Below, one piece after another: positions 1 through 64,000 of a DNA stretch of 64,000 nt; position 1 is the stretch's first letter; the number at the start of each line of letters is the position of its first letter. The notes under the pieces are model-generated. The model was given only the letters and a program-made list of their open reading frames with translations. It did no database searches and was not told the DNA's origin. Position numbers and translations under genes: made by a program. The stretch comes from Torpedo marmorata (taxonomy: Eukaryota). The stretch covers positions 69,130,001-69,194,000 of the forward strand of contig OZ360243.1 in the NCBI GenBank assembly GCA_977017645.1. Direction: 5' to 3'.

Positions 1-2697
1 TCCATTGATTGCCCAACCAAGCATGGTTCTAATAGCGTAAGGTCCATTCCTTTTACTCTCTATTACTTCTTTTGGTACCAAAACCTTTGGCACATCTGAA
101 CCAATCAGCATTTCTATTTCAGAATTAATTTCAGGTAAATAAACCTTCCATAGATAAGCTAAATGATGGATATCCCTTTGATGAGGAATATTTCCTTCAT
201 TCACAGGCATAGTCTTCTGAGTATATACACTTGGAAGATCACAAAATTTTTTGTCATCCAATCCAGCAACCTCTAAGCCTGAAACAATGTTAGTTTCAAC
301 AACCTTTTCTTGTCCCATGGTTTTTAACATAATTCTTGATCTTTTTCCTTGAATATTAAGTTTATTCATTAGTCCTTCCGTGCAAAAAGATGCAGTGCTG
401 CCTGGGTCTAAAAATGCATATGTTTTTACTATTGCATCCCCTTTCTTGGCCTTGACTTGTACAGGCACTATTGAAAGTTTGCAGTTATTCACCCCGGCCC
501 CAGTAAGACCACTTGTCTGAACCGAGGTTATAACATTATTTTCTGTTGTTTCCTTTGTTTCTGTTTGCTCTTTTTCCAATTCCTTGTTTCTGTTATGGAT
601 ATGCAAAATTCTAGGATGTTTTAAATTGCATATGTTACAATTAATTCGCTTCTCGCAGTTTTTACTAATGTGCCCTTTACACAGACAGCTAAAACATATT
701 CCATTTTCCTTTAAGAAAGCGATCTTTTCCTTATGTTCCTTCTTTTCCAATCGTAAACACATTTCCAAAGTATGTCCACCTTTACAGAACAAACAACTCT
801 TTTCATCATGCAAACCTTCCTTTTCCTGATTTACTTTGTCCTTTTCTTTACTTATAACTTGCACATTAGTAGCAAAAGTACTCCTTTTCACTTTCGGACT
901 AAACTGTGTGTTAGACTTTCTTACATCTTTGCCCATTGAATTATCTCTGGTATTTCCATGTAGTGGATCCGTTTCAATGTACACCTGTCGTTCAAGAAAA
1001 TTTACCAAATCCTTTAAGGTAATTTTTCGACCGTAATTTACTTGTAAATCACAAGCCAAATTTCTCCATCTATCCCATACCTTGTAAGGTAATTTTTCTA
1101 AAATGATTCGCATATTACTATGCACATCAAGCTCACGAATACTATCGATTTCTTCCATAGCATTACAACATCCTCTTAAAAACAGAGTAAACTCTTGCAG
1201 AGCCTTTACATCATTTTGTTTTATTGATGTCCATTTAAGAGCTTTATCCATATAAGCTAAAGCAATTCGATGCTTGTTGCCAAAATATTGTTCCAATAAA
1301 GCCTTAGCTTTGTCTAATCCTCTTCCTGAAGACATTTGTTTACAACTTTTTACCAGTTCTTTTGGATGTCCCTTTGTGAACATTTCCAAATAATAAAGAC
1401 ATTCATCACGATCTTGGCATTTATCTTCAATATTGCGTTTGAAAGATCTCATAAATGATTGATATTGAAGTGGATCACCATCAAAAGTTTGTATCTCTTT
1501 CTTGGGTAAAGAAGAGAGAGACTGTAACTGAAACAATGATGCAGCAATTTCATTTTGTCTTTCCTTGGATGACAATACATTGCTCTGTTCACTGTTTCTT
1601 GTTGCATGCAATGTATCTGGAAATCTTACTGGTATAGTTTCTTCCATATTTCTGATGCTTGACTCATATAACAAAGAATTTACTTCGTTCGATCGGACCC
1701 AAGCCGCAGCTTTGCTTTCAGATGTTACTAATGGTACATGTGACTCGATACCAATATGCTCGTGAAAGGTTTGTCCTTGTATATGTAAGTTTTGTATCCT
1801 TGGTTCTAAAATATCTATTCTTTTGGTTGGTTTCTTTTCCTGTGACTCCTTTTTTGAATATGACCTTTTATTATCAGACAATTTAGATAATTTACTGCTA
1901 GCACCAGATACCATTGAGCCTTCTATTGCTTTCTTTTCTGCCTTGGCAATAGCAATGTTTGCTTCCAGCTCCTGCTGTTCTTTTCTCTTCCTTAGCTGCT
2001 CCTTCTCTTGTCTTAGCTGCTCCTTTAGCTGTTTCTCATTTTGTCTTAGCTGCTCCTCCTCTTGTCTTAGCTGCTCCTTTAGCTGCTCCTTTAGCTGCTC
2101 CTCCTTTTGTCTTAGCTGCTCCTTTACCTGCTCCTCCTTTTGTCTTAGCTGCTCCTTTAGCTGCTCCTCCTTTTGTCTTAGCTGCTCCTCCTCTTCTTCC
2201 AAAATATATTTATCCTTAAGCGTTTTTTGTTGTGCAAGAAGAGCGGCCAATTTAACATCAATCTTTGTACGTGACGACGCAGAACTTGAAGTACGAGAAA
2301 CTCTGGAGCTCGAACCAGAACTTCTTTTGCTTCTCCTGCTTTCAGCATTTGAGACACTGTCACTTGCTTGTATTTCGTCCTGCAGTTCATATGTTGTCTT
2401 CATACTTACCTCTTTATCCAATTCAAAGTGTTCATCATTTGTTGACACAATTTCAGCCATTTCCAAGTTATCTTCTTGTTCCACTAATGAAGCTGCCTCT
2501 TCATCCTTTGCCAGCTTCAATCTTTCGATAAGAACCTTTTTATTTCCACTTATGTCCTTTTTCAGTCGCTTCAATTCTTCTTTAATATCTGAAACCTTCA
2601 TGTCTTCAATACGTTGGTCCTCAACAGCAACATCAGCGGTTGCTGCGTCAGCTGCTGATATATCAGTAGCTGCTGTATCAGTGGCTGCTGCGGCCAT
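1..2697 (-). CDS. BEL/Pao LTR retrotransposon gag-protease polyprotein, 5' part; runs off the window start
   Basis: ATG at 2697 (MAAAATDTAA...). Segments I translated by hand give a SAP-like motif, a coiled-coil repeat, a DUF1759-like region (LPKKEIQTFDGDPLQYQSFMRSF), Cys/His knuckles (CLFCKGGHTLEMC; CFSCLCKGHISKNC; CNICNLKHPRILH), an aspartic protease motif (TYAFLDPGSTASFC) and GPYAIRTMLGWAING. Both ends are in the same frame. The ORF is absent from the track, probably because no stop occurs inside the window. Confidence 0.9.
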   Translation of the reverse strand, partial: MAAAATDTAATDISAADAATADVAVEDQRIEDMKVSDIKEELKRLKKDISGNKKVLIERLKLAKDEEAASLVEQEDNLEMAEIVSTNDEHFELDKEVSMKTTYELQDEIQASDSVSNAESRRSKRSSGSSSRVSRTSSSASSRTKIDVKLAALLAQQKTLKDKYILEEEEEQLRQKEEQLKEQLRQKEEQVKEQLRQKEEQLKEQLKEQLRQEEEQLRQNEKQLKEQLRQEKEQLRKRKEQQELEANIAIAKAEKKAIEGSMVSGASSKLSKLSDNKRSYSKKESQEKKPTKRIDILEPRIQNLHIQGQTFHEHIGIESHVPLVTSESKAAAWVRSNEVNSLLYESSIRNMEETIPVRFPDTLHATRNSEQSNVLSSKERQNEIAASLFQLQSLSSLPKKEIQTFDGDPLQYQSFMRSFKRNIEDKCQDRDECLYYLEMFTKGHPKELVKSCKQMSSGRGLDKAKALLEQYFGNKHRIALAYMDKALKWTSIKQNDVKALQEFTLFLRGCCNAMEEIDSIRELDVHSNMRIILEKLPYKVWDRWRNLACDLQVNYGRKITLKDLVNFLERQVYIETDPLHGNTRDNSMGKDVRKSNTQFSPKVKRSTFATNVQVISKEKDKVNQEKEGLHDEKSCLFCKGGHTLEMCLRLEKKEHKEKIAFLKENGICFSCLCKGHISKNCEKRINCNICNLKHPRILHIHNRNKELEKEQTETKETTENNVITSVQTSGLTGAGVNNCKLSIVPVQVKAKKGDAIVKTYAFLDPGSTASFCTEGLMNKLNIQGKRSRIMLKTMGQEKVVETNIVSGLEVAGLDDKKFCDLPSVYTQKTMPVNEGNIPHQRDIHHLAYLWKVYLPEINSEIEMLIGSDVPKVLVPKEVIESKRNGPYAIRTMLGWAING
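1965..2200 (-). repeat. In-frame tandem repeat in gag encoding an (EQLRQKEEQLK)n coiled coil
   Basis: Repeated cttagctgctcc / tttagctgctcc units on the + strand. Confidence 0.85.
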
Positions 2698-2957
2698 TTT
2701 ACTCGTCTTGTTCCTCTTTCCTTCAAGCATACACAACACTAGCCAAACAACAGTCCCCAATGGACCAGCGGCAGCAATACCAATCTGTGTTCTTACTTGC
2801 TAAAGATACACAGAAGGAGTCCACAGACTTATGCCTACCACTTCAAATGACTGTAATGTGCTGCAATCCACAAACGAGTTTCAACCACAACATCCGTCAC
2901 TAATATCACTGATTTTCCAAAAAATAGTTTTTCCAACGTATTTATAGGACACTTTTC

Positions 2958-3765
2958 TATAAGATTTGAAGCTTTAAATCACTCTCTGGCTGTTATTCAT
3001 GGCAGATGGATGTAGATTACAAACTGCCCCCAACTCGAGGCATCTCCAAAATGGCCACCAATTTATATCAGTCCAAAGCACAGAGAGTTTTTTCTATCTT
3101 CTTTCTTTCAAACTTCTGTTCCAAACAGCCAGCTCTTTATTGACTATAGTACGGTGACTTCGCTCCACCAATAGTCACCTGGAGGCTAAGTGTGGTCCTT
3201 GTCTTTGACTCGTTTTAATCAATTCACTAACAAAGTCCAATATGTTCAAAAACCTTTATTTTCACACATGACTTGCAGTAATCTTCAATGACTTTAATAT
3301 AAACAGTTCTTGTAAACGATGTATGATGAGTTCCTTTAAATAATTCTTTAAACAATTCCAAAATGATATGAAAACACTGTAGAACGATGTAAACACTGTA
3401 AAACGATATAAAACGGTCAATAAAGATGTGGAGACCAGACTCACCCTCCTACATCTCTATCCTTTCTTTGTTCTCTCTCTCTAATGGCTCTGCGCATCCT
3501 ACCCCGCGCATACTACAACTCCCAGCCTCCCACGCGCACAATGACGTCACTCCATACTGCGCATGCGCCCGTCGGCACTCCCGCGCATGCGCATATCAAA
3601 GAACGGGCCGACGACGGCCCACAGAACAACGCAAGCGCTCCAAGGCCCGACGTGGCCTCGGAGCGCTCCGAGGACGGCCTGGTGAACAACGCGAGCGCTC
3701 CAAGGCCCGACTAGACATCGGAGCGCCGCAACAACGGTAAGTTAAACGAGCCTACGGCTCTTACA
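2958..3765 (-). mobile_element. 5' LTR of the BEL/Pao element (~808 bp)
   Basis: Minus strand starts TGTAAGAG at 3765 and ends AATCTTATA at 2958, a near-perfect TGTAAGA/TCTTACA terminal inverted repeat. It has internal AATAAA motifs, lies upstream of gag, and contains CpG-rich 60-bp direct repeats at 3624 and 3684. Confidence 0.7.
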
Positions 3766-3889
3766 GGGAGGGTTAAGGGGTGTAATGTATTCTGTACTTG
3801 ACACGTTTGAAATCTGTTTATATTTTGTGATTGTTTATTAATGTTTTGTGAAAATTTCTGAAAATGAAAAATAAAATATTAAAAAAAAA
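3766..3889 (+). mobile_element. L1-clade 3' UTR and poly(A) end, cut by the BEL insertion
   Basis: Ends AATAAAATATT followed by A9, like the other L1 3' ends in the window. Confidence 0.55.
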
Positions 3890-5260
3890 CAACGAGATAG
3901 TTTGACTTTGGACATGTGAGCCCTATAAACTACTTTAAATTATAGGAGAGAGTGGTGGGCACATAAAGAAAAGGTATTAACCAATTTGAAAATTACATTC
4001 CAAGTTTCTTCAGGAATTAAAAGCTGAAGGTCCTGCTCCCAGGCTTTTTTAATTTTATCTGAGGGAGCCTCTCTTGTTCCCAACAACATATCATAAATGT
4101 TAGATATTGATCCGTTATAGAAAGGTTGTAAATTAAAAATTACATATATTAAATTCTTATCAGTCCTCTTCGGAAATGTATGTAATTGACATCGTAAAAA
4201 ATCTCTAATCTGTAGATCACGAAAAAAATGAAAGTTGTTCAAAGGAAGCGAGACTCCCCTTGACAAATAAATCTTTAAAACATTTAATGCCCAATCTATA
4301 CCATTCTTTAAAAGTTTCATCAATCATGGAAGGTTTAAAGAAATAATTAGAAAAAATAGGACTAGAAAGAGAAAATCTCATTCATATCCTCAAAGTATGT
4401 TTAACCACTGGATTATTAGTTAATTTATTTAAAGATATAGGAAGTGAGGATCCAAGAAGAGAAATGAGAGAAAATTTTGTAACAGAATTAGATTCCAAAG
4501 AGACCCGTATTGGACAGTCTTCACGGTTAATATAGTATAAACAGAACGTAAGATTTTGTATATTGACTGCCCAATAATAAAACCTAAAGTTTGGCAAGGC
4601 TAAACCTCCATTCTTTTTAAGTTTTTATAGATGGACTTTATTTAGGCGAGGATGTTTATTCTTCCATATATAAGAAGATAATATTGAGTCAAGGGAATCA
4701 AAAAAAGACAGGAATAAAAACAGGCAAAGCCTGAAAAAGGTATAAAAATTTAGGTAATATATTCATTTTAATAGAGCTGATTCGACCAACCAATGATAAA
4801 GAATGGGGCGACCAATTTGATAGCACCCCTTTCACGTGTTTGATGAAGGTGAGAAAATTTTCTCTGAATAAGTTTCTATGGCTTTTAGTAATTGTTACAC
4901 TAAATAGGTAAATTGATTTCTTACAATTTTAAAAGGAAGGTTAGTATTTATCGGTGCCAAATTATTCAAAGGAAAAAGTTCACTCTTATGAAGATTTAAC
5001 TTATAACCTGAAAATTGACTGAAATTAGAAATTAAAGAAAGCAGAGAAGGCAATGAAGTCTGAAGATTAGAAATAAAAAGCAATAAATCATCAGCATAAA
5101 GCAAAACTTTGTGGGCTGTGCCCTTCCTTAACATGCCAGTAATATCATTAGATTCTCGAAAAGCAATAGCTAAGGGTTCTAAAGCCAGGTCAAAAAGCAG
5201 TGGACTTAAAGGGCATCCTTGTCTGGTTCCACGCTGGTCTAAATGGTTTAGAAATCGGAT
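3890..5260 (-). mobile_element. Degraded L1-clade LINE ORF2 fragment
   Basis: RGTRQGCPLSPLLFDLALEP, HKVLLYADDLLL, GYKLNLHKSE and PNFRFYYWAVN, with frameshifts. Confidence 0.85.
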
Positions 5261-6373
5261 TGAAACACTTTAAGCCAGGGCATTTCGCATCTATGTGTGA
5301 CATTGATATACGAGTTGTGACTCCATTGGTACCAGCCTCATACCACTTCTCACAATGTACAATGGTAACAGCTGCCCTTTGTCGGGCTTTAATTGTTGAG
5401 GACAATGAAGCAAATCATGTCTCTTTTATTTAAACTCCCACTGGGAACGTGTATAGTATAATTTCCACCATATCCATGCCATTTCAAATAACAGTCTCCA
5501 CTGTGTGACATGGAAATTAGGTTTTGCAAACATTTATTTAATTTGTTAAGTACTGTATGTCAACAAAAACTGTACAGTATATTGTTTGACGAACAGTATG
5601 GCAGAAGCAATTAATGTTTTGGAAAAGTGCTTTAAACGCATTTTATGCAAACATATATTTTCAACGACTTTGCAATCATTTTTGTGTCCAGTATGTCAGA
5701 GTAGTGGCAATGAGTGTTTACTGCTGTAAGATGCAGGAGATACACTGTCATTTATTAAAGAACACAGGCTTCCTGTAAAGAAAGCCTACAGTGTGCCTAA
5801 TGACAACACTGGAGGGAGTTTGGGTTGGATGGGTGGTCTTATTGTAAAGTCCATTGTGTAGTTAATAAATTCAACTTACTTGAACACAAACGTGCAGATG
5901 AAGCATAACTTATGATTGGAATGACACCAACTTCTCCTGGTAGAAGCAAGCAAACCTCTAATGCAGTGAGTGGAGGATACTCACTAAAAGACAGTGTGCA
6001 TAAAATCTCCTCGGCCACTTAGCAGTGAGGACACTAGGCAGGCACGACTTGAGGAACTGGACCCTGTACACCGTGAGGTCTCAGATCCAATAGAATCAAA
6101 GCACAATGCTGCAGGACGTGAGGCTTCAGCTCACTGAGTCAGGGCTGGCTCTTTCAAACGATATTGGTTTCAGTCCTAACCCTACAGGGACCCTCAGACT
6201 ACAGGGACCCTCATGGTACCCTGCCTCTTCAGGAATCACCCACCCACCACCCCATTGTCAAGGCAAGGAACATGAGCAGGTGCAGGATAATTAGCCCTTT
6301 GAGATTGGTTCTCGATTCAATAAGGCCAGGTCTGATCAGACAGTGTCTTCAAATTCAGTTTCTCTTGACTCCC

Positions 6374-6764
6374 GTTGTCTGAAGAGGGCGTGCAAAATTG
6401 TTGAGGACCCCTTCCACCCTGCACACAGCATCTTTCAGCTGCTCCCGTCAGGGAAGAGATACAGGAATATCAGAGCCAGCACCACCAGGCTGAGGAACAG
6501 CTTCTTCCCACGGGCAGTGAGAATGCTGAACGACCAAAGGAACTGCTCACACTAACCATCCGAGACTCTCATTTGTACAAAACAATATTTATTTATTTAT
6601 TGATTTTTATAGATAAAATATTTGTCCTGCATATGTATTGTTTGTCTGTATGTGTGTTATGTCTGGTTGTGTGTCTGCGTGTTTTGCACCGAGGACCGGA
6701 GAACGCTGTTTCGTCGGGTTGTACTTGTACAATCAGATGACAATAAACTTGACTTGACTTGACT
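6374..6764 (+). mobile_element. Rex1/Babar-like LINE 3' fragment with (TTGAC)n tail
   Basis: IVEDPFHPAHSIFQLLPSGKRYRNIRASTTRLRNSFFPRAVRMLN, then AATAAA and (cttga)n. Flanked by cttgactccc at 6364-6373 and 6758-6767. Confidence 0.85.
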
Positions 6765-7359
6765 CCCCAAGGTTACAACAAGACATCTCTACTCCTGCGG
6801 GACATCTTCCCTACTCTTTCCCAATGGATTAGCCGTTCTGTGTACACAATCCATTCTGCAGTCCTGCAGCCTCCCAACCAATGACTCAAGCCGCTGAAGT
6901 ATTTTGCTAAATATTTCAACAAAAACTGTACAGTATATTTTTTGATGGGCTGTATGGCAGAAGCAATTCATGTTTTGCAAAAGTGCTTTAAACGCATTTC
7001 ACGCAAACCTATATTTTCAACAGCTTGCACTCATTATAATTCTCTCTCCACCTCGGGAACACTCGGGGAAACACGATGGAAGGGGAAAGGTAGAATGGTT
7101 TTGACCCGATTACTGTATTTCCTATCCGTTAATGAACTACAATCGCTGGTGAGGCACACTCATCAAAGGTCCTGACACGCAGTGTCTGCCCACGATGCTG
7201 CCTGACCCACTGAGTTTGCTCTTGTTGTACCTGCCCCAATTACTGAGAGTGGCAGTCAGACAACTCCTCTTCTCTGCAATGATTACTCTCAGTGCTGAAG
7301 AGGACTAATGATCGTCTTCAAACTCATTTAAATAAGGTTCCGTTTGTTCCAAGTGACTT

Positions 7360-7770
7360 CATTAACAACTTCCACACGTGCTCCACTGAAAGCATCCTGT
7401 CAGGGTGCGTCATTGCGTGGGACGGGAACTGCTCCGCCCAAGACCGCACGAAACTGCAGAGGGTTGTGAACGTGATTCAGTCCATCACACACCCCCCTCC
7501 CCTCCATCACACACTCCCCTCCATTCCATCACACACCCCCTCCCCTCCATCACACACCCCCCTCCCCTCCATCGACTCCATCACACACCCCCTCCCCTCC
7601 ATCGACTCCATCACACATCCCCTTCCCCTCCATCGACTCCATCACACCCCCCTCCCCTCCATCGACTCCATCACACACCCCCTCCCCTCCATCGACTCTA
7701 TCACACACCCCCCTCCCCTCCATCGACTCCATCACACACACCCCCCTCCATCGACCATCACACACACCTT
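7360..7770 (+). repeat. Rex1-like LINE fragment running into a ~27-bp minisatellite (ccatcacacacccctcccctccatcgact)
   Basis: ESILSGCVIAWDGNCSAQDRTKLQRVVN followed by repeated HPLPSIDSIT units. Confidence 0.75.
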
Positions 7771-7832
7771 TCCTTCCCCTCCATACTCCAAAGAGAACAA
7801 TCTCAGCTCTTCCACTCAATCCACATTACAGG

Positions 7833-8170
7833 GGGGCAGGGCTACAGTGGGTCGAGCCACTGCCTCACAGCGCCAGAGACCCCAGTTCAATCCTGACCGC
7901 CGCTGCTGTCTGTGTGGAGTTTGCACGTTCTCCCTGTGATGGTGCGGATTCCCCATTGGTGCTCCGGTTGCCCCCATCCCCTCCCCTGCATCCCAAAGAT
8001 GTGCGGGTTGGTGGGATAATGGCTGCTGTAAATTGCCTCTAAGTTGTAGATGAGGGGTGGAATATGGAGGAGCTGATGAGAATAAAAACTGGATTACTGT
8101 TGGATGTGTAAATGGGTCAGCAGGGCTCAGTGGGCTGAAGGGCCTGTTTCTGTGCCGTTTCTCTCTCTGA
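7833..8170 (+). mobile_element. tRNA-derived V-SINE/HE1-like SINE
   Basis: tRNA-like head (cagcgccagagacccagttcaatcc), core tgtgtggagtttgcacgttctccc, and CR1-like tail gggctgaagggcctgtttctgtg. Confidence 0.7.
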
Positions 8171-8287
8171 CAGGTCTTCATCACCGGAATCATTTTGGTG
8201 AATCTTTTCTGCCTCCCCTCATCTCTTTCCTGATCTTTTCATCTATGGACAGTGAGACTGCGAGCTCTCTGTATTTCCTGACATTAT

Positions 8288-8500
8288 TTTAAATTTAGAC
8301 AAACAGCATACGGCACAGTAACAGATCCTTTTGGCACACCAGCCCGTGCTGCCCAATTCCACCCAATTAACCTCCAACCCTATACATTTTTTTGGAAGGT
8401 GGGAGGAAGCCGGAGCACCCAGAGGAAACCCACGCAGACACGGGGAGAACGTACAAACTCCTTACAGACAGCGGTGGATTCGAACCCGGGTCGCTGGCTC
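8288..8500 (-). mobile_element. V-SINE/HE1-like SINE
   Basis: Reverse complement of the core gtaaggagtttgtacgttctccccgtgtctgcgtggg. Confidence 0.75.
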
Positions 8501-8687
8501 TGTATTAGTATGGAGAATCGGCAATTTAAACAAAGGGTTTGCATCTTTTCCACCAAATATCTTGCTGTGACAGTTCACACAGGATATGAGGCATTGTTTA
8601 GATCGCAGGGGAAGACCATTTAATTCCTTGAGCCCATTCAACATTCAACCGATCAGAGATCCAACTTTATCTTTGGGTCCTTTTCCC

Positions 8688-10665
8688 ACATAGAACATTA
8701 CAGCACAGTACAGGCCCTTCGGCCCTCGATGTGGTGCCGACCTATATATTCCTTTGAAAAAAAAGTACTAAACCCTCCTTACCACATAACCCTCTATTTT
8801 TCTTTCATCCATGTGTCTGTCTAAGAGTCTCTTAAATGCCCCCAATGTTTCAGCTTCCACCACCATCCCCGGCAAGGCATTCTAGGCACCTACAACTCTC
8901 TGTGTAAAAAACTTACCCCTGATGTCTCCCCTAAACTTACCTCCCTTAACTTTGTACTTATGTCCTCTGGTGTTTGCTGATCCTGCCCTGGGAAACAGGT
9001 GCTGGCTGTCCACCCTATCTATGCCTCTCATAATCTTGTAGACCTCTATCAAGTCTCCTCTCATCCTTCTACGCTCCAAAGAGAAAAGTCCCAGCTCTGC
9101 TAACCTTGCCTCATGACTTATTTTCCAATCCAGGCAACATCCTGGTAAATCTCCTCTGCACCCTCTCCATAGCTTCCACATCCTTCCTATAATGAGGTGA
9201 CCAGATCTGAACACAATACTCTAAGTGTGGTCTTACCAGAGATTTGTAGAGTTGCAACATGACCATATAACAACTACAGCACGGAAACAGGCCAGTTCGG
9301 CCCTTCTAGTCCGCACCGATCCAAGTACCCTCCTCTAATCTCACCTACCAGCTCCCTTCCCATATCCCTCCATTCCACTCCCATCCATATACCTATCCAA
9401 TTTTTCCTTAAATGACAGAATTGACCCTGCCTCCACCACCTCTCCCGAAAGCCCATTCCACACATCAACCACTCTCTGAGTAAAGAAGTTCCCCCTCATG
9501 ATACTCCTGAACATTTTCCCGTCAACTCTCAACCCATGACCTCTTGTATCCATCTCTCCTACTCTCAATGGAAAAAGTCTATCCACATCAACTCTATCTA
9601 TCCCCCTCATAATCTTAAATACCTCTATCAAATCTCCTCTCAGCCTTCTACGTTCCAACGAATAAAGACCTAATTTGTTCAATCTTTCTTTGTATTCCAG
9701 ATGCTGAAACCCAGGCAACATTCTTGTAAATCTCTGCACTCTCTCTATTTTGTTGATATCCTTCCTATAATTTGGTGACCAGAACTGCACATAGTACTCC
9801 AAATTTGGCCTCACCAATGCCTTGTACAGTTTCATCATCACTTCCCAACTCCTATATTCTATGCATTGATTTATATAGGCAAGCATACTAAAGGCCTTCT
9901 TCACCACCCTATCCACATGCGATCCTACCTTTAGGGAACAAAGCACCGTTATTCCTAGATCTTTCTGCTCCACTGCATTCTTCAATGCCCTCCCATTTAC
10001 TACGTATGTCTTGCTTTGATTATTCTTTCCAAAATGAAGCACCTCACACTTATCAGCATTAAACTCCATCTGCCATCTTTCAGCCCACTCCTCTAAGCAG
10101 ATCAAATCCCTCTGCAATCTTTGAAAACCCTCTTCATCATCCACAATTCCCCCTATTTTAGTATCATCTGCATATTTACTAATACAATTTACTGCTTCAT
10201 CCTCCAGATCATTAATGTATATGACAAACAGCAATGGTCCCAATACCGAACCCTGAGGCACACCGCTTGTCACCGGCTTCCATCCTGACAAAAAATTATC
10301 CACTATGACCTCTCTACTCCTGAACTCAATCCCCCTATTAATGAAGCCCAGCATCCCATAGGCCTTCATAATTATCCTATCAACCTGTGCGGCAACCTTG
10401 AGGGATGTATGGATTTGAATCCCAAGGTCCCTCTGTTCATCCACACTCTTAAGTAACCGACCATTAACCCTGTACTCAGCCTTCTGTTTTGTCCTTCCAA
10501 ATTGCATCACCTCACATTTATCTGGATTGAAATCCATCTGCCGTTTTTCTGCCCAACTCTGCATCCTGTCTATATACTCTTGTAACCTTCGACAACCTTC
10601 AGTTCCATCCACAACTCCTCCAACCTTCATGTCATCCGCAAACTTACTGACCCATCCTTCCGCCA
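8688..10665 (-). mobile_element. CR1-clade LINE 3' fragment (host copy), interrupted at 9265-10304 by a second CR1
   Basis: KFADDMKVGG...FNPDKCEV...GIEFRSREV continues on the other side of the insert as ...LFSLERRRMRGDLIEVYKIM. Confidence 0.85.
9265..10304 (-). mobile_element. Nested CR1-clade LINE 3' fragment with atgacc duplication
   Basis: SGVPQGSVLGPLLF...KYADDTKIGG through the 3' UTR. atgacc at 9259-9264 and 10305-10310. Confidence 0.85.
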
Positions 10666-11049
10666 CTTGGTGGTGAAATCCTGAAATATCTTTGATAAAC
10701 GGAATTCCACCAATCAATCTCTTCCTTTAGTGTTTTTAATAAGATGATTACGAAGATGGGAATAGACTATGGAGGCCCCATGCTCCATCCCCCCCAATCG
10801 AAGTGATCTACCAGGATCGTTGTCTGAAGAGGGTGCTCAAAATCATTGAGGACCCCTTCCACTCTGCACAGAGCATCTTTCCACTGCTCCCGTCGGGGAA
10901 GAGATACAGGAGTATCAGAGCCAGCACCACCAGGCTGAGAAACAGCTTCTTCCCACGGGCAGTGAGAATGCTGAACGACCAAAGGAACTGCTCACACTAA
11001 CCATCCGAGACTCTCATAATCATGAAACAATATTTATTTGTATATATGA

Positions 11050-14000
11050 CAAAGGGGGCCAATATACTAGCAGTTACGTTTAATAATGCTGTTGGATTTG
11101 ATTTAAACTAATTTGGCAGGGGGAAGGGAACAGGACTGATAGGGAAGCAGATAGGAGAGTGAATATAGGGGTGGTTCCGATAGACGGTGAAACCATAAGG
11201 AAAAAGGGAACTAAAAGTGATAGGAGAGTAGGGGCAAGTGCATCAGGAACAAAGGTGGAGGAAGAAGGGAGATATGGTATCAAGGTATTGTATATGAATG
11301 CACGGAGTGTAAGGAATAAAATGGATGAGCTTGAGGCGCAAATGGCAATGGGAGGTTATGACATTATCGGAGTTACGGAGACATGGCTGCAGGAGGGACA
11401 GGATTGGGAAATAAATGTTCCAGGGTACACGTCCTATAGAAAGGACAGAAAGTTAGGAAGAGGTGGTGGGGTAGCTCTGTTGGTAAGTAATGAAGTTCAG
11501 GCGTTTGAAAGGAAAGACATTGAAACAGGTGGGGTAGAGTCTGTTTGGATAGAATTAAGAAATTGCAAAGGCATGAAGACCATAATGGGGGTCATTTACA
11601 GGCCTCCGAAAAGTAGCTCAGATATAGGAAGTAGTATAAATCAGGAATTAAGAGTGGCATGTCAAAGTGGTAGCAATACGGTAGTCATGGGGGACTTCAA
11701 CATGAAGGTGGACTGGGAAAATCAGACGGGGGCAGGAAAACAAGAGAGTGAGTTTATAGAATATCTACGAGACACATTCATGGAGCAGCTAGTGGAGGAA
11801 CCTACCAGGGGGAAGTCGATTCTGGACTTGGTGCTGTGCAGCGACGCAGAGTTAATTAGTGACCTCGAAGTAGGGGTGCCATTAGGGAATAGTGACCATG
11901 GTATGGTTACTTTTGATCTGCAATTGGAAAGGGAAAAAGAAAGGAAGTCGGAAGCATCTATACTGCAGTTAAATAAAGGGGATTATGCAGCTATGAGGGA
12001 GGAGCTAGCCAAAATAAAATGGAAAGATACACTAGCTGGGAGGACAACTGGGGAAAAATGGCAGGTATTTTTGGACATTTTTCACAGGATTCAGGACAAA
12101 TTCATTCCAAAGTGGAGGAAAGGCTCAAGGAGATGCAAATGGCAGCCGTGGCTAACTAATGAAATCAAGGGCATTATCAAGTCCAAAGGGAGTAAGTATA
12201 AGATAGCAAAGCAGAGTGGGAAGCTAGAGGATTGGGAAACCTTCAAAGAACATCAGAGGGTAACTAAGAAAGTCATACGAGAGGGGAAAATGAAGTACGA
12301 GAGGAAATTAGCAAGTAATATAATAGAGGATAGCAAAAGCTTTTTTAAATATGTGAAGAGGAAGAAATTGGTTCGGTCTAAAATTGGTCCATTAAGAATG
12401 GAAAAGGGTGGAATTATTACTGGAAACAAGGAAATGGCTGAGGAATTTAACAAGTACTTTGCATCTGTCTTCACCAAGGAGGATATAGGTTATGGTCAGT
12501 TAGGGGGTAGTGGTCATGCAGTATCAAGAGACTTGGGGAACTTTCCTGGGGAAGTAGGGAATCTGATAGATATTCGGATCCAGAAGCAGGAGGTTGTGAG
12601 TAAATTGTTGGGACTGAGGGCTGATAAATCCCCAGGGCCTGATGGGCTGCATCCCAGGGTGCTTAAAGAGGTTGCTCTGGAAATTGTGGAGGCACTGGTC
12701 GACATTTTCCAAAGCTCCATAGATTCGGGGGAGGTCCCTGTGGATTGGAGAGTGGCTGATGTGGTGCCGCTTTTTAAGAAGGGAGGGAGGGAGAAAACGG
12801 GAAATTATAGACCGGTCAGCCTGACGTCAGTGGTGGGGAAGATATTGGAATCTATCATAAAAGGAGTAATAGCAGAACACTTAGGCAGAAATAATAGTAT
12901 AAGGGCTAGTCAGCATGGATTCCTTAAGGGTAAGTCATGCTTGACTAACCTTCTGGAATTTTTCGAAGATGTGACAAAAAGGGTGGACTTGGGAGAGCCA
13001 GTGGATGTGGTGTATTTGGACTTCCAGAAGGCCTTTGATAAGGTACCGCACGGGAGACTAGTGGGCAAGATCAGGGAGCATGGTATTGAAGGTAAGGTGC
13101 TGACATGGATAGGAAGTTGGTTAAGAAATAGGAAACAAAGGGTTGGGGTAAGCGGGTCTTTTTCAGGATGGCAGGATGTGACGAGTGGAGTGCCGCAGGG
13201 ATCGGTGTTGGGTCCTCAGTTGTTTGTCATTTATGTAAATGATTTGGATGATGGGATTATTAATAACATGAGCAAATTTGCAGATGACACTAAACTGGGT
13301 GGCGGTGTAAAGTGTGAAGAGGATGTCAGGAAAATGCAGAGGGACTTGGACAGGTTGGGGGAGTGGGCTGAAGAATGGAAGATGAAGTTCAATGTGAGCA
13401 AATGTGAGGTTATCCATTTTGGGGGCAGTAATAGGAAAGCTGAGTATTATTTAAATGGAGACAAGCTAGGGAGTGGGGAAGTGCAAATGGATCTGGGTGT
13501 ACTTGTTCACCGGTCATTGAAGGCTAACATGCAGGTTCAGAAAGCTGTGAAGAAGGCAAATGGCATGTTGGCTTTCATAAAGAGGGGATTGGAGTATAGG
13601 AGCAGAGACGCCCTTCTGCAGTTGTACAGGGCCCTGGTGAGACCCCACCTGGAGTATTGCGTCCAGTTCTGGTCCCCAAATTTGAGGAAGGACATACTAG
13701 CTATAGAGGGTGTGCAGCGCAGATTTACAAGGTTAGTTCCAGGGATGGCAGGGTTGACATATGCTGAAAGGTTAGAAAAACTGGACTTATATCCGATGGA
13801 GTTTAGAAGGATGAGGGGGGACATGATTGAGGTATACAAGATTATCAAGGGGATAGATAGGGTGAAGTCAGATTACTTGTTCCCAATGATGGGAGAGACG
13901 AGGACTAGAGGGCATAGTTTAAGAATACAGGGACGGAGATGAGGAAAAATTTTTTTACCCAGAGAAGTGTGAATCTGTGGAATGCTCTGCCACAGAGGGT

Positions 14001-14190
14001 GGTAGAGGCAGATTCGCTGATTATGTTCAAAAGAGAGTTAGATAAGACTCTAGTGGGCAGAGGATTTAAGGGTTATGGGGATAAGGCTGGAAAGGGGTAC
14101 TGATAGTAGTGATCAGCCATGATCTGTAAAATGGCGGTGCTGGCTCGACGGGCCAAAGGGCCTACTCCAGCTCCTATTGTCTATTGTCTA
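11050..14190 (+). mobile_element. Young 5'-truncated CR1-clade LINE: end of ORF1, ORF2, 3' UTR and (CTATTGT)n tail
   Basis: ORF1 end KGANILAVTFNNAVGFDLN*, followed by a long ORF2. Tail ctattgtctattgtcta. Confidence 0.92.
11159..13942 (+). CDS. CR1 ORF2: APE endonuclease plus reverse transcriptase (927 aa; small deletion/frameshift near the C-terminus)
   Basis: YMNARS, GVTETW, MGDFN, SDH (APE); KSPGPDG, YRPVSLTS, YLDFQKAFDKV, GVPQGSVLGP, KFADD (RT). Confidence 0.92.
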   Translation: MNIGVVPIDGETIRKKGTKSDRRVGASASGTKVEEEGRYGIKVLYMNARSVRNKMDELEAQMAMGGYDIIGVTETWLQEGQDWEINVPGYTSYRKDRKLGRGGGVALLVSNEVQAFERKDIETGGVESVWIELRNCKGMKTIMGVIYRPPKSSSDIGSSINQELRVACQSGSNTVVMGDFNMKVDWENQTGAGKQESEFIEYLRDTFMEQLVEEPTRGKSILDLVLCSDAELISDLEVGVPLGNSDHGMVTFDLQLEREKERKSEASILQLNKGDYAAMREELAKIKWKDTLAGRTTGEKWQVFLDIFHRIQDKFIPKWRKGSRRCKWQPWLTNEIKGIIKSKGSKYKIAKQSGKLEDWETFKEHQRVTKKVIREGKMKYERKLASNIIEDSKSFFKYVKRKKLVRSKIGPLRMEKGGIITGNKEMAEEFNKYFASVFTKEDIGYGQLGGSGHAVSRDLGNFPGEVGNLIDIRIQKQEVVSKLLGLRADKSPGPDGLHPRVLKEVALEIVEALVDIFQSSIDSGEVPVDWRVADVVPLFKKGGREKTGNYRPVSLTSVVGKILESIIKGVIAEHLGRNNSIRASQHGFLKGKSCLTNLLEFFEDVTKRVDLGEPVDVVYLDFQKAFDKVPHGRLVGKIREHGIEGKVLTWIGSWLRNRKQRVGVSGSFSGWQDVTSGVPQGSVLGPQLFVIYVNDLDDGIINNMSKFADDTKLGGGVKCEEDVRKMQRDLDRLGEWAEEWKMKFNVSKCEVIHFGGSNRKAEYYLNGDKLGSGEVQMDLGVLVHRSLKANMQVQKAVKKANGMLAFIKRGLEYRSRDALLQLYRALVRPHLEYCVQFWSPNLRKDILAIEGVQRRFTRLVPGMAGLTYAERLEKLDLYPMEFRRMRGDMIEVYKIIKGIDRVKSDYLFPMMGETRTRGHSLRIQGRR

Positions 14191-14624
14191 CGTGTCCTGC
14201 ATATGTATTGTTTGTCTGTATGTGTGTTATGTCTCGTTGTGTGTCTGTGTGTTTTGCACCGAGGACCGGAGAACGCTGTTTCGTCGGGTTGTACTTGTAC
14301 AATCAGATGACAATAAACTTGACGACATAAAACAAGTGATAAATGTCAGCATCAATCTAAAATAAAATCAAGAGCTAGCTGTGCAAACTCACACTCTGGG
14401 TAAAGAGTTTCAATATAGTATGCAAAGAGCATCAAATTAACAGAATTAAACCTTGTAAACTGCCACAGCCCAGAAACGTATTGATTACCTGATATCGTTT
14501 TTGCAAAATCAAATGTGAAATTCAGTCCCACTGCTCAACTGAATCAATTTCTGCCACCATTGTCCTGGATTTTTAGCGCTACAAAGAATACATTTCACCC
14601 CTCGCTCCACGATCGTTGAAGGGA

Positions 14625-15400
14625 GCTGTTTGTTGACTTCAGGAAGGGAAAACCAGAGGTTTATGATCCAGTGATCATTGGGGGATCAGAGGTGGAGAGG
14701 GTGAGCAAATTTAAGTTCTTGGGAGTCACTATCTCAGAGGATCTTTCCTGGACCCAACATACTAATGGCATAGTGAAGAAAGCACGTCAGCGCCTCTACT
14801 TCCTCAGGAGTTTGCAGAGGTTTGGTATGACACCAGAAACCCTGAAAATTTCTACTGATGTGTGGTGGAAGGTGTGCTGACCGGCTGCATCATGGTCTGG
14901 TATGGGGACACCAATACCCCTGAGCGTAAAGCCCTGCAAAAGGTAGTGGACACAGCCCAGGACTTCACAGGTAAAACCCTCTCCACCATCGAGAACATCT
15001 ACAGGGAACGCTGCCGTCGGAGAGCAGCATCAATCATCAAGGATCCACACCACCCAGCACACACTCTGTTCTCGCTGCTACCATCAGGAAAGAGGTATAG
15101 GTGCCACAAGACTCGCGCCACCAGGTTCAGGAACAGCTGCTACCCCTCCACCATCAGACTCCTCAACAATAAACTCAATCAGGGACTCATTTAAAGACTC
15201 TTACTTTAGCACTTTATTGATTTTTTTCCCTCTCTGTATTGCAGTTATTTTGTTTACATTTTTTTATTTGTTTACATGTGTACGTTGTGTACAGTTTTTT
15301 TTGCACTACCAATAAGTGGTAATTCTGTCTCGGCCGCAAAAGAAGAATCTCAGGGTTGTACGTGATGTCATGTACGTACTCTGACAATAAATCTGAAATA
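14625..15400 (+). mobile_element. Rex1/Babar-like LINE 3' fragment, second family (aataaatctgaa tail)
   Basis: FKFLGVTISEDLSW, KKARQRLYFLR and DPHHPAHTLFSLLPSGKRY. Closely similar to 55505-56393. Confidence 0.85.
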
Positions 15401-15857
15401 AAAGCAGATAGTGCTGAAACTCTTCACAGCTCAGTGGAGCGAGAAACAATTAATGCTTCAGGTTAAAGACTCCTTGTCAGAAGCGCCTTCAACGTGAAAG
15501 GTTAACACTGCTTCCAACGTTTTCTGTTGTTATTTCAGATTTCAACATCTGGAGTATTTTCATTTTGATTTGAACTGATGTTCGTTGAACGAGTAGGTTC
15601 GATCTGCATTGTACCTCAGTACACTATCCTACAACCCTCAGTACCCCATCCTGACCTGTATTGTAGATAATCCCCAGTACATCATCCTCAGGACCATAAG
15701 AGGGGCAGAAAGGATCACTGGGGAATCCCTCCTCCCCACCCCCCCCCCCCATTGACACGATCTAACGGGATCGTTGTCTAGAGAGCTTGTAAAATCATTG
15801 AGGACCCCTACCACCCTGCACACAGCATCTTTCAGCTGCTCCCGTTGGGAAAGAGAG

Positions 15858-16440
15858 TCAAGATTCAATTTATTGTCATAGTAATAAGACAGTGTCATAT
15901 TCCATGAAATTTCTTTTTGCCTGCTGCAAGGCAGACAGATTCGCCACCGGCAGAAATTGCCTAAGCGCCTCTAACATTCCTTACAGTCAGAGAAAGAGAA
16001 GCAAAAGAGATTCCCCCCAGAGTCACCGAGTGTCCGTAGATTCGCTTCCAGCGCTTCCGCAGCCTCCGCAGCCACACAAAGTCCAGTCCAAACCATCGGC
16101 AACCCGAGCTCCAGATCCGAACCTCCAACACGGTCAGGGCGCCCTCGGCACCCCCTCGCATCCCGGTTCCGATACCTGGTACTCCTCCAGCCAGTTTGAG
16201 CCAGTCTCCAGCAGTCCGCAGCCCAGCGTGAGTCCCCCGACAGCAGTCTCCAGCAGCCCACAGCCTCCGCGGGTTCCTAGCCTCGAGTCACCAGCATGCA
16301 CTGGTCCTTCAGCCTCAGAGCCTCACTTTTCCGGCCCGTGGTCACCGTCCCGTGGGTCGTCTCCTCCGCTTCTCCTTCTCAGACTGGGGGTGATCTTCCC
16401 GTCCTCTGGTGCCCTGCTCCAGTCCTCCGCTTCCCTGGTA
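15858..16440 (-). mobile_element. Unclassified non-autonomous retroposon, copy A (5'-truncated)
   Basis: Reverse complement of ~26660-27250. Inserted in a Rex1-like fragment (15700-15857). Confidence 0.75.
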
Positions 16441-16889
16441 CTCTTGTGTGTCTAGAACAGTGGTTCTCAACCTTAGATGGTTAATATGAATGTTAATTGC
16501 ACTATGATGCTGCCGCAAAACACTGAATTTCATGACTTGTTCATGACAATAAATTCTGATTCTGATTCTGAGGTCCGGAGAACACTGTTTTTCGGTTGTA
16601 CTTGTGCAATCGGATGATATATAAACTTGAACTTGAAGCTCTAAACTTTAGTCTGAATATCACAAGACTTCAGCCAATGGAACTAGTGGAATATGTTCGG
16701 AGTTTGCACTCCGAGATTCGGACATTCAAGGGACAACATATTTCTCTTTAAAAGCAGGAAGTTAAGGAAGATACGATGAACAATTTACATCAATGTTTTC
16801 TCAGTGATTGCACATTTAGCACATTGGTGACAGTCATGTCATAGATGCACAGACTTTACAACACATGTATTGGCGTTAGACGTTGGGCT

Positions 16890-17145
16890 TAAATTTAAAA
16901 TTAGACATACAGCACGGTAACAGGCCATTTCGGCCCACGAGCCCGTGCTGCCCAAATATCCCAATTAACCTACAATCCCCGGTACGTTTTGAAGGGTGGG
17001 AGGAATCTGGATCACACGGGGAAAACCCATGCAGACACGGGGAGAACGTACAAACTCCTTATAGACAGCGCAGGATTTGAACCCCGGTCCCGATCGCTGG
17101 CGCTGTAACAGCGTTGTGCTAACCGCTACACTAACCGTGCCGCCC
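16890..17145 (-). mobile_element. Full-length V-SINE/HE1-like tRNA SINE
   Basis: Minus strand GGCGGCACGGTTAGTGTAGCGGTTAGC (A box) ... GGTTCAAATCC (B box), conserved core, and (TTTAAA) tail. Confidence 0.85.
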
Positions 17146-17266
17146 TAACATCCAAAACCTGAAAAAGAACAAGGACTTCTATAAAATGATCTCACTGCAC
17201 ACTGTTGACCAAAGGCAGCGGTGGGGGGGGCGGTGAATGATCCTTCGATGAGATGCTGGTACTTAC

Positions 17267-17361
17267 GTCTCATCTGTAAATGCTATCCCAAAGTATTCCT
17301 TCTCCTTCAGGCTGAAGTGCGATGCCACCAAGTCAAGCAACTCCTTTGCCAAGAGTTTAGG
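17267..17361 (-). CDS. FRMD4A: Internal coding exon of FERM domain-containing protein 4A (PKLLAKELLDLVASHFSLKEKEYFGIAFTDET)
   Basis: 95-nt exon with acceptor tttgtgttttctcttccag and donor gtaagt. The peptide matches the FRMD4A FERM N-lobe as I recall it; AKELL and IAFTDET fit 4A better than 4B. Confidence 0.9.
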
Positions 17362-17593
17362 CTGGAAGAGAAAACACAAAGGCATCAGTAGAGCATCGGT
17401 CAGCCAGAGACACGGGAAGCAAAATGCTGCAGATGCTGTACAACTGCAATAAAATCAAAATACTTCTGGGGATACTCATCAGCATCTGCGGAGATGGAGT
17501 TGACGTTTCAAATTTAATGACCCTTCGTCAGAATCCTTTCACCTCAGACTTTGGAGAAAGTGCTGACCAAGTTTAGTAGAATGATTCGAGTTA

Positions 17594-20113
17594 CAGTGCC
17601 CTCCCATAATGTTTGGGACAAAGAAATATTTTTCCTTTATTTGCCCCTGTGCTCCACAGTTTTAAATTTGCAATCAAACATTTCACATGTAATTAAAGTG
17701 CACATTCCAGATTTTATTCAAGGTTATTTGTATATATTTTGGTTTGACCATGTAGAAATTACAGCACTTTTTATACATAGTCCCCTCATTTCAGGGCACT
17801 GTAATGTTTGGGACATTTGGTGTCACAGGTGTCTGTGAGTACTCAGGTATGTTTAATTGCTTCATTTAAAAAAAAATATTTTATTTTTTCATTTTCACGA
17901 AAAGTCCATATAAACAAAAAATATACAGTTTCCAATTATACACATTATTATTAAACTCTCCCTCCCCCCAACTGAAAAGAAAAAACATTTAAAAAAAAGT
18001 AAAACATACAGAAGAAAAGGAAAAAGAAAATAAAAAACTAAACGTACCGTCAGTGCTTACATTGATTTTTTTAACCTTCTTGGAGACGTCACACCATTAA
18101 ATATTTATACTTTACATTGTACTGTACTTTAGGGTTTAAATTACAACTGGTCACCAATATACTCTCTGTATGGTTGCCACACCTTGACAAATGTATCATA
18201 TTTATTCCTAAGATTTTATGTGATTTTCTCCATAGGAATACAGCTGTGCATTTCTCCTGACCATCGAGTGATAAGAAGGGGGGAGTTGGACTTCCAAGTG
18301 ACTGCTATGCATTTTTTTGCTACGGACAAAGCAACTAGCACAAATTGAATTTGGAATTTAGATAATTTGTAGCTTATGTCCATTAGATTTCCTAAGAGAT
18401 ACGACTCTGGGTCCAGTGGAAAGGCTACTCCCGTATTTCTGGTTAGTGTATTAGATATATCATACCAAAAGGGTCGTAGCTATTTTCTCCCCTATAGTAT
18501 TTAGTCCAATTTGGACCCATGGAAGAATATCACCCTCCTCAAAAAAGGATAAGAGAAACCTCGACTGGGCTACTAAGTAATACTTAAAATCTGGTAATCG
18601 TAAACCCCCCAATTTATAATCCCACGTCATCTTTTCCATGGAGACTCTGGAAACTTTACCATTCCAGATGAACTGTCTTACAAATCCATTGAGTGTTTTG
18701 AAAAAAGTTTGTGGCAAAGGGATAGGTAAAGATTGAAAAGGTATTGCAATTTCAGCAACACCGTCATTTTGATACAATTAACCCTGCCCACTAATGTGAT
18801 GGGCAGTCTTCTCCATCTAAGTAAATCGTCCTCAATCTTTCCAAGCACCGGGAGGTCATTGAGTTTATATAAATTCTGTAGATTATTATCAGTCATTATC
18901 CCTAGATACTTAATACCTTCTGGTTGCCATCTAAAGCGACTCCCCTGTTGATATTTTTTATTAACAAATTTCATCAGTGGCATGATTTCACTTTTGTCTA
19001 TATTTATTTTATATCCTGAAATCATACCGTAATCCTCCAGTGTAGTCCGCAATTTGGTCAAAGACTCAGCCGGGTCTGTTAGATATAACAATACATCATC
19101 TGCAAACAAGTTAATCTTGTGATCCACCTTGAATCCCTTTATCTCTGGATCCCTCCTGATAACTTCCGCTAAGGGTTCAATTGCTAATACAAAAAGCCCT
19201 GGAGACAGTGGACAACCCTGCCTACTAGATCTACTCAGTGAGAATGTCAACAATCTCTGCCCATTCATTATAATTTTAGCCCGAGGTTTATAGTAAAGTG
19301 TTTTTACCCATTGGACAAATGATTGTCCCAGTCCGAACTTTTCGAGTACTTTAAATAAAAAAGGCCATTCCAGCCTATCAAAGGCTTTTTCCACGTCTAA
19401 AGACACGGCTATGCTCGGGTCTATTTTGGATTGTGCCAAATGTATTATACTAAATAATCTACCCAAGTTGTTAGCAGAGTGTCTCCTCTTTACAAAGCCG
19501 ACTTGATCCGGATTTATCAATTTTGGTAAATAATGACTTAATCTATTAGCTAATGCCTCAGCTATTGTCTTATAATCAGCTTTTAACAATGAAATAAGTC
19601 TATAGGAAGACAGCTTTAGTGGATCTCTATTTTTCTTAGGTATAACTGTAGTAATAGCTGTTGAAAAGGATTCCGGGAGAGTCTGTGTCTCCGCTGCCCG
19701 GTTAACCACATCCATAATAAGGGCATCAGAAGTTCTTTAAATTCTCTGTAGAACTCGGGCGGGAAATCATCCTCCCCCGGTGATTTATTAGTTTGTAATG
19801 TACTCAAGGCTTGTTTAATTGCTTCATTAATGCAGGTATAAGAAATCTAGGCTTGCTTCGAAGCTTTTGATCACCTTTGGAGTCTGTAGTTGCCATTTTT
19901 CAACGTGAGGACCAGAGTTGAGGGGACTATGTATAAAAAGTGCTGTAATTTCTACATGGTCAAACCAAAATGTACACAAATAACCTTGAATAAAATCTGG
20001 AATATGCACTTTAATTACATGTGAATTGTTTGATTACAAATTTAAAACTGTGGAGCACAGGGACAAATAAAGGGAAAAAAGTGTCTTTGTCCCAAACATT
20101 ATGCAGGGCACTG
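17594..20113. mobile_element. Non-autonomous Tc1-type element with ~195-bp TIRs and TA TSD, carrying a nested L1
   Basis: ta|cagtgccctcccataatgtttgggac ... gtcccaaacattatgcagggcactg|ta. Long inverted match between 17594-17788 and 19920-20113. Inner direct repeat taatgtttgggaca near 17801. Confidence 0.9.
17867..19811 (-). mobile_element. 5'-truncated L1-clade LINE with 17-bp TSD
   Basis: RT motifs SLDVEKAFDRLEW, RQGCPLSP and LFADD. TSD tgtttaattgcttcatt at 17850-17866 and 19812-19828. Confidence 0.92.
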
Positions 20114-20559
20114 TATAAGGACTTTTGTTCTGGGGACGAAACGGAAACACTCCTTGGAACACAGGAGGCTGGGAGGGGAATGTGAGAGGTATTTCAAATC
20201 ACAGACTAGAAAGAGGGAGAATGTTCCTATTGGTGGAGGGGTCAGATGTAGATGACTGGCAATAAAACCATGAGGAACAATGTTTAACAAGTTGAGTGGT
20301 TAGGATGTACAACGCAGTGCTGGCGGGAGGAGTGAAGCTGGATTCACTGTAATTCGAGATAACTCGTTTGGATAATTCAAGGAAACTTCAGTGTCCAGGA
20401 GCGCAGCAGGCTCCAGAAAAGCGGCGGATAGTTTTGGCAATGGAAGGGTTTTGTGGTCCCCATTACTACTGCTAACTTTTCATTCCTGAGTTATTCAAGA
20501 AAATTCCCAGCCAGTGCTGTGGGATTTCAATTCTCCAGCAGTGGGATCTGAGCTCAGCG

Positions 20560-20900
20560 ATGGAGTCAGAGAGATACAGCAGAGACACAGGCTCTTGGGC
20601 TCACCGAGTCTGTGCTAGCAACCCATCCTCCATTTACACTAATATTTCACCAATCCTATTTTTTCTCCCCAAATCCCCTCAACTCCTTCCCAGATTCTAC
20701 CCAACAGGGGCAATTCACAGCAGTCTACTAACCTGTCAACCTGCATGGGATGTGGGAAGAAACTGGAGCACCCGAGGTCAACCCACACTGTCAGAGGGAG
20801 AACGTGCAAACTCCACACAGTCAGCGCCAGGGGGACGGGGGTCAAGATTGAACCCGGGTTTTGGGTGCTGTGAAGCAGTGACTCCACTAGCTGCACCATC
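20560..20900 (-). mobile_element. Diverged V-SINE-like SINE
   Basis: ggagaacgtgcaaactccacacag core and a B-box-like ttgaacccggg. Confidence 0.6.
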
Positions 20901-21035
20901 ATGTTACCCCCACACTTTGAAATGACCAGTATCAGTAATCCCCCTCAGGATGGCAACATAGTACTCGTTGGACGATGCTGTGGTAAACTCTGTGGTAAAC
21001 ACCGGCACTCCTGCCAGTTTCAGAGCAATCTAGAG

Positions 21036-21268
21036 CAGCCATTCTCAACCTTTATTTGGCTTTAGCCCCCTAGGACTCTGCTCAACATTTATGGGCCCCC
21101 TTCCCTGTGAAGCAGTCAAGTTTTGGTTTCTTCTGTACTTCTCTCCTACCGACTACATAGAAAACATGACAAATATTCATGTTACGTGAGGTGAAAAGAA
21201 AACGAGGCTTTTACTTAAATGCGCTGTGGCCCCCAGTGGGGGTGTAGGACCCCCGTTGAGAATGGCTG
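21036..21268. mobile_element. hAT-Charlie-type MITE
   Basis: Perfect 14-bp TIR cagccattctcaac / gttgagaatggctg. 8-bp flanks atctagag and gtctagat fit the NTCTAGAN target. Confidence 0.85.
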
Positions 21269-21972
21269 GTCTAGATGCAGGGATTAACTTAAAATCGACC
21301 TACAACTGACTGCTTAAAAAAGTATCCAATGGATTCTAAAATGCGGACACTGACCAGGCTTTTCCACTTGCTGCACTAATGACAAAATCAGCGGTGACTT
21401 TAATCCAGAGCTTTGTGCCACTAACCAGCAGCTCTCATCCCAGAGACAGGCATTACATGATGTATCAGTGAGCACTCGATGCAAAACATATCAGATGATG
21501 ACTGTGTGTTAAATCTTCCTTCATTCCCTCATTGCTGATGACGAATGTGATGCTGGGGAAAAAAGAGCTTCAAAGAACCCCAGAGAACTCTTGTTCAGAA
21601 GGATGAGAAGTGATCTTGTTGAGATGCACAGGTTGGAGATACTTAGGTGATTTTTCCAGGCTACAATGTCGGGAAAGAGGAACACTACCTGAGGACTTGA
21701 GGTCAGCTGCCGAGGACTGACACGAGGTTAAATTCCTTCACTCAGAGGGTTGGGAATCCTTGGATTTCTCTGACCTAGAGAGCGATGGGGTGGACAGTTT
21801 TGGACACTAAGGGAACTGAGTGATCTGCCAAGGAAGTGGAATTGAGTCTGTGGATTAACAATCATCTTACTTTGTTATAGAGTTCACTCAAGGGGCGAAA
21901 TGGCCCCTTCTCGTCTTGATAATTGGTTCTTTCATTGCTTTGCTATGTTGGATTGAAATTTGCAATCATATG

Positions 21973-22160
21973 GGCCAGGCCATTGGGTGTATTTAAGGCA
22001 GAGATTAATAGGTTCTTGATTAGCCAGGGAATCAAAGGTTATGGGGAGAAGGCCGGGCAGTGGGGCTGAGTGGGGAAATGGATCAGCTCATGATTAAATA
22101 GTGGGGCAGACTCAATGGGCTGAATGGCCTATTTCTGCTCCTATGTCTTATGGTTTTATC
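21973..22160 (+). mobile_element. CR1 3' end fragment
   Basis: Same 3' UTR as 34770-34955, with tail ctatgtcttatgg. Confidence 0.8.
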
Positions 22161-34955: not shown

Positions 34956-35954
34956 TCCACCTTAAAAACAGTTTCAGAGACTGAGAGAAAGAGAGATGGA
35001 GTTGTGAAAGCTGGCTCCCAGTACCCGCACTACGTGGGTGTATTTAAGGGAGAGATTGATAGGTTCTTGATTAGCCAGGGTATCAAAGGTTATGGGGAGA
35101 AAGCCGGGTAGTGGAGCTGAGTGGGGAAATGGATCAGCTCATGATTGAATGGCAGGACAGATTCGATGGGCTGAATGGCCTATTTCTGCTCATATGTCTT
35201 ATGGTCTTATGGGAACTTGCTTTGCACAAACTGGCTGCTCATTTCCTACACTACAAAAGTGGCTCTTCCTCAGATGAGGATGTGAGGGTCCTGAAGAAAT
35301 GCCAGTCTTTCTCCATTCTCATACCTGTGGCCTTCGGTTGATAAGAGCCTGCACTTTTCAGACTTTAGGTCCACAGGCATTTAAATTATATTATTCGCCA
35401 AAGTTCCTCGGTGGGACACCACTGTTTTAACACGCAAGAGTTCAAAGTCTTATTTGCTCCTTTGATTGCAATCTTCAAACATTTCTCATTGCTGTGATTC
35501 CACCATTAGTGCAAAGACGTTGCTGAAATGAATCTCAGCTCTACCGAGGGAACCAGAGGTGGTGATGCACGTCAATCATTTATCTTTAAAATAAAAGACT
35601 TCAAAATCAATTTAAATCAATTGTGGACTCCATCTGCATTAGAAACAAACCTAAATAAGAGTACTGGCAGGCAATCTTTAAGGATTCAGAAAGGGCCACT
35701 AGTTCCCAGGCTGGATATTATCAATCACTGAGAGAAAAATTGCTTTTTTTGTTCCTCAAGAAATGACGTTACATATCGCCACTTCAATCAGAGCGAAGGA
35801 GATGGTTCCACCTCAGTGAAACCCTGCTGACAGCTCCCAATAAGAAGCATAACCAGCTTTTGTTGCTGTCACAGGATAAAAATAGCAGAATAGCATTATG
35901 GTTGTCACATGTTCGAATTTTGATGCTAGTCAACGCTTCACTTCAGATGAAAAA

Positions 35955-36935
35955 ATAGATCAGATTATTATTGAAGAAAGATTGCAGAACGCTGTTGTGC
36001 AGAGGGGCTTGGGAGTGCTTGTGCGTGAATCGTAAAATGTTAGTTTGCAGGTGAAGCAGGTAATCAACCGGGCGAATGGGCTGTTAGCGTTCACTGTGAA
36101 AGGGATTGAATTTCAGAGCAGGGAGGTTCTGCTGGAACTGTACAGGGTACTGGTGAGGCTGCACTTGGAGTACCGTGTACGGTTCTGGTCTCCTTACTGG
36201 AGAAAGGGTGTACTGGCTTTGGAGGTGGTCCAGGGGAGGTTCACCAGGTTGATTCCAGAGATGAGGGGGTTAGCCTATGAGGAGACATTAAGTTGCCTGG
36301 AACTAGTGGTTAGCGCAACGCTATTTCAGCGCCAACGACCCAGGTTCGAATCCAGCGCTGTCTGTAAGGAGTTTGTACGTTCTCCCCGTGTCTGCGTGGG
36401 TTTCCTCCGGGTGCTCCGGTTTCCTCCCACCCTTCAAAACGTACGGGGGTTGTAGGTTAATTGGGATATTTGGGCGGCACGGGCTCATGGGCCGGATGGG
36501 CCTGTTACCGTGCTGTATGCCTCAATTTTAAAACGCTAAAAATAAAATAATTTTTGCTGGAATTTAGAAGAATGAGATGCGATCTTATAGAAACATATAA
36601 AAATATGAAAAGAATAGATAAGACAGAAGCAGGGAGGTTGTTTCAACTGGCAGGTGAGACTAGAACTAAGAGACACAGCCTCAAGATTCGGGAGTTGATT
36701 TAAGACAGAGATGAAGAGAAGTGAACCTGTGGAATTCTCTGCCCAAGGAAGCAGTAGAGGCTGCCTGATTGAATGTATTTATAACACAGATAAATGGATT
36801 TTTGTATAGTAGGGGAATTAAGGGCTATGGGGAACAGGGGGGTAAATGGAGTTGAGTCCACGGCCAGATCAGCCACGATCTTATTGAATAGCAGAGCAGG
36901 CTCGTCGGGCCAGATGACCAACTCCTGCTCCTGTT
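35955..36935 (+). mobile_element. Degraded CR1 3' fragment interrupted by a V-SINE (36303-36530)
   Basis: ANGLLAF...LYRVLVRLHLEY; SINE core gtaaggagtttgtacgttctcccc. Confidence 0.75.
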
Positions 36936-38317
36936 TCTGAAGTTCTGACAGAGACTGGGAGGTGACGTGGAGACAAATAGGGATGCAGATCCTGGTGTAA
37001 AGAAGTGATGAGTGGGACAAGATAAGGGGGGGCGATGCGCAGGTGGAACCAGTGGGGAAGGGGAAAGAAGCTGGGAGACAGGGGGCTGGGGGTAGGGGGG
37101 TGTGGGATGGAAAGAAGGGGGTGTGACAGAACCTGAGTGGAACAGAAGGAGAGAGAAAGGAACACAGGGGATGCAGGTTTAAAACATTGGGCTGTAATGT
37201 TAACTATTGGAGCCCATCCCGCAGCACTCTAAGGGCTAAACATCGATTTCAATAGCCAATGGACATCTATAGCCACAGACCAGGGAGTCTGAGACCAAGG
37301 CAGAGACGAAGAAGTAGAGACTGTGTTTCAGGAGTGAAGTTCAGACACCTTTCTACGTTCAAAGGGTGGGAAAAATTTGGAATTTTGGCAGAGATAATAG
37401 AAAAAAGACTCAAGGGTCTGAATAGTCTTCACCTATTCCTGTGGTGAATACTTCCTTTGTACTTTTAAATCAGCTGTAAAACCAATGGCTTTGACCAGAT
37501 GCAGAGAGGTTTAAAACGCACCAAGGTGTGGAAGTGATGGAAATTCTCACCTTCGGAAAAGGAGCCAAGGGGGAAAACATAGGTTGACTCTAGCTGAAGG
37601 AAAAGTCCCAGCTCTTGTGTTACACCAAGTTTCATCAGGGACAAAAATAATCTCAGCCTCACGAGAGTTGGTATCCCTTTGTTAACAGTTCATTTTCCAC
37701 AGTCAGCTCTTTGGATGAGATTATCCGGTAAAAGCTAGTCTGCGATCCACTGGGAACTGGGAAGGCAGTGGCCAAACAGATTTCACTTTGGATCATTGGC
37801 AGAGACTTTTATCTCATTAGTCTGGGATGGATCGGAGATTCCAATGGGAAAAGGAGGCAGCTCTACATTGCAGTCTCGACAAACTCCATTACAGGAAGCA
37901 GTGCGGAGAAATGTCTCCACATTCCATCCTTGTTTCTCAGGGGCACTGGGATTTGTTAAAAAATTTATTACATCCTTTCGATCAATAAATATTTTATTCT
38001 ATATTCTTGTTTGTGCTTTGCCCTTTTCCCCTTTGAAGCCGGAGACACACAAGAGGCTGCAGACGCTGTGATCTGCAGTGGAAAAACAATCTGCTGGAGG
38101 AACTCAGCGGATCGAACAGCATCTGTGGGGAAAAAGAATGATCGATCTTTCGGGTAGGGACCCTGCGTTAAGACTTAAAACATAGGGGGGTCACATGATG
38201 TGCTGAGGCAGTAGGATTCGAAATCCCGAGCGTCCCAGAGAAAGGAAGAAAAAGAAGGAAAAAAAAAAGGAAAAAAAACAACATTCAGCAAAAAGAACAG
38301 AAACAAAGAACTAGAAG

Positions 38318-39552
38318 ATGCCGAGAAGAAAAGACAAACCGGTAGATTCGGCCCCCGAGGTCCGTGGTGCTGGAGACGCTGGTCGGGAGCAAAGGCCTAC
38401 CCTGAAGAAAACACCAGGGCCAGAGGTGCGGTACGGCGCCCACGGGGAGGCTTCGCTTGGCGGGCTGGGCGGCGGCGTGCCCTTGGGAAAACGGAGAGGC
38501 GCTGCGGAGGAGCTGAACGCGGGTCGGGACGCCACCCGCGATTCAGCTGTTGAGAGCTCGGAAGGCACTGTGCGGGCAGAGGGGAGGCGTGACTCCGACC
38601 CGAGTGGAGGGAGCGGCGACGTTAGGAGCAGCGGTGGAGGCCAGGAGTACTACACCAGCGCTGATGAAGAGGAGACCACGGGGGCTGGTAAAGAAAAGAA
38701 AATATTTAAAAACAAATCTTCTAGTTTTACCAATGATGATATAATGAAATTTTTGCAAAAGAATGAGAAGACAATGAACAAAAAATTTGAAAGTTTAATG
38801 TTAGAAATGAGTAAAGTAAGAAAAGATATTAGAAATTTAAATGAAAAAGAGTAAAGGATGAGGAGGAAAAAATGGTGGACACAATGGACAGAGTGGAAAA
38901 GATGGAGGATGAAATAACAGGATGGAGTACAGAAAGGAAAAGAATCTGGGAACAACTGGACACCCTAGAAAATTTTAGCAGAAGAAATAATATAAAAATA
39001 GTCGGACTAAGAGAAGGGGTAGAAGGTACAAACCCCGTGCTTTTCCTTCAGAAATGGATTCCACAGGTTCTGGGTAAGGAAAATAGAGAGGAAACAATTG
39101 AAATTGAAAGAGTGCATAGAACACTTATGCCACGCCCTGGATTGGACCAAAGACCCCGCTCTATCCTGGTGAAATGTTTAAGATACCAGGATAGGGAAAA
39201 GATATTAAGAACAGCTGCGATAGGAGCAAAAACAAGAGGGGGTCCATTGGAAATGGACGGTGAGAAGATACTTTTTTACCCAGACATAAGCGCTGCATTA
39301 CTACAACGCAGACGTGAATTTGACCCTGTGAAGCATATCCTCCGACAAAAAGGATGCAACTTTATTTTGCGACACCCAGCGACTTTGAAAATAATTCTGC
39401 CGGGTGGAGAGAAGAAATTATTTTCGGACATTAAGAAAGCCAAGGAATTCGTAAAAAATCTGCCAGATATAACACAGAAAAAAAAGGGGAAATGGTTTTC
39501 TCCTGAAACTGTAATAAGTTTTTTGTTCTATTATATCTTTTTCCTTCTGTAA
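38318..39552 (+). pseudogene. L1 ORF1 (Transposase_22-like), broken near 38854
   Basis: LENFSRRNNIKIVGLREG, IERVHR, PRSILVK and FYPDIS motifs. Confidence 0.85.
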
Positions 39553-39918
39553 ATACATATATATGGAAAAAAAACCATTATTAGTGAATATGCTGGGAGG
39601 GCTGGGGAGGACGGAGGTTGTTTCCTTCAGCACAAACACGTGTGAATGGGTGTGTTAGACCCGACCTCTACGGTCGAGGGAGGTGGTTTCACTTCCTTTT
39701 TGTACACCAGTTTTGTTAAAGGGAGAAGTTCTCCATTATCTATATTTACAACTTTTCTACTTCCTATCTTTCTGTCTTGGTTTACCTCAAAACCGACACG
39801 TTGGGAGCTGGTCGTCTTACTCCAAAGGGCAAGAAATGATGGATTCTTGAGGAGTGAATATGGGGAGAGGGGGTGGGGGGGGGGGAATAAAATATACTAT
39901 CTGGAAGGGACGTTCGAT

Positions 39919-42900
39919 GTGAATAGTAACACAGTAAGATATATCAGTTTTAATGTCAATGGTTTAAATGGACCTGTGAAAAGGAAAAGAGTCCTGGCAT
40001 ATATCAAAAAGATAGGAGTGGACCTGGCCTTCCTTCAAGAAACTCACTTAACAGAAAAAGAACACCAAAAATTGAAGAGAGGATGGGTGGGCCAGGTCAT
40101 AGCATCTTCATTTAATTCAAAAGCAAGGGGAGTAGCAATTTTAATAGGGAAAAATGTTCCAATTAAAGTGCAAGACGTAATTGCAGACCCTTCAGGTAGG
40201 TATATAATGGTTCACTGTCAGATATATTCAGAGCCCTGGACCCTGATGAATTTGTATGCTCCCAACAAGGATGATGAGAAATTTATACATGAAACATTTT
40301 TGAAATTGGCTGATGCACAGCAAAATATTATAGTGGGTGGAGACTTCAATTTTTGTCTGGATCCGGTTCTAGATAAGTCAGGAAGAACAATCACAAGGAC
40401 GAAAGCAGCTAAAGCTACTTTGCAGTTAATGAAGAAGCTGAATTTAATGGACGCCTGGAGAAGACTCCATCCAAGGGAAAGGGACTACTCTTTTTATTCA
40501 TGCAGACATGATTCATACTCCAGGATAGATTTATTTTTGATATCGGTTCAATTACAGAGTAGAATTGTGGCAGCTGAACATAAAGCAAGACTACTATCGG
40601 AGCACTCACCTCTGATATTAAAAATCATAATGCCAGATAAACAAAAGATGGTGTATAGATGGAGATTAAATTCAGGGCTGTTGAGAAGACAGGAGTTTTG
40701 TAATTTTATTAGAAAAGAAATTACAACGTTCTGTGAGACCAACTGTACTTCTACTACCGATAAATTTATTATTTGGGATACTTTAAAAGCATATTTGCGA
40801 GGACAAATAATCAGTTACACTACAAAGATTAAAAAGGTATATACAAGGGAGGTGGATGAATTAGAACACGAGAAATCTCATTTGGGAAAAGACCTTCAAA
40901 AGTCAGGCTCGGAGGAAAAACGTAGAAAATTAATTAATAAAAAGCTCAAGTATAATACATTACAAACATATAAAATGGAGAAAATGATAACCAGAACTAG
41001 ACAAAAATACTATGAGCTGGGGGAAAGAGCCCAAAAGGTCTTAGCATGGAGGTTGAAAACAGAACAGGTCTCAAGAACGATTAATGCGATCAAAATGGAA
41101 ACAGACAGGATTTCCTATAAACCACAGGATATTAATGAGGCCTTTAAACAATTTTACACTAGACTATATGAATCAGAATCTCAAAGGAATATTAATAAAA
41201 TAGAAGGATTCCTGTCACAATTGGATCTTCCAAATCTAGATTTAGAAGAACGGAGGGAGCTCAATGCCCCCTTTACCCAAGTAGAGATAGAGGGGGCACT
41301 GGATTCATTGCAAATTAATAAATCTCCGGGGGAAGATGGATTTCCACATGAATTTTACAAAGAATTTAAAGATCTTTTGATACCACTACTTATGGAGGTG
41401 TTGGATCAAGCGGTCGAGACACATACCCTCCCGGAATCATTTCTCAACAGCAATAATTACAGTGATACCCAAAAAAGATAGGGATCCATTAAAGCCGTCT
41501 TCTTATAGACCTATTTCATTATTAAATTCAGACTATAAGATCATTGCAAAAGCTTTGGCAAACAGACTGGCAGTTTTTTTGCCAAAATTGATAAATATGG
41601 ACCAAACAGGCTTTATACGAAAAAGACAAATAGTAGATAATGTAAGCACATTGCTTAGTATAATACATCTGGCACAATCAAGAGGGGATCAAGGTGTCGC
41701 TGTGGCCCTGGATGCAGAAAAAGCTTTTGATAGAGTGGAGTGGGATTTTTTTATTTAAAGTGCTGGAACGATTTGGACTTGGACAGAATTTTATAAACTG
41801 GATTAAGGCTTTATATAAGCCCCAAGCTAGAGTTGTGACCAATGGACAAATTTCCTCAGCATTCCCACTATCCAGATCTACCAGGCAAGACTGTCCACTG
41901 TCTCCAGCTCTTTTTATTTTGGTTATAGAACCGTTAGCAGAAGCTATTCGTCAAGATCCAGACATTAAGGGATTCAGGATTAACTAGGAAGAGCACAAAA
42001 TTAACTTATTTGCGGATGATGTACTGATATACCTGACAGAACCAGCAGTTTCATTAGAAAAATTGCACTTAAAATTGGAAGATTATGGGAAAATTTCCAG
42101 TTATAAGATAAATTGGGACAAAAGTGAAATTATGCCACTTACGGGTGGAGATTATACTCAATATCAAAGGAGCACAAGTTTTAAGTGGCCGGCAAATGGG
42201 ATAAAATATTTAGGTATTAAAACAAATAACAACTTACAAGATTTGTATAAGTTAAATTACCGGTACCTCCCCTTGCTTAGAAAAGCTGAAGAGGATCTTA
42301 ACAGATGGACGGCACTGCCAATAACACTTATTGGCAGGGTCAATTGTATAAAAATGAATATACTGCCACGGATCCAATATCTTTTCCAAACACTACCTAT
42401 AACATTGCCTCGAGGGTTCTTTCAAGAATTAAATAAATATATCAGGAAGTTCATTTGGAGAGGTAAGGTAGCCAGAGTCTCCACGGAAAAATTAACATGG
42501 AGATATGAACTGGGAGGTTTACAACTCCCAGATTTCAAAAAACATTATTGGGCAGCCCAAATAAAATTTGTCACCTCCTTCTTTGAAGGGGGAGACAAGC
42601 CTTCCTGGGTAAAGATGGAACTGCATAAGGTGGGAGAGAGGATAGCAGAAGACTTTATATACAAATGGGATAAAAAATTAATATCCGGTGTGAAAGAAAC
42701 CCCCCTGTTGAAACACATAATTGATACCTGGTATAAAATAAATGATCAAATTGGGAATAAGGGGAGGTTATCTCCAAAAACGCCCCTGGCTCAAAATAGG
42801 TGTATACCTTTTACAATGGATAATAAGATCCTGGACGCCTGGTCCCGGAAAGGGATCAGATGTGTCGAGGATTGCTATGAGCAGGGACAACTTATGTCAT

Positions 42901-45212
42901 TTGAACAATTAAAAAATAAGTATGGTATTATGAATAATACACTCTTCTGCTATTTCCAGCTGAGATCTTACTTAAGGGATAAATTGGGCCCATCAATGAT
43001 CCTACCGGAATGCAGTGGAGACTTTGATTCGAAAGGGGATCACAAAGAAGTTTATTTCAGCAGCCTATCTTTTACTACAAAAAGGAACCCCTAAACAGGG
43101 GCTACATAGATCTAGACAGAGATGGGAGTCAGACTTGGATATAATAATTAATGAACAAAACTGGTCTGACTTATGTCGGGACAGTATGAAAAACACAATA
43201 AATGTGAGATACAGACTGATACAATATAATTCTTTGCACCAGTTGTATCTCACGCCGCAAAAATTGAATAAATTTAAATCAGAAATATCAGATAAATGTT
43301 TTAGATGCGGCAAAGAAATAGGAACGTTTTTACATTTAACCTGGTCATGCCCAAAGTAAAACCTTTCTGGACGGACTTAGGGAAACTCTTAGAACAAATT
43401 ACAGAAATTCAATTCCCACAACGCCCAGAATTATTTCTATTGGGCAATATCTCTGGCGTAAGACCTAAGATGAGGCTGTCAAAATTTCAAATAAAATTTG
43501 TGGAGATCGCATTGGCGGTGGCCAGGAAATGTATAGCGGTCACATGGAAGTCTGATTCCCATCTAGGTATGACAAGATGGAATGAGGAAATGTACAGTTA
43601 TGTTCCCCTTGAGAAGATTACCTATAATCTTCAAGTCAAGTCAAGTCACCTTTATTTGTCGTTCATTACCATATACACAGTAAGACGAGGTAGCGTTTCT
43701 CCAGGACCATGGGCAGATGTACATAAATATCATAATACAATAAAAAAACTATAACATGCTAATACACGTATATATCTAGGAATTGAGGAGCCTGATGGCT
43801 TGGGGGAAAAAACTGTTGCACAGTCTGGACGTACGAGCCCGAGTGCTTTGGTACCTCCTTCCAGATGGCAAAAGGGAAAAATGTTTACCAAAGGGGTGTG
43901 AGAAGTCCTTCACAATGTTTTTAGCCTTCCTCATGCATCGTGTGTTGTAGATGTCCGTCATGGTGGGGAGAGAGACACCAATAATTTTCTCCGCTGACTC
44001 CACTATCCTCTGCAGGGTCTTTCGGTCCGAGATGGTACAGTTTCCAAACCAAGCGGTGGTGCAAGTGCTCAGAATACTCTCAATACATCCCCTGTAGAAT
44101 GTAGTAAGGATAGGGGGTGGAAGATGGACTTTCCTCAGCCTTCGCAGGAAGTAAAGATGCTGCTGGGTTTTCTTGACTATGGAACTGGTGTTGAGGGACC
44201 AGCTGAGACTCTCCGCCAAGTGCACTTCAAGAAACTTGGTACTCTTTATGACCTCAACGGTAGAGCCATCCATGTTCAAAGGAGAATGATCCCCCCGGGC
44301 CCTTCTGAAGTCGACAACCAACTCTTTTGTTTTGTTTACATTCAGATGCAGGTTGTTGGCTCCGCACGATTCCATTAGCGACTGCACCTCATCTCTGTAT
44401 GCTGACTCATCGTTCTTACTGATAAGGCCCACCACGGTCGTATCATCAGCGAACTTGATGATGTGATTCGAGCTGTGTTTTGCTGCATAGTCATGAGTCA
44501 GCAGGGTGAACAGCAATGGACTAAGCACACAGCCCTGGGGAACCCCCGTGCTCAATGTAATGACCTTAGAAGTGCTGTTTCCAATCCGGACTGCCTGAGG
44601 TCGTCCCGTTAGGAAGTCTAAGACCCAATTACAGAGGGTGTAGTTTAGGCCCAGCCCGCTCAACATCCCTATCAGGTACTGAGGTATGATCGTGTTGAAT
44701 GCCGAGCTGAAGTCAATAAACAGCATTCGAACATACGCGTCCTTATTTTTCAGGTGGGTGAGGGCTAGGTGGAGGGTGGTAATGATGGCATCATCCGTGG
44801 AGCGGTTTGATCTATATGCGAATTGCAGGGGGTCCAGTGAGGGGGGCAGCAGAAGCTTGATGTGCCCCATGATGAGCCTCTCGAAGCACTTCATGACGGT
44901 AGATGTGAGTGCGACAGGGCAGTAGTCATTGAGGCAGGACACCATCGACTTCTTCAGCACGGGGATGATGGTGGCGGCTTTGAAGCACGTTGGAACCACG
45001 GTGCTGCTCAGGGAGATGTTAAAGATGTCGGTGAGAACATCAGCCAGCTGGGCCGCACATCCCCTGAGCACTCTGCCGGGAATGTTATCTGGACCAGCAG
45101 CTTTCCGTGGGTTAACCTTGCTTAACACTCTCCTCACAAAAATAGAAATAGATATGATATATTTTTAAAGATTTGGACTCCATATTTACAACACATGGCT
45201 GTAAATCTATAA
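39919..45212 (+). pseudogene. L1 ORF2 (APE-RT-CCHC), frameshifted and interrupted at 43632-45143
   Basis: SFNVNGL, FLQETH, GGDFN, SRID, KSPGEDG, LDAEKAFDRVEW, LFADD and CFRC...HLTWSC. PLEKITYNL|[11 protein letters not shown] rejoins across the insert. Confidence 0.9.
43632..45143 (-). mobile_element. Rex1/Babar LINE, 5'-truncated; open RT-to-stop ORF at 43776-45137 (453 aa)
   Basis: [32 protein letters not shown] and KFADD. (ACTTG)n tail at 43632-43647. No TSD. Confidence 0.92.
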
Positions 45213-45525
45213 CCAGGCCCCCCCTTGCCCCCAGGACCTATGTCCATTTCCTCTTCAAAAATCCGAGTATGCCAAGTAATTTAAGCCTGCGGGGTGGACG
45301 ACGAGCCTCCAACGTCTTCTTTCCTTTTCTATTTGAACCTTTTCTTATTCTATTCCTCTTTTTTTTTCTTTTAGGGGGGAATTGGGTGGGTGGGTTTTTC
45401 TTTGTAATTTTGTTGTTTTTTAGTGCAATAGTCAACAGACGAATATTATATTTGATGATGTATTATTTTTGTTATTTTGATAATATGTTTGGCTTTAAAA
45501 AATACAAATAAAATATTCAAAAAAA

Positions 45526-45770
45526 CAGAACATTACACCACAGTCCAGGCCCTTCGGCCCACGATGTTGTGCCGACCTATATATACCTAAAAAAAAAACT
45601 AAACCCTCCCTACCTCATAACCCTCTATTTTTCTTTCATCCATGTGTCTGTCTAAGAGTCTCTTAAATACCCCTAATGTTCCAGCCTCCACCACCATCCC
45701 CTGGCAAGGCATTCCAGGCACCCACAACTCTGTGTAAAAAACTTACCCATGATGTCTCCCCTTCACCTTG
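45526..45770 (-). mobile_element. CR1 3' UTR fragment
   Basis: Closely similar to 8690-8940. Confidence 0.8.
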
Positions 45771-45855
45771 GGTGTGTCCAATACTCCCTGAAATTGAAAA
45801 GGCATTTGGTATCCTTGCCTTCATAGGTTGAGGCAGGGAGTATAATAGTTGGGAG

Positions 45856-46866
45856 TGAAAAACACAAATGCTGGAGAAACTCAGCAGGTCAAACAGTGTC
45901 TTTTATGTAGCAAAGGTAGAAATACATAACCGACGTTTCGGGCTTGAGCCCTTCATCAAAGTATGAGAAAATGCCGGCAGGCGTCCGAACAAAAGAGTGA
46001 GGGGGGAGAGCGGGGAGGAAGAGGGGTGGCAAAGGCAGGAGATGATAGGTGGAGAAAGGAGGGAGGGGACAGCAGCAAAGAGGGGGAGGAGGGATGGCTG
46101 GGTGGGTGTAAAAAAAACAGGAAGGACAGGTGAGGGGGGAGGGGAAGGAAACGACAAGCAGGTTTAGTGGAAAGCAGAAAAGTCAATGTTAATGCCATCT
46201 GGCTGGAGAGTGTCCAGACGGAAAATGAGATGTTGTTCCTCCAATTTGCGGGTGGTCTGGGTGGGATAGTACATAAGGCATGTGAGTGTGGGAGTGTGAC
46301 TCGGAATTGAAATGGTTGGCTACTGGGAGGTCGCTGTTGTTGCGGATGGAGAGGAGGTGCTCAGCAAAGCGATCTCCCAATCTATGACCTGTCTCTCCGA
46401 TGTAGAGAAAGCCACAAAGGGAGCACTGGATGCAGTAAATAAGTTCTCTGGATGTACAAGTGAAGTGTAGTTTCACTTGGAAGGCCTGTTTGGGGCCCCG
46501 GACCGTGGTGAGGGGGGAGGTGTGGGCGCAGGTGTTGCACCTCTTGCGGGCACAGGGGAAGGTGCCGGGGGTGCGATGGGTGGGGAGGGATGAGTGGACG
46601 AGTGAATCGCGGAGGGAGCGGTCCCTTCGGAAGGCCGAGAGGGGAGGAGAAGGAAAAATGTGTCTGGTGGTGGGATCCTGTAGTAAGTGCCGGAAATTCC
46701 GGCGGATAATGTGTTGGATGCAGAGGCTGGTGGGGTAGTAGGTGAGGATGATGGGGATTCTATGTTTGTTGCGTCTGGGGGCAGAGGGGGCCAGGGCAGA
46801 TGAGCGGGAAGTGGAGGAGATGCGGGTGAGGGCTGAGTTGATGGTGGTGGAGGGGAAGCCACATTT
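45856..46866 (-). mobile_element. Penelope-like element 3' part (GIY-YIG domain, 3' UTR, pLTR with hammerhead) inserted in a CR1
   Basis: FTCTSRELIYCIQCSLCGFLYIGETGHRLGDRFAEH...LEEQHLI. TSD gttgggag at 45848-45855 and 46867-46874. Confidence 0.9.
45932..45959 (-). ncRNA. Minimal type I hammerhead ribozyme-like core (UUGAUGA-A-GGGC-UCAA-GCCC-GAAA-C-GUC)
   Basis: Core, stem II and GAAAC-GUC read directly. Identical cores at 49409-49436 (-) and 48142-48169 (+). Activity is untested. Confidence 0.75.
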
Positions 46867-47180
46867 GTTGGGAGGTCATGTTGTAGCTGTACAAACCACT
46901 GGTTGGACCACACTTGGAATACTATGCCCAGATCTGGTCACCACACTACAGGAAGGATGTGGTAGCAATAGAGAGAGTGCAGAGGAGATTTGCCAGGGTA
47001 TTGCCGGGAATGGAGGGCTGTGGTTACAAGGAGAGATTGGACAGGCTGGTTTCATTCCCACTGGAATGCAGGAGGCTGAGGGGTGACATTATTGAGGTTT
47101 ATAAAACCAAGAGGGGCATAGGTAGGATAGAGAGTTGGCATCTTTTCCACAGGGCATGGGAGGCTCGAGGTTTGGTTAGA

Positions 47181-47430
47181 TTTAGATTTAAATTTAAACA
47201 TACAGCACGGTAATAGGCCCTTCCGGCCCACAAGCCCGTGGCGCCCAATTACACCCAATTAACCTACACCTCCCATACATTTTGAACGGTGGGAGGAAAC
47301 CGGAGCCCGCTGGGAAAACCCACACAAAGGGAGAACGTACAAACTCCTTACAGACAGCGCGGGATTTGAACCCCGGTCCCGATCGCTGGCGCTGTAATAG
47401 TGTTGCGCTAACCGCTATGCCAACTGTGCC
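47181..47430 (-). mobile_element. V-SINE/HE1-like SINE inserted in a CR1 fragment (46875-47690)
   Basis: Full tRNA head and (TTTAAA) tail, with a gttaga duplication. Confidence 0.85.
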
Positions 47431-48136
47431 GTTAGAGGGGAGAAATGTAAAGGAGATCCGAAGGGTACGTTTTTCACAGAGAGGGTGGTGTATATATGGA
47501 ATGAGCTGCCAGAGGAGGCGGATACAATTGCAGTGGGTAAAGGGCATTTGGACAAGTACTCGGGTAGGAAATGAATAGAGGGACAAAGGCATAATGCAGG
47601 CAAACAGGATTGGAGGACAGAGATGTCATGGGCAGCATAGAATTGATTGGCTGAAAGGCCTTATTTCAATGCCGTACCATTCTAAGTACTGTCTCCACCA
47701 CAATTCAGCGGCTGATTTGTGCACATCATGGTGATAACTCTGTGCTGGTTTATTTCAGATAAACAGACGCTGGCCAAGGCACTAGGGGGAGAAGTAGCCT
47801 GCTCTCCTTCACTGCAAGGTAGTGTGATCTCTCCATCCGTCTAAGGGAGCAGACGGAGCCCTGTGAAAACGGTCACAGCGCCGGCAACACCACATTGCAC
47901 TGCTGCCTTGGCCCAGATTCCAGGGCCCAGCTGGTCGAGGCAGGGCTCAAACTCCCAACATTCTGGCTCAGGAGCGTGACCCATGCAGCCGTGCTTCGGG
48001 CGATCAGGGCTGAGAACTGATCAGGAGCAGGAGCTGGAACACTCCTAAAGGTGGGAACCCCAGGCAGTGAACGTTTGGTGGCCATGATGCTGATAACTAC
48101 ATCCACCACACCATAGTCATGGTTCTACAGCAAGGC

Positions 48137-48246
48137 CTACGTTGATGAAGGGCTCAAGCCCGAAACGTCGCTTATGTATTCCTACCTTTGCTACATAAAA
48201 GACACTGTTTGACCTGCTGAGTTTCTCCAGCATTTGTGTTTTTTAC
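48137..48246 (+). mobile_element. 110-bp solo PLE terminal fragment with hammerhead core and 14-bp TSD
   Basis: TSD ttctacagcaaggc at 48123-48136 and 48247-48260. Confidence 0.88.
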
Positions 48247-49292
48247 TTCTACAGCAAGGCACTGGCTAACCAAGCTAGTCCCCTTTGCCTGCATTTAGTC
48301 CATATGCTTCTCAACCTTTCCTCTCCTTGTATCTGTCCATGACTTTTAAACATTGTATTTGTGCCCCCCCTCTACCCCTTCCCTCGGCAGCTCGTTCCAC
48401 ACCCCCACCTCCCTCTGTGTGAAGAAGGAGCCCCTCAGGTCCCTTTTAAATTTTGCCACTCTCTCTTTAAAGCTATGTGCTCTGGTTTTAGATTCGCCTA
48501 TCATGGGGAAAAGGCCGTGACTATTTACCTTCTCTGTGTGCCTCATGATTTTACAAACCTCTATCGGGTCTCCACTCAGCCTCCGACCCGCCAGAGAAAA
48601 CAACCCAAGTTTGGGTTGCACTATCTGTAAGGAGTTTGTACGTTCTCCCCATGTCTGCGTGGGTTTCCTCCGGGGGCTCCGGTTTCCTCCCACCGTTCGA
48701 AACGTACCGGGGGTTGTCGGTCAATTGGGTGTAATTGGGCGGCACACGCTAGTGGGCCGAAATGGCCTGTTACTGTGCTGTATGTCTAAATTTAAAATTT
48801 TAATTTGTCCAATCCTCTAATCCAGGCAACATCCTAGTAAACCTCTTCTATCCTTTTCCAAATCCTCCACGTCCTTCCTCAAAGGTTCCTTTTATTGTCA
48901 TGTAATAATACATTAAAAATGTAATGTACATGATGTATTTCAACTTTTGTCTGTCGTAAGGCAAACAAAGAATTGCCATGAGCATGGCCTGGTGCCCCTA
49001 ACAATAGGGGCGAGGCGAGATATCTTCCTCGAATCATTTAAAGTGCAACTCTCTGTAGATGTTAAAAAATCCAAAACGATTACCATTTACTGTCATGCAT
49101 GGATGCTGCCTGATCTTCTGAGTTCCTTCAGCATTTTGTGTGTTGCTGAAAAAATAATGCCCCTCTGTTTTAGTGGTTGATAGTAAGATTCTGAGATTTC
49201 TTGCCCTCTTTCCCCACTAGGAACCAAATGATTAGTTTTCTGCAGCATTACCACAGTGCTGTGAATGGATCACAGGGTTTCAGAGTGGATCA

Positions 49293-52029
49293 AAAAGTAA
49301 AACATGAAAATCTGTGGACACCGTGGTTGAAGTAAAAAACACAAATGCTGGAGAAACTCAGCAGGTCAAACAGTGTCTTTTATGTAGCAAAGGTAGAAAT
49401 ACATAACCGACGTTTCGGGCTTGAGCCCTTCATCAAAGTATGAGAAAATGCCGGTAGGCGTCCGAACAAAAGAGTGAGGGGGGAAGGGGGATGGCAAAGG
49501 CAGGAGATGATAGGTGGAGAAAGGAGGGAGGGGACAGCAGCAAAGAGGGGGAGGAGGAATGGCTAGGTAGCTGGAGAAAAACAGGAAGGACGGGTGAGGG
49601 GGGAGGGGAAGGGAACGACAAGCAGGTTTAGTGGAAAGCAGAAAAGTCAATGTTTTTTAAAAATATTTTATTTAAAATTTTTAAATCACAAAATACATAA
49701 AATGGAATATAAAATTATCAAATTCTTTGTGATACAATTTCACCCCCCCTCCCTCCCTCCCCTCCCCAACCCTCCCAACCCCACTAATCTAATAAAAAAT
49801 AAAAATAGAAAAAATAAAAATAGAAAAAGAAGAAAAAAAAGAAAGAAAAAGATAGAGTAAGGGGAATGCCAATCTATAAACTAATTCTATTATGGAGGTC
49901 AAGTATGCCAGCAGATCCGATATCTAGAGATCTTCAAATCCTTAAACCAACAGCTTTCATATATGGGCTCCAAATTTTTAAAAATAAATGATATTTATTA
50001 CGTAAATTATAAGTAATTTTTTCAAGTGGTATACATGAACGAAGTTCTGCATGCCATCTTTCTAATCCTAAATCTAAATCAGATTTCCAAGTAATAGCAA
50101 TGCACTTCTTTGAAACAGCTAAAGCAATTCGCAAAAATTCTATCTGATACATATTTAGTTTCATCTTAATACTAAATTTTCTAATATCTCCAAACAAAAA
50201 TATCATAGGATCCATTGGAAATGTAATCTTAAATACTTTATCTAAAAAAATTTTAACTTTCAACCAAAAATCATAAACTTTTGGACAAAACCATGTACAA
50301 TGTACAAAAGACCCTTCCTCTTTATTATATCTAAAACATAAATCTGATAATGTCGGATTAAATTTCTTTAATTTTTTAGGTGTTAAATATAATTGATGAA
50401 AAAAATTATATTGTACTAGTCTATATCTAACATTAATAATCTTCGTCATACTTAATTTACATAATTCTTTCCAATGATTTTCATCTATTCTTACATTCAA
50501 ATCTAATTCCCATTTTAATCTTGATTTATGCAAACCTACTTTAGGCATTTTCCTCTGAAACAATTTATACATTTGAGAAATAAATTTATTAATATCTCCT
50601 TTAGTAACTATTAATTCTAATTCATTTTGTCTTGGTAAAATCAAAGCATAACCTAATTTTTCAATCAGAAAAGCTCTAATTTGATAATAAGCAAAAAGTG
50701 TATTATCTAATATATTAAATTTATCTTTCATTCTTTGAAACGTAATAAATTTCCCAGCTTCAAAACAATCACTAATCTTCTTAATTCCTTTTTGAAACCA
50801 AATTTTAAATAATTGATTATTAAGAGTAAATGGAATAAGTCCATTTTGATATAAAGGCATCCTTGGAGAAATCAATCCTTTTCCTCCTATTTCCTTATCC
50901 GTCTTATTCCATATTTCTAACAAATGTTTAAAAATAGGCGAATTTTTCTTTCTTGTTGATATTAATTTAGAATCCCATTTATAAATAATTTCTTCTTTAG
51001 AGTCATCACCTATATTATTTAATTCTATTTTAATCTAAGCAGGAGATTTAGTTGAGTCAAAAAATTCATTAACAAATTTTAATTGAGCTGCTTTATAATA
51101 ATTTTGAAAATTAGGAAGTTGCAAACCACCCATTTCATAATTCCAAGTTAATTTTTCTATACCTACTCTTGCTAACTTTCCTTTCCATAAAAATTTCCTA
51201 ATAATTGAATTTAAATCCTTAAAAATTTTTTGAGGAATTCCATAAGGAATTGATTGAAAAAGATATTGAATTCTTGGAAAAATATTCATTTTAATACAAT
51301 TTACTCTTCCCAATAAAGTTATAGGTAAATCTTTCCAATTTTCTAAATCTTTCTTTATTTTCACGAATAATGGTTAGAAAAGTCAATGTTAATGCCATCT
51401 GGCTGGAGAGTGCCGAGACGGAATATGAGATGTTGTTCCTCCAATTTGCGGGTAGTCTGGGTGGGATAGTACATGAGTCCATGGACAGACATGTGAGTGG
51501 GGGAGTGTGACCCGGAATTGAAATGGTTGGCTACTGGGAGGTCGCTGTTGTTGCGGACGGAGAGGAGGTGCTCAGCAAAGCGGTCTCCCAATCTACGACC
51601 GGTCTCTCCAATGTAGAGAAAGCCACAAAGGGAGCACCGGATGCAGTAAATAAGTTCTCTGGATGTGCAAGTGAAGTGTAGTTTCACTTGGAAGGCCTGT
51701 TTGGGGCCCTGGACCGTGGTGAGGGGGGAGGTGTGGGCGCAGGTGTTGCACCTCCTGCGGGCACAGGGGAAGGTTCCGGGGGTGCGATGGGTGGGGAGGG
51801 ATGAGTGCACGAGTGAATCGCGGAGGGAGTGGTCCCTACGGAACGCCGAGAGGGGAGGAGAAGGAAAAATGTGTCTGGTGGTGGGATCCTGTAGTAAGTG
51901 CCGGAAATTCCGGCGGATAATGTGTTGGATGCGGAGGCTGGTGGGGTGGTAGGTGAGGATGAGGGGGATTCTATGTTTGTTACATAAAAGACACTGTTTG
52001 ACCTGCTGAGTTTCTCCAGCATTTGTGTT
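49293..52029 (-). mobile_element. Penelope-like element with an inverted partial pLTR at its 5' junction and 15-bp TSD; contains a nested L1
   Basis: GIY-YIG ORF at 51361-51810. Inverted pLTR piece at 51981-52029. TSD tttcagagtggatca at 49278-49292 and 52030-52044. Confidence 0.9.
49655..51375 (-). mobile_element. AT-rich 5'-truncated L1-clade LINE with 15-bp TSD
   Basis: GRVNCIKMNIFPRIQYLFQ and PLEKITYNLRNKY. TSD agaaaagtcaatgtt at 49640-49654 and 51376-51390. Confidence 0.92.
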
Positions 52030-52432
52030 TTTCAGAGTGGATCAGTTCAGCAAACTACTGCAGGAACTCAGCAGGACAAGCAGCGTCTGCGGAGGCAGAG
52101 GAATGGTCGGTGTGGGTGGGAGAGAGCCAGTATAAAGAGGTGATGGGGAGGGGTGAGGCAGGGGCCAGGAGTGATAGGTGGAACCCTCTCCTCTGGATCC
52201 ACCTATCAGCTACCAGCTCCTGCCCCACCACTCTCTCTCCTCTTCATACTGGCTATCTCTTCTCCATACTCTATCCTGATGCAGAGTCTCGACCCTAAAC
52301 ATCGCCCATCTCTCTGCCTCCACAGATGCTGCTCAACCCGCTGAGTTCCTCCAGCACTTTGTGTTTTGCTGCAGATTCCAGACTCCGGTGTGTGCACAGA
52401 ATCAGCGCCTTGTTTGTGAAATCCCTTTAGAC

Positions 52433-53469
<1,037 letters not shown>

Positions 53470-53789
53470 TTTTAGACTGTTGATTGAATGCTCTGATCAA
53501 AGAAAACATTTAATATCTGGGTCAAAACAGGGTCAACCAGTTTAATCTGGCTTCATATCAAAAGACCCACCTCCCGCTGACATCTTGGGCAGGATGGAGA
53601 ATTGCAGCTTGTCAGTGTGGGACCTGCCCCAGATGTCCCTGAGCTGAAATAGGTCATGGACATCCTCGAGCGTGAGCTTTCAATTAACTTTAGGTTTTGA
53701 TGGTGAAATTCTTCTGTGGGGAATGTAATGCTGTTGTGAACAGATCCGGTTTATAGGAGGGCACAGAAATGAGATGCAGTGACCCTACT

Positions 53790-54290
53790 AAGGCAGCAGT
53801 GGCTAGGAGAACCACTGCCTCAGAGCGCCAGAGACCCCGGTTCAATCCTGACCTCAGGTCCTGTCTGTGTGGAGTTTGCACGTCCTCCCTGGGATCGGGT
53901 GGGCTCACCCCCTGCCAAAGGTGCTCCAATTTCCTCCCACATCCCAGATCCACGGGTCAGAGGGTTAACTGGCCGCTGTAAATTATTCGCAGTAAGTAGA
54001 GTTGGCGAAAATAAAAATAGGATTAATGTAATCCTACAGTTTAGCCTAGCGGTTGGTGCGATGCTCTTACAACGCCAGCGACCGGTACCGGGGTTCGAAT
54101 CCCGCACTGTCTGTATGGAGTTTGTACGTTCTCCGCGTGTCTGTGTGGGTTTCCTCCGGGTGCTCCGGTTTCCTCCCATCCTTCAAAACGTACTGGGTTG
54201 AAGGTCAATTGGGTGTAATTGGGCAGCACGGGCTTGTGGGCCGAAAGGGCCTGTTACCGTGCTGTATGTCTAAATTTAAATTTAAAATGT
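53790..54290 (+). mobile_element. Two adjacent or nested V-SINE-like SINEs
   Basis: Two tRNA-like heads (near 53820 and 54070), each followed by the conserved core. Confidence 0.75.
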
Positions 54291-54583
54291 GAGTGTGATG
54301 TCAGCACAGACTCGTTGGGCTGAAGGGACTGTGTCTGCGCTGCATCTCTCGAGGACATTTTGAAACAAAGTTGAATGACCTACTTCTAGTGGATGAGAGA
54401 AGTCAGGATTTCCAACCCAAGCTTTTCCTTATGTTCACTCTCAGACACCTGACATGCCCTGACCAGTCGTAGCCCCCTCCACGTTGACCCAATGGCCAAG
54501 TCAGTGCCCCAGCACCTTTACTTGCTCAGAGAAGATTTACTGGGATGTTGCTGGGACTTGAGGAACTGAGTTATAGGGAAAGG

Positions 54584-54802
54584 CTGGAGGAACTCAGCAT
54601 ATCTCGCAGCGTCCATAGCAGGTGAAGATATATAACCGACGTTTCGGGCCTGAGCCCTTTTTCAAGATAATGAAGAAGGGCTCAGGCCCAAAACGTCAAT
54701 AATATATCTTATCTCCTAAGGACGCTGCGAGACCGGCTGAGTTCCTCTAGCATTTCTGTGTTTTTACTACAATCACAGCATCTGCAGACTTTTGTGTTTC
54801 CC
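54584..54802. mobile_element. Inverted PLE pLTR pair with two hammerhead-like cores, inserted in a CR1 fragment (54520-55235)
   Basis: gacgtttcgggcctgagccctttttcaa / tgaagaagggctcaggcccaaaacgtc. Near-TSD tatagggaaagg / tacagggaaagg. Confidence 0.85.
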
Positions 54803-55504
54803 TACAGGGAAAGGTTAAACAGGTTAGGACTTTATTCCCTAGAGCGTAGAAGAATGAGGGGAGATTTGATAGAGGTATTTAAAATTACAATGGGGATAGA
54901 CAGAGTAAATGTAATAGGCTTTTTCCACTGAGGGTAGGTGAGATACAAACAGAGGACATGGGTTAAGGGTGAAAGGGGAAAAGTTCAGGGGGAACATGAG
55001 GGGGAACTTCTTCACACAGAGAGTGGTGGGAGTGTGGAACGATCTGCTAGCTGAAGTGGTGAATGCGGGCTCAATTTTAACATTTAAGAAATTTGGACAG
55101 GTACATTGATGGGAGAGATATGAAGGGCTATGGACTGGGTGCAGGTCAGTGGGACGAGGCAAAATAATAGTTCGGCACAGACTAGAAGGGCCGAAGGGGC
55201 CTGTTTCTGTGCTGCAATGTTCGAATGTTCTAATTCTGAGTAAGTTTGGCATGTCACCTGCATCTCTTAACGGCTTCTGCAGGGGCACCATTGAAAGCAT
55301 CCTGCCAGGGTGCTAAACACAATCTGCTGGAGGAACTCAGCGGGTCGAGCTGCATCCGTGGGAGAGAAAGAGCGGTTGATGTTTTGAGCTGAATGTCTTT
55401 ATCAAGACTGAGAAAATGCTGTATAGAAGCCCATGTCAAGAGGGCAGGGTGGGAGGGGTGGAGCAGTGGCCCCGTGTGGGACTGGGCAGGGGTGGGATTG
55501 GATG

Positions 55505-56393
55505 GAGATTGAAAACCTGGCTGAATGGTGCACCAAAAACAACCTTGCACTCAATGTCACCAAAACTAAGGAGCTGATTGTTGACTTCAGGAAAGGAAAG
55601 CCAGAGGTATACAATCCAGTGATCATTGGGGGATCAGAGGTGGAGAGGGTGAGCAAATTTAGGTTTTTGGGAGTCACTATCTCGGAGGATTTTTCCTGGA
55701 GCCAACACACCAATGGCATCGTGAAGAAAGCACGTCAGCGCCTCTACTTCCTCAGGAGTTTGCGGAGGTTTGGTATGACATCGGAAACCCTGGCAAATTT
55801 CTACAGATGTGTGGTGGAAAGTGTGCTGACCGGCTGCATCATGGTCTGGTATGGGAACACCAATACTCCTGAGCGTAAAGCCCTCCAAAAGGTAGTGGAC
55901 GCAGCCCAGGACATTCCAGGCAAAACCCTCCCCACTATTGAGTACATCTACAGGGAACGCTGCCGTCGGAGGGCAGCAGCAATCATCAAAGACCCACACC
56001 ACCCAGCACACGCTCTGTTCTCGCTGCTGCCATCAGGAAAGAGGTATAGGTGCCACAAGACTCGCACCACCAGGTTTAGGAACAGCTGCTACCCCTCCAC
56101 CATCAGACTCCTCAACGACAAAGTCAAATCAGAGACTCATTTAAGGACTCTTACTCGTGCACTTTATTGATTTTTCTTTGCTCTCTCTGTATTGCACAGT
56201 TTCATTTTCATTTTTTTCAGTTTCATTCGTTACCTGTTAGCAGTTCTTTTGATTGTTTACATGTTTATGCTGTGTACAGTTTACTTTTTGCACTACCAAT
56301 TAGTGGTAATTCTGCCGCGCCCGCAGGAAAAAGGAATCTCAGGGTTGTATGTGACGTCATGTATGTACTCTGAAAATAAATCTGAAATCTGAA
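55505..56393 (+). mobile_element. Rex1/Babar-like LINE 3' fragment
   Basis: WCTKNNLALNVTKTKELIVDFRK...; tail aataaatctgaaatctgaa. Confidence 0.88.
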
Positions 56394-57485
56394 GCAGGTA
56401 GAGGTAAAACATGACAGACAAAGGCAGAGGATTGGCAGTCTTTTTATATGCTCTCGGTGTGTGATCACACCACATAGCGATATAAGACCACAAGACATAG
56501 CGATATAAGACCATAAGACCACATAGCGATATAAGACCATAAGACATAGGAGCAGAAATAGGCTATTCAGCCCATCATGAGCTGATCCATTTTCCCACTC
56601 AGCCCCACTGCCCGGCCTTCTCCCCGTAACCTTTGATGCCCTGGCTAATCAAGAACCTATCAATCTCTGTCTTAAATACACCCAATGTGTGGGTACTGGG
56701 AGCCAGCTTTCACAACTCCATCTCTCTTTCCTTCCGAGTAGAGATGTACAACCTTGCACTGCCCAAATTTTGACCAGGACCTCTTTCATTTACTGGTACT
56801 ACAACGCAATCGAACAGGAGAGGTTCAGCCACAAGGTGACAGGAACACTCGAATTGTTCTTGTAACAAAGGCAACTGATAGAAATGACAAACTCCCTGCA
56901 GAGCAAGGTTTGAGTGTGGAGTCCTCCTGATGTGCCTGACTTAGCAGCAGGAAAAGAAATCATCCATCAAACCACTGGGAAGCCCAGAGTTCAAGTATTG
57001 TTCTGTCAAGACGTTGTTCCCCCTTTAAAAAGTCATGTGACCAAAAGTCTGCTCTGACACGGGTGCCTTTGATTTGATTTTTTTTTCTGTTGCTAGGGGA
57101 GATAATGTCATCCAACATCATTCAGTCCGTGGTGTCAGACATAGTGGCTGGATTAATGGAACGGTTAGATACAAATAAAAGGCATCTGTGACGTAGCGTG
57201 ACCCCACATCAGCAGTGCAATGCCCCCGAGGGAGGTTCCACTAAAAATAAAGCTGCCCCATCCATCAGGGTGATTCACATCAACACACTGGGCCTGTCTT
57301 ACACATCTCTCAGCAATTTCCTTCCAATATATATCATGCTTCGGTCCAAAGCCTTGCATCATTCCAAGATCCGTTCCCATATCACAGAGGCCAGTTCAAC
57401 AAGTGTCTGGGATGCAGTGTGATGTTACAGGCCAGTGTAACTATGTTAACTGTGTAAACCACTCTGATTGGGAAGGACATTGAGC

Positions 57486-57606
57486 CTTTAACAGCACCAA
57501 TAGCCTGAATACGACTGGGAATGTCTGATCTCAGAAGCTAAGCAGGCACAGGACTGGTCAGTACTTGGAGGGGAGACCGCCAAGGAACACCAGGTGCTGT
57601 AGGTTT
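57486..57606 (+). pseudogene. 5S rRNA-derived sequence (5S pseudogene or SINE3 head)
   Basis: gtctgatctcagaagctaagcagg...ctggtcagtacttggagggagaccgcc-like...ggtgctgtaggttt resembles vertebrate 5S rRNA, including the internal promoter region. The 5' end is diverged. Confidence 0.85.
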
Positions 57607-57659
57607 CTGAGGGGCGCTGGGTATATGTACATACATACACACTAACACAAACATCCATA

Positions 57660-58105
57660 TGCAAGATCATGTGCACACACACATCTCGCTTAAACATACA
57701 CACAAAAGCAATCTCAGTCTCTCACACACCCACAACACCCACAAATCCCCATTTCCATCTTCCACCTTCCTCTCATACACACGTCTCTCCCTCTCTCTCT
57801 CTCTCTCTCTCACACACAAGCACACACAGGCGTAGACACAATACACATACACACACAGGCACAGACACGATACACAGACACACAGAGGCACAGACACAGA
57901 CACAATACACAGACACACACTCGCACAGACACAGACAGACACACACATAGACACACACGCATATGCATAGACACGATACAGACACACACACACACTGACA
58001 CAGACATATACAGACACACACATAGTCACACATTCATACAGACACAAACACTCACACACACACTCACACACACTCACTCACACACTCACTCACACACACA
58101 CATAC
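57660..58105. repeat. (AC)/(ACAG)-rich microsatellite
   Basis: Low complexity. Confidence 0.9.
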
Positions 58106-59311
58106 TTGAAGACACAACGTTCACTGATTGGAGGTAGATCTATACATTGTACAGAGACACAAGGAACTGGAGGTACTGGAATCTGGAGCAACAAACCATC
58201 TGCTGGAGGAACTCAGCGGGTTGAGCAGCATCAGTGGAAGAAAAAGATTTGTCCACGTTTTAGGTCCTGGGTTCTGACCCAAAATATTGACCATTACTTT
58301 TCTCCCACAGATGCTGCTCGATCGACGAGTTCCTCCAGCAGTTTGTGTTTTGCTCTAAATATTGTGTCCTGAGTAAAGATACTGTTGGGTACCTGATCTC
58401 ACTGACTGACAGAGCAGGGAGAATGGCAAAAATCACCCCCTCCTGTCCCTTTGTAACTCACTAACTGTTTATTTCCTATCTGTTACAGAGTCACATAGAT
58501 ACAGCCCTCTAAATCTGCACCAACCACCAATTCACACCAACCCCACATTAATCCCAAGTATTACTCCCCCCAAATTTTCATCAACATCCCCCTCCCACAG
58601 ATTTTACCAATTAATGACACGCTTTTTATGAATAAAATTGACGAAGGCAGATGTGGTACACAGGGACGTTTGCAATCTCTAGATAAGGTGCTGCACCGTC
58701 AGCTGGAGCAGGGAGTTGGGGCACGTGAGGTCGAAGGTGTTTTGGCAAACTGGGTCCAAAACTGATGGTGTTATGAGGCGGAGGGTTGCTTTTGTAACCA
58801 GAAGTCCGTAACCAGTGGGGCGCTGCAGGGGTTGGTGTTTGTTGTTTGTCAGAGATACATAAGTGACTTGGATATGAACGTCTCTGATCTGATAAGTAAG
58901 TGCGTTGACACGGATTGGTGGAATTGTAGATAGCAGGGATGGTTGTCCAAGGATATAGGACAGAGATCAACTGAAAAGTTGAGTGGAGTAGTGGCAGATG
59001 AAATTTAATCCTGAACACTGAAGGACCCTTCGCACCCTGGACACATCCTCTTCTCCCTCCACCCATCGGGGAGAAGGCTCCAGAGTGTGAAATCACGCAG
59101 CAACTGGCTTAAAGGCAGCTAAACACACCCTGCCGGAGCATCTCAGCAGGTCAAGAGGCATCAGTGGGAGAAAAAGAATGGTTGATATTTCGAGCAGAAA
59201 CCTTTTATTGAGATTTTATCACAATAGTCTTATTGTGCTCTTCTTTACATGGCTGTATGAATGTTAGAACTAACCTGTTAGACTGCTCACAGAAGAACCC
59301 TTCTCACTGTA

Positions 59312-59469
59312 CAGTAAGTCCTTGAATAACGTTGTTTCATTATAACATTGATGAGAAAAAAAATACTGCAGTACTTTACCGCGATATAAAATTGGTTTCG
59401 TTTAACGTCGTTTCCCTTAAAGCAGCACTTTCCAAGAATGTATCATCAACGTTAAGTGAGGACCTACTG
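59312..59469. mobile_element. Tigger-like MITE with TA TSD
   Basis: ta|cagtaagtccttgaataacgttg ... caacgttaagtgaggacctactg|ta. Confidence 0.8.
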
Positions 59470-59504
59470 TACTAGGTATAATGTGAAAAATAAACTTAAA
59501 CTAA

Positions 59505-60380
59505 ATTAATCCAGACAAGTGCGAGGTAATGCTTTTGGGTGGTCTAATACTGGGTGGTCAAATGTACAGAGGATACAGCAGGGATCTTAGAAGCACAGAT
59601 GTACAAAGGGACATTGGGTATGGCTCCATAACTCCCTGGAAATGGCGACACAGTTGGCTAAGGTAGTGAAGAAGGTGTTTAGCTTGCTTGCCTTCATAGG
59701 CAGAGATACTGAGTACAAGAACTGGGTGGTCATATTGAAGCTATACAGAACAATGGCTAGGCCATACCTTAAATATTGCATGCTGTTCTGGCCACCCCAC
59801 TGTAGAAAGGATGTGGTAGCAATAGAGAGAGGGCATAAGAGATTCACCAGGATGTTGGCTTTAGTTACAAGGAGAGATTGGATAGGCTGGGATTGTTCTC
59901 ACTGGAGCATAGTCCATTAAAATATGGGGCATAGAGAGGGTAGATAGTCACAAACCTCTACTCAAGGTAGAGGAGTTAAACACTAGAGGGCATAGTTTTA
60001 AGATGAGAGGGGAAAGATTTAACCGTTTGGACTCTGTGTCCTAGTTTTCTGGGACTGATTTTATACCCAACCATGCACTGTACTTCAATTATGTAAAGGT
60101 TTACCCATGGACCCAGTCCGGAGTATATATGATGAAAGGTTAAAAATGGCCGAGTCCAAAGGGTTAAAGGAGAGGCAAGTTTTTCACACAGAGGGTGTGT
60201 GGAACGAGAGGAAGAGGTGGAGGTGGGGACAGTTGCATATTTAAAAGACATTTGGATGGATAGGAAAGATTGAGTGGGATATGGGCCAAACGCAGGAAAG
60301 TAGGATTAGCGAAGATAGGCATTGTGGTTGGTATGAGTGAGTTGGCCGAAGGGCCTGTCTCTGTGCTGTATAACTCTATG
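59505..60380 (+). mobile_element. Degraded CR1 3' fragment
   Basis: KVVKKVFSLLAFIGR...LYRTMARPYLKYC. Confidence 0.75.
60023..60163. mobile_element. 141-bp piggyBac-like MITE
   Basis: TTAA|ccgtttggactc ... gagtccaaaggg|TTAA (11/12 TIR match), inside a CR1. Confidence 0.8.
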
Positions 60381-61456
60381 ACTAATGGCACTTTACAATG
60401 GCCAATCAACCTCCCAACCTGTACGCCTTTCAGATGTGGGAGGAAACCGGAGAACCCCGGGGGAAAGCCACATGGTCTCAGGGAGAACATGCAAACTCCA
60501 CAAGGGCAGCATCAGGATTGAACCCGGGTATCTGGTGCTATGACAGAGCAGTTCTACCTGCTGCGTCACTGAGCCGCCCCTAAATAACGGAGAACAGTCG
60601 ATGTCGGAGGAAACTTTCATCAGCCCTCGTCCTTTCTTACAGACGAAGGAGATCGGAGTAACCACTGACACTGATACTGTGTGCGGCAGACAAGGAGAAA
60701 AATATCTGTATACAGAACAGGCATTAAAACAAAATCACACTAAAGTAAATACAAGACTCATATTATATTAAAGTGAACTTGGTTGTCTTCTGTGAAGTGA
60801 CATTGTTTGTGTCAGACTGCTCAACTGCAGGAGGTATTAAGCCCTGAAACTGCAGGTCCTCCCAGCCGAGACATTACAAAAACACAGTAAATAAAATATC
60901 TGGGACGTCCTGTCAGTTATAAGGGGTAGTGCACAGAATTAATAACAGAGAAACCTTGCAGGCCAGTCTGTTCCGATAATTCATATGTGAGCAGCATGAA
61001 GAACAGTTTCCTGAGGATCAACATGACAAAATTCTTTCTAAACAGGTCAGTGAAAAAGGCAGGGCAGAAACCAATACTACTTGACATTTTGCCAAATTAA
61101 GAACTGCACTTAAAGACCATGGTCTCTCAGGACTCTGGGAGAGAAAGAGAGCAGGGTTTTAAAACTAGGGCCCTTGTTCGGTAAAGAGCTTAAGTCATGG
61201 TGTTGTTTAGTGAGGCAAGTTAATTTCTGCAAATCAGTTGTGACAGAGTGCCCAGACTGATGTACACTGGGCTACAGTTGTTCTGACTACACACCTCATC
61301 CATTCCTTAATAACATTTCATTTCAGTTTTAAAATAGAAAACTGCTCTTCAGTTACTTTGGTCTTCAAGGCAATTCCAAGACACTGGGGGTAAGATCTGC
61401 ACCGATGTGTCTGTTCACGTGTAGGAGGTGCAACTGAATGTATGAATGAGGCCAGT

Positions 61457-61744
61457 AAAACACAAAGCTGGAGAAACTCAGCAGGTCAAACAGTGTACTT
61501 TATACAGCAAAGATAAAGATACATAACCAACGTTTCAGGCTTGAGCCCTTCATCAAGGTATGAACAAAATGTAGGCAGGTGCCCAAATCACCTTGATCAT
61601 AACTTGATGAAGGGCTCAAGCCTGAAATGTTGGTTATGTATTTTTACCTTTGCTACACAAAGTACACTGTTTGACCTGCTGAGTTTCTCCAGCATTGTGT
61701 TTTTACTTCAATCATAGTGTCTGCAGACTTTTGTGTTTTACTCA
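61457..61744. mobile_element. Inverted PLE pLTR pair with two hammerhead-like cores
   Basis: Arms ~61457-61557 (-) and ~61603-61744 (+). Flanking duplication tatgaatgag at 61441-61450 and 61745-61754. Confidence 0.88.
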
Positions 61745-61754
61745 TATGAATGAG

Positions 61755-62060
61755 ACAGTGTTTGTACATCTGTTGGTGCATTCGTCAGTGAATGTGTGTG
61801 AGAGTATGCATTTGTGCATACTTATATGTACATTTCTGTGTGCACCATTTTGTGTGTATGTCTGTTTGTGTGTGTGTGTCTGTGTGTGAGTGTGCGCGCG
61901 CCATTGTGTGTGTGAGAGAGTGTGCGCCCATGTACATACGTTCATCGTGTCCCTGAGAGGGTGTATGAGCATGCTTGTATGGGTTTGTTTGTGTGCACAT
62001 GTACATGTGTGTGTGTGCGCGCAGCTACACACTGGACATGTTCATGTGTTTGTGAGAGTG
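61755..62060. repeat. (TG)-rich microsatellite
   Basis: Low complexity. Confidence 0.85.
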
Positions 62061-63311
62061 TGGGCACTTTGTGACAGGTTGGCAGGAATGGGGCAAGAGT
62101 GGCTTCGTTCTTCTGAGACTTTTCACGTCACTGCCGAGCAGCACTCTCGCTTGGGGAGATTTCCCCAACCTCTGTCTCAATGCAGTCAGAGCACTCAGGT
62201 ATAAAGCAGGACTTCACGACCTTGTCACAGTCGGAACACAGTGGGAACTTCCATGGTAAACATCCTCTGACCACTGTACAGGCATTTTACAACAATATCT
62301 GCGATAGCACCGTCTGCATCACTATAACACCCTTGGCCTAGTTACCAGCTTCCGAACACATGCAGCCAATGGAAATGTCAGTCCATCTCGGCACTGAACA
62401 GCTTCTAACCAGGTCCATCAAACTGAAGAATCAGACAACACACGTTATGCTCCCAAAACTGAGGCTAATTAACTTTAGTTGAATTAACATTTAGCTGATT
62501 TAATAGTGCACACAGGTTTTACGACCAGGTATTTAAATGTTTTAGAAAGTTAAAATACTTCTGGGCTATGATATCACAGTATTCACAGAGCTCACGGTGA
62601 CAAGGAGTAGGCAGCAAATGGAACTACTTGGGGACTGGTTAAGGAGAGGTGGATTGCATTATGCAAGAGAAGTCCATTCCCATCATGTTTGCCCACTGAT
62701 CTTGGTTACACCTTCAGTGACAGACATCAGAAGGAGGTATTGGAGTGAAATATCTCGAGCAGGATTGTAGGGTCGGGTTCTGTACTGTGGGAGAGGGTCT
62801 GTGTGGGGATGTGGGAGGGAGCAGGACTGAGAGTTGGGAACTGACAGAGTGAGATCGCCCCAGATTGAGTAGGAGGTCCCAGAACCTGACTTCACAAAAA
62901 GCCTGCTGACTGTCAATGTACCCAGCTGATGTGCCATAACAGATCGTTAAAGACCCAGTCTCCACCACTGTGTGAACAGCCGTATTGTACTGATGGTATC
63001 AAACACAACCTGCTGGAGGAACTCAGCAGGTCAAGCAGCATTGGTGGGCGATAAAGAATGGTCGACGTTTTGAGCCGAGACACTTCAAGCAGATTGTGTT
63101 GGGTTTCACATACCAGCATCTGCAGTCTCCTGTGTGTCTCCTTGTACTGATGGTGTGGCAGCTTTTGACTCGACGACTCACATGTTGAAAAGACCCCCCT
63201 TGTGAGCTCGAGGTTGCTGTACCTCTACTAACACAGGTGTGATATTTCTTTCTCCGTCCATTCACTGGAATTGGGCTGTGGCTTGTTTCCAAGGGCAGTT
63301 ATGGGTCTCCC

Positions 63312-63438
63312 TATGTATTGTTTGTCTGTATGTGTGTTATGTCTGGTTGTGTGTCTGCATGTTTTGCACCGAGGACTGGAGAACGCTGTTTCGTCAGGTT
63401 GTACTTGTACAATCAGATGACAATAAACTTGACTTGAC
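63312..63438 (+). mobile_element. Rex1-like 3' tail fragment (a similar one lies at 33823-33962)
   Basis: gttttgcaccgaggac...aataaacttgacttgac. Confidence 0.8.
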
Positions 63439-64000
63439 TATATTGCCGTAGTTTTGGTCTCAGGCACTGGCCAGAAGCTGATCAGAATCATGGATTCTGT
63501 CCCCTGATGAACATCCATGACCAAATCACACACATCTCAAAACACTGTCTTTGAACATAGAACATAGAGCACGTGAACAGGCCCTTCTACCCACAATGTC
63601 TGTGCTGAACATGATTCAACTCAATCTCTCCTGCCTGCACATGATCCATATCCCTCCAGTCCCTGTCTGTTCACGAATGCATCGAGAAGCCTACGTGACC
63701 TGCTGAGTTTCTCCAGCACTTCTGTGTATTGCACTGCAGTCACAGTGTCTGCAGACCTTCCTGTTTAACTCTTAAACATTATTATTGTTCTTTTTCCACC
63801 ACTACTCCTGGCAACCGTTCCAGGCACCTCTGTGTAAAAACCCAGCCCTGCACATCTCGTTTACACTTTCCCCCTCTCACCTTAAATGCATGTCATCCAG
63901 TATTTGACTTTTTAAGCCTGGGGATAATCTCGGCTCTGTCCGTCGCAATTACGTGGATCTCCCCATCCCATTCCCTTGCTGACATGTCTGTCCACGGTTT

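What the first reader, a model, noticed from the sequence alone, without database searches (positions are those of the whole stretch)
54584..54802. Recurrent short TSD-flanked inverted pLTR hairpin insertions joined at the ribozyme
Seen: at least five independent ~150-350 bp insertions made of two PLE terminal fragments pointing outward (23463-24008 minus its MITE, 52055-52385, 54584-54802, 58190-58355, 61457-61744). In most the junction lies at or just upstream of the hammerhead core, and two have visible target duplications. None has coding sequence. Established: PLE insertions often carry an inverted 5'-truncated terminal repeat. Inference: these are either minimal products of PLE integration primed at both target nicks, or a non-autonomous retrozyme-like hairpin family. 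Transcribed in either direction, each would pair a ribozyme with its own antisense copy.
Basis: partly seen in the sequence, partly recalled or inferred. Interest (0 to 1): 0.7.

Follow-up and report, generated by a model that had tools for sequence, protein, structure and literature searches.

The report
Head-to-head Penelope stubs built per insertion
These short DNA hairpins are real but are dead, stub-sized insertions of a known jumping gene (a Penelope-like retrotransposon), likely built afresh at each landing from two separately started copies, and their inner ends track a predicted RNA start upstream of the ribozyme rather than the ribozyme's cut site.

Summary
Real, abundant, mostly known. 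54584-54802 is one insertion of two head-to-head Penelope-like (PLE) ends inside a LINE, with a 12-bp target duplication confirmed by 15 empty paralogous sites. Genome-wide, 3,034 head-to-head against 190 tail-to-tail pairs. In 84 of 88 pairs exactly one arm carries the ~35-nt PLE tail, never both. Junctions are nearly all unique. One recurring seam is a passenger in a hAT-like MITE; another forms no clade. So this is no self-spreading retrozyme family. Inner ends are not enriched at the GUC cut (8 of 176 arms, 8.6 expected). They stop at a wall 5-8 nt upstream of the hammerhead core, and the wall moves 9 nt in a subfamily whose initiator-like motif moves while the ribozyme does not (Fisher P=2e-5). 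Best reading: both target nicks prime cDNA, one at each internal start site, often running off the RNA 5' end, and the two are joined. Inverted pLTR, tail and TSD are published; this scan noted the same on other DNA many times (166 notes).

The parts
54572..54583 (.). left copy of 12-bp target-site duplication
   Evidence: single copy in 15 empty paralogous LINE sites
54584..54669 (-). inverted short-ended arm of family A1 PLE terminus (about +55 to -32 relative to the hammerhead cut)
54638..54665 (-). minimal hammerhead core of left arm, U3 type, G8 changed to A
   Evidence: alignment; core numbering from established knowledge
54670..54670 (.). junction, one extra base
54671..54802 (+). sense arm of family A1 PLE terminus (-27 to about +106), carries the tail
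54671..54697 (+). minimal hammerhead core of right arm, lacks position 3, G12 changed to A
54768..54802 (+). ~35-nt one-sided PLE tail
   Evidence: short ends peak at +70 to +72, tail ends at +105 to +109
54803..54814 (.). right copy of target-site duplication
54534..54890 (+). host LINE fragment (CR1-like, label recalled) interrupted by the insertion; extends further on both sides
   Evidence: frame continues across the empty site, 15 paralogues
23464..24008 (.). family A1 head-to-head pair (short arm left, tail arm right; -42/-3) interrupted by a TA-flanked MITE at 23585-23908; TSD 23449-23459 and 24009-24019
61457..61742 (.). family B-like head-to-head pair (-58/-35, 9 nt between); TSD 61441-61450 and 61745-61754
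58154..58355 (.). older pair of a third PLE family, tail arm on the left, joint in helix II, weak TSD
   Evidence: boundaries read by eye
52047..52396 (.). degenerate pair of the third family, joint about 80 nt upstream of the core, no TSD seen
   Evidence: boundaries read by eye
49293..52031 (-). family B PLE with the same layout but a long arm: inverted short-ended arm, GIY-YIG coding piece, nested L1-like fragment, pLTR with tail; 13-bp TSD at 49280-49292 and 52032-52044

Best explanation
Each hairpin is a single, non-coding, dead insertion of two head-to-head ends of an endonuclease-bearing Penelope-like retrotransposon, likely made on the spot when both staggered target nicks prime reverse transcription, one at the short start site and one at the tail start site. 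Shown: one event (TSD outside both arms, mode 14-15 bp), one tail per pair, unique junctions, no excess of ends at the ribozyme cut, and a wall of inner ends that moves with an upstream initiator-like motif. Inferred: the enzyme (predicted dimer in the anole element) starts at the copy of the start sites near the RNA's 5' end, so both cDNAs are short and stop at or before that end; host end-joining then links their 3' ends, with trimming, a few extra bases or short microhomology. When one cDNA starts in the downstream pLTR instead, the same steps would give the published long element with an inverted pLTR, as at 49293-52031. That the wall is a transcription start is the weakest step (about 0.5).
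For: 3,034 against 190 orientation counts. TSD 20 of 36 against 2 of 108 controls and 48 of 64. Tails per pair: one in 84 of 88, none in 4, both in 0; 34/2/0 of 36 against 18/10/8 expected, P=8e-8; 21 of 47 copies in 600 kb of evenly spaced stretches carry the tail. Tail arms and short arms have the same inner-end distribution (KS P=0.93, n=84). End rate at -24 to -40 is 2.27 per 100 nt against 0.18-0.69 elsewhere in 90 tail-ascertained family A copies, and 1.88 against 0-0.20 in 30 family B copies. Of arms reaching -28, 23 of 27 end by -36 in A1, but 22 of 61 in A2, where 28 of 61 end at -37 to -46; the TCA motif sits at -35 in A1 and -44 in A2 while helix I and the core stay put (P=2e-5). 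Arms of one pair carry different multi-base variants in 3 of 39 A2 pairs. In vitro the anole PLE nicks and extends both strands and starts at two internal sites that bound the tail (PMC11167929).
Against: No RNA 5' end was measured. Of 25 mappable family B copies that contain the element head, only 3 start at -35 to -42 and 19 extend beyond -60 (5 of 30 had no anchor), so -33 is not the only RNA start, or cDNAs jump template. No consistent cap-derived G at wall junctions (read by eye). A U-rich tract lies just upstream of the motif in A1, B and some A2 copies and could equally cause drop-off. One tail/tail pair among 30 shared-seam copies and one tailed partner among 25 (a compound insertion). 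Copies are old (arms differ by 12-15%), so end calls are good to a few bases only, and A2 ends needed a reference variant. Pair samples were limited to 300 nt spacing and to the first places listed on contigs C1, C2, C5 and C11.
Confidence: 0.7

Rival explanations
1. One cDNA folds back (self-priming or template switch onto itself) and its copy forms the second arm, as proposed for palindromic junctions of Adineta Penelope elements.
For: Proposed in PMC3846280 (passage). Arms of a pair are more alike than arms of different pairs (0.81 against 0.76, P=0.005) and share the A2 sub-variant in 36 of 39 pairs.
Against: Both outer ends sit at fixed sites matching two start sites; either arm can be the longer one (both polarities); 22 of 36 joints hold 2 or more extra bases; 3 of 39 pairs join different sub-variants.
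Confidence: 0.15
2. Same two-nick mechanism, but the wall is a reverse-transcriptase drop-off site (weak rU:dA hybrid at the upstream U tract, or bound protein), not the RNA's 5' end.
For: 19 of 25 head-containing copies pass the wall; the U-rich tract moves with the TCA motif; no cap-G signal seen.
Against: A1 ends stop at -33 to -36, before the U tract at about -39 to -43; an initiator-like motif lies at the wall in A1, A2 and B; the Drosophila Penelope transcript starts inside the upstream pLTR (PMC2377424).
Confidence: 0.3
3. A non-autonomous, retrozyme-like hairpin family that is transcribed and re-inserted as a unit.
For: Two seams recur: 347 exact matches of a 19-mer and 33 of a 22-mer close to the focal seam. 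A hairpin RNA could in principle be re-copied with either polarity, so polarity alone does not exclude this.
Against: 28 of 30 copies of the first seam share flanks; 27 show a terminal inverted repeat and 7 of 7 with both ends have 8-bp TSDs, so a hAT-like MITE carries them. The 30 examined copies of the second seam have unrelated flanks, both polarities (19 and 8), no fixed private change and are no closer to each other (0.167) than to other pairs (0.153), whereas the MITE passengers show 4-5 near-fixed private changes per arm and distance 0.075. No tandem units; cores are U3-G8 in 223 of 240.
Confidence: 0.05
4. Chance neighbours or later insertion of one copy into another.
For: PLE ends are dense: 48 in 600 kb, 21 in the window; a few loci are compound (L100, L116).
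Against: 16-fold orientation bias, spanning TSDs and the one-tail rule.
Confidence: 0.01

Closest known systems
Endonuclease-positive PLE insertions with inverted pLTR, one-sided tail and TSD (Adineta Pen2a/Pen3a, PMC3846280 passages; PMC8557442 Fig. 2 legend and passages; Drosophila virilis Penelope, PMC2377424)
   Same: Head-to-head inverted 5'-truncated end, 30-40-nt tail on one end only, TSD outside the whole unit, minimal hammerhead in the pLTR.
   Different: Both arms are so short that no coding sequence is left; TSD mode is 14-15 bp rather than 8-10; the one-tail rule and the wall of inner ends are counted here.
Anolis Poseidon (PAc) in vitro mechanism (PMC11167929, parts 1-2 of 4 read)
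   Same: Two internal start sites bounding the tail; both strands nicked and extended; ribozyme cleavage not needed and no RNA ends at the cut site.
   Different: In the parts read, the paper does not link the two sites to the two arms of inverted insertions. The elements here carry the CX4CxxC linker of Neptune/Nematis type, and the family B ORF appears to start after the tail.
Minimal hammerheads of metazoan PLEs (PMC4209133, parts 1-2 of 4 read)
   Same: Type I minimal core, bulge before helix II, no stable helix III; that paper already notes dual minimal hammerheads 100-700 bp apart on opposite strands in Schistosoma.
   Different: Families A and B have U3 with G8 (223 of 240 cores); the paper lists C3-G8 and U3-A8.
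Non-LTR retrozymes (PMC7229834 passages; bioRxiv 10.64898/2026.07.22.740005 part 1 of 5)
   Same: Small, non-coding, PLE-related, hammerhead-bearing.
   Different: Retrozymes are head-to-tail tandem repeats with canonical active ribozymes that make circular RNA; these are inverted dimers with unique seams and decayed cores.

Membership tests
EN+ Penelope-like element insertion | Terminus contiguous with a GIY-YIG endonuclease with internal cysteines | tested here: met
   Family B end is contiguous with a GIY-YIG piece (Pfam E=0.0017, below the curated cut-off) showing LIY-CxxC-YIG and a CX4CxxC linker; family A upstream sequence is homologous to it.
EN+ Penelope-like element insertion | Reverse transcriptase upstream of the endonuclease | tested here: inconclusive
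   RVT_1 E=0.013, below cut-off, with a YIDD motif in L148; no tree made; family A RT not examined.
EN+ Penelope-like element insertion | Partial tandem: terminus continues into the head of the next unit | tested here: met
   L150, L156 and 760 exact head-junction matches in family B.
EN+ Penelope-like element insertion | Inverted 5'-truncated copy, 30-40-nt tail at one end, TSD | tested here: met
EN+ Penelope-like element insertion | Minimal hammerhead motif in the pLTR | tested here: met
   Core, helix II and a bulged helix I whose letters co-vary between A1, A2 and B (read by eye); Rfam has no match; activity untested.
Non-LTR retrozyme | Head-to-tail tandem units, each with a complete hammerhead | tested here: not met
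   Inverted dimers; 0 direct neighbours within 1 kb among 48 ends in 600 kb.
Non-LTR retrozyme | Amplification of a fixed unit as a family | tested here: not met
   Unique seams; recurring seams explained by a MITE carrier or lacking a clade. Only family A tested.
Non-LTR retrozyme | Self-cleavage and circular RNA | not testable with these tools
   Needs bench assay or raw small/circular RNA reads; only assembled contigs of guessed type were offered.
MITE (DNA transposon) | Identical terminal inverted repeats and fixed short TSD | tested here: not met
   Ends differ by the ~35-nt tail; TSDs range 9-18 bp.

The most novel reading that the evidence does not exclude
The stubs are fossil 'strong-stop' products of PLE transposition: a two-enzyme complex always uses the short start site on one target strand and the tail start site on the other, starting near the 5' end of a terminally redundant capped RNA, so tens of thousands of hairpins map the element's transcription start base by base and explain how PLEs make their inverted ends.
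Probability: 0.4. Interest if true: 0.6.

Novelty: new member of a known kind. Interest (0 to 1): 0.33.

Why it matters
How PLEs make their tandem and inverted ends is stated to be unresolved (PMC8557442, passages). The layout itself is published, so the hairpins are not a new element. Their value is as a large natural record (roughly 41,000 per genome, 95% range 11,000-106,000, from 4 pairs in 600 kb) that gives two sharp, testable rules for the existing in vitro system: one start site per target strand, and an inner wall that follows an upstream motif rather than the ribozyme.

Tried and rejected
Rfam scan: no hammerhead family, only 5S and generic hairpin hits. The 347-copy seam first looked like an amplified hairpin; shared flanks showed a MITE carrier. 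Junction at the ribozyme cut: no excess. TATA box 30 nt upstream: seen in A1, absent in B, dropped. Cap-derived G: no consistent signal. Splice-acceptor or branch-point stop at -33: the motif also fits yUnAy (recalled), but no pyrimidine tract follows; not pursued. Inverted partners being rarer on long arms: 20 of 46 short against 2 of 23 long at a 250-nt cut-off (P=0.005), but 5 of 23 at 400 nt, so not claimed. The first query was biased to focal-like seams and was not used for counts. Microhomology length is undercounted by my split method (2 of 36 with 2 nt or more). The paper on PLE hammerhead variants (PMC5785218) is not held, so the activity of U3-G8 cores is left open. [quoted passage not shown] S2 of PMC11167929) were not seen and may bear on this.

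Full report
Observation. Self-comparison of the window finds all five inverted pairs. Each consists of two ends of a repeat with a minimal hammerhead-like core, pointing outward. I number positions from the hammerhead cut (C of GUC = -1; core begins at -28). The focal insertion has a minus-strand arm 54584-54669 (to -32), one extra base, and a plus-strand arm 54671-54802 (from -27) that carries 35 more bases at its outer end. A 12-bp duplication flanks both arms. The target occurs once in 15 paralogous empty sites of the host LINE, whose frame runs across the empty site. Two other pairs have clear TSDs, one a weak one, and 52047-52396 has none and is joined about 80 nt upstream of the core.

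What the repeat is. The window holds 21 such ends of several families. Family B ends are contiguous with a GIY-YIG piece (E=0.0017, below cut-off) with the internal cysteines and the CX4CxxC linker that PMC8557442 (passages) gives for Neptune/Nematis PLEs, with a YIDD reverse transcriptase piece further up (weak Pfam match), and they continue past the tail into the head of the next unit. The focal family A is homologous to B upstream of the ribozyme. At 49293-52031 a family B copy shows the published long form: inverted short-ended arm, coding piece, pLTR with tail, 13-bp TSD. The genome is 6.2 Gb; a cartilaginous fish is my recalled guess from the repeat types.

One event, not chance. Exact 16-mer patterns give 3,034 head-to-head against 190 tail-to-tail pairs at 30-300 nt. 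Of the first 50 head-to-head places, 36 are independent family A pairs, 5 are MITE passengers and 9 belong to other families and were left out of counts. TSDs are found in 20 of 36 against 2 of 108 flank-swapped controls and in 48 of 64 pairs of subfamily A2 (70 loci, 6 dropped as the same place on the other strand), mode 14-15 bp. Sixty evenly spaced 10-kb stretches hold 48 ends and 4 close pairs, about 41,000 per genome with wide error.

One tail per pair. In 88 non-redundant pairs (27 A1, 61 A2; 2 segmental duplicates and 1 repeat dropped, 4 A2 pairs of the first set not carried over) 84 have exactly one tailed arm, 4 none, 0 both, although 21 of 47 random copies are tailed. A one-sided tail is described in PMC3846280 and PMC8557442 (passages), and PMC11167929 (parts 1-2 of 4) shows that the tail lies between two internal start sites and that both strands are nicked and extended. 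The inference is one start site per target strand. Exceptions: one tail/tail pair in 30 and one compound locus (L146).

Shared or unique junctions. Junctions are unique in 36 of 36 and 62 of 64 pairs; the two repeats share 99-100 of 100 flank bases. A seam with 347 exact matches proved to be a passenger: 28 of 30 copies share flanks, 27 show the same terminal repeat, and 7 of 7 with both ends have 8-bp TSDs, as for hAT elements (label from established knowledge). A seam one base away from the focal one has 33 exact matches. The 30 examined have unrelated flanks, both polarities (19 and 8, plus 3 others), no fixed private change (the strongest is 11 of 25 against 5 of 52 at +60) and no closer kinship than other pairs, while the MITE passengers, as positive control, show near-fixed private changes. 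It is best read as a recurring 3-base microhomology between the wall motif and the start of the core. A self-spreading hairpin family is therefore not supported for family A; retrozymes as defined in PMC7229834 (passages) and the 2026 preprint (part 1 of 5) are head-to-tail tandems.

Where the inner ends lie. Only 8 of 176 arms end within 3 nt of the cut, 8.6 expected. In samples picked by the tail alone, the end rate at -24 to -40 is 2.27 per 100 nt against 0.18-0.69 elsewhere (90 family A copies) and 1.88 against 0-0.20 (30 family B copies); 14 of 22 paired and 9 of 68 unpaired family A copies end there. Subfamily A2 has about 9 more bases between a TCA initiator-like motif (consensus recalled) and the ribozyme. 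Its wall moves accordingly: 23 of 27 A1 arms that reach -28 end by -36, against 22 of 61 in A2, where 28 end at -37 to -46 (P=2e-5). So the wall follows upstream sequence, not the ribozyme fold. A transcription start is the simplest cause, and Drosophila Penelope does start in its upstream pLTR (PMC2377424, part 2 of 4 and passages). Against it: 19 of 25 mappable head-containing family B copies extend beyond -60 and only 3 start at the wall, no cap-derived G was evident, and a U tract that moves with the motif could cause drop-off instead.

One cDNA or two. Arms of a pair usually share sub-variants (36 of 39) but 3 of 39 differ by multi-base variants; tail and short arms end in the same distribution (P=0.93); 22 of 36 joints hold extra bases. 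This favours two cDNAs joined by repair over the self-priming proposed in PMC3846280, without excluding it.

Ribozyme. 223 of 240 intact-looking cores have U at position 3 opposite G8; PMC4209133 (parts 1-2 of 4) lists C3-G8 and U3-A8, reports low activity needing dimers, and already notes opposite-strand pairs 100-700 bp apart. The focal cores carry G8A and G12A, and a transcript would fold into one long hairpin of -125 to -128 kcal/mol that buries both. No usable RNA data were offered.

Verdict. A real and common fossil of a known layout, built per insertion. This scan has noted the same on other DNA of this and at least 20 other genomes, including the twin-priming and promoter readings; those notes are unchecked and were read after my own reading was recorded. 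Interest 0.33.

Noticed in passing
L236-L265 (e.g. L253), 347 exact seam matches genome-wide: A 1.1-1.5 kb hAT-like MITE (terminal inverted repeats, 8-bp TSDs in 7 of 7 complete copies) carries a family A hairpin about 100 nt from its left end and has spread it; several internal variants exist.
   Followed up: partly
window 23585-23908: MITE with 12-bp terminal inverted repeats flanked by TA (Tc1/mariner-like, label recalled) inserted into the hairpin's right arm.
   Followed up: partly
window 49293-52031 next to 52047-52396: A younger family B PLE landed within about 15 bases of an older hairpin of another PLE family; mixed-family neighbours also at L100 and L116, which may mean a preference for old PLE ends.
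   Followed up: no
families A and B, all loci: The hammerhead core has U3 opposite G8 in 223 of 240 cores, even in the young family B, while helix I co-varies between subfamilies; activity unknown.
   Followed up: partly
G000:C2:199274873, 199278714, 199282517: Three family B head junctions at a 3.8-kb period, suggesting a tandem array and the unit length of the element.
   Followed up: no
window 25230-26462 (minus): A PLE-type RT piece with a DKG motif is interrupted by a long tandem array of a roughly 45-nt unit.
   Followed up: no
L146: Internally deleted family B insertion: inverted tailed arm, head of the ORF, then a second pLTR with a short end, TSD outside; still one tail and one short outer end.
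   Followed up: partly
window 57487-57605: 5S rRNA-derived piece above the Rfam gathering score; similar 5S heads in L135 suggest a SINE.
   Followed up: no
window 52606-52666: A separate 29-bp-arm palindrome unrelated to the PLE ends.
   Followed up: no
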